In this document: piece after piece, positions 1-64,000 of the stretch | Layout: each line of letters begins with the position of its first letter | How positions within the stretch are numbered: the first letter of the stretch is position 1 | IMG/VR virus record: IMGVR_UViG_3300044681_000369 | Coordinates: 64,001-128,000 of that record | DNA: 64,000 bases | From: a virus | Reading direction: 5' to 3' (one strand) | The notes under the pieces: model-generated | What the model was told of the DNA's origin: nothing | The model's input: the letters and a program-made list of their open reading frames with translations, nothing else | Databases searched by the model: none | Made by a program: the position numbers and the translations under genes

Positions 1-178
1 CGTTCTTATCAGCAGACCAATATATTCTTCTGATATTTACAACAGGAGAAGCCACGGTTTCAGTGGATTTCTTTAGTGTAGTGGCAAGGGCAATAGTCGC
101 AGTCTCGCTGTTCTGGCCGTGAACCTTTACGACACCTTGCACTTGTGTAAGTTTTAGAACAGTGGTAATTGCTGCCAT
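1..178 (-). CDS. Partial (runs off window start) hypothetical head-module protein, MAAITTVLKLTQVQGVVKVHG...
   Basis: Read manually: ATG at 178 preceded by GGTAAGGA SD, open to position 1. Lies downstream of the portal/core genes. Confidence 0.7.
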   Translation of the reverse strand, partial: MAAITTVLKLTQVQGVVKVHGQNSETATIALATTLKKSTETVASPVVNIRRIYWSADKN

Positions 179-188
179 TTGCTATTCC

Positions 189-491
189 TTACCTTTTAGT
201 TTGTGGCGAGCCTAATGTGGCTTGCATATCTTTTTTGGACTTTTTGTGTTTTGCTTTAAATTCTTTTTCGCCCATTTGTTCCATATCATACGCAAGCTCT
301 TTCATGCGACCTTCAGCCGCAAACTCAACCTCTTCTGCGGCAAGCTTGGCAGCAATTGCCATTTCTCGGCGCTTCTTGTCAGACTTGCCTGTAAATTGTG
401 GCGCATCGGATTTTTTAAAGTCACGAATGACTGTACCCATGCTTGCCTTTCTTACGTCAAGTCTTTCTAAGAGGTTTTTATACGTTATCAT
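189..491 (-). CDS. Prohead core/internal head protein (gp68-position)
   Basis: Charged ~100 aa ORF. Likely start MITYKNLLE at 491 overlaps the upstream stop. Synteny after portal and the gp67-like gene. Confidence 0.6.
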   Translation of the reverse strand: MITYKNLLERLDVRKASMGTVIRDFKKSDAPQFTGKSDKKRREMAIAAKLAAEEVEFAAEGRMKELAYDMEQMGEKEFKAKHKKSKKDMQATLGSPQTKR

Positions 492-771
492 CTGTGTTTT
501 CCTGAGCTTCGTCTGCAATATCATCTTCTACAGTTGCTGGCGAATCATCAAAAATGCTTGCGGCATATTGTTGACGCATAGCATCCAATCTTTGTGCAAC
601 TTTATCATCCATAATACTGTTAAACATCTCTTCCGCATCCGAAAGAGTATTATTATCAATACTATTTATAAAGTCATCCATAGTAAACTCTGAATTATCT
701 TCAACGTCTTCATTACCAACTGGTTCTTTAGGATCGTTTACTGGTTCATTTTCAAATTCATTATCTTCCAT
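478..771 (-). CDS. gp67: Acidic prohead core protein (gp67-like)
   Basis: Very acidic small ORF directly after the portal. Likely start MEDNEFE at 771. Confidence 0.6.
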   Translation of the reverse strand: MEDNEFENEPVNDPKEPVGNEDVEDNSEFTMDDFINSIDNNTLSDAEEMFNSIMDDKVAQRLDAMRQQYAASIFDDSPATVEDDIADEAQENTDDNV

Positions 772-2341
772 TATTTTGCTCCAAGTTTGATTGCGCATTC
801 GGATCAAGTTCTTGTGGTGGTTGTCCCTCTAACGGAGAATAATCTGGAGGTGACACTTCAGGAACTTCCGAATCATTTTCTTGTTTAATTTCGTCAATCT
901 CATCGTCAGAAAGTTTCAAAATTTCTTTCTGAACATAAGACTTACTATACATTGTACCAATAAATGGCGCAACGCCCTGCAAAATTTCTATCCGTGATTG
1001 CAAAATTTGTTGCTCTTTTGATTCGGTATAGAAAGCATCTGTAGCATATCTATACTGAATTTGATCTTTAATTTTTTTCCAGTCTTCTTCTGTAAGAATA
1101 CCTTTGAGAATTAACTGTGTTTTTAATAAGTCATCAAACAACAAAGCAAAACGTCTACGAAGTTTAGCAACAAATTTTGTAAATTTCCACTCATCTCTAT
1201 TTATTTCTGCGGCACGACCAAAATTTAAACCTGTAACTTGCTGTAGTCTAGAAATTGGCACATTCAACGCTTGATATAATTTTGTCTGGAAGTATTCAAT
1301 ATCTCCCATTTCACCTAAACCCTGACCGCCAGGTAAAGTCTCAATCTGTGTACCTCTGCCACCTTCTCTTCTTGGCAACCAGAAGTCCTCAAGCATTGAC
1401 ATGAACTTTTTGTCATCTCTAATCTCACCAGTATTTGAATCGTAAACAATTTTGTTACGATACTGATTCATAATGCCTTTTAAATATTGCTCGGCTTTAA
1501 TCTTAGGCAAGTTACCAACATCAACATAGAATACTCTGCGCTCAGGTGCTCTAGTGATACGATAAATTACTGCCGCATTTTCCATCATGCGTAACTGATT
1601 TGCTGGACGAATTGCCTTGTGTAAATACGACAAAGGCATGTTTCTGTCCATGTCTTTTAATCCAGAAGGCACAAAACAAATTGCATCCTTCTCAATACGC
1701 ATTGTTCCTGCACCACCTTGTTGCAAAGATGCTGAAGGTGTAAAGGTCTTGTTAGGAACTAAGCCGCGTTCATTGTAAATAAAATACTCTTTGATATCCT
1801 TAATAAACTCAACACCAGTTGCCTGATCTTTTTCTTTAAGGATTTCTCGCATCTTTTTAATCTTGCGAGGATCGATATATCTTACGTCTTTTAAACCATC
1901 TTTTGGTCTTGCTGTATCAATAACTTTATGAAAATACAGTCTACCGTCAATATACCAATGTCTAAAATAATCTTGCGCTCTTAAATTAAAATCAAGTAAT
2001 TGAAGCAGGTATTGAAACTCTGCTTCAATATCTTTCTTGATTCCTCTAGATAAGTCCACGTTATCTAAGTCAATAGTAAGTGGAGCTTCATCATCTAAGT
2101 TAGCAACAGCATCGTTTACAATATCGTCAATTGCAGTGTCAATATCGGACATTATAGCAATGTCACGATACTTTCTAATCAACTCAATTTCATTGTTTGC
2201 AATACCATCAATGTCGATATATGTGCCGTAATAACCACCAGCTCGGATAGTTTCTACGCCACCATCGTCCGTAGGCGCCACGAACGATCTCTCTGTTTCG
2301 GGCGCCTTGGACCTTTCAATTGTATAACCAAATAATTTCAT
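761..2341 (-). CDS. gp20: Portal vertex protein
   Basis: T4 gp20 motifs IYRITRAPERRVFYVDVGNLPK and EDFWLPRREGGRGTQIETLPGG. Confidence 0.98.
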   Translation of the reverse strand: MKLFGYTIERSKAPETERSFVAPTDDGGVETIRAGGYYGTYIDIDGIANNEIELIRKYRDIAIMSDIDTAIDDIVNDAVANLDDEAPLTIDLDNVDLSRGIKKDIEAEFQYLLQLLDFNLRAQDYFRHWYIDGRLYFHKVIDTARPKDGLKDVRYIDPRKIKKMREILKEKDQATGVEFIKDIKEYFIYNERGLVPNKTFTPSASLQQGGAGTMRIEKDAICFVPSGLKDMDRNMPLSYLHKAIRPANQLRMMENAAVIYRITRAPERRVFYVDVGNLPKIKAEQYLKGIMNQYRNKIVYDSNTGEIRDDKKFMSMLEDFWLPRREGGRGTQIETLPGGQGLGEMGDIEYFQTKLYQALNVPISRLQQVTGLNFGRAAEINRDEWKFTKFVAKLRRRFALLFDDLLKTQLILKGILTEEDWKKIKDQIQYRYATDAFYTESKEQQILQSRIEILQGVAPFIGTMYSKSYVQKEILKLSDDEIDEIKQENDSEVPEVSPPDYSPLEGQPPQELDPNAQSNLEQNNGR

Positions 2342-2370
2342 TATTTAACCATTCTACGATACCGCCAAAA

Positions 2371-2904
2371 TTAAACGGCGGTACCACCAGCTGACGAGTA
2401 TGTGTAATACTGATATTGGAAAGTCACTGAGAACTCTTCAATAACATCATTCTGACCATAGTTTAGACCAACATCAGATACGTTGATTGGGAATGCACCC
2501 TCAAGAACGTATGTTGCAATTGCGGCTTCGGAATCGCCAGTCTCGCGGGCTAGTTGCTCAACAACGATTTGCTGAGTGTAGTCCTGCCAGGCTGTTGCGC
2601 CCTCATTGGTTTGAACGTTGTTAATTAGGTTCATCCATTCCATCATTGCACCGTGGATGGTAAAACCAGTGTCGTTAAGAACTGTAATTGTGAACGGATC
2701 ATAGATTCGCTCACCAGCAAACTTAACTTCACGACCACGATACTGTACAATCGTTGGATTGATTGTAGCTGATGGAAGTGTAGCACCGGTGACTAGCAAG
2801 TTGTAGTCACCTAGTGTGCCGTTTGGTGTGTTTAGGGTAACTCTAAATTGGTTTGGTCTTGCACCACCATTTCCTAGTAACCCCTTAAAAGCGTCAATTT
2901 GCAT
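2371..2904 (-). CDS. gp19: Tail tube protein
   Basis: GGARPNQFRV, YRGREVKFAGER, IEEFSVTFQYQY; lies between sheath and portal. Confidence 0.95.
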   Translation of the reverse strand: MQIDAFKGLLGNGGARPNQFRVTLNTPNGTLGDYNLLVTGATLPSATINPTIVQYRGREVKFAGERIYDPFTITVLNDTGFTIHGAMMEWMNLINNVQTNEGATAWQDYTQQIVVEQLARETGDSEAAIATYVLEGAFPINVSDVGLNYGQNDVIEEFSVTFQYQYYTYSSAGGTAV

Positions 2905-2942
2905 AATAGTCTCCTATTTCTTTTGTTCTATTTATTGGGTTA

Positions 2943-4610
2943 TTAGGCACCAACTTCCTCGAACGATACTGAAGTTCTTACCGCAACAAAGTTGAGGTAA
3001 ATGAAGTTGATTGAACGGGCAGGTTTGATGTAGATGTCTGCAACAAACTCATTGCGGTCAATAACTTCTCCAGTATTGTTTGTTTCGTCACAAACAACTC
3101 GGAAGTCATAGATACCACGGCGACCCTGTACGTCTCTTAGGAAAGGCTCAACCATGGAGCGGAACTGCGCTCTTGTGAATACATCGTTGAACTCGAACAA
3201 CTGATACTTAGCGGCAGTAGCAATTGCTTTCTCAAGAACAATAAACAGTCTACGAACGTTAATACGATCAAATGCGCTTGGCTTGCTCAACTGAGTCTTA
3301 TCACCAAACAAGACTGTACCCTGACCAACAAACGAAACAACTGGGTTGACGTTCGATTTGTATAGAGTATCACGCTCTGTCTGATCTGGTGACCAGATTA
3401 GCTTGATAACATTCTTGACCTGACCACGATTGTAACCAGCAGGTGACCACCAAGGATCATTTGTCTGGTCTGTTCTAGCACATAGACCGGCAGTATCAGC
3501 ATTTAGAGGAATGTTAACATACTCGTCATTGTATGAGTCGTATTGAACTTTCCAGCCAGAATCCATCACCGCATATGAAGTTGAGCGATTGATGGTTGTG
3601 TTTCTGTAGTCTGCAACGTCGGTAGCCTCTGAACCAGCATTATTCTTAACTGCCACTAGAGGAGGCGAGAAGAATACCATGCAGTCTAGGCGAGCTAGTG
3701 CTACGTTGTCGATGGCATGCTTGACGACCGTATCGCTGTGACCACCAGTTAGTAGCAGAGAAACATCGTACTTGTCTTTGTCGGCCAGCATTGAGTAGCC
3801 AACATTGATGTCTGCATCCGAAGGTTCAACAGAGGTACCACCAGCAAAGGTGTGTGTATCTGGCTCAGATAGGCTCATAAATGTTGTGCCAATTGCTGTC
3901 CCGCCCCAGTTGGTCATTGAATTAGGATGATCCATCCACCAAATATACTGAGAACCCTTGTTGAGAACTTCTTTATAGTAGTTTGTGCTACCGTCAGAGA
4001 GTTTAGCAGTAAGAGCCTTAGACATGAATGGCCACTTCTCTAGTACGGCACCCTGTGTTCCGGTAAATACGCCGCTACCGTCGATGATGATAACGTGAAG
4101 TTCGTCATTTGAACCCGACTTGCTGGCTACAAAAGCAGATGTGCCTGGAGCACTATCAAAGTATGCTTTGTAGTCCCATTCGTCAAATGTTGCTGAGTCT
4201 GCCATGGAAACGATAAGACCGTTGCCACCTAGACCTGGGCATTTTGCCGCCCAGTTGCCAACATCAGCAGAACCTGTTGAGTAGTTGTTGTCGTAGTGAA
4301 CCTCGTTCTCAACAAGAATGCCTGTGCCGTCGGCAGTAGCATTCTTTGAACCTTCACCAACTACACGAACCAACTGTAGATTGTTGCCGTAGCCCAAAAA
4401 GTTAGATGCAGTAAAGAAGTCTACCTTATTGGAAACTGGTTTACCGAAGTATCTTACTAGATTTGCTTCGTTAGAAATTACTCTAACTTCCTTAACAGGT
4501 CCCCAAGTGAAATTACCAACAAAGCCTGCCGCAGAACTTGATACCGCAGGAACAATGTTGGTTAAATCCTTCTCTGTAACTTGGACGCCTGGCGATAATT
4601 GAAAAGCCAT
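2943..4610 (-). CDS. gp18: Tail sheath protein
   Basis: SPGVQVTEKDLT N-terminus; WWSPAGYNRG, FDRINVRRLF, IKPARSINFI. Confidence 0.98.
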   Translation of the reverse strand: MAFQLSPGVQVTEKDLTNIVPAVSSSAAGFVGNFTWGPVKEVRVISNEANLVRYFGKPVSNKVDFFTASNFLGYGNNLQLVRVVGEGSKNATADGTGILVENEVHYDNNYSTGSADVGNWAAKCPGLGGNGLIVSMADSATFDEWDYKAYFDSAPGTSAFVASKSGSNDELHVIIIDGSGVFTGTQGAVLEKWPFMSKALTAKLSDGSTNYYKEVLNKGSQYIWWMDHPNSMTNWGGTAIGTTFMSLSEPDTHTFAGGTSVEPSDADINVGYSMLADKDKYDVSLLLTGGHSDTVVKHAIDNVALARLDCMVFFSPPLVAVKNNAGSEATDVADYRNTTINRSTSYAVMDSGWKVQYDSYNDEYVNIPLNADTAGLCARTDQTNDPWWSPAGYNRGQVKNVIKLIWSPDQTERDTLYKSNVNPVVSFVGQGTVLFGDKTQLSKPSAFDRINVRRLFIVLEKAIATAAKYQLFEFNDVFTRAQFRSMVEPFLRDVQGRRGIYDFRVVCDETNNTGEVIDRNEFVADIYIKPARSINFIYLNFVAVRTSVSFEEVGA

Positions 4611-4667
4611 ATTCTTCTCCTCGTTTTAATATAATCTGACAACCACTTGTCTTGTTTTATATGAATT

Positions 4668-4675
4668 TATTTATA
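4668..4675 (-). promoter_or_regulatory. T4-type late promoter TATAAATA upstream of gp18
   Basis: Exact TATAAATA on the minus strand in the gp17-gp18 intergenic region. Confidence 0.8.
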
Positions 4676-4688
4676 ATAACCGATATTT

Positions 4689-6320
4689 CTATCTAAACCA
4701 ATTCGATCCCACATCGGAATCGACTTTCCACACATCGCCCGATTCCACAAAAACTTCTTCTTCAGTGCCGTTATTTATAGCACCGAAAGGAGTAAGTTCA
4801 TCCTCGATCTGTTCCATCTGCTCTGAATACATCTTCTTACGAACATCAACATCTGTCATGTCTTTGAAGTAAGGATTACTTGACATCCAGGCAATTAAAA
4901 CCAATGACATTACGAGATCATCAAAATATCCTTCGTCTGCCATCCAGGATCCTTGCTTTTCAATAAAAGTCGAGAACTCAGAGATGGTATCCGCATCAAA
5001 TACCAATAATTTCTGCTCTTCAAGTAAAGATTTTAAGGCAAAACAGCCCTGGCGCTTTACTTGTTTGGTCATTCTAACACCGCGTTGGGTTTTTGTGCCA
5101 AATCCAGGTGACAAATATTGCTTCAACTGGGCTTTGACAGTAGTTAGAATGTTGTCATACTCCAATTCCATATGGAGAATGTCTGCTACTTGTTGACCAA
5201 TATCGTTAATCTCAACAAGAACATATGCTTTATTATAATCATTGCCAACCTTAGCAATGATGTTTGGAAACAACATGGGTGCAATCTTATTATCACGATA
5301 CTTAGCCACCAGTTTATATGGGACTTGAGTTACGTCAACAACACTAAATGTTGAATAATCTCCACCCACGCCTCGTGCCGTATCAACACCCATCGCATAA
5401 ATGTGATCTTTTATAGGCTCTTCATATATATCTAAACCGTCTTTTTGATAAATTGGATCAACAGAACTCATGGCACCCAAAGTCTTGGCACCAATCAGTG
5501 TGTTGCTTGAACCCAAAAACTCACATAGAACTTCTTGATTGAACTTCAATTCACCAAGAAGACGTAACTGTTCTTCTGCCCATGCATCATCTCTACCAGG
5601 AATTCTGTGGTAAGGAATGAACATCGGCTCAAACCCGTTACGACCTTTTTCTGCTTCGTTCCAGAATTTCCAGAAATGGTTATAACCAAGTGGGGTTGAG
5701 GTCAAAAGAATTTTTGTTGTTTGACCAGCTGAAATGGTAGGATAAACGGATGCAAAGAACTGCTCTGCAACGGTGTTTGGAATGATTGCCGCTTCGTCAA
5801 TGTATAGCCAGTTAACAGACTTACCACGAATACCAGAAGCGGTAGTAGCGGCGGTAAAAATTTTAGACCCGTTTTCTAGTTCTACGTCACCCTTGTTCCA
5901 TGTACGAACGCCCTGTTGCATCCATAATGGCAAATTCTCATACATACCCTGATAACGAGCCATAACTTCCCTGGCTGCAGCCGTCTTGTTAGCCATAATA
6001 GCCACGGTCTTACTATCTTGGAAAAGAGTATACCACAAAATACAAGCGGCAGATGTAATAGTCTTACCCTGCTGGCGACCTTCCATTAAAATTGCTTTAC
6101 GATTGTTTAGAATGTGGTGAACTTTTTCTTTCTGACAATCGTATAATTTAAATAATTGTAAGCCGTGGTCCAGAGTAACTATTTGACAATAGTTCTCAAT
6201 AAAATAAATTGGATCTTCTTGGCACTTTATCAACTCAATAAGTTGTTCGTTGGTAAAAGTGTGTGTAAATCCAGCCGGCTTTAAATTGATATTACCGTGA
6301 TATGAATTTTCAGTCGCCAT
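4689..6320 (-). CDS. gp17: Terminase large subunit
   Basis: Walker A GRQQGKT, Walker B LYIDEAA, STPLG, nuclease motif DDLVMSL. Confidence 0.98.
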   Translation of the reverse strand: MATENSYHGNINLKPAGFTHTFTNEQLIELIKCQEDPIYFIENYCQIVTLDHGLQLFKLYDCQKEKVHHILNNRKAILMEGRQQGKTITSAACILWYTLFQDSKTVAIMANKTAAAREVMARYQGMYENLPLWMQQGVRTWNKGDVELENGSKIFTAATTASGIRGKSVNWLYIDEAAIIPNTVAEQFFASVYPTISAGQTTKILLTSTPLGYNHFWKFWNEAEKGRNGFEPMFIPYHRIPGRDDAWAEEQLRLLGELKFNQEVLCEFLGSSNTLIGAKTLGAMSSVDPIYQKDGLDIYEEPIKDHIYAMGVDTARGVGGDYSTFSVVDVTQVPYKLVAKYRDNKIAPMLFPNIIAKVGNDYNKAYVLVEINDIGQQVADILHMELEYDNILTTVKAQLKQYLSPGFGTKTQRGVRMTKQVKRQGCFALKSLLEEQKLLVFDADTISEFSTFIEKQGSWMADEGYFDDLVMSLVLIAWMSSNPYFKDMTDVDVRKKMYSEQMEQIEDELTPFGAINNGTEEEVFVESGDVWKVDSDVGSNWFR

Positions 6321-6783
6321 GATCTATAATATTTTCTTTTTCTGCTTTTAAGGCTTTCAGTAATTCTTGTGTGCTTCCGGCAAAAACAATATTATTCTGG
6401 GTATCGATATTTTGTGACTTAGATTCTGGATCACGCAACTTCTTTTTTGCGCTTTGAAGAGCAAGCAAGTCTTTAGCCGTATCGCCTGTTGTTTTAATTA
6501 ATTGTCCAACAACCTCATATGCTCTAGGGCTATCGCTTGATAACGCAACATTTAGTGCGCCATCTAAAGCCTTTTCGCTTTTAGTGATGAGATCGTTTAA
6601 TTTTTTTCTTGCTACCTGATAATCATCTTCAATATCATCTCCGGTGGAAACGACTTCAGGTAAAGCTGGCGGGTCTTGAATTGCAGGAAGCTGTTGGGAT
6701 TCTTCCCGCTTTTTTAACGCATCTTCCAGATGTGTTCCAAAAATATCATCAAGTTTATTATAGGGGTTGTTCGTAGGTTTCAT
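6310..6783 (-). CDS. gp16: Terminase small subunit
   Basis: SDSPRAYEVVGQLIK and NNIVFAGSTQELLK. Start MKPTNN at 6783 has a GGAG SD. Confidence 0.92.
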   Translation of the reverse strand: MKPTNNPYNKLDDIFGTHLEDALKKREESQQLPAIQDPPALPEVVSTGDDIEDDYQVARKKLNDLITKSEKALDGALNVALSSDSPRAYEVVGQLIKTTGDTAKDLLALQSAKKKLRDPESKSQNIDTQNNIVFAGSTQELLKALKAEKENIIDHGD

Positions 6784-7549
6784 CAAACTGCTCCACATAG
6801 TCCCAGGCATCAACCACAGTTGCGTCTTCAGGATTTACTGTAACTGTATATTTACGGCTAATATCCGCATTTGTGTCTAAAGTCTCATAAGTCTTAGCAA
6901 TTGCCGTTTTAATAACGCCTTCTTGACTTACTGGACCATAGAAATTTAATGCTAGGGTAAATGATAATTCCCAAACAATTGCTGTTCTCTGAGTAAAGTT
7001 GCCCTCATACACATCTTGATATGTAATTCCGTCTAACCCAATTTCAAGAACTCTTTTGATTCCCATTTCTGGCAAATCATTAATAGAAACAGCAAAGTCT
7101 GGATTAAAAAACGGCAGTATTTGCTCTAATATCTGTAAACCATCATCTTGATTTTTTGCGGCAATATACAAATTAATATTCATATTATATGGTGCCGCAA
7201 CATATTGACTGCGAACGGAGTTTGGTCTATCGTCAACTCCTATCGCCTTATTCTTCTGAATGTAACTGACTTTTCTACTAGGATCATGAGACAGCCCTAC
7301 AATCTCAAAGCCCATTCTGGGAAGTATTGTAGCAACAGTGGCTGGCTGTACGCCATCATCGCCACCAGGAACAGCCTGAACTCTAGTTAAAAACTTATCT
7401 TTTGGAGCATATGCAAGTGGAACTCTGAGAGATTGTACAATCTTGGAAGAGGAATTCAATCTATTGATCGTTATTTGATTGAAGATTGTTCCAAAGGCAA
7501 TAATTGCCTTTCTAATATGCTGATGATAAAAGTGTTGTTTTAAAAACAT
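6758..7549 (-). CDS. gp15: Tail sheath stabiliser/completion protein
   Basis: FYHQHIRKAIIAFGTIFN, LPRMGFEI, QILEQILPFFNP. Confidence 0.95.
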   Translation of the reverse strand: MFLKQHFYHQHIRKAIIAFGTIFNQITINRLNSSSKIVQSLRVPLAYAPKDKFLTRVQAVPGGDDGVQPATVATILPRMGFEIVGLSHDPSRKVSYIQKNKAIGVDDRPNSVRSQYVAAPYNMNINLYIAAKNQDDGLQILEQILPFFNPDFAVSINDLPEMGIKRVLEIGLDGITYQDVYEGNFTQRTAIVWELSFTLALNFYGPVSQEGVIKTAIAKTYETLDTNADISRKYTVTVNPEDATVVDAWDYVEQFDETYEQPL

Positions 7550-8289
7550 TATCTAATCTCACCAAATGGGTTGAATGCAGAGAAATCGATAATTCCTTCT
7601 GCTTCGCTTTCTATATCAAGAGTATCATCAATTAATACAGATGTAGTAGATTTGAATTTTTCCATAATAATAGCTTTGCCATATTCATCTACAAGATTAT
7701 TGCCACTCTCGGTCAACACTTGCCATGCAAGTGAATCTTGAGTTTTATCATCTATAGAGTTTTGAATTCCTTCAATATCTGTATCAACAAATTCAGAACT
7801 GTATTCCCAAACCTCACATGCAAGTTTAAATGTATAAATTTTGCCTAATTGATAAAAAGGATTTAGAGCATCAACATATGTTATCTGGAAAAATGTCTGT
7901 GTTTTTGGAAAAAATAAAACATCACCTTCGGCTGGGCGATCTGGCAAAATTAAATTTTCTGCCTGTCTACCGATTGCCTCTTCCCAACGTCTTTTAGAAA
8001 CAACAAATGTTGCTGTGGATCTAAACTCGTATCCAAATTTTGTTAGAAGTTCGCCCTGCCCCTCAAATCCATCAGTATTTTCTAGATACATTTCTAGAGG
8101 ATACGCTTGATTGAAATAACCAATAGGGTCTTGATTAAAAATTGGATCTTGATTTACAATTGTGCGCGGAAGATAATAGACATCATGACCATATATCTTC
8201 ATACTCTCAATAACCAAGTCCTCCAACAAACGCTGTTCGTTGGTGGTACCTGAGGTATTACCAGATTGAAAGTAGAAATTAGTGGGCAT
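7549..8289 (-). CDS. gp14: Neck protein
   Basis: EQRLLEDLVIESMKIYGHDVYYLPR, PFYQLGK, C-terminal NPFGE. Confidence 0.95.
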   Translation of the reverse strand: MPTNFYFQSGNTSGTTNEQRLLEDLVIESMKIYGHDVYYLPRTIVNQDPIFNQDPIGYFNQAYPLEMYLENTDGFEGQGELLTKFGYEFRSTATFVVSKRRWEEAIGRQAENLILPDRPAEGDVLFFPKTQTFFQITYVDALNPFYQLGKIYTFKLACEVWEYSSEFVDTDIEGIQNSIDDKTQDSLAWQVLTESGNNLVDEYGKAIIMEKFKSTTSVLIDDTLDIESEAEGIIDFSAFNPFGEIR

Positions 8290-8292
8290 AAT

Positions 8293-9261
8293 TTATCCCA
8301 CCATAAAATCGACAGGAAGTTCTGATTTAGATTGCATCTCTTGTTCTATTAGTGCAATCTCCTGAACGGCTTCATCATAAACTTGCTGTCCATTCATTAT
8401 GATGCCGCCGGGCAATTGCATGCCGCCAAACTTTTTCATGTTCTCGCCCCACTGTCTTTTAATAAGAGCAGTAGCGTATTTCTTTAAGAACATATCATCA
8501 TAAACTTGGGTAAATGTTTCTGGATCTAAAATACGATAACACTCAACAAGAACAAAGTCGCCTGGTTCAAAAACATCTTCCCAGTTGCAATGAACTTTTA
8601 AAGTGTCCGTTTTACGATTGAAAGAAAATGACCTATCGCCAACAAGAAGCATGTCAAGCATTGACAAGTATTGCTTCATTTGTGTATAGTAAATCATATC
8701 CGCAGATAACAAATTATACATGTCATTTAAACGGAATTGATACACAAGATCAAACATGTTGTTTGCGTTTTGTGAGCCACTGCTGGCTCCATTAATAGGC
8801 AATACTCTAATTACTCCAATTACAGCATCGCTAATGGAAATTTCTCCATTTTGCATGTCGCCGGGAGTATAAAAACTTGTAGATGCGAGTGTGCGAGAAT
8901 ACCCGGACTCTTGTCCAGTTAAATTTTCTCCTGCAACAAAGGTGCCTTGAACCTTTGTAATTGTTACTGTGGTGCTGGCTATAGAATAGACCTTACATGA
9001 GGCGCCAGATGTGTCGCCAATCAATGTTTCGCCCACAGTAAAAGAGGGCGCAGAAAGCCCTGTGAATTTTAGGGTAGCTGTTGTTACTTGGTGTTGAAGA
9101 TATACTCTCTCGACACCATCAAAATGATACTCTTGGAAATATTGCAGAGCGTCATCGATTCGGTCGGAAACCTGATCATCATCAACGTTAATCTCTATTA
9201 CTGGAAAACCAAGTCTGCGTAGACAGTAATCTACCAGCCCCTGTCGTGATGAAATAGCCAT
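8293..9261 (-). CDS. gp13: Neck protein (head-tail adaptor) with an inserted beta-rich segment
   Basis: YCLRRLGFPVIEINVDDDQ and KRQWGENMKKFGGMQLPGG. Confidence 0.95.
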   Translation of the reverse strand: MAISSRQGLVDYCLRRLGFPVIEINVDDDQVSDRIDDALQYFQEYHFDGVERVYLQHQVTTATLKFTGLSAPSFTVGETLIGDTSGASCKVYSIASTTVTITKVQGTFVAGENLTGQESGYSRTLASTSFYTPGDMQNGEISISDAVIGVIRVLPINGASSGSQNANNMFDLVYQFRLNDMYNLLSADMIYYTQMKQYLSMLDMLLVGDRSFSFNRKTDTLKVHCNWEDVFEPGDFVLVECYRILDPETFTQVYDDMFLKKYATALIKRQWGENMKKFGGMQLPGGIIMNGQQVYDEAVQEIALIEQEMQSKSELPVDFMVG

Positions 9262-9283
9262 ATTTTGTCCTCTTTTCTAGGAC

Positions 9284-9291
9284 TATTTATA
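9284..9291 (-). promoter_or_regulatory. Late promoter TATAAATA upstream of gp13
   Basis: Exact consensus, ~22 nt before the start codon. Confidence 0.8.
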
Positions 9292-9292
9292 A

Positions 9293-9712
9293 TTACCAAG
9301 AAGACAGTGCTATTCTTTTCCAAGTATTTTCTGAAACACAAATATAAAGATAGTTGGCATCGGCAGCCAATTGATTTACTTTTCCGGTTGCCGTAGATGA
9401 AGCCGGTACACTAACATATTCTACGTTAGTAATAACATCACCCAAAGTCTTTGATGCTGAAGATACGTTTGAAACACTACCTAAATTTAGGTTTGTATCT
9501 ACAGCCTGTGTAATTAAACCGAAGTCTTGACTTGATGAAAGATAATAATCGTCTGGTAGATTGCTACCAATTTCAATGATTGCGCCGTCTGTTCTCTTAG
9601 AATATAATGTACCATCTGCTAAATTTATAGCAAGTTCCCCAACCGCAATTTGACCTGCGGTTGGGGTAACGCCACTTGTTTCACTTCTTTTGAGTTGAAC
9701 GGTGGTTGCCAT
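9293..9712 (-). CDS. Small fibre/adaptor protein
   Basis: N-terminus QLKRS...P....AVGELAINLADG, typical of phage fibre N-terminal attachment domains; C-terminus YLYICVSENTWKR. Confidence 0.7.
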   Translation of the reverse strand: MATTVQLKRSETSGVTPTAGQIAVGELAINLADGTLYSKRTDGAIIEIGSNLPDDYYLSSSQDFGLITQAVDTNLNLGSVSNVSSASKTLGDVITNVEYVSVPASSTATGKVNQLAADANYLYICVSENTWKRIALSSW

Positions 9713-9713
9713 A

Positions 9714-11675
9714 TTAGTTCAACAGATTTCCTGATGCATCATAGACGTTTAGACGATAATAAGAGCCTTGCTGACCATCTAGAAGATCCGCGTCAAGCCC
9801 AGATCCAGAACCGTCCGCAGTCTTAATCGCTGTCAATAACTCTGCCGCCGTTGAATATGTTTCTGAGAAAGAAACTACGCCAGTTGAAGAGTTATAAGAC
9901 AAGTCGCCACTTACACTAATTGCGCTTCTTGCTCTAGCATTTGTGAAATACTGATTAGTGGAGCCTTCTGCCAGATCATCTGTATCGTGGTTTGAGATGC
10001 TATTTGTTGTTCCTGACGAGCCAGTTACGTTACCAGTTACGTTACCGGTTACGTTACCAACAAAGGTGCCAGCAACAAATGTTTCTGCCCCAACAGTCCA
10101 GCGATCATTTGTTTCATCCCACAATAGAGATTTGTTTGCTAAGGTGCCACGCTCAATTTCAATACCACCATTTTCTGATGGAGTTGAACCAGTATAGTTG
10201 CTGTTTAAGACAATTGTATTGTCAGCAATATTTACTGTTTCTGTATTGATTGTAGTTGTTGTGCCACTTACGGTTAGATTACCGTTCAACGTAAGATTGT
10301 CAAACGTTGGACTTGCCGAAGTTGCAACACTCTGACCAATGCTTACTTGACCAGCAACTACAGAGACGCCTGTGCCAGCAGTGATGGCTGCCTGCGCTCT
10401 TGCATTTGTGTAGTAAAGATTTGTTGAACCTTCACTCAAAGCATCAGTATTGTGATTGCTTAAAGAAGCAATTGTGCTTGGTGTTGTATACGACACAACA
10501 CCGGATGCTGAGTTGTAAGACAAAGAACCCGAAACGCTGATTGCGCCTCTAGCTCTTGCATCTGTAAAGTAAAGGTTTGCGCCCTCAGCGAGATCGCCAG
10601 TATCATGATTGCTTAGAGTAGAAACTTGACCAGTAAGATTACCGATAAAGGTTCCAGCAACAAAAGATTCGCCACCTACAGTCCAGCGATCATTTGCTTC
10701 ATCCCATAGTAGCGTAACACTTGTTGAACCGCCGCGAGAAATGCTGATACCAGCATCTTCGGTTGGCACACCAGAAGTGAAGTTGCTATTAAGAACAATC
10801 GTGTTGTCTGCTAAATTTACTGTTTCCGAATTGATGGTTGTTGTTGTGCCTGCAACAGTTAAATTGCCTGTCACATTCAAGTCATCATTTACGGTAACAT
10901 TACCAGTTCCAGCACCAGAAAGAACAAGATTTGTATCATTGTCTTTTGTGGTAATCTGATTTACTTTAATGTTATTACCAAATGAGATTGGATTACCAGC
11001 TGAGTTCGTAACATTTACGCCGTCTTCAAGCTGTAGTGTTCCTTTAACTGCAACAACGCCAGTTCCTGTAGGATCTAACTCTAAGTCACCAGAACCGCTA
11101 GTTTGAAGAACGAGATTTTGGTTAGAGTCGGCAGAAACAACAATGTTACCAGAATTTTCTTCTAGAACTTTCTGACCGTTAACGTAAAGTGAACCAGGAC
11201 CAACGTAAACGTCAGCCCACTGATAGCTAGGTGAACCCAAAGAGTACGTTACGTCTGCGGCAGGAATAATATTTCCGTCAAGTGCAGTTAGTAATGTTTT
11301 AACTCTTGCATCTGTGTAGTAAAGATTTGTTGTACCTTCTGTGATATCATCTGAATCGCCAGACAACTCACTTAAGGCATCTTTAGATTGAATTTGTGTT
11401 GTTACCCAAGAACGCTCTGCAATTGTTGACGTATCAACTGCAATTTCGCCCGTGGAATTGTTGTAATTGATACCAGTGCCGCCACTTAAACTTGTTAGTG
11501 CAATAGCAGTTGTGTTTGACAAGTCTGCTAGAGCCAACTCATAACCGCCTGCAGTTGAACCATCATGTACAACAACAGCAAATTTGCTGGTATCGACCGT
11601 GATTTCGCCCTCTGCACCAGTAAATGATGAGTGCTGTGCGCTAGTGCCTCTTCTTAGTTGTAAAATCGTTGCCAT
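9714..11675 (-). CDS. Fibre protein with Mtd_N-like N-terminal domain
   Basis: LQLRRGT...FTGAEGEITVDT...VVHDGSTAGG; repeated D.L.EG..NLYFT.ARA and (GNVT)n motifs. Confidence 0.8.
   Translation of the reverse strand: MATILQLRRGTSAQHSSFTGAEGEITVDTSKFAVVVHDGSTAGGYELALADLSNTTAIALTSLSGGTGINYNNSTGEIAVDTSTIAERSWVTTQIQSKDALSELSGDSDDITEGTTNLYYTDARVKTLLTALDGNIIPAADVTYSLGSPSYQWADVYVGPGSLYVNGQKVLEENSGNIVVSADSNQNLVLQTSGSGDLELDPTGTGVVAVKGTLQLEDGVNVTNSAGNPISFGNNIKVNQITTKDNDTNLVLSGAGTGNVTVNDDLNVTGNLTVAGTTTTINSETVNLADNTIVLNSNFTSGVPTEDAGISISRGGSTSVTLLWDEANDRWTVGGESFVAGTFIGNLTGQVSTLSNHDTGDLAEGANLYFTDARARGAISVSGSLSYNSASGVVSYTTPSTIASLSNHNTDALSEGSTNLYYTNARAQAAITAGTGVSVVAGQVSIGQSVATSASPTFDNLTLNGNLTVSGTTTTINTETVNIADNTIVLNSNYTGSTPSENGGIEIERGTLANKSLLWDETNDRWTVGAETFVAGTFVGNVTGNVTGNVTGSSGTTNSISNHDTDDLAEGSTNQYFTNARARSAISVSGDLSYNSSTGVVSFSETYSTAAELLTAIKTADGSGSGLDADLLDGQQGSYYRLNVYDASGNLLN
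10021..10058. repeat. 12-bp tandem repeat encoding (GNVT)n
   Basis: ccagttacgtta units within the fibre gene. Confidence 0.8.
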
Positions 11676-11700
11676 TTTTGTCTCCTATTTCATTCTCTAT

Positions 11701-11913
11701 TTAGCTGCCACTGGAATAGGTTCCACCGTCAAGAACGGCACCGTCATCTAAGTTTGCAAGGTTAGTTTTAAGCAATTCGTGACCACCTGTTGTGCTACCA
11801 TCATGGACTCTAATTGTCCAATTTGTGGTATCAACTGTAATCTCGGCTTGCGCCCCGGTAAAGCTATTGTGTTGAGCTTCTGTACCTCTGCGGAGTTTTA
11901 CTCTAGCTGCCAT
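11701..11913 (-). CDS. Stand-alone Mtd_N-like domain protein
   Basis: VKLRRGTEAQHNSFTGAQAEITVDT...VHDGSTTGG; paralogous to the N-terminus of 9714..11675. Confidence 0.75.
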   Translation of the reverse strand: MAARVKLRRGTEAQHNSFTGAQAEITVDTTNWTIRVHDGSTTGGHELLKTNLANLDDGAVLDGGTYSSGS

Positions 11914-11915
11914 GG

Positions 11916-12266
11916 TTATAGACTCCCGTAATCAATACTGTTGAACGCTTCAACACTATCAGTAATTAAGCCATAGTCTAAGTCAAATTGATTATTCAAT
12001 CTGACAATGGCTACACCTGGTGTTGTTTCGGTATCAACATAGAAGTCTGTAAAAGCTGTATCAGCAAACGAAATTGTAGAAACACTTGCTGTGTTGTCTC
12101 CATTGTTTACTTCTACGCCACCCATGGCTACTACAGTACCGTCGCTCTTTTTAGAGAATATCTTTCGATCGGTGAGGTTAATGGCAAGTTCGCCAACTGC
12201 TAAATCGGCAGCCGATGGCTCAGAGCCAGTAGTCTCACTCCTTTTAACCTGTACTATTGTAGACAT
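11916..12266 (-). CDS. Small fibre/adaptor protein
   Basis: QVKRSETTGSEPSAADLAVGELAINLTD; paralogous to 9293..9712. Confidence 0.7.
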   Translation of the reverse strand: MSTIVQVKRSETTGSEPSAADLAVGELAINLTDRKIFSKKSDGTVVAMGGVEVNNGDNTASVSTISFADTAFTDFYVDTETTPGVAIVRLNNQFDLDYGLITDSVEAFNSIDYGSL

Positions 12267-12280
12267 TGATTTGCCCTGCC

Positions 12281-12499
12281 CTATTCTTTATTAAATGATC
12301 CGTTTTCCCAATCATCAGTTTGCTTTTTACTTGATTTACTGTCTTTGTTGACCGCTTTATCTAGTGCGGCAGTCAACTCTTGTATTTGTTCATTAGCCAT
12401 TGACAATTGAGTCTTTAGCATAATATTGTCAAGAGACATTGCTTTTACTTGTTCAGCTAGATTATTGATGTAGCTGTTTATAAACTTAGTCTGATCCAT
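12281..12499 (-). CDS. Small coiled-coil protein (possible fibre chaperone)
   Basis: Heptad-like sequence; GAGAG SD; lies within the fibre cluster. Confidence 0.6.
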   Translation of the reverse strand: MDQTKFINSYINNLAEQVKAMSLDNIMLKTQLSMANEQIQELTAALDKAVNKDSKSSKKQTDDWENGSFNKE

Positions 12500-12517
12500 T
12501 ATTTACTCTCAAGTTGT

Positions 12518-12537
12518 GGGGGAGCAAAAGCCCCCCC
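12518..12537. terminator. GC-rich hairpin between fibre genes (terminator or mRNA stabiliser)
   Basis: GGGGGAGC-AAAA-GCCCCCC; U-tract is weak in the transcribed (minus) direction. Confidence 0.45.
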
Positions 12538-12553
12538 GTTTCATTTACTATTA

Positions 12554-14116
12554 TTAGTAAGTGCCACCGTCGATGTTGCCAAACGATGGGGCATTACCTG
12601 AACCATTTGATAGAAGAACCTGACCGGCTGTGCCTACTGCGGTTGCCTGAATGGCGCTTGTGCCGCCACCAAAGAGAACACCGTTAGCAGTTAGCGTTGT
12701 TGCGCCAGTACCACCATCTGCTACACCGATTGCAGCCGAAAGACCGGAAACTGTGCCGCCAGATAGTGAACCCTCAAGGTTAGCAACAAGTGTTGCTACT
12801 GTGTAACCCGAACCGGCAACGTCAACAGTTGTTGTTGGTGCAGATTGTAGATCCTTGAAGAGTCTCCACTTGCCGTCAGTAGCATCACGGAATAGACCGG
12901 CATAGAGGTCCTGTGAGCCTGTCGAATCGTACATACCGAAGAGACCGAGGTCAACTGCGTCGGTTGCGTTATTGTCGTTACCAACAAAGATGAGTGGGTC
13001 AGTTACAGAAATCGTTGACGAGTTGACAGTTGTGGTTGTACCAGTTACTGTCAAGTTACCGGCAACAGTGATGTTACCAGCAGTGATATCGTCCGAATAA
13101 AGTGTACCATCAACAGTTACGTCATTGAATGTTACGTTATCTGTGGTACCAACTGCCTGACCGATGCTTACAACACCATTAGTTACATCAACACCAGTGC
13201 CGGCTGTGATAGCTGCCTGCGCTCTTGCGTCTGTGAAGTAAAGGTTGTTTGCGCCTTCTTGCACATCGTCTGTATCGTGGTCTGATAGTGTGAAGCCTAC
13301 AACACCGCCGGCGTAAGTTAGATCGCCAGAAACGCTGATAGCTGCCTGCGCTCTTGCGTCTGTGAAGTAAAGGTTGTTTACACCTTCAGCTACAGTATCA
13401 GAATCACCTTGAGTGTAGCTAATTTCACCAGTTGATGAGTCATAGCTTAGTGAACCAGTGGCAGAGATTGCGCCTCTTGCGCGGGCGTCTGTATAATACT
13501 GATTGGTAGCACCTTCACCAATATCGTCTGTGTCTAGTACAACTGCACCGACTTCACCGTTTACGCTTGTAACGCCACCGGTTACGTTGATGACACCAGT
13601 AGAAGAGTCATAAGTTGCGGCGCCAGTTACGCTGATTGCACCACGTGCGCGGGCATCAGTAAAGTATAGGTTGCTTGAACCTTCGCTTAGACCATCTGTA
13701 TCGTGGTTGCTGATATCTGAAACTGTACCAGTTACGTTACCTGTTACGTTACCAGTTACGTTACCAGTTACGTCACCAGTAAGATCACCAGTTACGTCAC
13801 CAGTAAGATCACCAGTTACGTCACCAGTAAGGTCAGCGGTAATTACGCCTGCGCTGAAATTGCCTGAAGCATCACGCTTAACTAGTGTGCTTGCTGTGTT
13901 GGCATTTGTTGCTGAATCGACGGCAGAAGTATAAAACTTACCACCGATAGCTTCAATGACAGCACTACCACTTGAGTTTACGGACTCAATATAGAGTTTC
14001 GCACCTGCGCCATTATTACTGGCGTCTTCAGCATATGCCAACTCGCCTTCTAGCAAATCGCTAGTTGTTGGAGCGGCTGAACCGGAACTTCTCTTAATTT
14101 GAATAATTGTGGACAT
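12554..14116 (-). CDS. Fibre protein
   Basis: IQIKRSS...P....LEGELAY N-terminus, (GD/NVT)n tract, EG..NLYFTDARA repeats, C-terminal DGGTY. Confidence 0.8.
   Translation of the reverse strand: MSTIIQIKRSSGSAAPTTSDLLEGELAYAEDASNNGAGAKLYIESVNSSGSAVIEAIGGKFYTSAVDSATNANTASTLVKRDASGNFSAGVITADLTGDVTGDLTGDVTGDLTGDVTGNVTGNVTGNVTGTVSDISNHDTDGLSEGSSNLYFTDARARGAISVTGAATYDSSTGVINVTGGVTSVNGEVGAVVLDTDDIGEGATNQYYTDARARGAISATGSLSYDSSTGEISYTQGDSDTVAEGVNNLYFTDARAQAAISVSGDLTYAGGVVGFTLSDHDTDDVQEGANNLYFTDARAQAAITAGTGVDVTNGVVSIGQAVGTTDNVTFNDVTVDGTLYSDDITAGNITVAGNLTVTGTTTTVNSSTISVTDPLIFVGNDNNATDAVDLGLFGMYDSTGSQDLYAGLFRDATDGKWRLFKDLQSAPTTTVDVAGSGYTVATLVANLEGSLSGGTVSGLSAAIGVADGGTGATTLTANGVLFGGGTSAIQATAVGTAGQVLLSNGSGNAPSFGNIDGGTY
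13207..13379. repeat. Exact 44-bp direct repeat (13207-13250 and 13336-13379) inside the fibre gene
   Basis: tgatagctgcctgcgctcttgcgtctgtgaagtaaaggttgttt occurs twice. Confidence 0.85.
13727..13834. repeat. 12/24-bp tandem repeat encoding (GDLT/GDVT/GNVT)n
   Basis: ccagttacgtca / ccagtaagatca / ccagttacgtta units. Confidence 0.85.
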
Positions 14117-14139
14117 ATTAGCCTATTCCTCTTTTTTTG

Positions 14140-14352
14140 TTAAAATGTGCCGCCATCTACGCGGGTTATTGTTTGCTCGTCCAGGGATTTTGCTTCCCAC
14201 TTCTTTGTTGTAGCATTATAAACTAAAGTGTCACCTTCACCTACATCGTCAATAACAACGTCCTTAAGAGACGAAACCAACACAGATGACTTTGTACTAA
14301 CGACACTTGTATTTATATTTTTTGTTAATGGAACGGTGACTTTAATTGCCAT
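14140..14352 (-). CDS. Small virion protein ending DGGTF
   Basis: LKDV...GDTLVYNATTKKW motif typical of fibre-associated proteins. Confidence 0.65.
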   Translation of the reverse strand: MAIKVTVPLTKNINTSVVSTKSSVLVSSLKDVVIDDVGEGDTLVYNATTKKWEAKSLDEQTITRVDGGTF

Positions 14353-14681
14353 TATCTGGTAACCTCCGGATTAACAACTATGATGCCTTCTAACACACGC
14401 ATAGTCTCGCCATTTCCAGTAATTTCAACATCATAAACATATCTGCCGGCTTTTACTGCACCGGACTCGCTTGCAGATAACGAAATAATAACTTCACCAT
14501 CTAAAGGTGAAGATATTGTTGCATTCAAATCGATATAAGTATTAGTATAATACGACCGACGCATTTGAGCGGCAGCAGTATAATCAGACAAGTCCAACGG
14601 TTCGTCAGTCTGATCATTAACATTGAGTGAAGCGTTAAATGTACTTCCTTGATCAATGTAAAGATTTTTGATTGTAGCCAT
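14352..14681 (-). CDS. Conserved T4-like virion structural protein (BppU-N/Ig-like)
   Basis: NLYIDQGSTF...AGRYVYDVEI...RVLEGIIVVNPEVT. Confidence 0.7.
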   Translation of the reverse strand: MATIKNLYIDQGSTFNASLNVNDQTDEPLDLSDYTAAAQMRRSYYTNTYIDLNATISSPLDGEVIISLSASESGAVKAGRYVYDVEITGNGETMRVLEGIIVVNPEVTR

Positions 14682-14690
14682 TAGGGACCT

Positions 14691-14721
14691 TATAAATTAT
14701 ATGGTGTTTGAGTTATTTATA
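14691..14721. promoter_or_regulatory. Back-to-back late promoters: TATAAATT (+, 14691-14698) toward the GT cluster and TATAAATA (-, 14714-14721) toward the fibre genes
   Basis: Both motifs lie in the 54-bp divergent intergenic region. Confidence 0.65.
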
Positions 14722-14735
14722 ATTGGGAAAATATC

Positions 14736-15422
14736 ATGAAGACCATTTTAATGCTAAAATATGGCACAAAATACTCTAAAATAGATGTTGATAGAATTAT
14801 TTCTGCCACCGGCGGAAAGTATCATTATGCTTGTATAACTGATGATCCAGATCTAGACCCTAGAGTCCAGATAATCCCTATTCCAGATGATATAGACGGA
14901 ACATTCCGCAAGATTTGGATGTACAGTCTGGAAAATCTGGGTGATATACTGTATTTAGACTTGGACGTTCGTATACAAAAAGATATCGATCACCTATGGA
15001 AATATATTGACAATACACCAACAATAGTGTATACTTATTGGAAAGATGTGGGTTTTGTAGATCAACCGCATAGTGGTTACAGTATGCAGTATCTAAGCAA
15101 CTACAACTCTAGTGCAGTCCTCTGGAAATCTGGATCTCCTGACGCTAAAATTATATGGGAAAAATTTTCCGAAGACCCAGATTACTATCAAATTAAGTAT
15201 TGGGGAGACGATAGATTTCTTTGGCACGAAGGATTCAAATTTAAATGGTTTCCAAAAGGCGAGTTCTACTCTTTTCTATATGGAGCAGACTTCTATGTTC
15301 CAGAGTTGAAGACATGTGATCGATATCGACCAGAATATACAATAGCACTATTAAACGGATTGGACTTATACCCGGAGCACGACAAATTATATGATGATCT
15401 TTCTAACAATAAAATGGGGTAA
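14736..15422 (+). CDS. Glycosyltransferase, GT-A fold (paralog 1)
   Basis: KYGTKY N-terminal motif, C.TDD, DxD motif YLDLDV, YNSSAVLW, GDDRF. Confidence 0.8.
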   Translation: MKTILMLKYGTKYSKIDVDRIISATGGKYHYACITDDPDLDPRVQIIPIPDDIDGTFRKIWMYSLENLGDILYLDLDVRIQKDIDHLWKYIDNTPTIVYTYWKDVGFVDQPHSGYSMQYLSNYNSSAVLWKSGSPDAKIIWEKFSEDPDYYQIKYWGDDRFLWHEGFKFKWFPKGEFYSFLYGADFYVPELKTCDRYRPEYTIALLNGLDLYPEHDKLYDDLSNNKMG

Positions 15423-16167
15423 GAAATACCCAGCCAAGTATGTAAACAATCTATACAACATGGTAAAGAGAAACTATGTTGGAGACTTTAGATTTGTATG
15501 TTACACGGATGATCCTCAACGAATCAATAAAGAAATTGAAGTCGTTCCTATTCCAGATGACGGACTACTTCATCCAAAATACTACTTTGGTAAAGAAGAT
15601 TATTGCTTTGACCGAGCAAAATTCCTAGTATTCAACTCTGAAGAGTGGCTTGAAAATGTGTCTTTCGTGGACACATTTTGCTACTTCGATCTGGATGTTG
15701 TAATTCAAGGCGACATTAGCATTATCGATGATCTGGCACAAAAGCCCAGACTAATTCATTGCTTTTGGCAAAAACCAGGCTACGACAAAGATGATAGATT
15801 TTTTATCGATACTCGAGGAACATACTACAACTCAAGTATGATGCTTTGGTCTTATCGTCAATGCAGTCATATATACTACGATGTCTTCGAAAACAGAGAC
15901 ATCATTTTTAAGACCTTCTTCAAAGGCTCAGACAACTATCACTACTGGAGACAAAAGAACTTCTGGAAAAATATTCCAGAAACTTGGTGTTATTCTTGGA
16001 ACAGAGGTCGATATTATCCAGAAGATGTAGAAGCATTTAAGTTTAGACCAGATGCCGCAATCTGTTTATTCAATACGGATAATGTTCCAGATCCTGTGTC
16101 AAAAACTCACACAGAGTTAGACAAGTGTAAAGACAAAAACATCAAAAAATTATGGACGGCAAAATGA
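15391..16167 (+). CDS. Glycosyltransferase, GT-A fold (paralog 2)
   Basis: KWGKKY, CYTDD, YFDLDVVI, YNSSMMLW, GSDNY. Confidence 0.8.
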   Translation: MMIFLTIKWGKKYPAKYVNNLYNMVKRNYVGDFRFVCYTDDPQRINKEIEVVPIPDDGLLHPKYYFGKEDYCFDRAKFLVFNSEEWLENVSFVDTFCYFDLDVVIQGDISIIDDLAQKPRLIHCFWQKPGYDKDDRFFIDTRGTYYNSSMMLWSYRQCSHIYYDVFENRDIIFKTFFKGSDNYHYWRQKNFWKNIPETWCYSWNRGRYYPEDVEAFKFRPDAAICLFNTDNVPDPVSKTHTELDKCKDKNIKKLWTAK

Positions 16168-16991
16168 GAGTTAATTATATCTGTTGCAAATGGGGAACAA
16201 AATATGGTCCCGAGTTTGTCAATCGACTAAATCGGATGGCTAGACTAAACACGCCAGACAAATATGATGTACATTTCTATTGTTATACCGATGATGCTAA
16301 GGGACTAGACGAGAATATTACTCATATTGATTTTCCAGATATTCCAGAAATTCACCCTAAGTATTGGTTTGGATCTGATAACTTCAAGTATGGTATGGCT
16401 CGTTGCTGGGACAGACCAAAAACGATGATATTCAACACTCACAATTTTGCTCCAGACAAACCTACTGGCAAATTTATCTTTTTTGATTTGGACGTAATCA
16501 TCCAAAGTGATCTAACTCCGATAATTGAGTATGATTATGATAATCCTCGAAAGTTGCGCTCTTGGTGGCAAGATCCAAGACCTATGAAGACTAGACAATT
16601 CAAACTCAGTCACGGAGCATACACAAATGGCTCTTGTATGGCATGGATGGATGATCAGACTGAATGTATCTGGCAAGATGTTTTAGAAAATCAAGAGCGT
16701 ATATGGTTTACGTTCACAGATGGAACAGATAACTATCACAGTTGGCGTTGGGGAGATTTTAGACCTGACGGCAAACCACCTTTATGGAAACATTTTCCAA
16801 AAGAATTTGCGTACTCATATAACAGAGGAAGAGATTGGGATTCTAATGACCTAGAAGTAGGTATATATAGAAAAGATGCTATTATTTGTGTGTTCAATGT
16901 GGACTTGCTCCCATTCCAAGATAATAGTCGTGGTAAGGTAAAACAAGCATCGCTAGTTGATCCAGACCTATTAGCGCATTGGGATATATAA
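16164..16991 (+). CDS. Glycosyltransferase, GT-A fold (paralog 3)
   Basis: KWGTKY, CYTDD, FFDLDVII, NGSCMAW, GTDNY. ATGA overlap with the upstream stop places the start at 16164. Confidence 0.8.
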   Translation: MRVNYICCKWGTKYGPEFVNRLNRMARLNTPDKYDVHFYCYTDDAKGLDENITHIDFPDIPEIHPKYWFGSDNFKYGMARCWDRPKTMIFNTHNFAPDKPTGKFIFFDLDVIIQSDLTPIIEYDYDNPRKLRSWWQDPRPMKTRQFKLSHGAYTNGSCMAWMDDQTECIWQDVLENQERIWFTFTDGTDNYHSWRWGDFRPDGKPPLWKHFPKEFAYSYNRGRDWDSNDLEVGIYRKDAIICVFNVDLLPFQDNSRGKVKQASLVDPDLLAHWDI

Positions 16992-16992
16992 A

Positions 16993-17676
16993 ATGATTAA
17001 CATTTATACAGTAAAGTGGGGACAGAAGTATGGTCCCGAAGCAGTAAACGCAATTCATGACCAATGTAAAAAATACATTACCGAAGAATTTGATTTTTAT
17101 TGCTTGACAGAATATCCTCACGATTTAAATCCGGATATTCTTGTTATTGATTTCCCAAAAGGAAATTACTATGAGAAATGGTGGAACAAACTCCATCTAT
17201 TTGACCCAAACGTTGTTTCTCAAAAAGGCGAAAAGTTATTTTTCGATTTGGATGTGCAGATACAATCGAATATTGATTGTATTGTAAACTACGATCCCGG
17301 GGATAAACTTACCTTTGTTAGAACATGCTGGCACAATTTGAAAAAAATGAAGCGAGATGTTAAAGATATTCCTTGGGCATATACTGAGCTAAACTCTTCC
17401 GTTTTACGCTGGAACGACATGTTTGACGGAAAGAAAATCACAAAGTTTGTTAAAGATTATCCTTCTCAAATGTTTTTCTACTATCGCGGTCTAGATAATC
17501 TTTTTGGTCATCAACGTGAAAGGCTGTTAAAGATTGATCATTTTCCAGACGGCTGGGTATACAGTTATAATAACGGCTATATATGGCCAACAGATGTGAG
17601 AAAGCACACCCTAAGAGAAGATCCGCTAATTTGTTTGTATGATTCTATGGAGCGACCAGAAGATGTTAAGCTATAA
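16993..17676 (+). CDS. Glycosyltransferase, GT-A fold (paralog 4)
   Basis: KWGQKY, WWNKLHLF, FFDLDV, NSSVLRW, GLDN. Confidence 0.8.
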   Translation: MINIYTVKWGQKYGPEAVNAIHDQCKKYITEEFDFYCLTEYPHDLNPDILVIDFPKGNYYEKWWNKLHLFDPNVVSQKGEKLFFDLDVQIQSNIDCIVNYDPGDKLTFVRTCWHNLKKMKRDVKDIPWAYTELNSSVLRWNDMFDGKKITKFVKDYPSQMFFYYRGLDNLFGHQRERLLKIDHFPDGWVYSYNNGYIWPTDVRKHTLREDPLICLYDSMERPEDVKL

Positions 17677-18319
17677 CTTTTTGAATAATTATCGAAATTG
17701 GGGCGATGGCCTCGATAAGATTAGCCACGAAATGCCTTGGAAACATGAAGACTTTAGAAAGTCTTTGAATCCAAATACTATGGAAGCCGCAATCTGGTTG
17801 GTAGAAGAACTAAAGCCACTTTTGCCTAAAAATAAAGGACTAGATATTACTGTTCTTAATTCCTGGCTTGGTTTTCCTTTAGTTCCACTTCTTTGTGAAA
17901 ATCTTTCAATAACTAAAATCAACCTTATTGATGTTGATAATGATGCACTTGAGTTATCCAAAGTTTTTAATAGGTATTATGTCGAACAGGGTATTGATTT
18001 AAATCATATTAATTGGGATATACCTTTTGCATATCATGATATTAATGCCCTTGAAACAGATGTTGTCATCTCTATGTGTGCAGAAACCATGTATCCACTT
18101 AGAGAAATGACCACCGCAAACAAAAAGTGTATCTTTGCATGTCAATCTTCAAACGTGTTTAAAGAAATGTATGGCATAAATTGTGTGCCTACAATAGAAG
18201 CACACATTGAAAATGTAGGTATTAAGACTGCAAAGTATACCGGAGAGATTAAGCAGTTTTATTACAGCTTTGATGGTAAAACCGAATTTGATCGTTTTAT
18301 GGCAATAGGAACAAAATAA
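17663..18319 (+). CDS. Class I SAM-dependent methyltransferase-like protein (degenerate motif I)
   Basis: ITVLNSWLG / LIDVD / DVVISMCAE / RFMAIG pattern of a Rossmann-fold MTase. Start at 17663 overlaps the upstream gene. Confidence 0.6.
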   Translation: MLSYNFLNNYRNWGDGLDKISHEMPWKHEDFRKSLNPNTMEAAIWLVEELKPLLPKNKGLDITVLNSWLGFPLVPLLCENLSITKINLIDVDNDALELSKVFNRYYVEQGIDLNHINWDIPFAYHDINALETDVVISMCAETMYPLREMTTANKKCIFACQSSNVFKEMYGINCVPTIEAHIENVGIKTAKYTGEIKQFYYSFDGKTEFDRFMAIGTK

Positions 18320-18320
18320 C

Positions 18321-19259
18321 ATGGGCAGAGTAAGAATTGTTGCACCACCTCCAGAAAACTTTATTCCTGTTCCGCTTGAGCAGACTCACGTATCCATTGA
18401 TGTAAACAACGATGGAGTAATTGATGTGAAAGATGAGATTGAATTAAAGCAAGACGAAGAATCTAGACTAAAACTAGAAGAAGAGATCAAAAGAAAGGAT
18501 GAAATTGCAAAGCAAATTCATCAAGACTTGCTAAAGAAAAAGAAGTTGGATGAAAAAAAGAAACTCCGGGCTGAAAAAGCGGCAACAAAAACTATATTGG
18601 CAACCAGAGAAAACTCTCAGCTTAAAGCAATTCTAAAGAAGAAAGATATTCAGATTGAAGAATTGCTCACAAAAATCTCGTCAATCGAAAGTTCTATTTC
18701 AGAAACTGCCTTAAAGCAAGAAGGCGCAATTGATCTAATGCGCAAAGAAATCTCTCTAATGAGAGAACAGAAGCTGGCAGCCGAAAAGGCTAGAGATGAA
18801 ACACTAATGAAATACCGTGAGCAATCTGTCGGACAATCTCAATTGAGAACCAAAGAATCTGCCAGAATTGTAGAACTAGAAACTGAACTAAAAGAAACCA
18901 AAGCAAAAATTCAAGTGGCTAGAGAAGAGGCATTACTGATCTTTAGAGAAGAACAGAGTCGAAAAAAAGAAACTCAGATCCGAGCCGCACAAGATTTGAA
19001 GATACAAAACATCAAGTCATCGTCAACCTGGTGGTCAAATTTTGTAGCTTTTGTAAAGCGCAAAAAGATTGAGTTGTCTATGGCAGGAATTACAAATTAT
19101 GAGGCGGCAGTTATTGTCCGAACAAAATTTGCAATTCCAAAAATGTTAGATGACATTGAGAGAATGCATGAGCAACTGGCAATCTTGGAAGAAATGATTG
19201 CTATGCTTGAAAAGAATAAGTCTAAGTCTCAGAAAGAGAACCAAAGTCCTGCCCAGTAA
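18321..19259 (+). CDS. Long coiled-coil protein with N-terminal DxNxDG Ca-binding-like loop
   Basis: E/K-rich heptads over ~200 aa; DVNNDGVIDVKD. Confidence 0.65.
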   Translation: MGRVRIVAPPPENFIPVPLEQTHVSIDVNNDGVIDVKDEIELKQDEESRLKLEEEIKRKDEIAKQIHQDLLKKKKLDEKKKLRAEKAATKTILATRENSQLKAILKKKDIQIEELLTKISSIESSISETALKQEGAIDLMRKEISLMREQKLAAEKARDETLMKYREQSVGQSQLRTKESARIVELETELKETKAKIQVAREEALLIFREEQSRKKETQIRAAQDLKIQNIKSSSTWWSNFVAFVKRKKIELSMAGITNYEAAVIVRTKFAIPKMLDDIERMHEQLAILEEMIAMLEKNKSKSQKENQSPAQ

Positions 19260-19878
19260 TATCTTCAATCATCATTTTCCAGAAACTCTCATCTGGAATA
19301 ACATAGCCTAATGTAATTCTTTTACTCTTGGAACCGGCACAGTGATACCACACTTTGTCGGTTTCACTTCTTCTGCCAAAATAGCCCACTTTAACTGACC
19401 ATCCTTTAGGATCCAAAAGAGTTACCATTTCTTTGGTAATAGGATCACGATACCTAAAATAACCAGCTTCAGCTTCTGGGTTGTATGTTAAAAGAATGTT
19501 ATATCCAGAAGCATTCCAGTTTGTGTGCCAGCCCATAAATCCGCCTTCTGGATAATAGACATGTACCGCGTTTGTCTTTGCACCCAAGAACGAGATTAAT
19601 TCTCTATTCAATAGACGTTGCTTTTCTCTGTGTGCTTCTGGTATACCTGGAGTTAAACTAATATCACAACAATATGCGACTTCAGGAAATCCAACGTGAT
19701 CTCCATCTTTTTTAACTATATGATCTAGGTACTCTTTGTTAGTTGCAGATTCCATAGTATGTCCATGGACTCTATCTGGTTCTTTTAGCTTTGCGTGATC
19801 CGTCTGAGAGAAAAACCAATCTGTATAAGGAGTAACGATATCTAAAAGCTCATCGCTAATTGTATTTGTAAACTTCAT
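19222..19878 (-). CDS. 2OG-Fe(II) oxygenase-like (double-stranded beta-helix) protein
   Basis: YYPEGGFMGWHTN ... WYHCA ... RITLG: two His plus a distal Arg; HxN in place of HxD. Confidence 0.7.
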   Translation of the reverse strand: MKFTNTISDELLDIVTPYTDWFFSQTDHAKLKEPDRVHGHTMESATNKEYLDHIVKKDGDHVGFPEVAYCCDISLTPGIPEAHREKQRLLNRELISFLGAKTNAVHVYYPEGGFMGWHTNWNASGYNILLTYNPEAEAGYFRYRDPITKEMVTLLDPKGWSVKVGYFGRRSETDKVWYHCAGSKSKRITLGYVIPDESFWKMMIEDITGQDFGSLSET

Positions 19879-19881
19879 GTA

Positions 19882-20604
19882 TTATGCGTTCCTTATGGAC
19901 GGCGGCAAAGTATAGTGATGAATAATTTTAGGTTGACCTTTTAATTCTTCTTCTTTGTATCCGATAACAAAGTTCCAACGTGCGTCTGGATCAGGAAATC
20001 TTCCAGTCTTAACTCCCATGTTACCGTAAGTCAATAGACGCCACATTGTAAAGGTGTCCCATTCCAGTGCTTCTTTTGGATAATGTTCGTGATCGTATCC
20101 AGGTTCCTGTTGCTTTAGATACTCACCCCACCAAGCACTCATTAAATTGATTGTTTTTGGATTATGTCTGTAAACAAATAGTCCACAATGCTCTGTCATC
20201 TCTTCTGTGTTTGACAGCTTTGTGATTGCCGCGTTATATGGACGATTTGCTGTAAAGATAATATCAACGTTTTTTGGAATTTGATCGAAAATTGTTGTAA
20301 TATCTTCATGCACAATTTCAGTATCGCAATCCAAATATGCCGTTATATCATATGGAGTTTTGTCTAATGCCCAAAGTTTTGCCCGATGGTGTCTAGGAAC
20401 ACCATCGGTAATGATGTTCTCAAAAATTTCATAGTCTTCATCCTCTACCCACTCTTCATGCGTGAATAGAGTAATTTTAGCTTCAGGAAAATAATCTAAA
20501 AGAGATAACGCTGAATTCTTTGCGGCTAGATAGTAGCCTCTACGAAGAGATGCCACATAAAGAAATCCCTTTTTTACAATATTACCATCATTCTTCTGTC
20601 GCAT
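19882..20604 (-). CDS. Glycosyltransferase, GT-A fold (nucleotide-diphospho-sugar transferase)
   Basis: AKLWALDKTPYDITAYLDCDT (DxD), WDTFTMW, RWN, IIHH. Confidence 0.8.
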   Translation of the reverse strand: MRQKNDGNIVKKGFLYVASLRRGYYLAAKNSALSLLDYFPEAKITLFTHEEWVEDEDYEIFENIITDGVPRHHRAKLWALDKTPYDITAYLDCDTEIVHEDITTIFDQIPKNVDIIFTANRPYNAAITKLSNTEEMTEHCGLFVYRHNPKTINLMSAWWGEYLKQQEPGYDHEHYPKEALEWDTFTMWRLLTYGNMGVKTGRFPDPDARWNFVIGYKEEELKGQPKIIHHYTLPPSIRNA

Positions 20605-21055
20605 TGTCTTCAGCCTGAATCAACATTACTGTATATGCCAAAACTTCGAATGAGTTTTTAGCTCTACGAATTTTAGATTTCAAAGTTTTATTCTTAGACT
20701 GTTTGACTACTGGAATTTCAAAAGCATCCAATTTTGCTTCAAATAGGGCTTCATCTTTACGTCTTTGTTCATCAACTTTGCTACGCTCAATTCTTTCCCT
20801 TACTTCACGATGTCTACGCTCTTCTCTTTGACGAGTGTTTGCATCAATTTCTTCTTCTGTAAACGCCTTCATTATGGCGTCATAGTCCGGATTATTTCCG
20901 CCTTCTCCAGACACAGATGCAGGTAGGCTTTTACCAGTATCTGGATAATACATAATAACCATTACCTGCTTCTGAGCCTTGTTTAGCCAGAAGGGTTCTT
21001 TATATTGTTTTGGAGTTTCCTTTTCAGGAGAGATTTCTACTTCCACTTCAATCAC
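20588..21055 (-). CDS. Hypothetical protein (possible chaperone of the upstream repeat protein)
   Basis: LFEAKLDAFEIPVVKQSKNKTLKSKIRRAK; lies between the repeat protein and the GT. Confidence 0.6.
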   Translation of the reverse strand: MIEVEVEISPEKETPKQYKEPFWLNKAQKQVMVIMYYPDTGKSLPASVSGEGGNNPDYDAIMKAFTEEEIDANTRQREERRHREVRERIERSKVDEQRRKDEALFEAKLDAFEIPVVKQSKNKTLKSKIRRAKNSFEVLAYTVMLIQAEDNATEE

Positions 21056-21096
21056 CTCATTAATGTTAAAATTACATACTATTATATAGTAGAGCC

Positions 21097-21133
21097 TGGA
21101 GGTGACCCCGTAGAGTCACCTCCAAGCATTTTT
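21097..21133. terminator. 10-bp hairpin after the Tyr-repeat gene
   Basis: TGGAGGTGAC-N8-GTCACCTCCA; the T-run is on the + side only. Confidence 0.5.
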
Positions 21134-21137
21134 CATC

Positions 21138-22574
21138 TTAAGCAGTTCTTACCCAAAGAGTTACTGTTGAGACAACATCTTTGTTTGAGACAATGGTGTC
21201 ACCTGCATATGTACCAGAGTAAGAACCTGAGTAAGTTCTTGAGCCAGCGTATGAGCCTGAATAAGTTCTTGAGCCAGAGTATGAGTTTGCATATGTGCCA
21301 GAGTAAGTTCTGCTACCCGCATAGTTTGCGGAATAAGTTCTTGAGCCAGAGTATGAGTTTGCAAAGTACAGTGTGCCTGATGTATATGTGCCGGAATATG
21401 TTCTGCTACCAGCAAAGGAACTAGAAAAGTATTGTGTTGCAGAAACGTATGAGGCAGAATATGTTCTGGTTCCGGCAAAGTTACCGTTTAGATAACCACC
21501 GTAATATCTAGCATATGAGCCAGAATATGTTCTGCTACCAGAATATGGTCTTGTGCCGCCGTATGTTGAAACGTATGAGCCAGAATATGTTCTGCTGCCC
21601 GAATAGTTTCTAGTACCGGCATATGTATTTGCATATGAGTCAGAATATGTTCTGGATCCCGCATACTGAGAGGGGCTTGACGAATATGTTCTCGTACCAC
21701 CATAGGTATTTGTGTATGAAGAGCTATATGATCTTGTACCGCCATAGCTGGTGCTATAAGTTCTAGTGCCACCATATGAGCCAGTATAGTTTTGTGATAT
21801 AACCTGTTCTCTGGTATCCGAAGCGGATCCCATATTTACCCATGTTCCGCCAGAAGGCGTAGATGCTTGCAGTTTGTATGTGCCAACACCAGATGCAATA
21901 ATTCTATTTCTAAAATTAGCAGTCATCTGTTTAATTTCCGCATCAGTCATTGCAGTGACATTATTTCCGGAAACTTTTAGAGGACGCAAATCTGAATTAG
22001 CAGACGAAGTTGCGGCAGTTTTTTGCCAAATGTAGTAGGTTGTATTTCCGCCGTTTGCTACGTCTGTAATCGTATAGCGAGATGTCCATGTGCCACCGGT
22101 TGGTGCTGAACCAGAAAGACGATATTGACCGGCAGTATAATCGGATTCAGTTACCATAGCAGAAATAACTTTATCTAAGATATCTGTGCTAATTTCAGCG
22201 TTTGATAGTTGCTTAATACCACCAGAAACAGTGTCAAAACCAACTGTTCTAGCAGTAATTGATTCCGTGGCTGAAGATGTAACTTGCTTTGCGTAATATG
22301 TTACGGTTGCGGTGGAACCAGTTGCAGGGTGAGTACCAGTTGCTTCTGTTCGATCAGTATCAGAAAATGTACCGATAGATGTTCCAGTGAGTGCGTTTGC
22401 TGTATCAAGATTGATATCTGCTGGATTGCTGCCGTTACTTGCCGCTGTTGCAAAGTCTGTTGTAATTTGACTTGCAATATAGTTTTTTACTTCCGCGTCG
22501 GACATAACCTGCAAACCTTGAAAGTTTGCAGAGGTGATTGGCGAACCAGAAGCCTTTAGTCTTAATGGATTCAT
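21138..22574 (-). CDS. Virion structural protein with long Tyr/Ser/Gly/Thr repeat (YxGxRTYS)
   Basis: About 200 aa of Y(S/A/G)G(S/T)RTYS repeats; lies in the late structural operon. Confidence 0.7.
   Translation of the reverse strand: MNPLRLKASGSPITSANFQGLQVMSDAEVKNYIASQITTDFATAASNGSNPADINLDTANALTGTSIGTFSDTDRTEATGTHPATGSTATVTYYAKQVTSSATESITARTVGFDTVSGGIKQLSNAEISTDILDKVISAMVTESDYTAGQYRLSGSAPTGGTWTSRYTITDVANGGNTTYYIWQKTAATSSANSDLRPLKVSGNNVTAMTDAEIKQMTANFRNRIIASGVGTYKLQASTPSGGTWVNMGSASDTREQVISQNYTGSYGGTRTYSTSYGGTRSYSSSYTNTYGGTRTYSSSPSQYAGSRTYSDSYANTYAGTRNYSGSRTYSGSYVSTYGGTRPYSGSRTYSGSYARYYGGYLNGNFAGTRTYSASYVSATQYFSSSFAGSRTYSGTYTSGTLYFANSYSGSRTYSANYAGSRTYSGTYANSYSGSRTYSGSYAGSRTYSGSYSGTYAGDTIVSNKDVVSTVTLWVRTA
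21200..21790. repeat. Degenerate coding repeats (YAGSRTYSGS)n
   Basis: Repeated gagccagaatatgttct / gagtaagttcttgagcc units. Confidence 0.8.
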
Positions 22575-22585
22575 CGAAAGTTACC

Positions 22586-23068
22586 TTAGTTTAATCTGGT
22601 TCCAGATTCATCGTAAATTACAAGTGGGGTATTTGTATACCAGTCGGTACCATCTTTTGCAACAAAGGTTGCAGAAGTATACCCAGCCATTGTAACTGCC
22701 GCGTCTGAAGACCCGCCGTTAATTTTATCGCCAGTATTTGGATAAACTTTCAATGCTGTTCCTGTCGTATTAACTACTGTGTAGACTAACGCGGCAGAAG
22801 CAACTGGAAGTTTAACACCTTGTCCAGCACTTACTGTGGTAACAATGCTATTTGTAGCCGATAAGGCAGTAGCACCGCTCTGATCTGTACCAGCGGCAGA
22901 TACTGTAGCACTAATAGATGGCTTGAGGTCACCAGACAGAGTAAGCGTGCCAAAGCTAGGATTATCCCCAGACTGATACTTATCTGTATTAAGATTGTTA
23001 AAGTTATTATCAACCTCAGTGTTCGTTAGGGGCGAACCTTTAGCCGATCTTAAAGTGATTGTTGACAT
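22586..23068 (-). CDS. Virion fibre/adaptor protein
   Basis: ITLRSAKGSPLTNTEVDNNF N-terminus (common baseplate/fibre motif); C-terminus YDESGTRLN. Confidence 0.7.
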   Translation of the reverse strand: MSTITLRSAKGSPLTNTEVDNNFNNLNTDKYQSGDNPSFGTLTLSGDLKPSISATVSAAGTDQSGATALSATNSIVTTVSAGQGVKLPVASAALVYTVVNTTGTALKVYPNTGDKINGGSSDAAVTMAGYTSATFVAKDGTDWYTNTPLVIYDESGTRLN

Positions 23069-23070
23069 AT

Positions 23071-23301
23071 CTACTTACCTTGATTTTTTATGATTTGTTG
23101 CAACATTAATTTTATGTCGATCATTTCTTGCTTAACTGTATTTATATCGGTTTCAATCTCACGCATCCGATTTAGAATACTTTTTTGACTTTCTCGCTTT
23201 GCACGATATTGCTTTAGCCCTTCCAAATCATTAGAAATGATGGCCTTTGAATGCCCATCTCTTAGATATTTAGTTGTATCTTCCAAAGCATATTTCGACA
23301 T
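23071..23301 (-). CDS. Small conserved T4-like protein after the VrlC-like gene
   Basis: LRDGHSKAIIS...IKLMLQQII. Likely start MSKYALED at 23301. Confidence 0.65.
   Translation of the reverse strand: MSKYALEDTTKYLRDGHSKAIISNDLEGLKQYRAKRESQKSILNRMREIETDINTVKQEMIDIKLMLQQIIKNQGK
23139..23146 (-). promoter_or_regulatory. Late promoter TATAAATA (intragenic, serving 22586..23068 and downstream genes)
   Basis: Exact consensus ~70 nt upstream of the next start. Confidence 0.6.
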
Positions 23302-23305
23302 AAAA

Positions 23306-26300
23306 TTATACCTGTAGAGCAATTGCACGAAGTTCCCTGACTTTAGGAACAACGCACTGTTTGGTGGACAACATCACGATTTTAATCGCAAAAATCTTAT
23401 ACCCAGTGTATGTCACTCCGGCATCTGTATATTCATACACACCAGAACCATTCAAGACGCTTGCTGGTAAGTCATATGTGTATTCAGCATAACCAGTTGG
23501 TAACAATTCTGACGGAGGAGTTGTTTCCATCAGGACCCAATCTTTATCCTCAAATGCTTCTGGGTCAGCCTCGTGCTGTAGTCTTGCATATACCTTAACA
23601 TCTGTTCCAGATGGAAGATTATTTGTCAAGTAAACTCGCAGGTCTTCGGCTTCTTGTCCATCATCCAATACAACTCTTCTAGAAACATATTTCGATCTTG
23701 CAGATCCAAACCCGGTTTCTTCATCGGTGTCATCATTATTAATATCATTGGCTGTTGCTATCATAGAGCATTTTCTCAAATCAATTACTGGAGAAACAGT
23801 AGAGGTTTGAGTGTACATGCCAACTCTAATCTTAAATGACTTTTCTCCACCAAGATTTTCATATTCATTCGAGAATGATCTAATAGACGCATCATATAGC
23901 AATTCTTCAGGCTTGTCTGCTGTGAAGTTCTCAAAATCTGTACCGGCAGTAGTTTCTGTTCCGGTATTTTCCGTGGCAGAATATGACCAAACCATTCTGC
24001 ATGGTGTATGATTCATATGACCAACGTTTGCAGTGAGTGAATTGATTGCCTTATCTTCAACTTCTACAACTTCTCCGTAAGCGGTACCGTTACCAACAAC
24101 ATCGCTGGCAGAGAATGCGCCTGTTACAACATACAACTTGGCAACATTATACAATGTGTCATAAGTTTGGATTAAACCGGAATTTAATCTAACCGTTGCT
24201 GAGCCGTCTGTGCCACCAGAAATTGTACTGAATGAAATTGTTGGCGCACTTGTGTAGCCTGCTCCTGGATTTGTAACAGTAATGCTTGAAATTTGATTTG
24301 ATGAAACAACAACATCTACAGTTGCATCTGTTGTGGCTCCACCGCCAGACAGTGTAATTGAATGTGTGCCGTTTGTATATCCAGAACCGGCATCATCAAT
24401 AGTAAACGAGAACCCGTGAATAGATTCGCCCACATCAAAGTTTCCGCCTGTAAATTGATCAAAGCGGAGATAATCAATATCTTGAGTTTCCAGTTCGACC
24501 AAACCAACACTGTTGATATCAAAGTCTGCTCTGTTTAGCAGGAACTTCATGTCTTCTGCCTGGTGTGCTGTCCAAGTTCTATTGTTTGCTGAAGTGAATA
24601 GTACACCAACGCTTGGCTGTTCCGTAACTCTTGTTGTTGTGTTTACAACATTTTCACCCAACTCAGATACCCAAACTTCATAGTCTGGAGAGTTACCTTC
24701 AGGCAACAGAACATAGCAATATTCTGTATTGTTCTTTAGATAGACAGGAGAAGGGAATGTAAACCGAGTTCTTGCACCCGCATTGTCAGCGTCAACGTTA
24801 ACTTGCTCTGGTCTTAATGTTACTTCACCAAATGGTAGAATGTTATTTGAAGGATAACCATTCTGAACTTCTCTCAATTCTAATTTAATTGCGGCTGTAT
24901 CTGATTTTGTTCTAAAGAAAACATCAACCGATGTTGCATACATGCCAAAAGGCATATCTTCAACCATAAAGGTCTGAGAGATAGGATCAAAGCCTGGTGT
25001 AAAAGCAAGACCACAATTCCAGTTCCACTGCCAAGCGGTATCCCACCAGAGAGACAGTTCGTCTGCAATCCAAAAATCGTCCCAACAAGCTATGTTAGGA
25101 TTGGGATCCGGAACAGGAGCGGCAGTAGTTGTAGTTGGCGCCGCCGTTGTGGTGGTGGTGGTCGTAGTTGTTGGCGCCGCCGTTGTGGTGGTGGTCGTAG
25201 TTGTAGTGGTTGTAGTTGGCGCCGCCGTTGTGGTGGTCGTAGTTGTTGGCGCCGCCGTAGTTGTAGTTGTTGTTACTCTCGGAGTAGTGGTTTCCGGGTT
25301 AACAGTGGGAACTACAGGCTCATCCGGCGGCGATGGCGGAGGATAAATAATAGTTGTGTTAGTATTATTGACAGTTGTAGTATTATCAACATAGGTATTT
25401 TGAATATTTGTAGTGTTGTTTACTGTAGTATATGTGTTATTTACTACAGTGGTTTGAATACCAACTCTTCTCCCCTCAAGTCTATTGACTGTGGTTTGAG
25501 TATCATATGTAAGTCTAGTATCCGTAAGAGTGTTGGTTGCAATCTTAGCAACTCTAGTAGAAATTACGGTATCTTGAACATTTTGTGCTAAACCGTTTGC
25601 AGAAAATGTTTGACTACAAACTGTAGTTAAGAATTTTTCTCTATTTTGCTCATCATCAGCCAAACGGAAAATCTTTTCGCCAACTCTAAATTGTCCCTGT
25701 GGGATTCTAAATTGTCCCATGGCTCTACCTTCATCGTTAGTGATGATGGCATCACCCCAATCACCATCCGCATAAGATGATGCTTCGACTGAATTGGTAA
25801 AGTTCTGATTCCATGCGCCAGATACTGCAACTGGTCGGCAATGTTCTGACACTGCAATACCATCAAAGAAAGGATATATCCGTGTGTTAGGCTTCATTCT
25901 CTCTGCCTTAAACGTTACGGTTATACTTCTCATGAATGGAATGATTGAAGTATTTGTTACTCTGGCTCCAGTTCTCTGAGTTTGAGTTTCTGGTGTAACA
26001 CTAATTGAAATGCCCTGTCTTGTTTGACGCTGTTCAATTGTAGATGTTACAATTTGCATGTCTGTCTGGAATCCGGTATCGCCTCCACCATAAACGGCGC
26101 TTACCGCATCTGTGGTTTCTGTTGATACAACTCTACCAGTTCCTAAATCTTGCCAGTCGCCCCACTGAGTTCCCCAGGCATCTGCCATCTGTTCCCAGGC
26201 ATCATAGTTTCCATCAAAGTTTGCAGAAACATCGGGAAGAACGCTAGTATCTGTCCAGTTGTCAACCGGAGGATCAAGTTGCATATCACCAATATAATTG

Positions 26301-29300
26301 AAGAGCAACTCACCCACACAATTTCTTGGTTTGGTAGCAAATAGGTTTCTAGTATAATTTACTTCAGTGTATGGCAATGTAATCAAATCGCCAGTCTTTT
26401 GAATATTTGACGAATTTGTAGAATTATACTGAAGATCAACGTTTTCTAAAAAGAAGAACGCACGAAGTTCTTTTTTCTCAGGATCTATAGCTGAGTGATG
26501 TTCAGAACTCTTAACGTTTGCAATATTGTGACCAGTAAAGGCATCAACTAGAATGCCGTTCTTAAATCGATTTAAGCCTGGATCTGCGGCAGAAGGAATT
26601 ACGAGGTCCTTTGCTGCCTTCTCTAAAAGATTTAGAGAACTATAATACTCTAGTCGATTAATTCTCTGTTCTAATACACCAATGTCTCGCATGGTGTATC
26701 TACGATTATCTTGTAATTTATACTTTACGCCCATTTCTGGCTTACCAATTACCTTAGCAACGTTTGGTGCCAAAGATGGATAAGGAGGAATGGTTACAAC
26801 TGCTAATGTCATAGCATTGTCTGGTTCGGCTGCCTCTAATGGAGATAGAGAAGGAACGCCGTAAACTGATGAGAAATTGCCTTCTTCATCAATAACAATT
26901 CTATCTTTTCTACCCATGTAGTATTCGATGTCAGTAATGAACTGCTCTGTAGGAACAGGTACAATTACTGCGCCACCTTGAGGACCACTCAAAGTAGATG
27001 CATATGCAGGGTTTGTATTTGATGGATCTGATTCGGCAGTAGAAACATTTGTGTAGTATGAAATTTCGTTATCATACCTTGGTCTAAAGTCTAATGTATC
27101 TCTTAGATCGTAAGAGCTACCAGAAACCGTTGAGGTAAAGATAGGAATCTCATACGTTTTTAGTGTACCTGCCGCACCAGTTTCGTCATCTACTGGATAT
27201 GAATCCACGGTGTAGAAGTTATAGTTTGTAACTGGAGAACCGTTGTGTTCAAAATAATCAAAAACAACAACAAGTTTTGAATCAGTTAAATTCAGAGATG
27301 ATGTTGGTTTCTTGATGATTCTGCAATTTGCATAGAAATTGTCTCTTTGCCCATTGTCAAAAGTAAACTGATCTTTTACATCATCTCCCAAAGCAACAAC
27401 ATCTGCCGCAGTCTCATCGTACGGTCCAACATAAACGTGTTTTAGTTGCCAACCGTCTGACGCACCTAAACTATATGTGCCTGAGGTGTCGCCACTAGTA
27501 TTAGTGTTAATGATAACAACGGCATCTTCCTTCATAACCTTAGTTACAGGATCAGCGTTTGCAACATGTACCTTAACGAGTACCTGAACTGTTGCCGCTG
27601 TTGCTCCAGCACTACCAGGAAGATTAATTGTTAACTGTGTGCCTGTGTTGCTAACGCTAAATCCAGAAGCACTCAAATCTAGAATAGAACCGGCTGGATA
27701 AGAAGTGCCCTCAATGGTTGCAGCCTGTGTTAGAGTTACAACAACATTGTCTAGTGCTTCAGTATCACTTAATGTAGGAATTGAAAACGGAAAACTTTCA
27801 CTTCCTGAAACGCCAACTGTAATCGAATTTGTTGATGTTGAAATTGATCCAGAAAGTTGTTTTGTGTAGTCAAAACTATTGTCTTGCGCAAGATTTGGCT
27901 TTGTTGTTTTTGTTGCTTTTGACGGAAGTCTAAACAACAACCTATTAAATTTTGTCTCTTTTAATACTGCTATACCAGACTCTAAAACTAGGTCTGCGTG
28001 GCCATCGGCTGTTGTATTATAGTACAACGCTCGGACAGAATCAAAATTTTGACCAGAATTAATTTTGATGTCATAGAGATAAACTCTATACTGTGCTGCC
28101 GCATTGCCTGGTGTACCAGAACTGTACTGAACGTAACGAACTTTTGCTGTACCAATTTCGCTACCACCGGCAGCTGTTGATGACAAGGTTCCAGACGTAA
28201 CTGCATTTGTTGCGGCGCTTCTTAAAGATACTGTGCCGCCACCAGCAACATCCCATGAACCGCAGAAATCATCAACGATAACATAGTTACCGTAAGACGT
28301 TGCTACAGAATTCTCTTGAATTGTTCTTGTGGTTAATCCTTTTGGTACAATAATGTATTCGGTTTTATATGTTTCGGCTAAATAACCGCGAACATATGCT
28401 TTACCTGGCTCAATACCAATGGCAAGCAATTCTTCATTGCCTCCCATATTTGGATCATCTGAATTATATGGCAGTAAACCAGAATTTGTGCCATCATCTA
28501 GATGTTCCAAAATTCTGATAGGAAATGGTTTTACTGAATAGTTGCCAGACTCATCGTATGTTCTCTTTGCAATATTCTTGCCAAGAAGAGCATAGATTTT
28601 ATCTTCAGTCTGAGTTGTGTATAATGAACCCGCTTTAATTTCAATATATTGCTGGAAGTCTTCAGATACTTGATCGTTTCTTCCATATTTTACCAAAGAT
28701 GCTGTTGACAAATATCTGTCTGCACCAGGCGCGGCAAAGTTAAATGTTCCTTGCGCTGGATCAAGTAGTGTTTGATCTTCTTCGGCATTTACAATATTTT
28801 CAATTAATTCAAAACCAATCTTATATGTAGGAAGATTACTATATGGATCAAGAATCATCGTTTCTTTTGTAAACTCGACAAATTTGCCGTCAAGATATAC
28901 AATACCATCATTGACGGTAACAAAAGAACCAAGACCTCTATATGCCTGATCGCCAGGAACTAAGCTATCGTTAGCAACAAATGTGTCGCCAATTAGAGTG
29001 ACATCTTCTGCATCTGTAACCAAAAGAACTTCGCTTGGTTCAAAATATGAATTTGAAGTTTCGCCGTCACCAGAAATATATCTCAAATATAATGTGTTTA
29101 AGAATGGTGCAGTTGTCTGAGAACCAGAAAGCACATTTACTACTAGTGCGGTGATCCCAGATGTTTGTCCTGTTACCGTGCATCCAACATATCTGTTTAA
29201 GTCAGATAGTGTTAGTCCAGATGCGTCTAAGTCATTGATTTTAATGAAGTTTGCGTTAACATCTAGCTGAAATTCGCAGCCAGCAATAACGGCACCATTC

Positions 29301-29473
29301 TTAAATACATGATTACCAAATTTGCCAATCTGGTCCTGAAGTAAGGTTTGAAGTTGCGTTAGTTCTCTAGCCTGAACTGCATAGCCAGGCTTAAAGAGTA
29401 GCTTTGTATATTTTTTTGCAATCGCATCTTCCGAATTATCGAAATATGGAGATACATTTAGGTCAAGTGCCAT
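23306..29473 (-). CDS. Large baseplate-associated structural protein (VrlC/DUF4815-like)
   Basis: LNVSPYFD, LFKPGYAVQARELTQLQ, APGADR, RYTMRDIG.LE.RI..LEYY, RFKNGILVD.F, DPISQTF, C-terminal ELRAIAL. Confidence 0.85.
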   Translation of the reverse strand: MALDLNVSPYFDNSEDAIAKKYTKLLFKPGYAVQARELTQLQTLLQDQIGKFGNHVFKNGAVIAGCEFQLDVNANFIKINDLDASGLTLSDLNRYVGCTVTGQTSGITALVVNVLSGSQTTAPFLNTLYLRYISGDGETSNSYFEPSEVLLVTDAEDVTLIGDTFVANDSLVPGDQAYRGLGSFVTVNDGIVYLDGKFVEFTKETMILDPYSNLPTYKIGFELIENIVNAEEDQTLLDPAQGTFNFAAPGADRYLSTASLVKYGRNDQVSEDFQQYIEIKAGSLYTTQTEDKIYALLGKNIAKRTYDESGNYSVKPFPIRILEHLDDGTNSGLLPYNSDDPNMGGNEELLAIGIEPGKAYVRGYLAETYKTEYIIVPKGLTTRTIQENSVATSYGNYVIVDDFCGSWDVAGGGTVSLRSAATNAVTSGTLSSTAAGGSEIGTAKVRYVQYSSGTPGNAAAQYRVYLYDIKINSGQNFDSVRALYYNTTADGHADLVLESGIAVLKETKFNRLLFRLPSKATKTTKPNLAQDNSFDYTKQLSGSISTSTNSITVGVSGSESFPFSIPTLSDTEALDNVVVTLTQAATIEGTSYPAGSILDLSASGFSVSNTGTQLTINLPGSAGATAATVQVLVKVHVANADPVTKVMKEDAVVIINTNTSGDTSGTYSLGASDGWQLKHVYVGPYDETAADVVALGDDVKDQFTFDNGQRDNFYANCRIIKKPTSSLNLTDSKLVVVFDYFEHNGSPVTNYNFYTVDSYPVDDETGAAGTLKTYEIPIFTSTVSGSSYDLRDTLDFRPRYDNEISYYTNVSTAESDPSNTNPAYASTLSGPQGGAVIVPVPTEQFITDIEYYMGRKDRIVIDEEGNFSSVYGVPSLSPLEAAEPDNAMTLAVVTIPPYPSLAPNVAKVIGKPEMGVKYKLQDNRRYTMRDIGVLEQRINRLEYYSSLNLLEKAAKDLVIPSAADPGLNRFKNGILVDAFTGHNIANVKSSEHHSAIDPEKKELRAFFFLENVDLQYNSTNSSNIQKTGDLITLPYTEVNYTRNLFATKPRNCVGELLFNYIGDMQLDPPVDNWTDTSVLPDVSANFDGNYDAWEQMADAWGTQWGDWQDLGTGRVVSTETTDAVSAVYGGGDTGFQTDMQIVTSTIEQRQTRQGISISVTPETQTQRTGARVTNTSIIPFMRSITVTFKAERMKPNTRIYPFFDGIAVSEHCRPVAVSGAWNQNFTNSVEASSYADGDWGDAIITNDEGRAMGQFRIPQGQFRVGEKIFRLADDEQNREKFLTTVCSQTFSANGLAQNVQDTVISTRVAKIATNTLTDTRLTYDTQTTVNRLEGRRVGIQTTVVNNTYTTVNNTTNIQNTYVDNTTTVNNTNTTIIYPPPSPPDEPVVPTVNPETTTPRVTTTTTTAAPTTTTTTTAAPTTTTTTTTTTTTAAPTTTTTTTTTAAPTTTTAAPVPDPNPNIACWDDFWIADELSLWWDTAWQWNWNCGLAFTPGFDPISQTFMVEDMPFGMYATSVDVFFRTKSDTAAIKLELREVQNGYPSNNILPFGEVTLRPEQVNVDADNAGARTRFTFPSPVYLKNNTEYCYVLLPEGNSPDYEVWVSELGENVVNTTTRVTEQPSVGVLFTSANNRTWTAHQAEDMKFLLNRADFDINSVGLVELETQDIDYLRFDQFTGGNFDVGESIHGFSFTIDDAGSGYTNGTHSITLSGGGATTDATVDVVVSSNQISSITVTNPGAGYTSAPTISFSTISGGTDGSATVRLNSGLIQTYDTLYNVAKLYVVTGAFSASDVVGNGTAYGEVVEVEDKAINSLTANVGHMNHTPCRMVWSYSATENTGTETTAGTDFENFTADKPEELLYDASIRSFSNEYENLGGEKSFKIRVGMYTQTSTVSPVIDLRKCSMIATANDINNDDTDEETGFGSARSKYVSRRVVLDDGQEAEDLRVYLTNNLPSGTDVKVYARLQHEADPEAFEDKDWVLMETTPPSELLPTGYAEYTYDLPASVLNGSGVYEYTDAGVTYTGYKIFAIKIVMLSTKQCVVPKVRELRAIALQV
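25110..25345. repeat. Low-complexity Thr/Pro tract, (AAPTTTTTTT)n
   Basis: Repeated gttggcgccgccgttgtggtggt units. Confidence 0.9.
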
Positions 29474-29489
29474 CGCTTACTTCTCTTTT

Positions 29490-31052
29490 TTAGAAATTAA
29501 TAATTGTTCGTACTTTTTCAACTTGATCTTGCTGCCTTGTGATCTGTCTACGATTCTCAATATAGAGAATTTCGCCTGTAGTATTAATCACATCTGGCGC
29601 AGTCAAACTATTTATAGTCAAATCTGAGATCGTTTGAGTGTTGTTGCTCAATATACTTGTTGAGCTTATGCTCGGAATAATAGGAAGAAGGTAAATTTTA
29701 TTTAATTCCGATACTATTTGAGCAACAACAAACCTGCCACCAGTATTTGTCCATATCTCATCATCAACGTTGTATAACGAAACATCATCAACTTCTATGA
29801 TATAGCATGTTGTTCCTGTGTCATCCGTAAAGTTTGCATCGTTGGATTTAAGAACATTTTTAACTATGCCGACTTGTCTAAAGTCATTATTCAAGAAATA
29901 GTCTGAGGTATCATTATCCAAATTTACAGATACGCACACGTTTGTGGCATATAACTCTTTTATAGGATTTGATCCGTGACCATAATAAGGTGATACTGTG
30001 GCTTTTGCAACTGCGCCAGTTCCCAACCCAAGAATGTTATTGAAATAGACTTCAGCAAAAGTGTATCCGGTTCCTTGATTGGTTATTCTAACATTTGAAA
30101 TTTCACCAAATGCGTTTACTTCGGCTACTGCCTCTGCGCCTGTTCCATCGCCAACAATTTGCACAAGAACATCATCTATAGAATAATTTTCACCTACGGC
30201 TGTCAAAACAATTCGATCTACCGTTCCTGGAATAGCGGCTGCCTCAATATTCTCTTGAATTACTGAGGTAGGATTATTGCCTAACTCAACAGAAAACTCT
30301 GCGCCGCTTCCGGTTCCATTATCAACAAGAGTCAAATATGCAAATGAATAACCACTACCGCCAGTAAAGGATACCGAAGTAATTTCTCCAGCCTCATTAA
30401 CACCATCAATAGTAACTGTTGCTCCGTTGCCGTCCCCATGAACAATAACTTGCGGAACGTTACCGATATCGTAGCCAGAACCTGGATTTACAATAGTGAT
30501 TTGATCAAGTTCACCATTAATATCATATAACGGTTGACCAACACCTGCCATTTTTCTAACAGGAATATAATCAACAGTTAAGAACTTGATCTCGTCTGAA
30601 GCCTCAACGCTAAACATGTATTTCCAAACATAGCCGTCTGGCAACAAAAATGCATTATTAACATCTTCGTTGGAGGGCTTATACTGACTAGGCGAACCAT
30701 TGTTATTGTTTAGGCACTTGTATACTCTCATGTCAGACGTTAAGACATAAAAGTTTGATTGAGACAAATCAATGTCATCTTCATACTGATCGTATACAGT
30801 ATCTTGTTCCCAATCAATTCGTCTTGCCATAAGGACAACATCCGTCGGCTGAACTCTCTTAACAAACATCATATTTCTATGAGTTGTTCCATTATAGAAT
30901 TCAGTGTCCAGAGGTTCTTCTTCAATTGGCTCATTAGACCATTCTGTGGTTTTACCCACAAAGATATAAAAGAAGTCGTTTTCGTTTACAATATCACGAT
31001 AGAAACTTCTTGCCAATTCTTGTCTTGCAAGACTTCTTAGCAATAAGGCCAC
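29490..31052 (-). CDS. gp8: Baseplate wedge subunit
   Basis: FYVLTSDMRVYKCLNN, DGYVWKYMF, GHGSNPIKEL, NDFRQVGIVKN, GEILYIENR. Confidence 0.9.
   Translation of the reverse strand: MALLLRSLARQELARSFYRDIVNENDFFYIFVGKTTEWSNEPIEEEPLDTEFYNGTTHRNMMFVKRVQPTDVVLMARRIDWEQDTVYDQYEDDIDLSQSNFYVLTSDMRVYKCLNNNNGSPSQYKPSNEDVNNAFLLPDGYVWKYMFSVEASDEIKFLTVDYIPVRKMAGVGQPLYDINGELDQITIVNPGSGYDIGNVPQVIVHGDGNGATVTIDGVNEAGEITSVSFTGGSGYSFAYLTLVDNGTGSGAEFSVELGNNPTSVIQENIEAAAIPGTVDRIVLTAVGENYSIDDVLVQIVGDGTGAEAVAEVNAFGEISNVRITNQGTGYTFAEVYFNNILGLGTGAVAKATVSPYYGHGSNPIKELYATNVCVSVNLDNDTSDYFLNNDFRQVGIVKNVLKSNDANFTDDTGTTCYIIEVDDVSLYNVDDEIWTNTGGRFVVAQIVSELNKIYLLPIIPSISSTSILSNNTQTISDLTINSLTAPDVINTTGEILYIENRRQITRQQDQVEKVRTIINF
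29609..29616 (-). promoter_or_regulatory. Late promoter TATAAATA (intragenic, upstream of the VrlC-like gene)
   Basis: Exact consensus ~135 nt before ATG 29473. Confidence 0.55.
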
Positions 31053-31070
31053 AATAGCGTCCTACTTAAA

Positions 31071-31529
31071 TTATTCTACAGTGACCGTCCAGGTGATGGT
31101 CATAGAGTCACCCGCGGCCTTGTTGATTACCGCAAACTCTGTACGACATAGCATTGTTCCAGCACTAGCATCGTTAAAGATACCAGCTTCTGTAATTGCA
31201 CCTGTGCCATTACCAGCCGCAAACGTGGCAACATATTGTACCGAATTGTTTGTGGTAGTTGCAGAAGTTAGTGTCGCACGATATAGCTCATGCTCTAGTG
31301 CTGTGTCGCCAGCGGCTGGGTTAGTAGCACCGCCAGCTTGGTCGCCGTCGCCAATTGCCATATGCGACATGACGCCAGCGGATGCGGAAGTCATGCGTGA
31401 TGCAATATAGTCTAAACCAGCATCAACAACTAGGTTGGTTACGTTATATTCCTGCTTTAGGTTGCCAGAAGCATCGTTAACAACGATGTTTAGCTTACCG
31501 GTTGCGGAAAGAAATTCGATATTTCTCAT
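31071..31529 (-). CDS. Tail/baseplate structural protein (fibre-attachment-type domain)
   Basis: NLVVDAG...MAIG...ITEAGIFN...MLCRTEFAVINK...ITWTV. Confidence 0.75.
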   Translation of the reverse strand: MRNIEFLSATGKLNIVVNDASGNLKQEYNVTNLVVDAGLDYIASRMTSASAGVMSHMAIGDGDQAGGATNPAAGDTALEHELYRATLTSATTTNNSVQYVATFAAGNGTGAITEAGIFNDASAGTMLCRTEFAVINKAAGDSMTITWTVTVE

Positions 31530-31558
31530 GATTTTTACCTTCTTCTTGGTTTAAAAAT

Positions 31559-34500
31559 TTAGATTGAATAATTCGTGCCGACGTAATCACCGGAATGAAA
31601 GTCGCCAGCCCAATAATCCTGTATATTTATAATGCCTGACTCACTAGTTCCTAAAGTATCTACTGTCTGTTTTGCCAGAGATGAACTCTGATTTTCCATT
31701 AAGTGTAATGTTGACTGCGCACCGCCCCCATTTGAGGCTATTGATATATTTTCATTTACTTCATTTGTCTCATTTACAACAGGACCATGGAAAACAATAC
31801 GATCATCGCCTACTGATGTTGCATCTACAACACTCTTTACTGTGTGTCCAGAAAATACATCGGTTACTATCGGATCGTCATTAGGAACAGTAAATACTGG
31901 CTGATTAACTACAGTATCCGAAGTAGATACAACTTCTGTAATAACTTTCTGATATGTTACATTATATAGCTCACCTACAATTGCGTTTTCTACTATAACT
32001 TTTTCCATAGAATATATGGCATTATCAATAGCTTTAAGAATTACGTCTGAATTTGCAACATAATCCTCAGCAAAGTAGGCTGGTTGACCTGGATCCATAT
32101 ATGGCGTTTCGATCAAGGAATCACTTGAAGCATCCAAATACTTCTCAAACATTGTGGTGCGATCTTCACTATGAGATGCAACATCTGATAGTAATTTTAC
32201 AACATCAATATTTGTGTTTGTTGTTGTAAGTCCATAATCAGCAAGAGATTTGCCTACATCAAACGTTTCTGCATGTAAGGTTGTTGCAGTATCGGTTTCA
32301 CCTTTTTCAACTAATGTGAAAGAAGAGTCAAATGCGCCGCTCGTTGAGTCTGATGTTGGTTTATAATAATCCGCAACATGTGATTCGGAAAGTGTGGCTA
32401 CATCTGCCAGCTCTTTCAGGAATTCCACAGCAACAACTTCATTGGTATCTAACAATTCAGATACAAGATTATAGAAGTGAATTGGCTGTCTCTGAATGTT
32501 GAACGTACCAAAAGAGATAGTATTTCGAATTAATAATTCTCCAAATAATGCCATACCTGCTGGATGTACGGTATTCTTTACCATTGTCATCCAGTTTACG
32601 GACGGGATCTTTGACCGAATTACATATGAATAGTTCTGATAGTATAAGTTGTCCTGAAGTTTATTAACATCAGACAACATGCCTCTTCTATCTTTATTTC
32701 TTCCAAGTCTTTGTGTTATTGCACCGGTTTCAATTCGAAGTGTCGCAACACCATTTCCTGTTTTCGATGTGATGTTGACATCAATTACTTGATTTTCAAA
32801 TCCTGAACCGGAAGAGAAGACGGTTACCGCTGTAGGCGCACCATCTGCATCAACAGATGTAATCTGAATACTTGCTTTGTTGTCAACACCAGTCTTAACA
32901 TAATCGCCAGCAAAATAATTTAAACTTGTATCTCGATAGGAATAGACATATGTTCCGGCAATACCGGACTCAATAATGTCATATACTTCATTTACCTTAA
33001 ATCCATAATTTGGTGTACCAGTAGTTTCAATGACTGAAACACTAGAAATGCCTCTGGTTAAATAACCATATTTTACAGTTGGATCAGTTTCTAGATATAC
33101 ATATGTTTCAATATCGGTGGTGTCAAACTCAACATTAGTGTCTTCTGTGTTATAATTTTCTCCACCAGCAATCATGGTAACATATTTTATGCCACCATTT
33201 CCATCTAGAACTGCTCTTGCTTGTGCGCCACTTGCATCATTATCGCCGACAAAATTGACGGTTGGCGCGGCAAAATAGCCGCTGCCATTCGAATCTAGTG
33301 CATCAATAAATCTGTGTTCGGATCCTGTGCCTACACCAGTAAAGTTTATAAAATATTCTTTAGATAGAATATTATAATCGCTTGATCCTGTGCCAGTAAT
33401 ATTAACATTGGAATACAACGATATGCCCATATATGGTTGGCTATCGTCGGCGTCTTCCTCAGTTTCTTTATTTGCAAAGTAACCTTCTTCGGCATATCTT
33501 GGATCTGCATCTAGTAAGGTTTCTGCAAGTTTAATCGTATTGTCATCAATTTTAATTACATAATATGAAGTCCTATCTTCCAGTCCAACTACTGGATCTA
33601 CAGGATTTTGATAGATTACAAGATCGCCAGTTAAAAATCCATGATTAGGAATAGTAATAGTATCATCAGCTACGTTTACAGCACTGCTACTAAAGAATGT
33701 TTTTGGTGTTATCCTGTTTAGGGAAACATCGTCCATGTATAGACGAAAATAATCTTTGTCTATCTTCTTTACATAATAATGACGATATGAAATTAATCCA
33801 CCAATTGGTTCGTTTCCATAACCAGGATCATAGACTACAATATCTCCGGTTTCTAAACCGTGATCTTCAACAAAGATTCTGCCGTATCTTAATCCTACAG
33901 ACGACCCAATTGTTGTCATATAATCTTCAGCAAAATAATCGCCTGGATCATCGTCTGTTGATGCAACATATGCCGTTGAGTTTGCGCCAGGATCAAACAC
34001 ATATGATCTATCGGCAGGATCGGCAGTAACTGCCACAATTTCGCCGTCTACAATTAATGGTTGACCAGATGCACCAGAGCCAGGAAGTGTAATTGTATCT
34101 TGGTCCAAACGCTCAACCACAAGTTCATATGTGGGTTTTGTTGAATACGCAAGTTTAGAAATTGAGATAACCCGCAAATCGTGGGTATCAAAAGTGTTTA
34201 CTCCAAATAATGTTTTTGGAGAATAAACTTTAATGTATTTTCCTGCTAATTCAAACGGATTACCTGTAGTTAATCCGTTTGTCTGAATTCTTATTATTTG
34301 TTCTCTTAACCATACACCATCAGATGCTCTGAGCATGTATTTTGATGGGTATATAATTTCAGGTTTTTCATTGAAAAAGGTTCTGAAAAGAAACTCAATA
34401 GACTTTTCAGAACCCTTTGCCTCATAAAATTCTCGAATAAATTTAACAAGAAGTCTATCAGTAACTAATGTATTTGTCGGAAACATTTGGAGAAATTGTT

Positions 34501-34705
34501 CACTAAATTTAGGAACAAAGACATCCAAAGTTTCATTAATGTCAGACCAAGACGCGGCGTTTAATAATAGTCCGTTTGCTTGAGTTTCTTGATCCAAAAA
34601 CTCATAGTATTTTTCTAGGAAAAGAACAAATTGAGGATATTCCTGCCTAATATAACTAGGCAGTTGATTCTCAATTAAATACGATAAAGAATTTTTAAAA
34701 TTCAT
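31559..34705 (-). CDS. gp7: Baseplate wedge initiator (gp7-like)
   Basis: QLPSYIRQEYPQFVLFLEKYYEFL, FYEAKGSEKSIEFLFR, LQDNLYYQNYSYVI, VHPAGMALFG; lies between gp6 and gp8. Confidence 0.8.
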   Translation of the reverse strand: MNFKNSLSYLIENQLPSYIRQEYPQFVLFLEKYYEFLDQETQANGLLLNAASWSDINETLDVFVPKFSEQFLQMFPTNTLVTDRLLVKFIREFYEAKGSEKSIEFLFRTFFNEKPEIIYPSKYMLRASDGVWLREQIIRIQTNGLTTGNPFELAGKYIKVYSPKTLFGVNTFDTHDLRVISISKLAYSTKPTYELVVERLDQDTITLPGSGASGQPLIVDGEIVAVTADPADRSYVFDPGANSTAYVASTDDDPGDYFAEDYMTTIGSSVGLRYGRIFVEDHGLETGDIVVYDPGYGNEPIGGLISYRHYYVKKIDKDYFRLYMDDVSLNRITPKTFFSSSAVNVADDTITIPNHGFLTGDLVIYQNPVDPVVGLEDRTSYYVIKIDDNTIKLAETLLDADPRYAEEGYFANKETEEDADDSQPYMGISLYSNVNITGTGSSDYNILSKEYFINFTGVGTGSEHRFIDALDSNGSGYFAAPTVNFVGDNDASGAQARAVLDGNGGIKYVTMIAGGENYNTEDTNVEFDTTDIETYVYLETDPTVKYGYLTRGISSVSVIETTGTPNYGFKVNEVYDIIESGIAGTYVYSYRDTSLNYFAGDYVKTGVDNKASIQITSVDADGAPTAVTVFSSGSGFENQVIDVNITSKTGNGVATLRIETGAITQRLGRNKDRRGMLSDVNKLQDNLYYQNYSYVIRSKIPSVNWMTMVKNTVHPAGMALFGELLIRNTISFGTFNIQRQPIHFYNLVSELLDTNEVVAVEFLKELADVATLSESHVADYYKPTSDSTSGAFDSSFTLVEKGETDTATTLHAETFDVGKSLADYGLTTTNTNIDVVKLLSDVASHSEDRTTMFEKYLDASSDSLIETPYMDPGQPAYFAEDYVANSDVILKAIDNAIYSMEKVIVENAIVGELYNVTYQKVITEVVSTSDTVVNQPVFTVPNDDPIVTDVFSGHTVKSVVDATSVGDDRIVFHGPVVNETNEVNENISIASNGGGAQSTLHLMENQSSSLAKQTVDTLGTSESGIINIQDYWAGDFHSGDYVGTNYSI
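31624..31631 (-). promoter_or_regulatory. Late promoter TATAAATA
   Basis: Exact consensus ~95 nt upstream of ATG 31529. Confidence 0.55.
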
Positions 34706-36582
34706 TAGTTATTGGTTCCAACAACAGAAATATTAAGTCCTCTAAGATAGCCGGACTCGGTATTTGCTACCGTATTATCTCTTGCAATAACAGAGCTTTT
34801 GCTAGGATTAGCAAAAACGGCTTCAGTAGATACTTCTGTATTTCTTAGTGGTCTAACAATGACATCCGGAGAATTGTGTTGGCACTTGCTATAAACCCTA
34901 AAAGTTACACCATTTCCAGATATTCCGGTTATTAGTAATGCCGGAAATTTAATTCTACCAGTTTCATAATTTACAGTACCAACACTATATGAAACTGGAC
35001 TATCGTCTTCAACCCTAAACATAGTTAACGTGTTTGTATTGCTTGTAGTATAAGTATCCGCAATATACACTTCTGCATTACTTCCACCAGCTAAAATAGT
35101 ATTGAAGTTGCAAGACCTAACAGTTCCTGGTCTTAATGGTGTGTCAAATTTAAAATCAATAGTATTCTTTTCTCCTAAATATGGAGTATGTCTCTTGTGT
35201 AAAGTTACATCAAGATTTACCGAATACAAAGAGTTTGTTGTTTGTAAAATGTTATCCAAAAGTTCAGAATAGTAAAAGTTCTTTTTAACTTTTGCAATAT
35301 CATTTACAAAATAATTATTAATCTGCTCTGATATATACCCTTGAATCTGAGATGAAGATAGTGTCGATTTTCTTGCATTAAATTTAGCATTGACATTCAA
35401 TGAAATGTAGGTATATTCTGGATCAACAAAAGCTGCCTGAATTCCAACTACACCTCTTGGTTCTAAGACCTCTTTCACAATCATATCTTTATCTTGTTGA
35501 GTAACAAATGACCCAGCAAGAGGTTCAATACAAATAAACACCTTTCCATAAATTGGCGGATCATTTTCTTCTCCGCCCCAGACAGTGATTGAATTGATAT
35601 TCGAATATCTGCTATAAATTAGAGCCTGATAATCATCTTTAGTTACCGCTCTATTTTTTGTAGCATTAAATTTAGGTGCAATATATCGGATTGAGTCTAA
35701 AGTTTGTTTTGGTGCCCCACCAGAGGTTGGACCTTCCGAAACATAAACAGACTCGCCCTCTGCTACAATTGTGGCACTTGTTGTTAACGATCTGATACCA
35801 TTTGCAAGTTGTCCTGAACTTACAAGATATTCAACAAATACAATATTACCGGGCAATAATGCTTTTCCTAAAACATTATCTCCAAAACGCAACTCATGTT
35901 TTCCTGATCCATTTTCTTCAATGAAGAAAATTTCAGATTCTCCATCAACATCCAGAATGCTCTCTACTGCATTCCACTGTGAAAGTACCTCTTGAGTTGC
36001 GCTCTGTTTAACTCTAACCAAAATGGTTGTAGTGTCAATGTCGGCATTGTTTAAAACCAAAGGACCAGAAACGTTTTCGGTAGTTATAGTAAACGATTGT
36101 GTCACTCGTTTACCTTGAATTAAATCTACGGTAAATAAAAATTGGTCATCAGAAAGATCCGCATACACGGTTTCTTTAGGATAAAAAGAATATACTGTTC
36201 CGGTAGGAGAAGTTCCTCTAAATTCCGTAGTTCTGGAAATTGTTGCATTCCTATACAAACCAAGGTCTTCAGCTGGAGGAACTACAGTAATAGTTGCATC
36301 AAAAAGTCTTGCCGATCTTGTTGATGTTGGAGTATATCCCAATGCTTTTGCAATCGATACGGCAGAAGAACGTTTTACTGCACTGTCAATGAACATCTCA
36401 TTAGATAGAAGATGTGCTAATGTTGCATTATAGTGTGTATTGTATGCAAGCAAATCGATTAACACAGAAAGACCTGCGCCATCAAAATTATAATCAGCAA
36501 ACTCTTCTTGCTGACTTAAAAATTGCTTTAAGTTTGCTTTGATACCATCAAAGTCTAATTCTGCTACGTTTAACTGTGCCAT
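34705..36582 (-). CDS. gp6: Baseplate wedge subunit
   Basis: ELDFDGIKANLK, LLAYNTHY, FGDNVLG, RAVTKDDY, WGGEENDPP.YGKVFI. Confidence 0.95.
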   Translation of the reverse strand: MAQLNVAELDFDGIKANLKQFLSQQEEFADYNFDGAGLSVLIDLLAYNTHYNATLAHLLSNEMFIDSAVKRSSAVSIAKALGYTPTSTRSARLFDATITVVPPAEDLGLYRNATISRTTEFRGTSPTGTVYSFYPKETVYADLSDDQFLFTVDLIQGKRVTQSFTITTENVSGPLVLNNADIDTTTILVRVKQSATQEVLSQWNAVESILDVDGESEIFFIEENGSGKHELRFGDNVLGKALLPGNIVFVEYLVSSGQLANGIRSLTTSATIVAEGESVYVSEGPTSGGAPKQTLDSIRYIAPKFNATKNRAVTKDDYQALIYSRYSNINSITVWGGEENDPPIYGKVFICIEPLAGSFVTQQDKDMIVKEVLEPRGVVGIQAAFVDPEYTYISLNVNAKFNARKSTLSSSQIQGYISEQINNYFVNDIAKVKKNFYYSELLDNILQTTNSLYSVNLDVTLHKRHTPYLGEKNTIDFKFDTPLRPGTVRSCNFNTILAGGSNAEVYIADTYTTSNTNTLTMFRVEDDSPVSYSVGTVNYETGRIKFPALLITGISGNGVTFRVYSKCQHNSPDVIVRPLRNTEVSTEAVFANPSKSSVIARDNTVANTESGYLRGLNISVVGTNN

Positions 36583-36583
36583 A

Positions 36584-36982
36584 TTATCTGCTTCTAGTTA
36601 ACATTGTGGTGAATTTTGCCGGGTCTTTAATACCGTAAACATAAAATGTAATAGTCACCGAATAAGCATTTAAATCTGGATCTGGCTCAACGACAATTTG
36701 CTGTCGCCTAACTCTGGGCTCAAACTGATTAATCATCAAGTCAATCTGAACCTCAATTGAGTTTGCCGTAATTGCATCAAGATTTTCAAATAGTAATTTG
36801 TATACTGGTGATCCCAAATTTGGCTGAAAGGGTCTTTCGTAAAACTGAGTTAATATCAGATTTTTTAAAGACTGTTTTACCGCATTAACATCATATTTTT
36901 TAGACACATCCCCGGTAACTGGATTTGCGGTAAAGCCCAGATCAAAATCGGAATAAAGTCTTGTTATCTCTTTTGTTCTCAT
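36584..36982 (-). CDS. gp25: Baseplate wedge subunit / sheath initiator
   Basis: AVKQSLKNLILT...ERPFQP.LGS...FEPRV. Confidence 0.95.
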   Translation of the reverse strand: MRTKEITRLYSDFDLGFTANPVTGDVSKKYDVNAVKQSLKNLILTQFYERPFQPNLGSPVYKLLFENLDAITANSIEVQIDLMINQFEPRVRRQQIVVEPDPDLNAYSVTITFYVYGIKDPAKFTTMLTRSR

Positions 36983-36988
36983 AACTCT

Positions 36989-36996
36989 TATTTATG
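36989..36996 (-). promoter_or_regulatory. Late promoter variant CATAAATA upstream of gp25
   Basis: Intergenic, 7/8 match to TATAAATA. Confidence 0.55.
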
Positions 36997-37008
36997 TCGT
37001 TTTGCGGT

Positions 37009-40000
37009 TTACCATCCGGGGAATTGAACAAAACCTGTAAACGTTGCTGACGGACCGCTTCGAACAGTCGAGTCATTATTCATGGTAAACTTCTGCCCTC
37101 TTTGCTGACCCGTTGTAGGATTAGCAATACCTAAGTGAATCCATGGGTTACGGCAACGATTTGCTCTTTCCAGAATAATCTGGTCGTGAGGAATATTCAT
37201 TTGTGCAATAATTCTTGCCGCCTCAATAGTTCTTTGTGGAGAATAACCACAACTGATATATTGAGTATCTGCCGCAAGACCGCAATTGTGTGCTGAATAT
37301 GCTCTACCGCGACTATCCAATCTGTTGTTTCTATAGCAAGAGCTAATTACAAAATTGCTTCCAAATCTTGCTCTAACAGGATCAAGAACCAATACCGCAA
37401 GCGTTCTTAGGTTCTTGACGATATCCCACGGAGAATACGTTTTGCCGCCAGTTGTTGTAACTGTTCTGGGCGTCATTCCAAACAACAAGTCTCGCAAGTG
37501 ATAATACTTGGATAGTTTTATGCTCGGATCAATAGGTCCTTGCATTCTTAGTGGTGGCAATCTATTGCCGTCCATGTCAACATCAATATTTCTTCCAGAA
37601 ATCGATGGGCTTGTTCCAAACGGACCAGCCTCAGATGATGGTGTGTAGTCTCCATCGCCCACATTTGCACCACCGGAAGACGGTTCTGAACATGCGCTAT
37701 CTGGAACAATTCTTGTTCCTGTAGTCTCATCAATGTCTCCGCCATCGTTTTGCATTGGAGCACTTGCGCCGCCATGGGAGCTTGCTGAACCACCACCAGA
37801 AGTTGATCTACCGCCTCTACCTGAAGACTGTCCCGATGATCCCTCAGACACAGATGCAACAGAAACAGAAACTGGTTGCTCAACTGGAACAATTATTGCT
37901 TGTTCGGCAACAAGAGCCAATTCAGGTTCGCTTGCTGGATCTGCTGTGTTTGCTTCGCCCGCCGCAAGAGCATCAGAAACCGTAGGCGCAGATACAGATG
38001 CACCACTTGGACCCTTAATATCTGTCGTGTCATCCGGTGATGTATGCGTTCCTTTTAGATTTGTTGCTTTCGCATTCAATGAATCCGTATTTGTCGTTGA
38101 TGCATTGAGTGTAGTTGTATCAACAATATCGGTAAGAATTTTAGATGATATTACCTGGCTAGCTTTATGATATGTTACATTTGCAGACTGGGTAATAATT
38201 TCATTATCCGCCTTAATATTTGTTGTGCCTGTAGAATGTGTATTAAATGATGTTTCAGTTTTGACATTGATTGCATCTTCTGCCTGCACATTTACAACGT
38301 TTTCTGACTTGATATTAAATGATGCAATTGACTCGGAATTTACCGAACCTGCTGCCTTAATATTTGTATTTCCTAAAGACTCAATATTGGTGTGCGTTCC
38401 TGATTTACTATTAACCTCTTCTGCCGCTCTCCACATAGAGTTCGCATCGGTAGATACGTTAATATCACCAACAGATGTTAAGTAAGTTTCGCCCGCAACC
38501 TTCGTGTGATGATCTGCTTTCGATGTTACACGATACCCTGTCGTTGCAGTCTGGTTAATTGTGCCATCTACAGTAGTATTAAAGTCCGAAGGAGTATGAA
38601 CCTCAATGTTGCCGGTATTTTCCAGAGAAAATACACCTTCATTTCTCATGAAAATGCCTTGACCAGCGGCAATTGACAAAGCACCAGCAACGTTAAGATT
38701 GAAGTCGCTATGTACGTCCATGTTCAACTTGCCGTTGGTAGTCAAGTTACAATCATTCATGATCATGACATTACATTCACCGGCAATGTGAATAGATGCT
38801 TTACCTTGAATAGAGATAAAACCATCATTGTCAACAATCATGTAACCATCGCCAACAATACGATTTACTTGTGTGCCATCTGGACCAATTTCAGTGAATG
38901 TGCCTGTTCGATGAGATATGTTAATACGCTCTGCGCCGGGTGTGTCATCGATCTCAATAGCATGACCAGATTCGCCAGCAAAAACCTTGTTGTAGGGATA
39001 TTGCGCATTATATGGGCTTTCAGGTTGTGACCATGAGCCGCCATGTCTACCGGCTTTAGGAACATCTCTAAGTCTTGTTGCAGTCTTTGCCGCTGGAGAT
39101 GAGCCTCTACCCAAAGTATCTTGAGTTGTCGGTTCGTTTGGACTACTCTGAATATCAGGAGAATTTGTGCCTACGGCAAGAGGATTGGTGTCTGGTTTAC
39201 CAGCAAGTTCAACCTTAGGATATTGCCCGTGTGGATCTTTAAATCCAGCATTAGGTGACTGCCTTTCTGGAGGCAAAATCGATTCGTTTGACGGAATAGA
39301 TGTTGCATCTGCTGGTGCAGGATTAGGTGGCGTATTGTCGCTTTGTGCCGGAGATACAACTGAGTCTTCGTTTACCGTAGTTAAGTCTGGCAAAAATCCA
39401 ATAATCGGTGGAGCAATGCGCTCAACACTCTTTGTTACTGTAACAAATCCAGTTTGAGTTTCGGTAATAGTTGTTGTAACTTTAGAACCGTCACCAAATT
39501 TTTCAACTACTGTTGTTACTGTTGATCCATCTTCTGTAGGAACACTACCCTCTTGCGATGCAACAGGCGTATTATTTGAGAATGTCTTTTTGACTTTTTG
39601 TAGATTTGTTACAATTTCGCCAGGTAAAGCACTTCTCAGAGATTTTAGATCGGAAGAAATTGCAGTAGGTTGAATACCACTCTTGCGCTCTTCCAATATG
39701 GATTTAATATAAGTCTCATGCTGTTTTACAATTTCAGCAACCGATTCGAAATTGCTGTCTAACAAGGCAGCAATCATGTTGCTATAAGAAGTAGATTTGC
39801 CGTTGTTTAATGCAACGTCATCTTGTTTAACGCCTACTCCTACAGTTTTCTTTGTTCCAGAATATTTTGATATTACTTGCCAAGTGCTACCATAAAACTC
39901 ATGAGTTGTTGTGTGGTTAATATCTCCGGTTTCAACATTAGCAGTTTCTTCTACTCTAATTGCACCATCTATAGAGCCAACAAGAAGTGCCTTTTTCTTT

Positions 40001-43000
40001 TCCAGCATGTTGGTATCATCAAGATCGATTCCGTTGACCGATGAGATAATTACATCATTTGCCTTAATCGCAACTATACCACCAGTAGATGCCCAATAAT
40101 ATTCTGCTTTGACCGTTGCACCATATGGAACAACAATAGGATTAGGATCAGTTGGCGGAGTAGATGGCTCATCACCAGTTATTGCCGCAATTTTTGATGC
40201 TGGTAGCTGAGGTACAGCTTCTGCCGAATTTGTTCCGGTATCGGGAATAGGAGGAATTTCCGCTGGATCAACCGGCAAGAATGAAGATATAATTTTACCT
40301 GTTGTTGATGCTGGTGCACCATCCGAGGGAATTCCAGTCTTTAGAGTCTCTGTTATGCTGTTTGATGCATCTGCCAATGTCGCATCAATTGCCCCGCTGG
40401 CATTTGTTAGTGATGATTTTGTATCAGATAGTAAATCTTTGCCAGCAGACACGGCATCGGCTGCCGCACTTCCAGGAACTTTTGTCATTGCGGCGGCGCC
40501 TAATGCACCTGCGGCCGCAACGGCATCTTGTGCGCCAGTTGTTAACGATGACATATCTGCGCCAAGATTGTTGATCTTTCCTACATCTGGAACAGAAGAC
40601 AACATAGACGATGCCGCTTTTTGTGCATCGGCTGCCATAGACTGTACTGAGGCTGTGCCAGCTTTGCCTATAATTCCGGCTTTGTCTCCGCCTACTGCAA
40701 CTATTGCCTCAGACTTAGCTTTGGTAAAGGCATCTACCATTCCCTTTTCTGCGCCCGTAGACTCAATCAACTTCATGTTGAGAGATGGAAGAACTGAACC
40801 TGTTCCGCCCTGCTTGGCTGAAACTGTAGCAATCTTATCTGCAATTTTTGCAGGATCAGTAATTCCTTCAAGAGAAGAATTTAAAAGTGCAGTTGCGCCA
40901 GGAGGACACATACCTCTTCTATTCAACTCATTTACAACAGCCGCATTAGGATCACATCCTAAACCCATGCCGCCTTTTAAAGCCTCGCCAATAAAACTTA
41001 AGGATTCTGGACTACATTCACCAGAAGCGGCAACCGCACCAACGGCTGTACCAACAGCCTCATGTGCATCTTGCTCAACTTCATTTGCCAGCGTAGTGAT
41101 CTTTTTAGCTATTGCAGTTGTGCTTTTTAAATTTGAAACTGAATCTGTTGCAGAAACGCTAGCCAAGTTTGGAGACAGTAGTGCTCCTTCAACACTTGTG
41201 CTAAGTTTATTAATGGTTGTTAGTGATATTCCTGTTGTTTGCTTTGTTATTGTATCCATTGAAGGAACAATACTCGGCGCATCAGAAATTGCATTTGATA
41301 TGCTTGTTACTTTATCAAGAGAAGATGCTGCCGCAGTTAATGGGTTGGCATCTAATGCTGTTGATGCGCCCTTTGCGGCAGTCAATAAACTATTTGTTCC
41401 GGGTAAACTCTTTGCGGCATCTTTTGCGGCACTTAAACCACTTGCAAGACCGCCAGCGGCACCGCCGACGGCAGATAATGCAGAGGATGCTGAAGGAACT
41501 TTAGGTAAAACTGCACCAGCTTTATCCAAAGCCGCCTTTGCAGTATTGATTTCTTTAATCTTCTCTTTAATGGAATCTGCGGCCATGCCTAGACCAGCTT
41601 TTAGAATTCCACCAGTAGACCTTGAAAGATTGCCTGATCTAACTAGCCCATCAACAACTTTGTTTAGATTTCTGCTTGCTAGAATTCCAGACAATTCTGT
41701 TGCGGTATCTAATAATGCCTTGTTGCTGACTTTTGTTGTCGGCTTCTTTGCACCAGGCTTTAAAACAGGCTCTTCGGTTGTTACTTCTCTAGGAACTTCA
41801 GCAATAGCATTCCAACCCAAATCATACCAATATTTTGTATTAATACCGTCCGAATTTGTTCTAGTTGTACCGCTTGCATATAAAATTGCAGTATCGGGAT
41901 TTTCTGCTAAAGAAAGTGCCAACAAACCAGCAACAGTTTTTCTGTCGGTTTCTGGTGTGATGGTTTTTGCAAATAGCAACTTCTTATATGCATTTTCCAT
42001 AATCCAATATGCAACTTGGTCCTGAAGTTTTTCATCAGTGACAAATTTTGTCATATTACGAACTTGAGTTGCGTAATTTGGTGGAATAGGATTATACATG
42101 AAGAAGTATTGCTTACTATTTGCCAACTCCTGTTTATAAGGAGCAACATCATAGTCTGCGCCAGCTCGTTCAGAAATTACTTCTGCATATGTCTTGTATC
42201 GATCAGCATTACCGGATTTGGTCCCGGCTTTTTCCATTGCTCGTTCTGACCAATCAAGAATGTCTTCAGTAATAAAATTTGTTTCAACCATTTGCGCAAG
42301 AGTAATACGATATGCGCCGTACTCACCTCTGCTGTGAACTTTTTTCCAATGATTTCTAGGACCATTAACTGGATATTTTTCCGCAATACCTTTGCGAATT
42401 TCCGTTAAGATAGTAACAATATCAGTCTTTGTTAGTTTTCCAATACCAACAGAATTTCTCGGAAGAGTGCTTGGCTTACTTTCATACCCTCGCTGTCTCT
42501 CTGCCGTTTCTGTTGTTGTGAGTAGCGCATCGAATGCGGCACCCAAAATTCTTGTTGTGTTTCTATCAAGACCAGCAACCCGCATTGCTCCCTGAGCAAC
42601 CGAACCCCAATCGCCCTTGTTAGCGGAGTTTAAGATACCAGTTGTGTCTCTTAGTAGACTGGCTTGACTGTTTGTGATAGCACCAACTGCTCTCAACTGA
42701 GCGATTGTTCTCTGCGTTGTTTGTGTTGGAGCTAGTCCACCCAAACCAATAGCAACAGCCCTAGATAAATTTCTGCTATCATTTCGACTTAAAACGCCAG
42801 ATCTGGTTATTGCTGAAAGTGCATCACCAATGTCTGGTGTTTTACCTTTAATTAAAGAATCTGCAATTCTTAATCCGCTTTTAACAGCACTTGCTTGCCC
42901 ACGATTAATGACACCAACCTGCGCGGCAACATTGACAACAGTTTGTAAATCTGGTGCCTTTTTATTTTTATATGCACTTATCGCAGTTGTAATTAGCGAT

Positions 43001-43020
43001 CTAGACTGTAGTAACGACAT
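37009..43020 (-). CDS. Giant gp5-C-like baseplate hub/spike protein with C-terminal M15-type peptidase
   Basis: gp5 motifs YPYNKV...ESGHAIEIDDTPGAERI...HRTGTF.EI followed by beta-helix repeats; C-terminal ISSCYR...SAHNCGLAAD...WIH (peptidase M15 Zn ligands). Confidence 0.8.
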   Translation of the reverse strand: MSLLQSRSLITTAISAYKNKKAPDLQTVVNVAAQVGVINRGQASAVKSGLRIADSLIKGKTPDIGDALSAITRSGVLSRNDSRNLSRAVAIGLGGLAPTQTTQRTIAQLRAVGAITNSQASLLRDTTGILNSANKGDWGSVAQGAMRVAGLDRNTTRILGAAFDALLTTTETAERQRGYESKPSTLPRNSVGIGKLTKTDIVTILTEIRKGIAEKYPVNGPRNHWKKVHSRGEYGAYRITLAQMVETNFITEDILDWSERAMEKAGTKSGNADRYKTYAEVISERAGADYDVAPYKQELANSKQYFFMYNPIPPNYATQVRNMTKFVTDEKLQDQVAYWIMENAYKKLLFAKTITPETDRKTVAGLLALSLAENPDTAILYASGTTRTNSDGINTKYWYDLGWNAIAEVPREVTTEEPVLKPGAKKPTTKVSNKALLDTATELSGILASRNLNKVVDGLVRSGNLSRSTGGILKAGLGMAADSIKEKIKEINTAKAALDKAGAVLPKVPSASSALSAVGGAAGGLASGLSAAKDAAKSLPGTNSLLTAAKGASTALDANPLTAAASSLDKVTSISNAISDAPSIVPSMDTITKQTTGISLTTINKLSTSVEGALLSPNLASVSATDSVSNLKSTTAIAKKITTLANEVEQDAHEAVGTAVGAVAASGECSPESLSFIGEALKGGMGLGCDPNAAVVNELNRRGMCPPGATALLNSSLEGITDPAKIADKIATVSAKQGGTGSVLPSLNMKLIESTGAEKGMVDAFTKAKSEAIVAVGGDKAGIIGKAGTASVQSMAADAQKAASSMLSSVPDVGKINNLGADMSSLTTGAQDAVAAAGALGAAAMTKVPGSAAADAVSAGKDLLSDTKSSLTNASGAIDATLADASNSITETLKTGIPSDGAPASTTGKIISSFLPVDPAEIPPIPDTGTNSAEAVPQLPASKIAAITGDEPSTPPTDPNPIVVPYGATVKAEYYWASTGGIVAIKANDVIISSVNGIDLDDTNMLEKKKALLVGSIDGAIRVEETANVETGDINHTTTHEFYGSTWQVISKYSGTKKTVGVGVKQDDVALNNGKSTSYSNMIAALLDSNFESVAEIVKQHETYIKSILEERKSGIQPTAISSDLKSLRSALPGEIVTNLQKVKKTFSNNTPVASQEGSVPTEDGSTVTTVVEKFGDGSKVTTTITETQTGFVTVTKSVERIAPPIIGFLPDLTTVNEDSVVSPAQSDNTPPNPAPADATSIPSNESILPPERQSPNAGFKDPHGQYPKVELAGKPDTNPLAVGTNSPDIQSSPNEPTTQDTLGRGSSPAAKTATRLRDVPKAGRHGGSWSQPESPYNAQYPYNKVFAGESGHAIEIDDTPGAERINISHRTGTFTEIGPDGTQVNRIVGDGYMIVDNDGFISIQGKASIHIAGECNVMIMNDCNLTTNGKLNMDVHSDFNLNVAGALSIAAGQGIFMRNEGVFSLENTGNIEVHTPSDFNTTVDGTINQTATTGYRVTSKADHHTKVAGETYLTSVGDINVSTDANSMWRAAEEVNSKSGTHTNIESLGNTNIKAAGSVNSESIASFNIKSENVVNVQAEDAINVKTETSFNTHSTGTTNIKADNEIITQSANVTYHKASQVISSKILTDIVDTTTLNASTTNTDSLNAKATNLKGTHTSPDDTTDIKGPSGASVSAPTVSDALAAGEANTADPASEPELALVAEQAIIVPVEQPVSVSVASVSEGSSGQSSGRGGRSTSGGGSASSHGGASAPMQNDGGDIDETTGTRIVPDSACSEPSSGGANVGDGDYTPSSEAGPFGTSPSISGRNIDVDMDGNRLPPLRMQGPIDPSIKLSKYYHLRDLLFGMTPRTVTTTGGKTYSPWDIVKNLRTLAVLVLDPVRARFGSNFVISSCYRNNRLDSRGRAYSAHNCGLAADTQYISCGYSPQRTIEAARIIAQMNIPHDQIILERANRCRNPWIHLGIANPTTGQQRGQKFTMNNDSTVRSGPSATFTGFVQFPGW

Positions 43021-43037
43021 TCAAATTTGCTCCGCAA

Positions 43038-43994
43038 TTACGCTGTTGCTGTCGATTGGACACTTGACGGAACAGATGCAACTCTGGTCCCTCTATAATT
43101 CCAGGAAAATCCAAACTTGTTAGAAGATGAATTTCTTTGTACTTTGCTGCCGTTGTTGGTCATTGTTTCGGCTGGCTGATCTGCACCGAAAAAGTCCGTT
43201 CTTGGACCAACAAAACTTCTTGCATTTGCCTGAAGTGTTGGATTTCTAAGATTTTCCGCAACCCGCAACATTTGTTGTGGAGTTATTCCTCTACCAGCGG
43301 CGGCGGCGGCAGAATTTGCGTCTGAGATGTTTCTCCAATATCTATTAGGAATATTCTCTGGACTTAACCCGCGTGTAGGAAATCTCCAAGCAGATTCAAA
43401 TTGTTTTTCGCCTAGCATATTGCCTAAAAGTCCACCATTTTTATACCCAACAGCACTTCCTACTGCCGCTCTATTGTATATTGCTTGTGCTACGTCACAC
43501 TGACCTTGTGCATCATTAATACCAGCCTCACATGCGCACATTGCAACTAGCGTCCAGAATACTTGATCTGGTGCACCAGAATCCACTGGTGTAATTGTGC
43601 CGCCTGCGCCTAGTCCACCATTACCGTCTGATACTGAGCCAGGCATTGGTGCACATCCGTCACCAGCTAGTCCACCAGGAACTGCTCCGACTGTGCCAAA
43701 AAACATCGGATGTTGTCCATCTGATCCATCGGCAAAAAATCCAACAACCCAAGTTCCGGTCACTGCCCCGGTTGGTGACCAACCAACGCCACCGGTGCTT
43801 GCCGAATTTGCTGGCATAATTGGCATTGCCCACGGTAAGTCTTCTGTTGGTAAGATTGACTTATCATCAACATGATATCCAATAATCCGAACCTTACAGC
43901 GTCCCATTCTAAGGGGATCATCACGATCTTCAACAACACCAAACCACCAATAAAATTGTGGATTGTTGTCGCTTGTTCTATTATCCATTGGCAT
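43038..43994 (-). CDS. gp5: gp5 N-terminal OB-fold fused to a SleB/Hydrolase_2-like cell wall hydrolase
   Basis: WFGVVEDRDDPLRMGRCKVRI.G.H, LPWA, GTWVVGFF.DG; then CEAG...GQCDVAQAIYNR...QFE. Confidence 0.8.
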   Translation of the reverse strand: MPMDNRTSDNNPQFYWWFGVVEDRDDPLRMGRCKVRIIGYHVDDKSILPTEDLPWAMPIMPANSASTGGVGWSPTGAVTGTWVVGFFADGSDGQHPMFFGTVGAVPGGLAGDGCAPMPGSVSDGNGGLGAGGTITPVDSGAPDQVFWTLVAMCACEAGINDAQGQCDVAQAIYNRAAVGSAVGYKNGGLLGNMLGEKQFESAWRFPTRGLSPENIPNRYWRNISDANSAAAAAGRGITPQQMLRVAENLRNPTLQANARSFVGPRTDFFGADQPAETMTNNGSKVQRNSSSNKFGFSWNYRGTRVASVPSSVQSTATA

Positions 43995-44000
43995 AATTAA

Positions 44001-45509
44001 TTATTCTCCACCGGACTGTTGAGGTTGAGTATTTTCACCAACCGGTGATGGTGCAACTGTGGGTGAAACAAATGAATCCTTAGCAATTTCCATAATCATA
44101 GTGTGTCGCTTTGTAGTTATTTGATGATGAATTGCGGTAACCAAATAGAATCCGCTAACGTGCTTATCATAAAATTCTTCTATTGTCATAGACGTAGATT
44201 TTGGTCTAACAGAAGGATATTTAAATTCAATAATTTTACCAACATGCATGTGTGTTTGCCCGGGAACCTTAATGCTCAATTTTAAAGTATTGACATCAAG
44301 AAACAAACTATTCCTGTTTGCAGTAAACTCATCCGGGCGCAAATTCATAAGTTCTCCATCGTCATTATCGGTTACGCCTGGATGAATAGTTTTAATGAAC
44401 ATTTTACTATTATATGATCTCATAATAGTTGCTGGGAAAATTGTATTTTGATATCCTCTAGATGTAGTTCCTTCTTTGTCTCTAGTATATTTTCCGTCTT
44501 CACCTTTAACGTAGTCTTCTAAGTGTGCATATAGATCAGCTTGAATGCCATGATCGTATATTGTTTGCTTAACTTCTTTTTTAACCATGTCATACACAAA
44601 GGTACTGCTCGTATAGTGACCTGTATCTTGTCCTTGAAGCATGTCAAGATTTGTTAGAAATTTAACTTCTTCCACTTTACCGTATTTTTTAATTAATCCC
44701 GCTGCCGTATTTCTTTCTGTTGCTGTTTGATCCATGTAAATATATGATCCACCAAATGAACCAGCAGTAAACTGCGCATCAATTAGATTTTCTAAAGATG
44801 TAAAATAAAACCCGTGTAGTGTTTCAAAAAACAAAAAAGTTGGTGCTTTATTGTTAGCACCGACACTTCTTTGTGCAATATAATTTAGACACTGAAAAGG
44901 AGTCCAAAACGGAGCAACAAACGAAACTGAAGATGAGTGTGGTGTATCGCCAATAATAAGTGCCGACTTATTTTCTTCATCATCTGTTGAGTTTTCACCC
45001 AACGGAAGATATCTTGGCATCTTAATATGCTCATCAAATATTTTCTCAACAAGTTCATCTGTTTTTCCATCAAACTTTTGAGACAAATATGTAATGTTAT
45101 CTACTGCACCCTCAAGAGATATAAAATGCAGGAGATACATTTGTTCCTTATCTTGATTTGTAAGAATTCTGTTCTTAATGGCATATACAGCAAAAGACTT
45201 CTGGATTTTTGCCAAAGAATTCACATCCCCTGGCGAAACTTCAGCCGCAGGAGTATTAATATCAATACTAACAAGCTCATTTCCAACAATAGGTAACAAG
45301 TCAATTAAATTGATCGTGTCTCTTACTGCAATTGTGCCAGTTAATACGTTAGAAAAAATATCTTCATATACATTAACTTCAAGAACATAATTTGTGATGT
45401 CAAGTTCCTGAGCCTCCGTTTTTAGGACTACACTATTAATCCTAACGTCACCAGGCTCAATAACCGCATCACGGGAAGTATTTGTATCATTTGCCGTTTC
45501 GGTTGCCAT
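44001..45509 (-). CDS. Baseplate hub protein (gp27-like)
   Basis: VYEDIFSNVLTG, FLFFETLHGFYF, SGFYLVTAIHH; lies between gp53 and gp5. Confidence 0.7.
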   Translation of the reverse strand: MATETANDTNTSRDAVIEPGDVRINSVVLKTEAQELDITNYVLEVNVYEDIFSNVLTGTIAVRDTINLIDLLPIVGNELVSIDINTPAAEVSPGDVNSLAKIQKSFAVYAIKNRILTNQDKEQMYLLHFISLEGAVDNITYLSQKFDGKTDELVEKIFDEHIKMPRYLPLGENSTDDEENKSALIIGDTPHSSSVSFVAPFWTPFQCLNYIAQRSVGANNKAPTFLFFETLHGFYFTSLENLIDAQFTAGSFGGSYIYMDQTATERNTAAGLIKKYGKVEEVKFLTNLDMLQGQDTGHYTSSTFVYDMVKKEVKQTIYDHGIQADLYAHLEDYVKGEDGKYTRDKEGTTSRGYQNTIFPATIMRSYNSKMFIKTIHPGVTDNDDGELMNLRPDEFTANRNSLFLDVNTLKLSIKVPGQTHMHVGKIIEFKYPSVRPKSTSMTIEEFYDKHVSGFYLVTAIHHQITTKRHTMIMEIAKDSFVSPTVAPSPVGENTQPQQSGGE

Positions 45510-45515
45510 ATTAAA

Positions 45516-46010
45516 TTATTTTCTAATTAGTGAGTTATAGTCTGTTAAGAACTCAGACAAATACCTCTTGTCTAACAATTTTATTTCGCTCTTTTTGTCG
45601 TTCAACATCTCTTCATATTGAAAATTTTGAATTGCAGTTTTATAGCCATCCGCATAGTCGGCATCTACAATTAATCCGTCGTCTGTCTCATAATGATGAA
45701 CATCGTAAATGTTTTCTATTCCATTATATTTTTTAATGCAGTATTTTACCAAATCTGATTGAGATTTTGGCCATTCTTCACGAACATCTACAATATTATT
45801 TGTAATTAATATTACCCAGTGATAATAAGGATTTCCATAATATCTGCTTGCCACAATTTCTGGAGTCCAACCACTAGGAACAGTAAATGACTCAAGAATG
45901 GTATAATCATCTATACCAGCCTTGGCTGCAACACGCCGAAATATATCGGTTACGGTTACAAACTCGCCGTTTATTGTTGCTAACGTTTTAGGAAAATTTT
46001 TGAATAACAT
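45516..46010 (-). CDS. gp53: Baseplate wedge protein (LysM-like)
   Basis: PEIVASRYYGNPYYHWVILITNNI, VHHYE, YEEMLNDKK. Confidence 0.92.
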   Translation of the reverse strand: MLFKNFPKTLATINGEFVTVTDIFRRVAAKAGIDDYTILESFTVPSGWTPEIVASRYYGNPYYHWVILITNNIVDVREEWPKSQSDLVKYCIKKYNGIENIYDVHHYETDDGLIVDADYADGYKTAIQNFQYEEMLNDKKSEIKLLDKRYLSEFLTDYNSLIRK

Positions 46011-47167
46011 TAGAATCCAGCCTCAACTCTCTGAGATGTTAATGTCTCTAGTTCAGTAAACTTCAGTTTGATTGTACATTCTGAAGGATATCCCTCGGAG
46101 CCTTGAAAATATACTAGACCTTCACCGCCATACTGTATGTCTATGGAGTTTAATGCACAGTTTGAAATCTTTCTTAGCTTTTTATTTTCTTTACCATTGT
46201 AAAAAAACATAATTAAAAATTCTGACGGATATACCAAAAATAGTCCATGATCAGAAGACGTAGGATGCATGTGCTGAATAAAAGTTTTTATTATTCCTGG
46301 TTCCGTGCCATCTCCAAATATTGCCCTAGCCTCAGCTAAATTTTTTGGCATAAATCTATATTCAAAGTCAAATGTTCTGAAGTCCATATTTTTAAACAAT
46401 TGCTCTTTATATGGATTCTCTACTTTTTTGGTGCCAGCTTCCATTGCCGCCTTCATTTTAGGACCACCTAAAGACGCTCCAACTTTTCTTAGCGCATATT
46501 GACCGACATCGCCAGCTTCACTGAAGAAATCCATAACTCCAGATATATTTGCTTGACCTGTACCGACTGCGCCCATAATAGCACCGATATCGGCTGTATC
46601 CCAGTTTGATGAGTAACGCTGACTTATAGAGTTGTGAATTCCAAGACTAACAGATTTTGCTCCAAACATTAGCTTGTTATCTTCATTTACTAAAAGTGCT
46701 AGTCCTGCACCGGCAGCACCACCGGCAGCCGCAGTACCTACAACTTGACCTGTGGCTCTCGCAAGTCCAGTCAGTGCGCCTGTAATTTTACCACCAATTC
46801 CTTTACCACCAGAATTTGTTAAAATGTCTTTTAAACCTGAAGCACCTATGCTTCCTATTGCGGCAGTTGCCGCTTGCTCTACTCCACCGGCAGCGAGAGC
46901 GGCTGTCGTATTTGCTGGATCCATTCTCATTTGACCGCTTTGATCAAATTCTCTGTTTGCGCCAGAGAAAGCAGAGAATGATCCTCCGGTTGCAGTAATA
47001 GCACCCTTACGGACAAGAGGATAAAAAGTTACCCAAGAAGGAAACTCTTCTGTAGACAATTCTTCAGGATATCTGTAAGTTGACGAGGAATTTTGACTGA
47101 GAATGTCATCCTCAGTCACTCGGTTTGTGTCCCTACTAAATCTTGATGTATTTTCTGTATCTGACAT
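46010..47167 (-). CDS. gp48: Baseplate tail-tube cap
   Basis: NPYKEQLFKNMDFRTFDFEYRFMPKN..EA, YPSEF, LKFTELE. Confidence 0.9.
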   Translation of the reverse strand: MSDTENTSRFSRDTNRVTEDDILSQNSSSTYRYPEELSTEEFPSWVTFYPLVRKGAITATGGSFSAFSGANREFDQSGQMRMDPANTTAALAAGGVEQAATAAIGSIGASGLKDILTNSGGKGIGGKITGALTGLARATGQVVGTAAAGGAAGAGLALLVNEDNKLMFGAKSVSLGIHNSISQRYSSNWDTADIGAIMGAVGTGQANISGVMDFFSEAGDVGQYALRKVGASLGGPKMKAAMEAGTKKVENPYKEQLFKNMDFRTFDFEYRFMPKNLAEARAIFGDGTEPGIIKTFIQHMHPTSSDHGLFLVYPSEFLIMFFYNGKENKKLRKISNCALNSIDIQYGGEGLVYFQGSEGYPSECTIKLKFTELETLTSQRVEAGF

Positions 47168-47170
47168 GAG

Positions 47171-47218
47171 AATAAATAACCTATTGAGGGTATGCTTGTG
47201 TGCTTCGGACTATTTATA
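47171..47218. promoter_or_regulatory. Divergent late promoters: AATAAATA (+, 47171-47178) for gp4 and TATAAATA (-, 47211-47218) for gp48
   Basis: Both motifs lie in the short divergent gap. Confidence 0.65.
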
Positions 47219-47673
47219 TGACATATGCTAACGATACTTTAAGGGGTTTATATAAAGTTATAAATCCAAAGAAGTATGTCGGAAATCCAGATAATGTTAT
47301 ATTTCGATCTAGCTGGGAACTGAAGTTCATGAAATGGTGTGACTCAAACCCGAATATCATACAGTGGGGTTCTGAGGAGTTATCAATACCATACGTGTCG
47401 CCAATCGACAAGAAAATACACAGATATTTTGTAGACTTCTACATTAGTGTTAAAGACGGATCTGGAAATATCAGCAAATATTTAGTTGAGATTAAGCCAT
47501 ATCGTTTTACTCTCCCACCAAAACAGCCAAAACGACAATCAAAACGATTCCTCCAAGAAGTTGCAACCTATGCGGTAAATCAGGCAAAATGGAAATTTGC
47601 TGATGAATTTTGTAAAGACAATGGTTGGAAATTTCTTGTATTAACCGAAAAAGAACTTGGAATAAACGCATAA
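47218..47673 (+). CDS. gp4: Head completion protein (TnsA-like nuclease)
   Basis: NPKKY.G, RSSWELKFMKWCD, HRYFVDF, VEIKP, NQAKW. Likely start at 47218. Confidence 0.93.
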   Translation: MTYANDTLRGLYKVINPKKYVGNPDNVIFRSSWELKFMKWCDSNPNIIQWGSEELSIPYVSPIDKKIHRYFVDFYISVKDGSGNISKYLVEIKPYRFTLPPKQPKRQSKRFLQEVATYAVNQAKWKFADEFCKDNGWKFLVLTEKELGINA

Positions 47674-47697
47674 ATATAGAATGCGTTAGAGGATTAT

Positions 47698-48282
47698 ATG
47701 GCTACTAAGAACAACAACATTTTTTCAAATCTTCATGCCAAGGCTGGTGACCAGGACAGGTCTATCCAATGGTACATGAAAAATGTGAAAGCATTGGTTG
47801 GCAATAATGTAACCTCAAATGCCGTTATGAAATCGGAAATTGGAAGACTAGAAACCAAGATCGAAATTGGATCGATGTACCTGTATTTTTATGATCCAAA
47901 AACAAAAGACAAGTTGCCGTTTTACGACACCTTTCCTTTAGTGTTTCCCTTTAAGCCAGCACCAGGCGGTTTCTATGGCATCAATCTACATTACTTACCA
48001 TATATGCTGAGAGCCAAAGTTTTAGGTGAGCTATTGAACTATACGGACCAAAATCTGACAGAGACAAGTAAGATAAAAATGTCATATGGATTTTTACAAG
48101 GTCTGGCAAGCACAAACGAACTTATGCCGTGTGTTAAGAGATACTTAACAACTCACGTTCGATCAAGTTTTATGAAAATTAATCCTAAAGATTGGAAAGC
48201 AACAATATTTTTACCTGTAGAAGGCTTTATCGGAGCATCTAAAGATGTGGTATTCAGAAATACCAGGAGCAAAATTAAATGA
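47698..48282 (+). CDS. gp2: DNA end protector protein
   Basis: YDPKTKDKLPFYDTFPL, GINLHYLP, W..TIFLP; late motif CATAAATA at 47669-47676. Confidence 0.92.
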   Translation: MATKNNNIFSNLHAKAGDQDRSIQWYMKNVKALVGNNVTSNAVMKSEIGRLETKIEIGSMYLYFYDPKTKDKLPFYDTFPLVFPFKPAPGGFYGINLHYLPYMLRAKVLGELLNYTDQNLTETSKIKMSYGFLQGLASTNELMPCVKRYLTTHVRSSFMKINPKDWKATIFLPVEGFIGASKDVVFRNTRSKIK

Positions 48283-48824
48283 CCTACGGGTATAACATCG
48301 AAAATTTTCTTGCGGCAGTAAGACCAAAAGATTTGGCACGTTCGCATAGATATCAATTTCGCTTTACTCCTCCCAGAAGTCTTTCTGGTGTAACAGATAG
48401 AGGAAGCGATTTTGCAGAAATGTCGTTATACACAGAAGATGCGACTATTCCAGGTACACTTGTTGGAACATCACCACTAAGGTTGAACAATCAAAACTAT
48501 CAAAGAGCCACTGGCATTGATTATATGGGTGACTCGATCACAGTAACCTTTTTAGTGGAAGATGACTGGAGAGTAAAAGACCTATTTACATCTTGGATGG
48601 AAAAAATTGTTGATCCAATATCAAGAGAAGTTTCTTATCCAGCTGACTATTATTCTGAAATTTATATAGATGCATTAGATCAGTCAAATGAGCCAAAAGC
48701 TGGTTGGAAACTTTGGGACGCATTTCCAAGATCGGTTGCTCCGGCGGCTTTGTCTTACGGCAATACCCAAGTAGTTAGATTACCTGTGACGTTTACATAT
48801 CGAAAGTGGACTAAAGAGTATTAA
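48279..48824 (+). CDS. Tail-tube-fold baseplate protein (gp54-like tube initiator)
   Basis: LARSHRY, F..WMEKI, AFPRSV, LPVTFTYRKW. Confidence 0.75.
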   Translation: MTYGYNIENFLAAVRPKDLARSHRYQFRFTPPRSLSGVTDRGSDFAEMSLYTEDATIPGTLVGTSPLRLNNQNYQRATGIDYMGDSITVTFLVEDDWRVKDLFTSWMEKIVDPISREVSYPADYYSEIYIDALDQSNEPKAGWKLWDAFPRSVAPAALSYGNTQVVRLPVTFTYRKWTKEY

Positions 48825-48841
48825 TAGAGGATAAAAATACC

Positions 48842-49531
48842 ATGGCGCTACCAACATTGAATACACCAAAATTTAAAGTGAAAGTATATTCTGAAGATAA
48901 CAAAGAATATCAACTAAGACCGTTTTTGGTCAAAGAAGCAAAGTTACTCTTAATTGCACAGCAATCCGAGGATCCAAAGGAAATGATCCATGCTATGCAA
49001 GATTGTGTGACTAGATGCTCAGACGGTAAGCTAGATGGCAAGAAATTGCCATTTTTTGACCTACAACATGTCTTTATCCAGTTGAGGATTCAGTCTGTTG
49101 GTGCGATTACAGAATTTAAACTGGTTTGCGGAGAATGTAATACACATACTCCATCAAAACTGGATTTGAATCAGATAGAACTCCAGATTGATCCTAACAA
49201 TAACAAAAAGATTATGCTAACTCCAGAAGTTGGAGTAATGATGAAGTATCCAAGCGCAGAAATTTTGGCAGACCTAGAAAAGCCAGCTTTTGATTTGGTT
49301 GTAGATTGCATCGATAAAATTTTCGATCAAAACGAAGTCTATGATGCCAAAGAGGAAGGTAGAGAAGAAGTTGTTAAATTTGTTGAAGGATTAACAAACG
49401 ACCAATTTGAACTCTTTTCGGTCTTCTTTAAAACTGTGCCAAAAATACAGAAAGTCATAAACTACAAGTGCAAGACATGTGAAAAGGAAAATGTTGTAGT
49501 TATAGATGGCGTACAAAATTTTTTCGGATAA
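48842..49531 (+). CDS. gp26: Baseplate hub assembly protein (tail assembly chaperone-like)
   Basis: MALPTL, RPFLVKE, LRIQSVG, two CxxC motifs, C-terminal G.QNFF. Confidence 0.9.
   Translation: MALPTLNTPKFKVKVYSEDNKEYQLRPFLVKEAKLLLIAQQSEDPKEMIHAMQDCVTRCSDGKLDGKKLPFFDLQHVFIQLRIQSVGAITEFKLVCGECNTHTPSKLDLNQIELQIDPNNNKKIMLTPEVGVMMKYPSAEILADLEKPAFDLVVDCIDKIFDQNEVYDAKEEGREEVVKFVEGLTNDQFELFSVFFKTVPKIQKVINYKCKTCEKENVVVIDGVQNFFG
49519..49525 (+). other. Candidate -1 ribosomal frameshift site T TTT TTC
   Basis: In the last codons of gp26 (AAT TTT TTC GGA TAA). The -1 frame is open and continuous with the gp51-like ORF. Confidence 0.7.
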
Positions 49532-49551
49532 CCCTTTCTCATGACAATTTG

Positions 49552-49707
49552 ATGAACTATTATAAAACGAATTTTATATTAATGCAAGAACACAAATATA
49601 GTTTATCGGAACTTGAAGATATGATGCCATGGGAAAGGGAAGTTTACATAGGATTATTGATGCAACATTTGAAAAAACGAGCAGAAGCCAAGAAAAAGAA
49701 AAAATAG
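49552..49707 (+). CDS. gp51: gp51-like baseplate hub assembly catalyst (51 aa; probably the frameshift extension of gp26)
   Basis: Below the ORF-track cutoff; reads MNYYKTNFILMQEHKYSLSELEDMMPWEREVYIGLL...; no SD before its ATG. Confidence 0.85.
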   Translation: MNYYKTNFILMQEHKYSLSELEDMMPWEREVYIGLLMQHLKKRAEAKKKKK

Positions 49708-49716
49708 GTAAACTAA

Positions 49717-52281
49717 ATGGCAAACGATGTCAAATCAAATTTGGGTAAACTAATCAAAAAGGTAAATCCTTTTGGCGAAAAGCAAGACCCACAAAGACAG
49801 GTACAAAGCCTGGAGGAAGTCAGGTTTGCTGCCAACGTTGGCTCTGTTGGTTTGACAGATGAGAAATCTGGTCTTAAAATTGCACAAGATGTTTCTCTTT
49901 CCATCAAGGAAGTTGGTTCAGACTTCATAAAGGAAATGAGCGAAGAAAACCAGCTCCTCGTAAAGGATATGGTCAAGCAAATTGGTGGTCTATTGACTGC
50001 TAATGCCGAAAAACACAAGAAAACTTTAGATGAAGTAATTAGACTTTCAAAGCAAGTTGCCGAAACTGGAAAAGCCAGTGGCGATAAGAAAATGCAGAAA
50101 GTTGGAGAAGATACTTTAAAGTCTGCAATTGCTGAACGTGAAAAAAACATGGGAATGAATTACCATGGAGCAGATGATAATAAGGGCAATAGACTAGCAA
50201 GAAAGTTATTTGGAAACGATGTTGATATGTCGACCAAATTGGTCGAAGAGGATGTTGAAGAAACATACGTTGATCCATACACTGGAGAAAAATCAAAGCG
50301 TAAAAAACTTGATGCTGAAGGCAACGTAGTAAAAAGAGAAAAGCGTGAGGCTAAAGCGTGGCAAGATAAGGCGCTAGAAAAAAGAAACGTATTTAAAAAA
50401 GGTTTTAATTACGTTGAACGCTTCGATGAGATCGATGACAAAGGATATGCCGTCAAACTTGACGAAAAAGGAAATGAACTTAGATACGGCGATGAGGGTT
50501 GGAAAGAAGCAAGCCAAGTTAAGACCATCGACAAGTCGTTAACAAAAGATGAACTACGAGAGCATGTAAAAGAAGTTAATGCTACAACTGCTAGGGGGTT
50601 TGCAGAACGAACAGCAAAGGTTGCTTGGGGTGGAGCAAAAAGCATGGGCTCCGCTTTCCTAGAAGGACTCAAGACGCCAATTATTCCTGATGTTTTAGAG
50701 TGGGATAGACAGCCTGACGATTTGACCGATGCGCAAAAACGTGCAATAGATGAAGCAGAGCAGGCTCAAGGAAAAACTCCAAGAGAACAAGGTACAGCGG
50801 CTGTTGGTAAACTCTCTGAAGTATTGTCTGCTGAGACAGCCACCGGGGAATCTCTAAGTTCTGGTGCAGAAGAAGCGGCAGGACTAGCACAAGATCCAAG
50901 AATAAAACTTCAAGAAGAAGCAAACGCAAAATTAGATGAGGTTGTAAATCAACTAAAACTTCTAAACGAAAAAGGCGGAACTGGTGGTAACGGGAATGAA
51001 GAACAACAGCCTGCGCAACCACAAGAAGAAGGTGGTGGAATTCTTGACAGCATCATTGACGTAGGAAGCAATTTTATAGGAAAAAGAGCTGGCACATCTT
51101 TGTTGGGAGGCATGGGCGGAACATTAGTTGCCGGCGCGGCAGGCATCGGCATGGCTGGTTATGCCGCATATAATGCATACAACGATTACAATGAAGCAGA
51201 TCAACTTGTAGAGTCTGGTGGAATAAACGAAAGAACAGGAATAGCCTATACGCAAGCCGACGAGGACGCTAGAAAGTCTGAAGCAGTTGGAAGAGGTGTA
51301 GGTGGCGCATCAGGTGCATTAGCAGGCGCGGCTGCTGGTGCTATGATTGGTTCTGCTGTACCTATTGTTGGCACAGCAATAGGTGGGCTTGTTGGTGCTG
51401 GTATAGGCTATTTTGGTGGTGATGCCATCGGCAACACAATAGGCGACTGGATGTCAACCGACACAGAAGAGCAAGCAATGTCTGATGCGGAAGACAGTGG
51501 ATTATACAATTCAAACTGGCTAGGCAATTCAGAAATTGATAAGGAAAAGCTGGCACAAACAACAGATGTTGCCCAATTAAATGCAATTCTAAATGATGAT
51601 GATCTTAGCGATGAAGACAAAGCGGCAGTCCAAGAAAGACTTAACCAGCTTCAAAATAGTCCATCTCCAGTTTCGACAACAACTGGCACGGGTGCATCTA
51701 CTGGCGCTGCCCTTGAGAGTGCATCTACTGGCGCCGCCGGGGCGTCTACTGGCACTGCCCCTGAGAGTGCTTCTAGCGAAAATACTTCTACCGAATCTGG
51801 AAGAAGTTCGCTTGCTACTGGTACCAAATATGCTGCCGCTATGGCTCTCGGTGGACCCCTGGCTGCTGGTGGTATGGCACTATGGAATAACAAAGACGCT
51901 GTAGGTGAAACTCTAGGGAATGTAGCAAGTGGTATAGGAAGTGTTGCTAGTGGTGCATTCAGCGGCATTTCAAATTTTGCTAAAGAACATCCAATGTTAG
52001 CAAGTGTTGTGCCAGGCTTAGGCGCGGCTGGTGCAATAGGCGGTGCCTGGGATTGGTTAACTGGCGATGGAGAAAATCCAGATGGCGATATTCTTGAATC
52101 TGGCTCTGATGACGCTAGAGACGAAATGAGTGTTAACGTGCCTCCACCAACAGTTATTCAGCAAGGCGGAAAAGGAGAAGGTGCACCAGCTGGTCCACAA
52201 ATGCCAATGACTCCAATGAGAGTAAGAAATGATGAGTCAAGTTGGATGAGATTTGCAGATAAACGGACTATGGCAATATGA
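49717..52281 (+). CDS. Tape-measure / baseplate hub protein (gp29-like)
   Basis: Helical charged N-terminal half, Gly/Ala-zipper hydrophobic segments; position right after gp26/gp51. Confidence 0.65.
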   Translation: MANDVKSNLGKLIKKVNPFGEKQDPQRQVQSLEEVRFAANVGSVGLTDEKSGLKIAQDVSLSIKEVGSDFIKEMSEENQLLVKDMVKQIGGLLTANAEKHKKTLDEVIRLSKQVAETGKASGDKKMQKVGEDTLKSAIAEREKNMGMNYHGADDNKGNRLARKLFGNDVDMSTKLVEEDVEETYVDPYTGEKSKRKKLDAEGNVVKREKREAKAWQDKALEKRNVFKKGFNYVERFDEIDDKGYAVKLDEKGNELRYGDEGWKEASQVKTIDKSLTKDELREHVKEVNATTARGFAERTAKVAWGGAKSMGSAFLEGLKTPIIPDVLEWDRQPDDLTDAQKRAIDEAEQAQGKTPREQGTAAVGKLSEVLSAETATGESLSSGAEEAAGLAQDPRIKLQEEANAKLDEVVNQLKLLNEKGGTGGNGNEEQQPAQPQEEGGGILDSIIDVGSNFIGKRAGTSLLGGMGGTLVAGAAGIGMAGYAAYNAYNDYNEADQLVESGGINERTGIAYTQADEDARKSEAVGRGVGGASGALAGAAAGAMIGSAVPIVGTAIGGLVGAGIGYFGGDAIGNTIGDWMSTDTEEQAMSDAEDSGLYNSNWLGNSEIDKEKLAQTTDVAQLNAILNDDDLSDEDKAAVQERLNQLQNSPSPVSTTTGTGASTGAALESASTGAAGASTGTAPESASSENTSTESGRSSLATGTKYAAAMALGGPLAAGGMALWNNKDAVGETLGNVASGIGSVASGAFSGISNFAKEHPMLASVVPGLGAAGAIGGAWDWLTGDGENPDGDILESGSDDARDEMSVNVPPPTVIQQGGKGEGAPAGPQMPMTPMRVRNDESSWMRFADKRTMAI

Positions 52282-52883
52282 TAACTTTTAAAGAATTTTT
52301 ATCTGAATCAAAAGAACTGGCTGGGTTGACCATCTGGGACATTGACGAAACTCTATTCAGAACATCTGCTAGGGTCAATATCATGAAAGATGGTAAGGTT
52401 GTCAAGCGTTTGGGTAACAAACAATATAATACCTATCACTTGCAACCAGGGGAATCTTTTGACTTTAGTGAATTCAAGAATGCACGACATTTCAGAGACA
52501 CTAGCGAACCTATCGTTCGAGCAATTCGCAAGCTAATTGCAATACACAAAAATGTCAAAGCCAAAGGCAGTAAAATGATTATTGTTACTGCTAGATCAGA
52601 CTTTGATGATCGGGATGTTTTCTTAGACACGTTTCGTAGCCAAGGTATCGATATTGATGATATCTATGTTCATAGGGCTGGTAATCTAGGCACAATGCCA
52701 TCAGCACAAGCAAAAAGAATTGTTATAAAACAATATCTTGATACTGGTAAATATGGTAGAGCAAGACTTTTTGATGATGCTATTTCCAATTTAAATATGT
52801 TTAAAATGCTCAAACATGATTATCCAGATATTTCATTTGAGGCTTATCTAGCACATGAAGATGGAAGAATGACACGCATGTAA
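52278..52883 (+). CDS. HAD-superfamily phosphatase (PNK-phosphatase-like)
   Basis: Motif I WDIDETLF, motif II VTARS, Lys in AQAK, motif IV LFDD...N. Confidence 0.75.
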   Translation: MITFKEFLSESKELAGLTIWDIDETLFRTSARVNIMKDGKVVKRLGNKQYNTYHLQPGESFDFSEFKNARHFRDTSEPIVRAIRKLIAIHKNVKAKGSKMIIVTARSDFDDRDVFLDTFRSQGIDIDDIYVHRAGNLGTMPSAQAKRIVIKQYLDTGKYGRARLFDDAISNLNMFKMLKHDYPDISFEAYLAHEDGRMTRM

Positions 52884-52886
52884 AAG

Positions 52887-52912
52887 AAAGGGGAGCCGAA
52901 GCTCCCCTTTTT
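52887..52912. terminator. Bidirectional intrinsic terminator between convergent HAD and gp32 genes
   Basis: AAAGGGGAGC-CGAA-GCTCCCCTTTTT; cUUCGg loop on the minus strand; A/T tracts on both sides. Confidence 0.9.
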
Positions 52913-52927
52913 AATGATTAAAATATA

Positions 52928-53866
52928 TTAATCATCGTCTGCTAGACTTGCAAAATAACTCATGTTATCTGCATCGTCATCATCACTCCAAGGCGGAGTA
53001 TTATCGGTCTTAGACTCAACCTTAGGCGCAGTCTTAGCCTTCATACGAGTTTCAATAAACAACTCATCTTCGGCATCAGTTGGCTGTACGCTCTCAACAG
53101 TAGTGGCACGAACACCAGTATTGGCAAGAACCATATCCAACTTCTTCTTCAGTTCGTCATATGACTTGAAGTTTGAAGGATCAAGGAAAGCATTTAGTGA
53201 ATGTTGCTTTTCCCAGATGGCATTGAGCGCCTCATCACTTTCCGCAACTGGAGTCGGAGTTGTATCAAACTCAGACTTATCGTAGTTGCGATAACCTTCA
53301 ACCTGACGAATGCGGAGTTTGAAGTTCACTCCCTCATCAAAGTCAAACGGATTGATCGGATTTTCGTCTTCAAAAGTAGGCTGCATTACATCCTTGATCT
53401 TATCAAAGATTTTCTTACCATACTTGTAAAGAAATACCTGACCTTCGTTTGCCGGATTAGCAGGATCCTTGATAACAAGAATGTTAGAGAAGTAAGAAAG
53501 CCTACGCTTCTGCTTACGGGCAATTTCCTTGTTTGCCTCGATACCCGAATTCCACAATTCGCTGTTGAGTTCACCAACAGGATCGGGCTTGTTTAGGGTA
53601 GTAAGAGAGTTTTCGATGTACCACTTGCCAGTCGGGCCTTGGAATCCATGATCCCAAACTCGTACCCATGGAAACTCCTCACCCTTAGGTGCAGGCAAGA
53701 AACGAATGATAGCCTGTCCGTTGCCAGCCTTATCGACTGTTGGCTTCCAGAACTTATCTTCTTCGTTTGACTTTTGTCCGCCGGTAGAGATTGCTTCTAC
53801 TTGCTTGAGAAGTGTATCGAAATTTCCGCGATTTTTGCGGAGGTCTGATAGGGAATTAAACGACAT
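52928..53866 (-). CDS. gp32: Single-stranded DNA-binding protein
   Basis: FWKPTVDKAGNGQAIIRFLP, YKYGKKIFDKI, NYDKSEF, acidic C-terminal tail. Confidence 0.97.
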   Translation of the reverse strand: MSFNSLSDLRKNRGNFDTLLKQVEAISTGGQKSNEEDKFWKPTVDKAGNGQAIIRFLPAPKGEEFPWVRVWDHGFQGPTGKWYIENSLTTLNKPDPVGELNSELWNSGIEANKEIARKQKRRLSYFSNILVIKDPANPANEGQVFLYKYGKKIFDKIKDVMQPTFEDENPINPFDFDEGVNFKLRIRQVEGYRNYDKSEFDTTPTPVAESDEALNAIWEKQHSLNAFLDPSNFKSYDELKKKLDMVLANTGVRATTVESVQPTDAEDELFIETRMKAKTAPKVESKTDNTPPWSDDDDADNMSYFASLADDD

Positions 53867-53894
53867 AGTATTGTCTCCGTATTACGTTGTATGT

Positions 53895-54086
53895 TTAGTT
53901 TTGGCGATATGTATCATAATAATCATCACGATCATCATCTTCAAATTCTTCATCATCATCAATTTGCTGATCGCTAGAATATTTATACATGTTCTTACGG
54001 TGCTTTTCAAATTTATTTGCACCTTTACGAACTTCTTTCATGCGAGGTTCATCATACCATCTACGATCTCGGTGTGATTTGCTCAT
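53895..54086 (-). CDS. Small hypothetical protein (basic N-terminus, acidic C-terminus)
   Basis: Fills the gp59-gp32 gap in the same orientation. Confidence 0.6.
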   Translation of the reverse strand: MSKSHRDRRWYDEPRMKEVRKGANKFEKHRKNMYKYSSDQQIDDDEEFEDDDRDDYYDTYRQN

Positions 54087-54091
54087 TGTTG

Positions 54092-54682
54092 TTAGACCTT
54101 TTGGTCTTTCTCCTTGGTCCAGATTGAAAAGAATTTATCCTTATCAAACTTGATAAAGATACGATACTTCTTTACAAGACGAGCAAAGTCTTTCCAGATA
54201 AAGTCGTTTTGCATTGAAGTATCATTACTATACACGAAATCGAATAGCTTGTCAAGAACAATTACCGATTCCAATGTAATTTTTTTACCTAAGAACAGCT
54301 TTAGGACTATAGGATGCTGACCAGAATACGAGACCAGCGGATCTTGACCCGTTGCCTCAGCCCATTCCATTATGGTTCCAGCATCTTGTTTAAATTGATA
54401 TGAGAGTCTGCCCTGTAGAGTTTTCCAGTTTTCATAAACTTCTACAGATTCGGAATCAAAAACTCCGTTGTGGCCATTTACAAAGTTTGAAACGAAAAAA
54501 TTTATGAGGTCTTTCTTTTCGTACTTTTTTGCTAATTTACGAAACAACAGAATATCTTTACGCTTCATAAAAGTTTCAGGCTTACACTTTACCGCGCTTT
54601 TTGTTTTTGTTATATCGTATTGATCTGAGGTAAAGTGAAGTTTTAACGACATGTAAAGTCGATAAACATCAAAGGGTTCCAT
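54092..54682 (-). CDS. gp59: Helicase loader
   Basis: Y..Y.SLKLHFTSDQYD, F.KLAKKY, ITLESVIVLD; lies between gp33 and gp32. Confidence 0.85.
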   Translation of the reverse strand: MEPFDVYRLYMSLKLHFTSDQYDITKTKSAVKCKPETFMKRKDILLFRKLAKKYEKKDLINFFVSNFVNGHNGVFDSESVEVYENWKTLQGRLSYQFKQDAGTIMEWAEATGQDPLVSYSGQHPIVLKLFLGKKITLESVIVLDKLFDFVYSNDTSMQNDFIWKDFARLVKKYRIFIKFDKDKFFSIWTKEKDQKV

Positions 54683-54978
54683 CAGAGTGGCAACTTCCCG
54701 TCTTTCTTTCGTTTCAACATGTTGAGGTCTTCTGCCTCAGCACGAATCTTCTCTTTTAAGGAAGTTGTCAGTAATGACGAAACCGATTCCATTTCCAGTT
54801 CTTTCTTGACACAATAATCAACTAGTATATCCATGCAAGACAAGCCTGCCAAATATGCCTGTTTTTCAATGTATTGCGAAAACTCGGTAGCGGTATTAAA
54901 TTCCTTCGTAATTAGGAATTGTGAGCTAACCTTTTCAGACATTGGTACATCCTCTACCATAAATTCTGTCGTTGTCAT
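54682..54978 (-). CDS. gp33: Late transcription coactivator
   Basis: FSQYIEK...DILVDYC...SLKEKIRAEAEDLNML. Confidence 0.88.
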   Translation of the reverse strand: MTTTEFMVEDVPMSEKVSSQFLITKEFNTATEFSQYIEKQAYLAGLSCMDILVDYCVKKELEMESVSSLLTTSLKEKIRAEAEDLNMLKRKKDGKLPL

Positions 54979-55012
54979 AATATACCTTTTAAGTGTTTAA
55001 TGCGTTAAACAA

Positions 55013-55041
55013 ATAATACACTAAGTCAATCATTGTGTCAA
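55013..55041 (-). promoter_or_regulatory. Sigma70-type early promoter for gp33-gp59-gp32
   Basis: TTGACA (55036-55041), 17-nt spacer, TATTAT (55013-55018). Confidence 0.8.
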
Positions 55042-55048
55042 GAAAAAT

Positions 55049-55600
55049 TTACACTTCTTTATAAAAAATATGTAATCCAATTTGTCTAACTCTACGAAGA
55101 CCAGACCATCCAGGATTAACATATATTGCGTGATAATATGTAGCACCTCTAGTATTGTCGGTTTCATTCCCCAACAGTACATCCCGAGATACTGTTACAA
55201 TTTCATCAAATTTTGTCGGGTTTTTAATACCGTCTGGTTTACCATCACAGTACCAGCTGAACTGGCATCTATTTCTCAATGGATTTCCATGTCTATCTTG
55301 TTTCGATTGATAAACGACATCACAGATTGTATCTGGAAATCGTTCGCTATTTTTCCTATTTAGCGTAACGTGAGCAACGGCTTTCCAGCCTTCGACCGAT
55401 TCGTTTCTAGCCTCAAAATATACATTCTGAGCAAGACAAAATAGTTCTTTCGAATCGACACTTTCAATCAATGGAGAAGGCTGCACAGTTGGTGTAGGTG
55501 CAGCCTCGAAAAATGATCCATTGTCTATATTTTTAAATAAAACGCTACTTGGTACTATACTAATCGCTAATAAGGATATAATCTTTACTGGTATTCCCAT
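55049..55600 (-). CDS. SleB/Hydrolase_2 cell wall hydrolase with hydrophobic N-terminus
   Basis: CLAQNVYFEARNE, VTLNR, FPDTICDVVYQ, CQFSWYCDG, GATYYHA, IGLHIFY. Confidence 0.92.
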   Translation of the reverse strand: MGIPVKIISLLAISIVPSSVLFKNIDNGSFFEAAPTPTVQPSPLIESVDSKELFCLAQNVYFEARNESVEGWKAVAHVTLNRKNSERFPDTICDVVYQSKQDRHGNPLRNRCQFSWYCDGKPDGIKNPTKFDEIVTVSRDVLLGNETDNTRGATYYHAIYVNPGWSGLRRVRQIGLHIFYKEV

Positions 55601-55667
55601 TCAGATTACCTCTATATTGTTGAACTTAGGAGTTATTTAACGGTGGTTCCTCACACCGTAAGTTTAT

Positions 55668-55859
55668 TTATTCCTCAACCTCGTTTTGAATCTTGGTGAG
55701 TTCATCAGACAACTTAGAATATGCACGTTTCATCGCCTTTACGATTTTTGCCCGCTTCTTTTCGTCTTTTGTTTCAATTTCAACATTAATGTTTGCCGAA
55801 ACTCCAGAGTATTCTCCTTCACCCGACAAAATTTCCTGAACGTAAACATTCACCGACAT
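55668..55859 (-). CDS. Small hypothetical protein
   Basis: Start MSVNV at 55859 with GGAGA SD; the ORF-track extension overlaps the tmRNA. Confidence 0.6.
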   Translation of the reverse strand: MSVNVYVQEILSGEGEYSGVSANINVEIETKDEKKRAKIVKAMKRAYSKLSDELTKIQNEVEE

Positions 55860-55884
55860 AATTATATCTCCACAGGTTAAATAA

Positions 55885-56190
55885 AAAATGAGTGCTTCTG
55901 TTGCCAGGTGCACCCGAACCCCGTTCTAGCCTCAAGCGGCTAGAGCATAGCCTTCGTTATCGTTGGCAGTTATAAAATGACCACTCGGTCAGCGAATCAG
56001 TCTCGGTTTGTCCTATACAATCGCAGTCGATCCTGGTTCACCCCCATCATAGATACATGGCAGCCACCGTAGCAGCCGTTCTGGATTAACATGGTGTAAA
56101 CAACATGCATAGCCATGTATCTATGGTGGAGGTGGCGGGAGTCGCACCCGCGTCCTACAATCTTTCAGTCTACGTCAACAACTGATTAGA
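55885..56190 (-). ncRNA. ssrA: Circularly permuted (two-piece) tmRNA, alphaproteobacterial type; tag (A)ANDNEGYALAA
   Basis: Minus strand order: acceptor piece ending GCGGG-TGCGACT-CCCGC-CACCTCC-A-CCA (56151-56124), a 78-nt intervening segment, then the coding piece starting GGGGGTGAACCAGGATCGAC (56045). Acceptor stem has G3.U70. Resume context ATAACT-GCC; tag ORF 55967-55932. Confidence 0.93.
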
Positions 56191-56224
56191 TATTTAGTAT
56201 ATCTGAGTTTTTAGATATTGTCAA
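56191..56224 (-). promoter_or_regulatory. Sigma70 promoter of the tmRNA with overlapping late-like CTAAATA
   Basis: TTGACA (56219-56224), 17-nt spacer, TATACT (56196-56201), continuing ...CTAAATA. Confidence 0.85.
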
Positions 56225-56231
56225 GAGGTTT

Positions 56232-56894
56232 TTAATCATATTGACCGTTTTCGTACATTCTTTTTGACTCCAAGAGATAAGGAACATAAGGATCTCGTCT
56301 ATCAATAAAGACAAGCGGTTCTTCATCATCCACAGCCATAAGAATGACGCTACGATTGATGGGAGTGCCCGTACGTTCTTCATACATGATAGCATACGCG
56401 GCACATTGGGCAAAATATCCAGGAATGTCCTCATGTCTTTTGACACGCTTGGATGTTTTGAAGTCGATAACAGACAGTCTACCATCAAACTCGGCAATAC
56501 AGTCAACTTGACCTGCGATGCCTAGATGATCGCTGTATAGAAATGCTTCGATATAGTGAATGTTGTCAATTCGATCCAAGACAGGAGCAAACTTTGTCCA
56601 CATCTCTTTTTCAATCAAATTGAGTTCCGGCAAAGGTTCATTCTTCAGATAACTCTCACAACAAGCGTGGACCTTGGTACCACGAACGGTAGCCTTTTTG
56701 GATATCTGATCTGCTACCTCTGAGCCGACTCTTTGGCGCCACTCATAGATGGCTTTCTTGCCACGAACAGAGAGAACAGTGGTGACAGACGGATATCTGT
56801 CACCACTTTCAGTCTCATAAACCCTTGATCCATCTATGTTTTTTCTGGTCAGGGTCGGTAGTTTAGGTAAAGCCAAATGAGTAAATGTTTTCAT
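56232..56894 (-). CDS. PD-(D/E)XK exonuclease (RecB-family, common in T4-like phages)
   Basis: YPSVTTVL, RGTKVH, AGQVDCI, IDFKTS, QCAAYA. Start MKTF at 56894. Confidence 0.88.
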   Translation of the reverse strand: MKTFTHLALPKLPTLTRKNIDGSRVYETESGDRYPSVTTVLSVRGKKAIYEWRQRVGSEVADQISKKATVRGTKVHACCESYLKNEPLPELNLIEKEMWTKFAPVLDRIDNIHYIEAFLYSDHLGIAGQVDCIAEFDGRLSVIDFKTSKRVKRHEDIPGYFAQCAAYAIMYEERTGTPINRSVILMAVDDEEPLVFIDRRDPYVPYLLESKRMYENGQYD

Positions 56895-56900
56895 GATGTA

Positions 56901-56938
56901 ATCATAACACAAATCTACCCATTTGTCAAGAGGTTTTT
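56901..56938 (-). promoter_or_regulatory. Sigma70 promoter for the exonuclease (probably leaderless mRNA)
   Basis: TTGACA (56924-56929), 17-nt spacer, TATGAT (56901-56906), ATG 6 nt later. Confidence 0.8.
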
Positions 56939-57686
56939 AACAGTGTCTTTCTTCGTACTCCATTCTGGCCAAGATATACTCTTTTACCAAAGCCGACCGT
57001 ACAATATCGTCTGCCGTAAATTCCACAGTTTTGAAGGACGGCATCAACTCTGCAATATGCATGAACTTGTGCAATCCAGACATATCATGTCTTTTGTATA
57101 AGTCGGTCTGTCTAAAGTCACCACAGAAAATAATTTTTGAATTATTTCCAATTCTAGTCATAATGGAATTTAGTTCCATATCTGTCATATTTTGACATTC
57201 ATCGACAATTACAATTGCATGATCTAATGTGATACCTCTAACATAAGAGGTAACCATAAAATCTATAGATTTTTGTTCCTGCAATCTTTGAAATGGCTGA
57301 ATGTGATTGAACAACTCATTACAGATTTCAATGTAAGGTTGCATATAAACTTCGGTCTTTTCTTTCTCGTCTCCAGGCAAATGACCAATTTCTCTAGATG
57401 GCACAGCCGATCGCACAATAATTACTTTTCCGTATGTTGAGCCATATAGAACTTCATCTAGGGCTTTATAGAGGGCAATATATGTTTTCCCTGTTCCTGC
57501 TACACCGTGTAAGAGTATAGCTCTGGAGTCTTTGTCGAACATGTCCCAAAATAGTTTTTGATTCAAGTTTTTTGGTGACATCCTTTTTAAGTCTGAATAT
57601 TTTACTTTGCATAGCTTACTTTTCTCTATAGTAATTTGCTCGTCTGTCGGGTGGATAACATGAAGGTTATTCTTTTTTCTCGACAT
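56937..57686 (-). CDS. phoH: PhoH-family ATPase
   Basis: GVAGTGKT, IGHLPG, YVRGITL, VDECQN, TRIG, GDFRQTD, DIVRS. Likely start MSRKK at 57686. Confidence 0.95.
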   Translation of the reverse strand: MSRKKNNLHVIHPTDEQITIEKSKLCKVKYSDLKRMSPKNLNQKLFWDMFDKDSRAILLHGVAGTGKTYIALYKALDEVLYGSTYGKVIIVRSAVPSREIGHLPGDEKEKTEVYMQPYIEICNELFNHIQPFQRLQEQKSIDFMVTSYVRGITLDHAIVIVDECQNMTDMELNSIMTRIGNNSKIIFCGDFRQTDLYKRHDMSGLHKFMHIAELMPSFKTVEFTADDIVRSALVKEYILARMEYEERHC

Positions 57687-57800
57687 AAATGCCCTTTTGC
57701 GGTTGGAGTTATGATAAAGGCGACACTGCTTACGCGGTGTCGCCCGTGAATGCCTACGATGCGGCATGAAACTTTCTATGTCTTCTTCTATGCATAACTT

Positions 57801-57808
57801 TATTTATG
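57801..57808 (-). promoter_or_regulatory. Late promoter variant CATAAATA upstream of the phoH leader
   Basis: Immediately after the denV stop codon. Confidence 0.55.
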
Positions 57809-57809
57809 A

Positions 57810-58352
57810 TTATGAGACTCCATACCAGCTAGGAACTTCACGATTTTTCCATTTTGCCATATTATTTTTTGCACCAATATAATAGTTGCGATATGACTGC
57901 AATGAGTCGCCAGGAACTTTATATTGATCTGGCATCGCAGGTGTAGGCTGAGTCAAATGACTTACCGGAATATTTTTGGGTGGCTTACGCAACCAATACA
58001 CTAGGCGTTCGGTAGAATGTATCTTACCGTATCGATAAGTGTACTCTGCAAGGAGGGACTGGAATAAACACATAAGCCAATTATAATTATTGTTAGATTG
58101 ACGAACCCACACAGCACTCGGATGATTGATGTGTGTGGCCTTATAGAGTTCTCTATCAAGTGTACTATCCTCTAATCGCCAACGCCTGATTGATCTACCG
58201 TTGGCAGTTTTATCCGTGTATTCAATTCCATCAATAACACGATGCGCGGTAGATAGTAGTTGCGCATACTCCAGGATCATTTTAACAACATGCTTGTCAT
58301 TGTGATATTCAGCACATTTGGCAACATCACGGTCCAAATAAAATATATTCAC
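57810..58352 (-). CDS. denV: Pyrimidine-dimer DNA glycosylase / endonuclease V family
   Basis: MNIFYLD, DKHVVKMILEYAQLLSTAH, YKATHINHPS, EYTYRYGKIH, AMPDQYK, YRNYY. Confidence 0.85.
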   Translation of the reverse strand: MNIFYLDRDVAKCAEYHNDKHVVKMILEYAQLLSTAHRVIDGIEYTDKTANGRSIRRWRLEDSTLDRELYKATHINHPSAVWVRQSNNNYNWLMCLFQSLLAEYTYRYGKIHSTERLVYWLRKPPKNIPVSHLTQPTPAMPDQYKVPGDSLQSYRNYYIGAKNNMAKWKNREVPSWYGVS

Positions 58353-58627
58353 TATATGTCAACCTCTTCAACGGAATCTCGAATTGCTTTAACATGCGAT
58401 TTTGCACTATTAGATAGTATATCAGATTGGTACGCAATGTCAAGACATTTCATGACATAAATTGGGTCCAAAACGCCCAAATCGTGAGAATTTAGTCTTT
58501 CCTCGGTGTTTCCAAAGGCATTTAAGCAAAAAAGCACCAGATCAACGTCTGCCTGGCTATATAGCGGAATCCTATAGTGTCGGCGTTCCGTTGTGTACTT
58601 ATTAGGAAACTTGACTACGTTATTCAT
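58352..58627 (-). CDS. Hypothetical protein
   Basis: Tightly overlapped with both neighbours in the operon. Confidence 0.6.
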   Translation of the reverse strand: MNNVVKFPNKYTTERRHYRIPLYSQADVDLVLFCLNAFGNTEERLNSHDLGVLDPIYVMKCLDIAYQSDILSNSAKSHVKAIRDSVEEVDI

Positions 58628-59735
58628 GCAAGTATTTATCTGCCAACAGTTTATTCAACATCATTTTTGGACCACTATTATGGCACAAAAAGTTATAGTG
58701 TGAATACTTGTCAAACTTATTGGCAGAGTTTATTGCATCTATAAGAGTTTCATGTGAAACTTTCTCTGGAGACACTATCTCTATATAATCTGAAACTAGC
58801 TGTGAACTAATTGCGTTTTCTCCGGTTTGAGGAATTGCAATTTGTGCCGCGTTTGTCCAAAAACATTTACCCACAGTTCCCACCCCACCATGGTGTACAA
58901 CAGCTTTTGCTTTGTTGAAAATTTTATGATGAGGAACAACTTTACGAATAACTTTAAAGTTTTCGGATTCTTTGATGGAACACGGTCCTAATACTAAAAC
59001 AGGATAAGTTTCAGATATCTGCTTTGCAATTTCGTATAGATTGTTGGGAAACAAAGTATTTTTTGCTCCTGTTCCCATAGAAAATACGACTGGTCTTTTT
59101 CTTAGAAAGGACTCAACACTTTCTTGCAACTCATCTTTTTGAAGAAGAAAAAAGAAGTTAGTAAAATTGATCTTGTCAATTATATCTGAGTTTTTAATTT
59201 TGTCAACATAAAATTTTGGTATATCCAAAAATATTGGATTTGATCTAGAGAATACATCCATGGATGTGGTCTCTTCTGGAGGCAAACCAATCTCTTCTCG
59301 TATTCTGTTCCATGGTCCTATTGTGACCTCTTGAAATCTCTTTTTACCTTCGTCTGAAATAAAGTATGCTAAGGACCCGCCAAACTCAACTCTAGGAATT
59401 TTGGTAAAGTCCGAATACAATGCGGCAAGAGGCATTGTAATCGGATCTCTAATTATTAATTCTGGGGCAAAAGAATCAGCAAAATCAAAGAATTGATGAT
59501 ATGCAGTTAAATTAAATAAATGATAATCACATAAAATCTTGCCAACATCATAATCATCATATGTTTTGGTGTGATGTGTTGATACTGCTTTAAATCCGTA
59601 TTTTGTAATTTCGTTCAAAAACGAAGATTCAGTTATAAACAATACTTCATGACCCAAACTAGTTAACTCTTGGGCAAGCCTAATATAAAGAGCCACGTGA
59701 CCATATGATCCATATACGGCTAACAATATTCTCAT
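58620..59735 (-). CDS. Glycosyltransferase, GT-B fold (GT1/GT28-like)
   Basis: GSYGHV, LGHEV, VFSMGT, VPHH, VVHHGGVGT, IPQTGE. Confidence 0.85.
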   Translation of the reverse strand: MRILLAVYGSYGHVALYIRLAQELTSLGHEVLFITESSFLNEITKYGFKAVSTHHTKTYDDYDVGKILCDYHLFNLTAYHQFFDFADSFAPELIIRDPITMPLAALYSDFTKIPRVEFGGSLAYFISDEGKKRFQEVTIGPWNRIREEIGLPPEETTSMDVFSRSNPIFLDIPKFYVDKIKNSDIIDKINFTNFFFLLQKDELQESVESFLRKRPVVFSMGTGAKNTLFPNNLYEIAKQISETYPVLVLGPCSIKESENFKVIRKVVPHHKIFNKAKAVVHHGGVGTVGKCFWTNAAQIAIPQTGENAISSQLVSDYIEIVSPEKVSHETLIDAINSANKFDKYSHYNFLCHNSGPKMMLNKLLADKYLHE

Positions 59736-61168
59736 GTCACAACTTTCACACCATAAAATTGCTCAAAGTCTTGAGCATCTCTTCTGTTATTTACCATAGG
59801 TTGTCCCTTAATATTCAAGCTAGTATTAAGTAACATTGGACAACCATAATTCTCATACATTTTTCTGAGTAATGTATACAGTCCTGGATGCTGATCAAAG
59901 TTTACAGTTTGTACACGGCTTGTTCCGTCACCATGAACAATAGCAGGATACTGGTCAGGAAATTTGCATCTTGCAGTAAACTGCATATAAGGGGATTCCT
60001 TAACTGGCATCTCAAAATATCGTTCTGCAAGTTCTTCCATGATAACCGGCGCAAATGGTCTAAATTTCTGTCTACGCTTAATTTCATTTACTCTATCCTT
60101 CATGTCTGATCGTGTGGGATCTGCAAGTAGTGATCTATTTCCTAAAGCTCTAGGACCAAATTCTGCTCTACCATTGGCAACACCAACCATTCCGTTTGTT
60201 ACCAGTTCGTGCATCAATTCTTTGACTGGATATGCTCCACCAATATTTTCTCCTAAATACGGACCATTCCAATCCAGATGTTCCTTGTTATTTGCCGCAA
60301 TTGCACCTAGAGAACTTCCAGCGTCACTAGGATTAGGCATAATCCAGATGTTCTTAAAGTATTTTGTGGCAATATGATTTGCACTACAGTTTAAAGCACA
60401 ACCTCCCATAAGAACAAGGTTTTCCTGATTTGGATCACTATCCTTTGCTCGTTTCAGAAGTTTCTCAAACTCTTCTTCATACACCTTTTGGGCGGCAGCG
60501 GCAAGATCATATGGATGTGGTTCAGAATCACCTTTAGGATTCCACCATCTACAGCCCCGATGAAGATTTTGTGTGTCGTATAATTCCCGAGTTTCCGCAT
60601 AAAATCTATCTGGATCACCATACGCAACCATTCCCATAAGAATATACTCATCTTCGTTCGGCTTCAAAGATACTCTGTCGGTAATTGCTGAATAAAAAAG
60701 ACCTAGTGATTTTGGATATTTCATTCTCCAAACTTTTTTGAGTTTGTTTGCATGACAGTGCCATATGGATGCAGTATCAAACTCACCAATAGCATCAATA
60801 ACAAGAGTTGTTGCTGATACCATTCCTGAAGTAAAATAACCCGCGGCCGCGTGTGACTCATGATGGTCAGCCATCTTAATCTTCACACCGGTAATTCCAT
60901 ATTTTGCAAGATAGTCTTTAGGATGAAAATAGACATATCCCATGCCACAAACAAATCTACGAAGCATTCTCATCCAAGAATTTTCATACCAATGAATTAC
61001 ATCGGGCTTACCAAATTGAAGCGCGGCAGAAATTAGAGAGGGACACAGGTCCTTATCATTTTTCTTTCCACTATATCTTTCGGAATGAGATGCAAACAAA
61101 ATCTTACTCCCGCTAACCACGGTAAGCGATGCATCATGGGCGCCAGCAGAAATTCCCCACTCAATCAT
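59732..61168 (-). CDS. Carbamoyltransferase (NodU/CmcH/TobZ family)
   Basis: HDAS, HHESHAA, DAIGE, MGMVAYG, GGCALNC, EFGPRALGNRS, FRPFAP, LLNTSLN. Confidence 0.95.
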   Translation of the reverse strand: MIEWGISAGAHDASLTVVSGSKILFASHSERYSGKKNDKDLCPSLISAALQFGKPDVIHWYENSWMRMLRRFVCGMGYVYFHPKDYLAKYGITGVKIKMADHHESHAAAGYFTSGMVSATTLVIDAIGEFDTASIWHCHANKLKKVWRMKYPKSLGLFYSAITDRVSLKPNEDEYILMGMVAYGDPDRFYAETRELYDTQNLHRGCRWWNPKGDSEPHPYDLAAAAQKVYEEEFEKLLKRAKDSDPNQENLVLMGGCALNCSANHIATKYFKNIWIMPNPSDAGSSLGAIAANNKEHLDWNGPYLGENIGGAYPVKELMHELVTNGMVGVANGRAEFGPRALGNRSLLADPTRSDMKDRVNEIKRRQKFRPFAPVIMEELAERYFEMPVKESPYMQFTARCKFPDQYPAIVHGDGTSRVQTVNFDQHPGLYTLLRKMYENYGCPMLLNTSLNIKGQPMVNNRRDAQDFEQFYGVKVVT

Positions 61169-62657
61169 TAAAGTATTCCTCTAGTTGCGGAAAGGTATTT
61201 TTCCAATCTGTACCACGTCTCTTATCATGTTGGTCAAAGTGACTTAGTAAGTTTCTCTTGTGTCTAGGATCAGTAACACGATGTTCTTTCATCCATTCCA
61301 GATTGCGCTTTAATTTATTAACCTCAAAATCATAAAATCCAATAAAGCCGTTTTCTGGATTTGCTTCCATAAACTCAATAGCTTCTTCTAGATACTTTTC
61401 AAATTGTTCGGGCAAAGAGTTTATTGCCATCCAATCTGGATATCTCAATAATGGAATATCAAACCAAACACGCTGTCTTGGATGAACCTCAAAATCTGGA
61501 TGTTTATGGTTAGGATCAAAAATAGGAATATATTTTACACCCTGCTTTTCGTGACTGTATTTTGTTCTAAGTTCCAAAATATATTCAAGATATTTTTTGA
61601 TACCAAACAAAGACAAGGTATTAAATGTGTTAATAAAATATATTGATGTGTTGCAGGTCTCAGATAAAATTCTCTCAACATTTTCTTGCATGTAAGAATA
61701 ATTCAGACCAGTTCTAATATATTCTGCTTGTTCACCTACGCTATCTAAACTCACATATACGGCAACATTTTTTAATGCCATATTAACATACCAATGATTG
61801 CCGGAACCAGGATTGAATCGTTCCTCGTCTTTCCAGATTTGGATCTCTTCTAGCTTCTGAAGTTTATCGACAAACTTGTCCATAAGCTCTGGCTTAGGAG
61901 GACTCATATTGCTAGTTACAGAAACCTCTAGCCAAGCATTAGGATGCTCATAGATATAGTCCAAAACCTTATATGTATTGCTGTCCATTAGCGGCTCACC
62001 ACCAGTCATACGGAACACTTCTAGTTTCTTGTATAACTCTGGCCACCACCGCCAAAATGCAGTCAGATATGGATTATCTGCTTGCTTGACTTTCAAAGGC
62101 ATAAGCCCCTGTCTAGCAAGATATCCCATGTCATTGTGACCCTCAATTTGACCAGACGCATTCTCTATCTGCAACGGACCATGCTCTTTGATCTCATCTT
62201 CCCAAGTGGTACTTAGATGAGGCGAACAATACATACATTTAAAGTTACAAGCCTGGTTAAAGTTGACTTCCACATATCGTGGCGTCATATTGCCTACATC
62301 AAGGGCTTCAATAATATCGCTTCTGGAGTTTTGTGCCCAATCTTCTCCTGAGCGATATATTCTATCACTTCTGGCTCCAGCATCCTCAATTTTCCAACAG
62401 TAGGAGCAACCAGCTGGACGCTCACCAGAAAGCATCTGCTTACGCTCTTCTTTCTTTTGTTTTGTGTTGTGTAGTGCTGAAGGATTATCCTTCAACTCAA
62501 GAACATCAATCTTGTGTGTTGGTGGATGGTAGCAACTGTGTGTCATGCCATTGGTCAAGTGCATAGACACCTGTGACCATTTAGCATAACACATGCTACT
62601 AGAAATGCGTCTTAATTGATTTTCGGCTTTAGTCGCGGCATCATCATATATGCTCAT
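61161..62657 (-). CDS. Radical SAM protein with extra N-terminal Cys cluster (twitch-like)
   Basis: CNFKCMYC (CxxxCxxC), TGGEPL; upstream CYAKW...SCYH...CSYCW. Confidence 0.92.
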   Translation of the reverse strand: MSIYDDAATKAENQLRRISSSMCYAKWSQVSMHLTNGMTHSCYHPPTHKIDVLELKDNPSALHNTKQKKEERKQMLSGERPAGCSYCWKIEDAGARSDRIYRSGEDWAQNSRSDIIEALDVGNMTPRYVEVNFNQACNFKCMYCSPHLSTTWEDEIKEHGPLQIENASGQIEGHNDMGYLARQGLMPLKVKQADNPYLTAFWRWWPELYKKLEVFRMTGGEPLMDSNTYKVLDYIYEHPNAWLEVSVTSNMSPPKPELMDKFVDKLQKLEEIQIWKDEERFNPGSGNHWYVNMALKNVAVYVSLDSVGEQAEYIRTGLNYSYMQENVERILSETCNTSIYFINTFNTLSLFGIKKYLEYILELRTKYSHEKQGVKYIPIFDPNHKHPDFEVHPRQRVWFDIPLLRYPDWMAINSLPEQFEKYLEEAIEFMEANPENGFIGFYDFEVNKLKRNLEWMKEHRVTDPRHKRNLLSHFDQHDKRRGTDWKNTFPQLEEYFND

Positions 62658-62672
62658 AATATATCCAATTAA

Positions 62673-62786
62673 TTAATCGTAAATAAAGGGGTCTTGCTTT
62701 CTCAACTCTTCAAGTCTTTTCTTAATCTGTTTTTCACGCTTTCTGCGCTCAAACCAATCTCGAATCTTTTGTACTAATTTTTTCAT
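62673..62786 (-). CDS. 37-aa basic protein ending DPFIYD
   Basis: Read manually: MKKLVQKIRDWFERRKREKQIKKRLEELRKQDPFIYD. ATGA overlap with the upstream stop; fills the operon gap. Confidence 0.7.
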   Translation of the reverse strand: MKKLVQKIRDWFERRKREKQIKKRLEELRKQDPFIYD

Positions 62787-63751
62787 TTCATTTGTCCTAT
62801 AATGTACTGTGCGGCAAGTTTGTGTGAAAGTTTACCATGATGAACCATATCTCTTGCCCTGTCTGTTCTTGTCCCCACTGGATCAAGTGCAACTGGCAAG
62901 TGACAATTTACAATTTTTGCGGCATCTGGATAAAAACTAAACTCTATCAATTTTGTTTTGCCTTTTAGCAATGCCCTAACAGTTCTGGCAGTATACTGAG
63001 TTTGCACATGTGCATGATATTTATTGCTGTTGTAAAAGTATAAAAAATTTTGATCATCGGTGTTTTTGCCAAAATTTTTTGTGTTGAAATGACCAAAACT
63101 CCATGCACCTAGATTTAATGCGTCACTGTTTCTAAAGTATGTTGCTCTATCAACACATGTCCAACCAATAACAACATATTTTGGAAAATCTGCTGGATGA
63201 ACAGTTTCAATTAGAGCAACAACGTTCTTCAAAATAGTATCATTAGAACCTGACGGATATCCAAAGTTTATAGGAACGGCTTGTGCCTTAGTTGCAACTA
63301 AAGATGTAACTACATCTTCTTCATTTAATCCTACACCAAAAACACTAGAGCAACCAAAAAATGGAATAGTCTTGTTCCACTCAGTTATTGAGTCGAACTC
63401 CACAGTCCTGTATCCCATAGAATTTATGTTGTATGAAATCTCTTTATCATAATATTCCCAAGTTTTGCCAAACTGTTCCTTGTGTTTAGCATGTTCATTT
63501 GGTCCATCAGTCTGACAATATCTGCTATCTATCGCACCCATTTCGGTCCTATATAGTAAAGACCTGTTAAATTCAAACTTATTTTTTCTGTGATACGCTA
63601 GATATATTGGATAATGGAATCCTGGCTCAAAGAAGCCAGCAACAGTCTCATCTTTTGGGGTCGGAGAATAATCCATTTTCTCTGCAGGAGCAGACGAATA
63701 TATGACCAGATTGGAAATATACTGAGACAGGATGTCTTTTGTCAGAGACAC
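62783..63751 (-). CDS. SGNH/GDSL-like hydrolase or acyltransferase
   Basis: Block I FFGCSSVFG, block II NFGYPSGSN, C-terminal DMVHHG (DxxH). Confidence 0.7.
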   Translation of the reverse strand: MSLTKDILSQYISNLVIYSSAPAEKMDYSPTPKDETVAGFFEPGFHYPIYLAYHRKNKFEFNRSLLYRTEMGAIDSRYCQTDGPNEHAKHKEQFGKTWEYYDKEISYNINSMGYRTVEFDSITEWNKTIPFFGCSSVFGVGLNEEDVVTSLVATKAQAVPINFGYPSGSNDTILKNVVALIETVHPADFPKYVVIGWTCVDRATYFRNSDALNLGAWSFGHFNTKNFGKNTDDQNFLYFYNSNKYHAHVQTQYTARTVRALLKGKTKLIEFSFYPDAAKIVNCHLPVALDPVGTRTDRARDMVHHGKLSHKLAAQYIIGQMK

Positions 63752-64000
63752 AAATGTTTTTCCTTCAGCAAAAATTCATACAAAGACATTGCAATTGCTG
63801 TATGACCATATTCTGATGGATGGGAACACTTTGACCAATACTTATTAGGACTACCAGTTTTTATATATTTTTGAAAATATTGAAAATCTTTTTCCGGTGG
63901 TGCGCCTGTCTCAACTGTTTCGACTATTTCCGAAATTGTTTTGCAACCATCAATAACGATATATTTATCCCAAGGATGCTGTTCATACATCAGTCGAAGT
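63742..64000 (-). CDS. Partial (runs off window end) SGNH-like protein
   Basis: C-terminal HPSEYGH..IA..LY pattern of SGNH block V. Confidence 0.55.
   Translation of the reverse strand, partial: LRLMYEQHPWDKYIVIDGCKTISEIVETVETGAPPEKDFQYFQKYIKTGSPNKYWSKCSHPSEYGHTAIAMSLYEFLLKEKHLCL

Follow-up and report, generated by a model that had tools for sequence, protein, structure and literature searches.

Glycosyltransferase and oxygenase-like genes beside a tyrosine-rich tail-fibre gene in an aquatic T4-like phage: a possible fibre-maturation cassette

Genes of the locus

We analysed a window of 64,000 nucleotides, the whole stretch from position 64,001 to 128,000 of the IMG/VR record IMGVR_UViG_3300044681_000369. 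Its source is an aquatic T4-like phage of the Kyanoviridae type. The genome is 86% complete. Adjoining a tyrosine-rich tail-fibre gene, one block of the window encodes five glycosyltransferases, possibly a methyltransferase, and an oxygenase-like protein of unusual kind (Table 1). The ORFs lay where the original prediction had them, in convergent plus- and minus-strand operons, and the gene content of the cassette is real. Its proposed location inside the fibre module was also confirmed; it adjoins both the repeat fibre gene and a tail-fibre-assembly-like gene. The core genes overlap or abut one another, suggesting coupled translation. The small-protein gene overlaps the core glycosyltransferase (GT) gene by 17 nt. 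The 312-aa gene shares 38 nt at its 3' end with the oxygenase gene.

Table 1. Features of the cassette and of its flanks, in window coordinates
Feature	Position	Strand	Basis or remark
Tail-fibre-assembly-like gene, 109 aa	14352..14681	-	PHROG, synteny; end of conserved cassette
Divergent spacer, 54 nt	14682..14735	.	TATAAATT 14691-14698 (+); TATAAATA 14714-14721 (-)
GT8-like glycosyltransferase paralog 1, 228 aa	14736..15422	+	PHROG 1962 (E 1e-9), paralogy, DLD motif
GT8-like paralog 2, 258 aa	15391..16167	+	Paralogy, DLD motif
GT8-like paralog 3, 279 aa	16152..16991	+	Paralogy, DLD motif, ESM Atlas neighbours
GT8-like paralog 4, 227 aa	16993..17676	+	Paralogy, DLD motif
Rossmann / methyltransferase-like protein, 226 aa	17639..18319	+	Weak assignment: invariant motifs, ESM Atlas lead
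Charged coiled-coil-like protein, 312 aa	18321..19259	+	Composition, heptad compatibility
Prolyl-hydroxylase-like double-stranded beta-helix protein, 218 aa	19222..19878	-	AF2, Foldseek, VIA; H118-x-N120, H179, R187-x-T189
GT8-like GT-A glycosyltransferase (core GT), 240 aa	19882..20604	-	AF2 model, Foldseek, invariant D92-x-D94
Small charged protein, probably helical, 155 aa	20588..21055	-	Composition, synteny
GC-rich hairpin, 10 bp	21097..21124	.	Directly past fibre gene stop
Tyr/Ser/Thr/Gly-repeat fibre-like protein, 478 aa	21138..22574	-	Repeat units, domain layout
Fibre-piece-like protein, 160 aa	22586..23068	-	59/80 nearest loci
93-codon ORF with exact TATAAATA inside	23071..23352	-	Weakly conserved, 41/80 nearest loci
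DUF4815 (VrlC-like) virion protein, 2055 aa	23306..29473	-	Pfam DUF4815 (E 5e-55); region boundary

The four plus-strand GTs are mutually paralogous (blastp E 2e-9 to 2e-48, 25-38% identity) and share an invariant D-L-D-V motif; three of them match PHROG 1962 'glycosyltransferase' (E 1e-6 to 1e-9). Paralog 1 scored 19.6 bits against Pfam Glyco_transf_8 (PF01501), below the gathering cut-off of 24.3 that none of the five GTs reached, and paralogs 2-4 had no match in this Pfam search. A profile built from 64 paralog-family sequences gave weak matches to LgtC, glycogenin and AgtA (E 0.02-0.8; LgtC and glycogenin at 0.02-0.6), and Pfam GT8 matched 12 of the 64 members, with a best E of 2e-5. Of the four, paralog 3 shows the strongest conservation (70-84% identity in relatives); around it in the ESM Atlas lie viral nucleotide-diphospho-sugar transferases.

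The next gene of the plus operon encodes a protein tentatively classed as Rossmann / methyltransferase-like, with invariant LNSWLG-P-VP, L-I-D-x-D and N-W-D motifs. It had no match in the Pfam search, its best PDB profile match was a spermidine synthase at an E of only 0.34, and Methyltransf_31 is carried by 21% of its ESM Atlas neighbour cluster. The Gly-x-Gly-x-Gly loop (motif I) of class I SAM-methyltransferases is replaced at the corresponding position by an invariant L-N-S-W-L-G. The product is thus weakly methyltransferase-like, and the original prediction that it caps a glycan finds little backing in these leads. The last gene of the operon is poorly conserved, with partial matches in 43 of the 80 nearest loci; its product contains no proline in residues 19-272, is 37% charged and is compatible with heptads.

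The core GT of the minus operon was modelled by AF2 with a pLDDT of 91.7. The model has a GT-A Rossmann-like fold that superposes on GT8 members, as expected from the GT-A label of the original prediction. Glycogenin was the best structural match in VIA (Z 17.5, rmsd 2.9, 185 residues aligned), where pneumococcal GlyE reached Z 16.3; Foldseek found glycogenin at E 2e-10, and also UGGT, LgtC and Skp1 AgtA. Across 28 homologs, the DxD metal / nucleotide-sugar motif keeps both its residues, D92 and D94, without exception, and DxD is retained in all five GT copies. Pfam GT8 gave a best E of 7e-4 among the core GT homologs, the core GT itself lying below the gathering cut-off. This confident model points to a glycogenin-like GT-A enzyme, GT8-like and of the retaining type.

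The neighbouring oxygenase-like protein had no match in the Pfam search. Its AF2 model (pLDDT 94.5) shows the double-stranded beta-helix fold of Fe(II)/2OG oxygenases, and Foldseek matched it to P4H, PHD2 and AlkB at E 3e-5. In VIA, the matches ran from Z 10.5 to 9 over 140-160 residues with prolyl hydroxylases at the top (Z 10.5), and the AlkB family was nearly as close (ALKBH7, Z 9.6; FTO, Z 9.4); a Dictyostelium prolyl hydroxylase was also among the structural matches. Thus, the confident model suggests a prolyl-hydroxylase-like 2OG-oxygenase fold, closest to protein prolyl hydroxylases. Note that the canonical facial triad, His-x-Asp/Glu...His, reads here H118-x-N120...H179. Asn120 is invariant in 39/39 homologs, and the homolog of phage C48C1 likewise reads H-N-N. 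Eight residues past H179 stands R187, which is invariant, followed by T189, present in 37/39 homologs; judged by its position, R187-x-T189 is a putative binding site for the 2OG C5-carboxylate. The predicted 2OG-Fe(II) oxygenase has the fold but lacks the canonical Asp; with His-x-Asn in the place of His-x-Asp/Glu, the activity of the protein is uncertain.

The fibre-like protein starts with two domains of about 125 aa. These are followed by a [YF]-[ST]-G repeat, interrupted in its middle by YYGGY, and by a C-terminal strand that is conserved and ends in LW-x-R-T-A. The protein carries 14 G-[ST]-R-x-Y-S units, and the repeats, of period 4-6, are Tyr-rich and full of hydroxyl residues; no conserved Pro or Lys was found in them. 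The repeat criterion selected this ORF alone in the window. In relatives the fibre is 39-67% identical, so the enzymes, judged by paralog 3, are more conserved than the fibre. On one flank of the cassette, the assembly-like protein matches PHROG 1084 (E 2e-27) and PHROG 3304 'L-shaped tail fiber protein assembly' (E 1e-22). On the other flank, the 160-aa fibre-piece-like protein had no match in the family search, and the 2055-aa protein contains, around nt 25115-25273, a (Thr)n-Ala-Ala-Pro stalk that is absent from 80 related loci.

Conservation and expression signals in related phages

Well over a hundred contigs of related phages share the layout. The core order, namely repeat fibre, small protein, GT, oxygenase-like protein and tail-fibre-assembly-like gene, is common to two phage clades, the second of which includes C48C1, and between them the oxygenases share only about 32% identity. 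The co-occurrence of the GT/oxygenase set with the Tyr-repeat gene, raised by the original prediction, was confirmed: in 65/67 and 61/64 informative loci of the two clades, the end of a repeat ORF lies within 1.8 kb upstream of the oxygenase gene. By this synteny the GT genes are linked to the gene of a structural protein, the candidate acceptor. The two-operon layout was present, within contig reach, in all 80 nearest IMG/VR loci. The small protein was kept in 76 of these and in 74/80 clade-2 loci, with the C48C1 homolog at the same position, and an assembly-gene homolog follows the oxygenase in 77/80 clade-2 loci and in C48C1. GT8-like genes occupy the interval from the oxygenase to the assembly gene in both clades: a single one in nine clade-2 loci and, in the present clade, the convergent operon of four paralogs with the Rossmann/methyltransferase-like and coiled-coil genes. 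Since synteny is inherited within each clade, these counts represent few independent observations.

Late-promoter-like motifs face both operons, as originally predicted for 14691 and 23139. The first, TATAAATT, has 7/8 bases of the T4 late consensus and is kept as CCTTATAAAT in close relatives; both elements of the 54-nt spacer are conserved there, and the plus-facing one decays in distant relatives. The second is an exact TATAAATA at 23139-23146 (-); it lies inside the weakly conserved 93-codon ORF, with 71 nt between it and the 160-aa gene downstream. The window contains 11 exact copies, all on the minus strand, against 4.7 expected. In about 19 of 51 distinct relatives, a sigma-70-like promoter (TTGAC-N17-TAxxxT) lies directly upstream of the small gene, and many relatives have such a promoter at the position of the hairpin, which is not conserved itself. 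Both predicted motifs exist, but expression need not be late, and strictly late expression of the cassette appears doubtful.

Possible functions of the cassette

With its layout conserved in well over a hundred related contigs, the cassette would most likely serve fibre decoration. We tentatively favour, with a little less than even confidence, a fibre-maturation cassette whose enzymes glycosylate the fibre in the cytoplasm. In the scan of the block proteins no membrane-span-like segment was found; all the cassette proteins thus appear soluble, which suggests action in the cytoplasm. The core GT would place the first sugar on hydroxyl groups of Ser, Thr or Tyr in the repeats of the fibre, and the four GT8-like paralogs would extend or diversify the glycan, which the Rossmann protein may modify. 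The oxygenase-like protein could add a further modification or help to handle the repeat. The earlier idea that it primes by hydroxylation lacks an evident substrate, the repeats being already rich in hydroxyls and without a conserved Pro or Lys, and the protein has His-x-Asn in addition. Several points count against the fibre-maturation reading. Besides the His-x-Asn, the lack of a conserved Pro or Lys in the repeats, the sigma-70-like promoters of relatives and the small number of independent synteny observations, the fold similarity of the core GT leaves the acceptor unnamed. Bacterial GT8 enzymes are mostly LPS builders. In other phages, paralog relatives occur outside structural modules: at 100.7 kb amid hypothetical genes in C48C1, and beside two methyltransferases, a sulfotransferase and nrdAB in Pelagibacter phage Mosig.

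These non-structural, glycan-type islands also favour host envelope remodelling, an explanation that we consider rather unlikely. In it, the LPS or another surface glycan of the host would be altered from the cytoplasmic face by the GT8-like enzymes, perhaps together with the Rossmann protein, blocking superinfection or keeping progeny from sticking to debris; the position of these genes next to fibre genes would then mean no more than that the host recognition cluster is plastic. LgtC, a LOS galactosyltransferase, is among the best GT matches, the sigma-70-like promoters precede the core enzymes in many relatives, and a study of pelagi- and cyanomyophages (PMC7029224) read the GT8 genes that lie from VrlC to gp14 in this way. 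Remodelling, however, does not account for the lasting linkage of the core GT and oxygenase-like genes to repeat fibre and assembly genes in two deeply diverged clades. It also gives a prolyl-hydroxylase-like protein no obvious role in LPS synthesis, and no sugar-nucleotide synthesis, flippase or polymerase family was matched among the block proteins scanned.

The His-x-Asn protein and the small charged protein, perhaps with the core GT, could instead hold the aggregation-prone Tyr-rich repeat during trimerisation without modifying it. T4 fibres require dedicated chaperones (gp57A, gp38), the cassette adjoins a tail-fibre-assembly-like gene, and the canonical iron-binding Asp is missing from every oxygenase homolog. 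Nevertheless, we regard a non-catalytic role as very unlikely: the two His, the Arg-x-Thr expected to bind 2OG and the GT DxD are all invariant, the pattern that purifying selection on active sites would give, and the DxD is kept by five GT copies.

DNA hypermodification of the base-J type, with the oxygenase-fold protein hydroxylating a base that GT-A enzymes glycosylate stepwise, is the least probable explanation, already disfavoured by the original prediction: nucleic-acid oxygenases of the AlkB family do score near the prolyl hydroxylases and phage DNA glycosylation typically involves tandem GTs (PMC13326640), but the DNA GTs of that study were modelled on GT-B-type enzymes and grouped with nucleotide kinases and sugar-nucleotide genes, a setting absent here, the cassette is fixed beside a fibre gene instead of replication genes, and homologs of ThyA (PF00303), dCMP hydroxymethylase and 5hoC synthase were not found in the 86%-complete genome, the controls of the PF00303 search having worked.

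Overall, the observation behind the original prediction is confirmed, and its interpretation is partly supported: the enzymes are real, lie in the fibre module and share long-standing synteny with the Tyr-repeat gene. A bolder form of the fibre-maturation reading seems improbable to us: the Tyr-rich needle would be a true glycoprotein, its repeats O-glycosylated (possibly on Tyr, as in glycogenin) by a dedicated GT8 set, and the His-x-Asn protein would represent a novel type of catalysis on the 2OG-oxygenase fold, making a second fibre modification. If true, this would reveal a widespread decoration system for receptor-binding fibres in aquatic T4-like phages.

Comparison with known systems

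The original prediction knew of no characterised pathway of this layout in T4-like phages. The layout is indeed uncharacterised, yet it had been noticed before: in pelagimyophages and cyanomyophages, Zaragoza-Solas et al. (2020, PMC7029224) described GT8 genes in a 'host recognition cluster' and read them as modifiers of host LPS or O-chains. The region (VrlC-like to neck genes) and the GT family label are the same as here; the portion of that article consulted does not mention the core of repeat fibre, small protein, GT and oxygenase, the His-x-Asn protein or the four-paralog operon. Those phage groups carry S21 and psbA markers, whereas both are absent from the present genome.

A 2OG-oxygenase-fold protein is likewise combined with a GT-A enzyme in collagen LH3/GLT25D1, Mimivirus L230 and Skp1 PhyA/Gnt1/AgtA, and AgtA and prolyl hydroxylases are among the structural matches found here. 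Unlike in those pairs, the candidate substrate has neither a collagen Gly-X-Y repeat nor a conserved Pro/Lys, the facial-triad Asp is an Asn, and the two activities reside on separate proteins. Glycogenin, the GT8 enzyme structurally closest to the core GT, glucosylates a tyrosine; it modifies itself and primes glycogen, whereas the Tyr-rich candidate acceptor here is a separate protein. By this analogy, Tyr-O-glycosylation of the fibre is only a possibility.

In mycobacteriophage virion glycosylation (Freeman et al. 2023, PMC10527164), phage GTs modify the phage's own structural proteins, a likeness that is only proposed for the present cassette. The phages concerned are actinobacterial siphoviruses, in which the C-termini of capsid and tail-tube proteins are glycosylated. 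Unlike the cassette, virion glycosylation in mycobacteriophages is not known to involve an oxygenase or a repeat fibre.

Finally, the nearest working analogy is the stepwise cytoplasmic glycosylation of serine-rich-repeat adhesins by tandem GT8 enzymes. In the streptococcal systems (PsrP, Fap1, GspB; GlyE, GlyD), a long Ser/Thr-rich repeat fibre is likewise encoded beside tandem genes for cytoplasmic GT-A/GT8 enzymes, and GlyE ranks with the closest structural matches to the core GT. The streptococcal systems also use a priming GtfA/GtfB pair of GT-B fold and an accessory Sec export system. The present system differs in that the repeat is Tyr-rich and of period 4-6, an oxygenase-fold protein belongs to the set, and the carrier is a phage.

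Conservation of the cassette in its genomic setting

The source record (140,970 bp, with an estimated completeness of 86%) belongs to a T4-like myovirus with recognisable portal, sheath, large terminase, neck and baseplate-wedge genes. Searches of this 86%-complete record for psbA and ribosomal protein S21 genes found none. Near-identical DNA is present in sequencing runs labelled as freshwater and partly marine metagenomes. The 2055-aa protein carries the Pfam domain DUF4815, a VrlC-like marker, and the cassette lies within the stretch from this VrlC-like gene to the neck genes, which is termed the host recognition cluster in PMC7029224. The region has no megablast match among cultured phages. 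Of these phages, C48C1 was the only one found to hold both the core glycosyltransferase (GT) and the oxygenase; a literature search retrieved no paper on it.

Synteny is the strongest evidence for the cassette. Alignment of the oxygenase fetched 80 IMG/VR loci at 49-79% identity (clade 1), in which all genes of both operons are kept in order and orientation wherever the contig extends. A further 80 loci (clade 2) came from a search that started from the phage C48C1 (Kyanoviridae) oxygenase, which is about 32% identical to that of the window, and the core order in these loci is the same: repeat protein, small protein, GT, oxygenase and tail-fibre-assembly-like gene. Their large protein has [YF]-[ST]-[GR] repeat blocks and the C-terminus T-L-Y-V-R-[VT]-A. 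Considering only loci that extend 2.5 kb or more beyond the oxygenase on its upstream side, and scoring same-strand repeat ORFs that end within 1.8 kb, such an ORF was found in 65 of the 67 informative loci of clade 1 and in 61/64 of clade 2; a single ORF in the 64-kb window passes the repeat criterion. Thus, the co-occurrence of the GT/oxygenase set with the Tyr-repeat gene, put forward as a check in the original prediction, held. Note that these are few independent observations, not 130, since synteny is inherited within each clade. Nevertheless, that the core is kept despite such divergence speaks for its genes working as a unit. On the enzyme side, the three genes are packed end to end or overlap, and in the window's clade the enzymes are more conserved than the fibre.

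In nine clade-2 loci (L146-L151, L153, L161, L164), a single co-directional GT8-like gene occupies the slot between the oxygenase and the assembly gene, approximately 700-1900 nt past the oxygenase match; the same slot holds the inverted four-paralog operon in the window's clade. The plus and minus operons are convergent, their 3' ends overlapping by 38 nt, without space for a terminator.

Coordinates of the cassette and its surroundings, with the number of clade-1 loci giving a match
Feature	Position	Strand	Loci with a match
Tail-fibre-assembly-like gene	14352-14681	-	
54-nt spacer	14682-14735		
GT8-like paralogs 1-4	14736-17676	+	74-76 of 80
Rossmann-like protein	17639-18319	+	77 of 80
Coiled-coil-like protein	18321-19259	+	
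Overlap of the two operons	19222-19259		
Oxygenase-like protein (218 aa)	19222-19878	-	
Core GT (240 aa)	19882-20604	-	79 of 80
Small protein	20588-21055	-	76 of 80
Fibre-to-small-gene spacer	21056-21137		
Repeat fibre (478 aa)	21138-22574	-	71 of 80
Exact TATAAATA in a conserved small ORF	23139	-	
DUF4815/VrlC-like protein (2055 aa)	23306-29473		
Thr/Ala-Ala-Pro stalk	25115-25273	-	

The glycosyltransferases and the genes beside them

The first four ORFs of the plus operon are mutual paralogs (blastp E 2e-9 to 2e-48) sharing the motifs K-[WY]-G-x-K-Y, D-L-D-V and N-[SG]-S, which bears out the four tandem paralogous glycosyltransferases proposed from the sequence. PHROG 1962 ("glycosyltransferase") is matched by three of them. 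When 64 family members were combined into a profile, its PDB matches to LgtC, glycogenin and Skp1 AgtA were weak (E 0.02-0.8), and Pfam GT8 was matched by 12 of these 64, every one below or near threshold. The family comprises 3509 representative clusters (E below 1e-3); a Pfam scan of ten longer members revealed no additional domains, and tblastn searches of cultured phages with paralogs 1 and 3 gave no match. The family also occurs in another kind of genomic setting: in Pelagibacter phage Mosig (L167, MT647606, 124.8-130.7 kb), a relative of the paralogs shares an island adjoining nrdA/nrdB with two methyltransferases, a sulfotransferase and a further GT.

The 240-aa core GT gave a confident predicted model (pLDDT 91.7), which superposes on glycogenin (Z 17.5), pneumococcal GlyE, LARGE1, UGGT and GT6 enzymes, and its D92-x-D94 is invariant. 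The structure prediction and comparison suggested earlier thus assign a GT-A fold to the minus-operon GT. PDB single-sequence and profile searches with the core GT, the oxygenase and the Rossmann protein returned nothing significant. In the small gene that precedes the core GT, the listed GTG start falls within its own likely ribosome-binding site (GAGGTG), and a second GTG, nine bases further on, would make the better start.

The GT8-like enzymes could instead remodel host glycans. PMC7029224 interprets the GT8 genes of the host recognition cluster in this way, and the presence of family members in non-structural islands of Mosig and C48C1 supports that view. However, it leaves unexplained the fixed core adjoining the fibre, and likewise the oxygenase, and we consider it unlikely, although to be reckoned with. 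Our preferred reading, tentatively held, is glycosylation of the repeat fibre by the cassette enzymes.

Downstream of the paralogs, the predicted MTase-like gene proved to be real and strongly conserved, but its label is weak: the motif I position reads L-N-S-W-L-G, the top PDB match is spermidine synthase (E 0.34), and the one hint of a family comes from an ESM Atlas cluster with Methyltransf_31 in 21% of members. The product might, at best, be a putative methyltransferase. The coiled-coil-like protein has about 250 proline-free, charged, heptad-compatible residues and is poorly conserved across the 80 loci.

A non-canonical oxygenase-like protein

The 218-aa protein also gave a confident predicted model (pLDDT 94.5), a double-stranded beta-helix whose nearest structures are protein prolyl hydroxylases (Z about 10), with AlkB-family enzymes scarcely below (Z 9.4-9.6). 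Among 39 homologs, W117, H118, N120, H179 and R187 are invariant and T189 nearly so. Going by the sequence pattern alone, H-x-[D/E]...H...R-x-[S/T], we take H118 and H179 to occupy the iron-His positions and R187 the 2OG-Arg position. The carboxylate iron ligand is replaced by Asn (His-x-Asn, residues 118-120) in every homolog, including the distant one of C48C1. Hence, of the 2OG-Fe(II) oxygenase originally proposed, the fold, the second His and the Arg-x-Thr stand, but the His-x-Asp/Glu triad does not. A literature search for a His-x-Asn precedent in this fold retrieved nothing useful. The alignment points to strong constraint on a group of residues resembling an active site, although a defining feature of the family is missing, and for this reason we describe the protein as a putative, non-canonical oxygenase. 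That the His-x-Asn protein acts in a chaperone-like manner, without catalysis, is improbable. The same genome encodes a second oxygenase outside the window (G000:C1:2543-2779; Pfam 2OG-FeII_Oxy_3, 34.6 bits, over the cut-off).

Less probable still is DNA modification, which the AlkB-type similarity keeps in play at a low level, as does a TET/JBP search that was uninformative, its control giving no match: in agreement with the original prediction, which had considered DNA hypermodification less likely, a ThyA-type enzyme was not found in the 86%-complete genome, and the DNA glycosyltransferases in PMC13326640 were modelled on GT-B-type enzymes and have nucleotide and sugar-nucleotide genes nearby.

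The repeat fibre, its expression and related systems

The 478-aa candidate substrate starts with two related domains, continues with about 200 residues of aromatic-[ST]-G units (period 4 to 6, with a single Y-Y-G-G-Y break) and ends in a conserved terminal strand. Across relatives, the repeat constants are an aromatic residue, a hydroxyl residue and Gly, and no others; Arg, Lys, Asn or Pro occur at recurring positions in some lineages, none being universal. Since the repeat is already full of hydroxyls, priming by hydroxylation would be unneeded for O-glycosylation, and the classic Pro/Lys targets are missing; the idea that the oxygenase primes the substrate in this way is therefore not supported. 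In some relatives (L141, L144, L152, L157, L160, L166), two successive Tyr-repeat fibre genes precede a single small-protein/GT/oxygenase set, each of the paired fibres terminating in T-L-Y-x-[RK]-x-x. The 2055-aa protein has a (Thr)n-Ala-Ala-Pro stalk that resembles a mucin linker. This stalk was ruled out as a conserved target because it is missing from 80/80 related loci, which makes it a recent, lineage-specific insert.

The candidate substrate and all the enzymes are predicted to be small soluble proteins, suited to co-expression. Exact TATAAATA occurs 11 times in the window, where chance would give 4.7 over both strands, and every copy is on the minus strand, which is the strand of most recognisable structural genes. 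The 54-nt spacer ahead of the paralogs has TATAAATA facing minus and TATAAATT facing plus, both kept in close relatives. The fibre-to-small-gene spacer carries TATAAATA in three of 51 distinct relatives and a sigma-70-like TTGAC-N17-TAxxxT in about 19 of the 51 (L036, L057, L061, L067, L070-L075 and others); in the window it has a 10-bp GC-rich hairpin instead. The hairpin, 3' of the fibre gene, was considered as a conserved attenuator and dropped, as relatives do not conserve it. With this distribution of motifs, the late expression proposed for both operons is plausible, as late co-expression, for the four-paralog operon and not established for the core enzymes.

Tail fibres determine the cells a phage can infect. 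If a sugar coat on the fibre is true in abundant aquatic T4-like phages, such enzymes, currently annotated as hypothetical or "LPS genes", would underlie host range, protease resistance and the way in which grazers or defences recognise the phage. The published superinfection-exclusion reading of the host recognition cluster's GT8 genes would then need revision, phage virion glycosylation would have a second, unrelated example besides the actinophages, and biochemical study would gain a conserved protein of the 2OG-oxygenase fold with His-x-Asn.

We infer that the cassette is a virus-encoded system for decorating the virus's own structural protein. By working principle, the nearest system is the cytoplasmic glycosylation of serine-rich-repeat adhesins (SRRPs) by tandem GT8 enzymes; the priming GtfA/GtfB pair is a feature of that system, and our comparison rests on the others. 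Mycobacteriophage virion glycosylation and the hydroxylase/GT pairs acting on collagen or Skp1 are further parallels. However, the repeat is neither collagen-like nor Ser-only, no cassette protein reaches the Pfam threshold for its presumed family (GT8, 2OG oxygenase or methyltransferase), and the facial triad of the oxygenase is altered compared to canonical 2OG oxygenases. The cassette belongs to none of these systems.

Follow-up and report, generated by a model that had tools for sequence, protein, structure and literature searches.

A conserved poly-T slip signal and a predicted -1 frameshift joining gp26- and gp51-like chaperone sequences in an uncultured T4-related phage

The gp26-like gene of the phage studied here ends in a conserved T-run, at which recoding very probably yields a short and a long form of one tail assembly chaperone (TAC), with a -1 slip of the ribosome as the most likely route. 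The gene lies on the plus strand at positions 48842-49531 of the window, by which we mean the whole 64,000-nucleotide stretch of viral DNA that was analysed. Its zero-frame ORF encodes 229 aa (the coordinates include the stop codon TAA at 49529-49531), and its 3' end reads CAA AAT TTT TTC GGA TAA. This end contains the heptamer T_TTT_TTC (49519-49525, plus strand) in X_XXY_YYZ phase, with the zero-frame stop 3 nt further on. A second formal heptamer, A_AAT_TTT (49516-49522), overlaps the first and is expected to give the same product. From C49525, the -1 frame (49525-49707, plus strand) reads R-I-T-L-S-H-D-N-L-M-N-Y-Y-K-T-N-F... and stays open for 60 codons up to a TAG at 49705-49707. Joined to residues 1-228 of the gp26-like protein, these 60 codons would give a gp51-like long form of 228 + 60 = 288 aa (TAC-NC), next to the 229-aa short form (TAC-N). 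The first-pass annotation had proposed a slippery heptamer ahead of the gp26 stop, a -1 frame open into a gp51-like ORF and products of 229 and ~288 aa, all of which is borne out at the sequence level. Gene-caller style annotation would place a short 'gp51' of 51 aa at 49552-49707 (plus strand; ATG at 49552, with a TTG at 49549 also in frame), which we judge not to be an independent gene.

The gp26-like ORF matches Pfam family PF12322 (T4_baseplate) over residues 9-228 (E-value 8.3e-53) and phrog_150 (E-value 3.7e-55). The extension matches phrog_634, annotated as 'baseplate hub assembly catalyst' (E-value 1e-21), and also positions 243-281 of phrog_150, which are the final ~40 positions of this gp26 PHROG. 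PF12322 occurs only once in the 140,970-bp virus record, which CheckV rates as 86% complete. Gene order in the window is tube-like gene, TAC (48842-49707) and tape-measure candidate. The tail-tube-like gene (gp19/gp54 fold, 181 aa, 48279-48824, plus strand) lies immediately upstream of the TAC in a lambda V-like position; it matches phrog_45 'tail tube' with an E-value of 5e-33 and Pfam Phage_T4_gp19 weakly, and a tube-like upstream neighbor is found in most relatives, too. On the other side, the tape-measure candidate (gp29 analogue, 854 aa, 49717-52281, plus strand) starts 9 nt past the stop of the extension, in keeping with the placement of the pair directly ahead of it in the first-pass annotation, and it matches phrog_794 'tail length tape measure protein' (E-value 6e-15) as well as other tape-measure PHROGs and contains a glycine-zipper segment. 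Further upstream are genes for a gp48-like protein (46010-47167, minus strand), gp4 (47200-47673) and gp2 (47698-48282).

We infer that the shift is ribosomal. Most ribosomes would read 48842-49531 and terminate, producing the 229-aa TAC-N, the equivalent of gp26. In a minority, the tRNA-Phe molecules on UUU and UUC of U_UUU_UUC (49519-49525) would slip back by one base in tandem and re-pair on UUU UUU, and reading would resume at CGG AUA ACC... and continue for 60 further codons to the UAG at 49705-49707, generating the 288-aa TAC-NC, the equivalent of gp51. The predicted junction is ...VQNFF-RITLSH..., and the corresponding junction peptide would be ...VIDGVQNFFR followed by ITLSHDNLMNYYK.

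To assess how widely the signal is kept, we compared gp26/gp51 junctions across T4-like phages. A scan of viral contigs with the single gp26 protein found nothing, and relatives in IMG/VR were collected with a five-sequence alignment (A2). The resulting 80 loci, which share 31-58% identity with the query, were gathered by N-terminal peptide patterns only (RPF.VKE and FD.E), and their ascertainment is thus independent of the slip site. An in-frame T_TTT_TT[C/T/A] is present in 80/80 relatives, a recurrence well beyond chance expectation, and the distance from heptamer to stop is 0, 3, 9 or 24 nt. A -1 extension of 55-68 aa is found in 76 of them, i.e. in all that reach its stop, and the other four run off the end of their contig. 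Among diverse cultured T4-like phages, heptamer and -1 extension occur together in 7/8, and the arrangement recurs in S-CAM4, S-RSM4, P-SSM2, Sinorhizobium phage phiM12 (in the variant T_TTT_TTT), Stenotrophomonas phage Ps15, Acidovorax phage ACP17 and the Aeromonas phages PX29 and Aeh1. Vibrio phage D503, which has no canonical heptamer, is the sole exception among the cultured relatives examined. In S-CAM4 and S-RSM4 the gene ends AAT TTT TTC GGA TAG, followed by the open -1 frame R-I-A-L-F-H-N-T-L-E-G-Y-Y-K-T-N-F..., and the third-position differences upstream of the annotated g51 ATG are synonymous. Matches of the region to cultured phages in blastn start within 1-2 bases of the slippery run. 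The slip signal and its conservation are established by these comparisons, in line with what the first-pass annotation had predicted for heptamer and open -1 frame.

Quantitative tests were done on 62 non-redundant loci. In 62/62, Phe-Phe follows a codon with T at its third position, and 62/62 use TTT for the first Phe. The background usage of T-ending codons in the same genes is 0.66-0.81, and with each gene's own codon usage as reference, log10 P is roughly -8.8 and -9.8; these figures ignore the relatedness of the loci, and third positions are near saturation. The T-run comprises six residues in 39 loci, seven in 10, eight in 12 and nine in one (six in the window), always in X_XXY_YYZ phase. 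In 57/62 loci, the run and the zero-frame stop are 0 or 3 nt apart. Such stop proximity may simply follow from where the domain finishes, as T4 gp26, too, extends just three residues past its Phe-Phe.

We next asked what might stimulate the shift. The 60 nt past the heptamer fold weakly in the window (MFE -3.8 kcal/mol, z +0.6), and RNAalifold returns no conserved downstream structure over the 62 loci. A 6-bp helix named by hand (alignment columns 34-39 with 53-58) pairs in 51% of the cells and is lineage-specific only. Stems are present in some cyanophages, namely in P-SSM2 (z -3.3), in S-CAM4 and in a GCCTCT...AGAGGC group with compensatory changes. Because the window folds weakly and no structure is kept across the relatives, we could identify no obvious stimulator. 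It is thus conceivable, if rather unlikely, that the site is not of the classical structure-stimulated kind and that the shift is driven by the adjacent stop, with slow termination leading to P-site slippage, or by RNA polymerase stuttering on U6-U9; the lack of a conserved downstream structure and the short distance between U-run and stop are what point to it. If true, the TAC genes of T4-like phages would offer a large natural series, calibrated by phylogeny, of a minimal recoding signal, and the two-gene lineages described below would be its built-in negative controls.

Transcriptional slippage on its own, with RNA polymerase adding one U on T6 such that some mRNAs encode the 288 aa in a single frame, would lead to an identical product. 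The conserved element is indeed a homopolymer, ranging from T6 to T9 across the 62 loci (T7-T9 in 23), and a conserved downstream RNA structure was not found. Yet most loci, the window included, have only six T residues, and efficient slippage by bacterial RNA polymerase takes about eight to nine or more A/T. The run is also invariably placed in X_XXY_YYZ phase. In 24 loci the second codon is TTT or TTA, so that T6 is present regardless of the preceding base, and still the preceding codon ends in T in 24/24 (expected ~0.7-0.8 per locus). This T before Phe-Phe counts against a polymerase-based mechanism because it is needed for re-pairing in the P-site, not for T6. Taken together, run length, phase and preceding T argue weakly against transcriptional slippage, which we regard as improbable, and a ribosomal -1 slip remains our preferred explanation.

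Over codons 0-18 of the extension (19 codons, from the slip site to the first widely conserved Met), pairwise differences amount to 0.435, 0.314 and 0.594 at codon positions 1, 2 and 3, respectively. Conserved residues of the extension are L3, H5, L8, N15 and F16, the first three of which are encoded upstream of ATG 49552. The excess of change at third positions together with the conserved residues indicates that codons 0-18 are translated in the -1 frame, and coding constraint there is established. One natural SNP, 49569 G>A, falls within the extension and is synonymous in the -1 frame.

These data bear on the view that the locus holds two ordinary genes, in which gp26 would stop at 49531 and gp51, as a gene of 51 aa in its own right, would start at ATG 49552 or TTG 49549, a layout suggested by most GenBank entries for relatives. 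The in-frame ATG at 49552 fits this view, as do the short 'gp51' coding sequences annotated in S-RSM4, P-SSM2, phiM12 and PX29. However, ATG 49552 lacks a Shine-Dalgarno sequence, as had been noted initially (the anti-SD duplex is +0.7 kcal/mol compared with -5.8 kcal/mol at the gp26 start), and its Met is not conserved, being replaced by Glu, Val, Ser or Ala in relatives. The first in-frame ATG of the relatives wanders anywhere from codon 1 to codon 19, and in 4/55 loci there is none within the first 30 codons. None of the extension ATGs is preceded by an SD duplex that reaches -5 kcal/mol, as opposed to 85% of gp26 starts. In addition, tblastn matches begin at residue 1 or 2 of the extension in nearly all cases listed and overlap the annotated gp26 coding sequence. 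The N-terminal part of the extension is conserved, and independent initiation therefore cannot explain it. Two ordinary genes would also leave unexplained why the heptamer does not vary at its synonymous positions and why it is lost in two-gene lineages, and we consider this explanation very improbable. A homopolymer error or a recent frameshift mutation splitting one 288-aa gene is effectively refuted: errors are common in homopolymers and the virus contig comes from a metagenome, but contigs from other sequencing runs, including a 1.6-kb contig from a different study with five substitutions relative to the window, carry T6 and the immediate stop with no insertion or deletion at the slip site, and 80/80 relatives as well as many finished genomes of cultured phages share the T6 signal.

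We then compared the predicted fusion with the corresponding proteins of T4, in which genes 26 and 51 lie apart, are transcribed divergently and encode proteins of 208 aa and 249 aa, respectively. T4 gp51 matches PF12322 over residues 1-201 (E-value 4e-52), and phrog_150 covers it in full length, whereas T4 gp26 stops at profile position 235. In blastp, the extension aligns from its residue 1 with residues 201-244 of T4 gp51 (E-value 2e-5). Profile-profile comparison with hhalign aligns the set of one-gene gp26 proteins with T4-type gp51 up to column 200 (probability 98%, E-value 2e-13) and the set of extensions with columns 203-249 (probability 95%, E-value 3e-8). A tblastn search with T4 gp26 fails to reach gp51 at an E-value of 1e-3. 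The homology with T4 gp51 is established, and the relation put forward in the first-pass annotation, that T4 gp51 resembles gp26 plus a C-terminal extension, holds in both the domain search and the profile comparison that it had suggested. Because the gp26-like part and the extension align on either side of the slip position, T4 gp51 corresponds, as judged from these alignments, to the predicted frameshift product encoded in a single frame, with the join exactly at the predicted slip position.

In the lineages sampled, the T-run is absent where gene 51 is encoded separately. We sampled five lineages as two-gene phages, namely T4, Acinetobacter phage AM101, GEC-3S, avDM3 and asfd_1h; the last is unannotated, and a separate gene 51 was confirmed for the other four only. 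Gene 26 ends without a T6 run or heptamer in all five, with endings in the two-gene lineages such as GAG TTC TTT GAG..., GAA TTT GTC, AGT TTC CTT and others, whereas the one-gene Straboviridae Aeh1 and PX29 keep GAT TTT TTC. This loss of the signal is established for the lineages sampled. A heptamer that is kept in one-gene lineages and lost in two-gene lineages provides a tidy illustration of gene duplication replacing recoding.

Leiman et al. (2010; PMC3004832) count T4 gp26 and gp51 among the chaperones of hub assembly in Table 2 of their paper and describe gp51 as necessary but not part of the particle. GenBank notes for phage AM101 describe both gp26 and gp51 as 'tape measure protein assembly chaperone'. 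Based on homology with these T4 proteins and on analogy with lambda gpG/gpGT, we propose that the two forms would act jointly as non-virion chaperones, holding the neighboring tape-measure protein during hub/tube initiation. The binding partners are putative; a complex prediction for the 60-aa extension and the 181-aa tube-like protein, run without controls, gave a score of 0.00 and no verdict either way.

Much of this picture has been drawn before. According to the PRFect paper (PMC10885494), which cites Vladimirov, Gautam and Davidson (Virology 2022;566:9-15), some T4-like phages do without frameshifting and carry a short TAC gene together with a long, fused one. The same study is cited in PMC12846349 (2025) for -1 frameshifting at poly-T sites within TAC-N of T4-like phages. 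Judging from these two citing papers, the chaperone identity of gp26/gp51, the one-gene poly-T slip and the two-gene solution of T4 are already published. The first-pass annotation had therefore overrated the novelty of the pair, of its poly-T signal and of the T4 layout, all of which are attributed to the 2022 study in the two citing papers. Since the T4-like TAC pair and its slip signal are so attributed, the locus establishes no new principle; it is a well-supported further example, previously undescribed, in an uncultured T4-related phage.

Annotation has not followed. A tblastn search finds the extension encoded in 507 phage records; among the 60 listed, nearly every match starts at residue 1 or 2 and overlaps the annotated gp26 coding sequence, and the annotation of these 60 either begins gp51 at an internal ATG or omits it. 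A joined coding sequence is present in 0/13 annotated loci examined. The suspicion that short 'gp51' proteins are mis-annotated was thus well founded, and public records, among those sampled, still miss the gp26-gp51 frameshift fusion. For the window, the annotation is corrected accordingly: the 51-aa 'gp51' represents the C-terminal part of the predicted 288-aa long chaperone and has no gene of its own.

To relate the protein to TACs of known structure, we used an AlphaFold2 model of the window's gp26 (mean pLDDT 94.5). A VIA-align search with residues 1-95 (the ~90 N-terminal residues) against 48,161 chains returned 3fgx (Z 7.5), 2ob9 (Z 6.8) and 3klu (Z 6.3) at ranks 1-3, middling scores that all lie below the tool's caution level of 8. 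2ob9 is the HK97 tail assembly chaperone (r.m.s.d. is 4.2 Å over 85 aligned residues) and 3klu is YqbN; ORF12 of lactococcal phage p2 was found further down the list. These hits are suggestive of a TAC fold shared by the modeled N-terminal domain. Foldseek with the gp26 model gave no match in the PDB (best E-value 0.57), and neither a profile search against PDB sequences nor lenient Pfam scans of 59 family members revealed a link to other TAC families, both returning zinc-ribbon noise only.

A -1 frameshift in tail assembly genes is conserved among long-tailed phages. The gpG/gpGT frameshift in the tail assembly genes of lambda was reportedly described by Levin et al. in 1993, and the conservation of this -1 frameshift is said to have been the subject of work by Xu, Hendrix and Duda in 2004. 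Genes V, G/T and H of lambda follow the same order as seen in the window, with the tube, two overlapping ORFs and the tape measure. In lambda gpG/gpGT, an X_XXY_YYZ heptamer likewise lies a few nt before the upstream stop, and the long form adds a C-terminal domain to the short one. In a lambda-type pair, the short-form domain is expected to bind the tape measure and the extension the tube protein, with neither form retained in virions. The window TAC differs in its length, roughly double that of lambda gpG and including an extra domain with CxxC pairs, and in its heptamer, U_UUU_UUC versus G_GGA_AAG in lambda; sequence similarity to the TAC families of lambda and other long-tailed phages is not detectable. 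The lambda-type tail assembly gene frameshift is also treated in PMC12859696. The site is further distinguished from dnaX-type, structure-stimulated -1 PRF, which combines an upstream SD with a downstream hairpin, by the stable stem-loop or pseudoknot typical of that system 5-9 nt past the heptamer, which is seen neither in the window nor as a conserved element of the 62 loci. Phage T7 gene 10A/10B is named as a comparable poly-T signal in PMC12846349; the likeness is a U-rich slippery site near the zero-frame stop and a C-terminally extended minor product, but the T7 gene encodes a capsid protein rather than a chaperone and has no homology to the window gene. With the TAC pair of T4-like phages, the window gene shares the PF12322 domain, the C-terminal extension, the position of the join, the poly-T signal at the end of TAC-N and the tape-measure neighbor. 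T4 and the other sampled Straboviridae with two separate, divergently transcribed genes have no slippery run, whereas the window phage has a single gene and must recode.

In one-gene relatives, in which gp26 and the extension would be joined through the -1 frame, the distance from TTTTTTC to the zero-frame stop separates a subgroup (L040, positions 1900-1940, together with L048, L051 and L083), in which it amounts to 24 nt rather than 0-3 nt. The short form in this subgroup is extended by an ...ASPTT(T/A) tail, and a GC-rich 6-bp stem (GCCTCT...AGAGGC) begins ~7 nt 3' of the heptamer. Compensatory changes are found at the columns of this stem in two further relatives' loci, L053 and L067.

Vibrio phage D503 (OZ195883.1; locus L006, positions 2190-2440) is alone among the sampled one-gene relatives in lacking the canonical heptamer. 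Its gp26 ends AAC TCA CTT TTC AAG TAA, and the -1 frame is open from ~8 codons upstream and reaches an extension-like ORF (...SLMPWH...). This ORF could be expressed by a P-site-only slip on T_TTC, from an independent start (ATG GTG GAG ATG) or by another mechanism.

Upstream of the gp26-like gene in the window, a gp48-like tail tube cap protein (46010-47167) matches phrog_230 with its C-terminal 200 residues only; its N-terminal ~180 residues form a Gly/Ala/Thr-rich low-complexity region, for which we found no family match. For the adjacent gp4 head-completion homologue (47200-47673; phrog_218, E 2e-61), a second match, to the N-terminal domain of Tn7 TnsA-like endonucleases in Pfam (E 2e-22), suggests a nuclease-type fold. 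Directly 3' of the tape-measure candidate, and overlapping it by 4 nt, lies a 201-aa HAD-type phosphatase/polynucleotide-kinase-like gene (52278-52883; phrog_415, E 1e-12; weak Pfam Acid_phosphat_B match), an unusual neighbour within a tail module.

DNA near-identical to window positions 49300-49800 (0-5 substitutions in 501 nt) is present in runs labelled freshwater metagenome and likewise in marine-metagenome-labelled runs of other studies. Samples catalogued as freshwater and samples catalogued as marine thus both contain this phage or strains very close to it.

Naming of the gp26/gp51 family is not uniform in GenBank: some entries read hub subunit or hub assembly catalyst, others assembly chaperone or hypothetical. 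For Acinetobacter phage AM101 (L091, NC_049511.1), which has separate genes 26 and 51, the depositors' notes call both products 'tape measure protein assembly chaperone', and the RefSeq product names are still 'baseplate hub'.

Follow-up and report, generated by a model that had tools for sequence, protein, structure and literature searches.

An intergenic gap in the 64,000-nt stretch of viral DNA analysed here (the window; bases 64001–128000 of a 140,970-bp IMG/VR record with 40% GC and a CheckV completeness of 86%) is confirmed to hold a complete, intact, circularly permuted tmRNA gene of the alpha type, encoded by the phage and equipped with its own promoter. The gene is real and under selection, and we put at roughly 0.85 the probability that this ssrA is functional, has descended vertically and belongs to a lytic aquatic myophage of the T4-like Melnitz/pelagimyophage group (Kyanoviridae). 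A preliminary description of the window had implied that such a gene was novel; published work already describes two-piece tmRNA genes at this very locus in this very phage group (PMC9004378). Because the gene of the closest cultured relatives, at the same genomic spot, has been published, ours is a sound annotation rather than a discovery, and what is new is the tag variant and a distinct phage genus within a published family.

Identification and architecture of the tmRNA gene

The preliminary description had proposed a phage-encoded, permuted tmRNA of the two-piece type and had named ARAGORN and the Rfam alpha model as checks; both agree with it, as does a newer Rfam model. ARAGORN called a single permuted tmRNA, with the tag ANDNEGYALAA, and no other gene anywhere in the window. 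RF01849 (alpha_tmRNA) matched positions 55887–56228 of the minus strand over its full length (model positions 1–355; 112.4 bits, E = 7.6e-30), and the newer RF04321 (tmRNA_permuted) matched the same positions (model positions 1–213; 98.7 bits), against curated Rfam cut-offs of 50 and 47 bits, respectively. In a permissive rescan, alpha was the top family of its Rfam clan for this RNA, and the tmRNA was the sole RNA family returned from 55300–56700 at E ≤ 1. The precursor fold has a z-score of −5.1 relative to shuffles; this and the agreement of the detectors are far beyond chance.

The motifs originally listed, namely the acceptor end, the G3.U70 alanine determinant, the resume context ATAACT-GCC, the tag and the GGGTGC/GCACTC element, were all seen on the minus strand (Table 1). 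The gene is permuted, with the encoded CCA (56126–56124) upstream of G1 (56045) on that strand, and ARAGORN flags it as such. Alanine identity is provided by a 7-bp acceptor stem, GGGGGUG/CACCUCC, which contains G3.U70 and is followed by the discriminator A, while the tag frame runs from an alanine resume codon (GCC) to an LAA end, with the in-frame stop inside a hairpin. The pairing suggested earlier between AATCAGT (56187–56181) and ACTGATT (56001–55995) is exact, each being the reverse complement of the other, and it forms the outermost helix of the Rfam model, where the helix is longer by a few pairs. Two long-range helices join the pieces, AAUCAGUU with GACUGAUU and GAUUGUAG with CUGCGAUU; a minimum-free-energy fold of the whole precursor did not recover them, and they are supported by the comparison with relatives described below.

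A sigma-70-type promoter is present as had been claimed, although at 11 of 12 matching positions TTGACA-17-TATACT is not the ‘perfect’ example it was said to be. Its position predicts that transcription starts near 56189, where the acceptor piece begins. Both hexamers are the same in the nearest relative (locus L008), and the TTGAC of the −35 element is kept in many relatives. The promoter and the tmRNA gene together occupy the gap between the flanking genes exactly, and an ORF-only annotation would indeed overlook this RNA gene.

The spacer between the pieces ends in TGAT immediately 5′ of G1 and is presumed to be excised by RNase P and 3′ trimming. No convincing gene lies in it, and none of 39 distinct spacers contained a tRNA according to ARAGORN. 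A 39-codon frame that starts in the window spacer was taken as chance because it has no ribosome-binding site and reads into the tRNA-like domain.

Table 1 Features of the tmRNA locus, numbered along the window unless a contig is named
Feature	Position	Strand	Remarks
Sigma-70-type promoter	56196–56224	−	TTGACA (56224–56219), 17 nt, TATACT (56201–56196); 11/12 matches
Acceptor (3′) piece	56124–56188	−	Ends CACCTCC-A-CCA (56134–56124); 5′ end placed from the promoter position
Outer-helix strand	56187–56180	−	Within acceptor piece
P2a strand	56162–56155	−	Within acceptor piece
T arm	56151–56135	−	Acceptor piece; GCGGG/UGCGACU/CCCGC
Acceptor 3′ strand	56134–56128	−	Acceptor piece
Discriminator A	56127	−	Acceptor piece
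Encoded CCA	56126–56124	−	Acceptor piece
Spacer (intervening segment)	56046–56123	−	78 nt; 12–14-bp closing stem extends the acceptor stem (predicted fold)
Coding (5′) piece	55887–56045	−	Starts GGGGGTG
Acceptor 5′ strand	56045–56039	−	Coding piece; GGGGGUG
P2a partner	56026–56019	−	Coding piece
Outer-helix partner	56002–55995	−	Coding piece
Hairpin	55991–55978	−	Coding piece
Tag frame	55932–55967	−	GCC resume codon 55967–55965 (context ATAACT-GCC), ANDNEGYALAA, TGA
Stop-codon hairpin	55944–55938 with 55931–55925	−	Coding piece
Terminal hairpin	55915–55890	−	GGGTGC, 14-nt loop, GCACTC, then T (U) run
PD-(D/E)XK nuclease (phrog_298)	56232–56912	−	Upstream neighbour and synteny anchor; stop codon 8 nt from −35
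PhoH-like gene	56937–57767	−	Part of the conserved order; Pfam/PHROG searches
63-codon ORF	55668–55859	−	Downstream of the tmRNA; GGAG 9 nt before ATG
gp33-like late-transcription coactivator	54682–54978	−	98 codons; 42% identity to Melnitz gp33, E = 4e-15
gp59 helicase loader	54092–54682	−
gp32 ssDNA-binding protein	52928–53866	−
Long-spacer locus	L089: 1856–2400
Long-spacer locus	L090: 5322–5771

The phage and the neighbourhood of the gene

Both the core genes of the record and the position of its ssrA place it in the Melnitz/pelagimyophage group of T4-like phages (Kyanoviridae). It encodes the T4 major capsid protein gp23 (E = 3e-138), the T4 portal protein gp20 (E = 4e-172), gp32, gp59 and PhoH. 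By tblastn, the capsid protein is 69% identical to that of Melnitz and 68% to those of HTVC008M and Mosig, the top hits being Melnitz and HTVC008M, and gp32 is 56% identical to its counterpart in Melnitz and 53% to that in HTVC008M. As in Melnitz, ssrA has the PDDEXK nuclease on one side and the gp33/gp59 genes on the other; the order in the window is PhoH, PDDEXK nuclease, tmRNA, 63-codon ORF, cell-wall hydrolase, gp33 homologue, gp59 and gp32, with the hydrolase gene thus between the tmRNA and the gp33 homologue.

No tyrosine integrase (PF00589) was matched in the 141-kb record. SmpB, noted as missing from the window, is likewise without a match (PF01668) in the entire 141-kb record, whose CheckV completeness of 86% bounds that result.

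The record holds 13 tRNA genes and the one tmRNA. The tRNA genes lie on the minus strand at record positions 130–6834 and 33484–33560, with 12 clustered in the first 7 kb; four have been reported for Melnitz. The 63-codon ORF has a good ribosome-binding site, directly follows the terminator-like hairpin of the tmRNA and had no match in Pfam or PHROG. We considered it as a gp33 homologue and rejected it, as it has no similarity to Melnitz gp33 and the homologue is the 98-codon ORF at 54682–54978.

Relation to known tmRNAs

Phage tmRNAs have been catalogued since 2014 (PMC4131195), and the 2025 tmRNA database contains 79 phage sequences (PMC11915505). In Melnitz, a phage of OM43 Methylophilales, Buchholz et al. 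2022 (PMC9004378) described a complete ssrA of the two-piece, alphaproteobacterial type; permuted tmRNAs were found in 17 of the 47 contigs related to it, and 18,146 phage genomes yielded 133 distinct tmRNAs, of which 53 were two-piece and 50 of these came from aquatic phages (PMC9004378). When we searched the cultured genomes, RF01849 scored 106.7 bits on Melnitz and 83.8 bits on HTVC008M, both above its cut-off, and their tags are ANDNYVPVDYALAA and ANFNEYALAA, respectively. A glutamine riboswitch is reported for Melnitz and Mosig, with its authors stating that it is not a defining feature (PMC9004378); Rfam gave none 3′ of the window ssrA, at E ≤ 1 in 55300–56700.

The Melnitz record has the order PhoH, PDDEXK nuclease, two small ORFs, ssrA, gp33, gp59, thyX and gp32. 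Like Melnitz ssrA, the window gene is a permuted alpha-type tmRNA of a T4-like aquatic myophage of about 141 kb, with a sigma-70-type promoter directly upstream; the two share the order PhoH, PDDEXK nuclease, ssrA, gp33, gp59 and gp32, and neither phage has SmpB or an integrase. They differ in protein sequence (identities spanning just the gp32 to major capsid values given above), in tag (ANDNEGYALAA here, ANDNYVPVDYALAA in Melnitz) and in spacer length (78 nt versus 142 nt), and in the window phage, with its genome GC of 40%, the 63-codon ORF and the cell-wall hydrolase gene separate ssrA from gp33.

The two-piece tmRNA of Alphaproteobacteria was reportedly described in Caulobacter by Keiler, Shapiro and Williams in 2000. 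The window gene resembles this form in the order of acceptor piece, spacer and coding piece, in G3.U70, the discriminator A and the encoded CCA, in an AND-type tag ending in LAA and in a conserved terminal hairpin with the loop ACCUGGCAACAGAA. It differs in belonging to a lytic phage with no partner smpB, in having phage genes, rather than the sampled bacterial ones, as its closest kin in the tree and in that its two pieces are predicted here. The tmRNAs of mycobacteriophages (Bxz1 group) and Bacillus phage G are likewise phage-borne ssrA genes of large lytic phages with many tRNAs, but they are of the one-piece, non-permuted form and come from unrelated phage lineages with Gram-positive hosts (PMC4131195).

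Conservation, covariation and descent

With the nuclease gene as anchor, 80 IMG/VR loci were fetched, at protein identities of 50–74%. A permuted tmRNA lies just downstream of the nuclease in 59 of the 80 (55 called by ARAGORN and four by Rfam), and about ten of the tmRNA-negative loci end early downstream. G3.U70, the discriminator A and the encoded CCA are invariant in 55 parsed relatives’ genes and in the window gene. Around them, acceptor positions 4–6 vary by compensation (GGGGGTG/CACCTCC, GGGGGCG/CGCCTCC, GGGGCTG/CAGCTCC, GGGCCTG/CAGGTCC and GGGCCAG/CTGGTCC), the T stem shows compensatory changes across the same 55 genes, and the outer helix is compensated too (TTGATC/GATCAA in L008, ACAATT/AATTGT in Melnitz). 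Spacers in the relatives measure 21–246 nt, most of them being stem-closed and ending in TGAT before G1.

In a 15-sequence alignment, which is poor over the variable hairpins, pairing was 100% in both the T stem and the acceptor stem, the G.U pair was present in 15/15, the outer-helix core was 91.5% paired with 3 covarying pairs and the 3′ hairpin was 86.7% paired; the helix adjoining the T arm was 68% paired (MAFFT alignment). Changes on both sides were seen at 28 pairs. The covariation score was 0.342 against 0.148 for shuffled alignments (0 of 500 shuffles reached 0.342) and at most 0.112 when the partners were slid, in tests that favour structure, since ARAGORN demands pairing within the tRNA-like domain and the window sequence, itself in the alignment, supplied the structure.

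The tag has diversified within this frame: about 20 different tags occur across 58 relatives’ genes called by ARAGORN, and all 58 have an open frame that starts with AN or AAN and ends with AA and a stop. A pairwise alignment with L008, the nearest relative, shows every functional block and the promoter hexamers to be kept, with double compensatory changes in five helices; two codons of the tag are different, and the spacers, both of 78 nt, are unrelated. The window gene pairs with that of phage L008 in the tmRNA tree (SH-aLRT 95), with the sampled bacterial genes across one branch; this tree is short, is unrooted and has a bacterial sample biased by its choice through the tag. The closest nuclease gene is also that of L008 (74% identity).

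The census shows that an ssrA following a PDDEXK nuclease is a common arrangement among aquatic T4-like phages, and one under structural selection. Five tag-pattern hits without an ARAGORN call (L096, L121, L125, L139 and L158) were set aside; they are cut at the locus end or missed by ARAGORN, and their kinship to the window phage is limited to the conserved 3′ region of the tmRNA.

The tag and the inference of a host

In a scan of 185,579 bacterial species genomes, ANDNxxYALAA occurred at 72 loci, 0 of which have EG at the variable positions, and the exact tag ANDNEGYALAA had no match elsewhere in IMG/VR. The description of the tag as the phage’s own stands for every record searched, bacterial or IMG/VR. 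The nearest bacterial tag, ANDNEAYALAA, is one residue away and occurs in permuted genes of about 30 high-GC Rhodospirillales/Defluviicoccus-type genomes. The IMG/VR phage contigs L089 and L090 also have this tag, together with a 32-nt T-arm/acceptor sequence identical to that of the window; they and the Rhodospirillales-type tag are a lead, not a host assignment. We rejected the bacteria with this tag as a guide to the host, as the tree separates their genes from the phage genes and the likeness to the window gene does not extend beyond the tag and the 3′ hairpin, which is universally conserved.

The preliminary description had read the permuted form and the tag pattern as marks of Alphaproteobacteria that point to the host class. 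ANDNxxYALAA also turns up in tmRNAs of the one-piece form, in Desulfovibrionales, Myxococcota and others, and alpha-type genes are carried by Melnitz, whose host is OM43, and by a phage of the betaproteobacterium Alcaligenes. The latter, the cultured N4-like Alcaligenes faecalis phage vB_Af_QDWS595 (L007, OK149171.2; Schitoviridae), has a permuted tmRNA at 55011–55359 on the minus strand (RF01849, 57.7 bits; ARAGORN tag ANDNVYAAAA), where its GenBank record has no feature. Because of Melnitz, vB_Af_QDWS595 and the spread of the tag pattern over other phyla, an alphaproteobacterial host inference is unsafe, and the census likewise shows that a phage alpha-type permuted tmRNA is an unreliable host marker. 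The vB_Af_QDWS595 gene adjoins a tRNA cluster; over its T arm and acceptor end, 33 of 34 nt agree with the window.

Contig integrity and spacer variability

DNA nearly identical to the record was found in freshwater runs, which are probably its source, and in marine runs of other studies. The runs listed as containing the sequence included none of RNA, and the contigs compared were DNA. Among marine contigs of about 98% identity, one spans 55000–56049 and another 56126–57200; in these independent metagenomes each half of the tmRNA is thus joined to flanking phage genes, the coding piece to those downstream and the acceptor piece to those upstream. The marine contigs break solely at the spacer and at a 34-nt T-arm/acceptor stretch.

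In four metagenome runs, the depth over this 34-nt stretch (56122–56155) was about 10 times that of the phage DNA around it, with many different flanks, and for that reason many distinct tmRNA genes in those waters, phage or bacterial, must have an identical copy of it. The marine strains of about 98% identity (runs X4–X7) diverge from the record exactly at the spacer (56046–56123), and because of this the spacer looks strain-variable. One marine spacer variant has at least 81 nt of unrelated sequence with a T-loop-like GGTTCGAATCC motif on the gene’s strand.

Proposed function and alternative explanations

tmRNA function requires SmpB. If the window gene acts as a functional ssrA, host RNA polymerase would start at the sigma-70-type (early-type) promoter, and the 5′ end of the acceptor piece would be the first part transcribed. 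In the predicted fold of this single precursor the acceptor stem continues into the spacer stem. By analogy with the Caulobacter two-piece tmRNA, host RNase P would cut 5′ of G1 (56045) and 3′ trimming would halt at the CCA (56124), discarding the 78-nt spacer. Complementarity and covariation suggest that the pieces would then be held together by the 7-bp acceptor stem, an 8-bp helix adjoining the T arm and the 8-bp outer helix. A compatible host AlaRS could charge the RNA through G3.U70 and the discriminator A, and host SmpB and EF-Tu, as in tmRNA biology generally, would bring it to ribosomes stalled on broken mRNAs. Translation would resume at GCC and append ANDNEGYALAA, a putative ClpXP/Lon-type degron ending in LAA, provided that the host proteases are compatible. 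The phage may gain added ribosome-rescue capacity during host transcription shut-off and mRNA degradation, and the rescued ribosomes might stay free for phage messages. This benefit is conjecture, here as in the literature, and the roles in counter-defence and replication timing raised in the preliminary description are speculation.

We think it improbable, though worth stating, that the gene goes beyond being a spare copy of a host function and that three things hold jointly: that the alpha scaffold has been kept through changes of host, including non-alphaproteobacterial ones, that the tag diversifies fast and that tag and rescue are tuned for the phage. Such tuning could, for example, counter the stalling of ribosomes that results from mRNA decay induced by the phage or from abortive-infection RNases of the host, or steer tagged host proteins to degradation for amino-acid recycling. 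As a possibility, the stem-closed spacer is a swappable slot, being the sole part that differs from the marine strains of about 98% identity.

A different role, which we regard as quite unlikely, is that of an inhibitor or decoy RNA that, for instance, titrates host SmpB or shields host tmRNA from a defence nuclease, with tagging irrelevant. There is a precedent in mycobacteriophage DS6A, whose tmRNA is reduced to the tRNA-like domain and reportedly inhibits that of the host, perhaps through titration of SmpB (PMC4131195, PMC11915505), and because the record encodes no SmpB the phage RNA has to compete for that of the host. A pure decoy is nevertheless disfavoured because it would not need the resume codon, tag frame, LAA ending, stop and stop hairpin, all of which are kept here and in 58 relatives despite the divergence of the tag. 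Less probable again, and already disfavoured, is a neutral passenger, either a host ssrA captured once and now drifting or the att-site remnant of an integrating element. tmRNA genes are often integration sites and their fragments occur in prophages (PMC9004378), and the window tag is one residue off that of the Rhodospirillales-type genomes; yet the gene is full length rather than a 3′ fragment (RF01849 positions 1–355), phage replication genes flank it on both sides in a record with no PF00589 integrase, and its locus, promoter and compensated structure are conserved across phages whose nucleases are just 50–74% identical. Recent capture from a host also fits poorly with the tree, which, unrooted and with a biased bacterial sample, places phage rather than bacterial tmRNAs nearest.

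That the arrangement arose as an assembly chimera or from host contamination is scarcely credible, even for an uncultivated viral genome assembled from a metagenome in which the 34-nt repeat at about 10 times depth breaks assemblies: contigs of other studies tie 55000–56049 and 56126–57200 to the same flanking phage genes, the arrangement recurs in complete cultured genomes and dozens of IMG/VR contigs, and promoter and gene fill the intergenic space exactly. An att remnant and a chimera had been named in the preliminary description as findings that would overturn it. Both were examined and are excluded by the full-length gene, the missing integrase, the 59 of 80 loci, the compensated helices, the invariant G3.U70, discriminator A and CCA, and the independent marine contigs that join both halves to the phage.

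The immediate value of the phage ssrA is for annotation, as a real RNA gene, with a new tag variant, in a gap that protein-only pipelines overlook. The biological question is the reason for a tmRNA without SmpB in lytic phages, for which the cultured phages Melnitz, HTVC008M and Mosig are better suited.

Promoter and spacer variants among relatives

The −10 element upstream of the tmRNA is TATAAATA, a T4-type late-promoter motif, in 15 of 38 distinct relatives (loci L005, L008, L017–L020, L044, L047, L054, L059, L070, L071, L074, L076, L085 and L086), where it is often preceded by a TTGAC −35. In the window promoter, TATACT is followed by AAATA (ACTAAATA, a 6/8 match to the late motif). Because a late-type −10 motif occurs with a TTGAC −35 in many relatives, their tmRNA gene might have both early and late transcription. 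The long spacers of L089, L090 and Melnitz have an open frame right after the closing stem: 73 codons in a spacer of 246 nt, 55 codons in one of 150 nt and 54 codons in the 142-nt spacer of Melnitz (L005).
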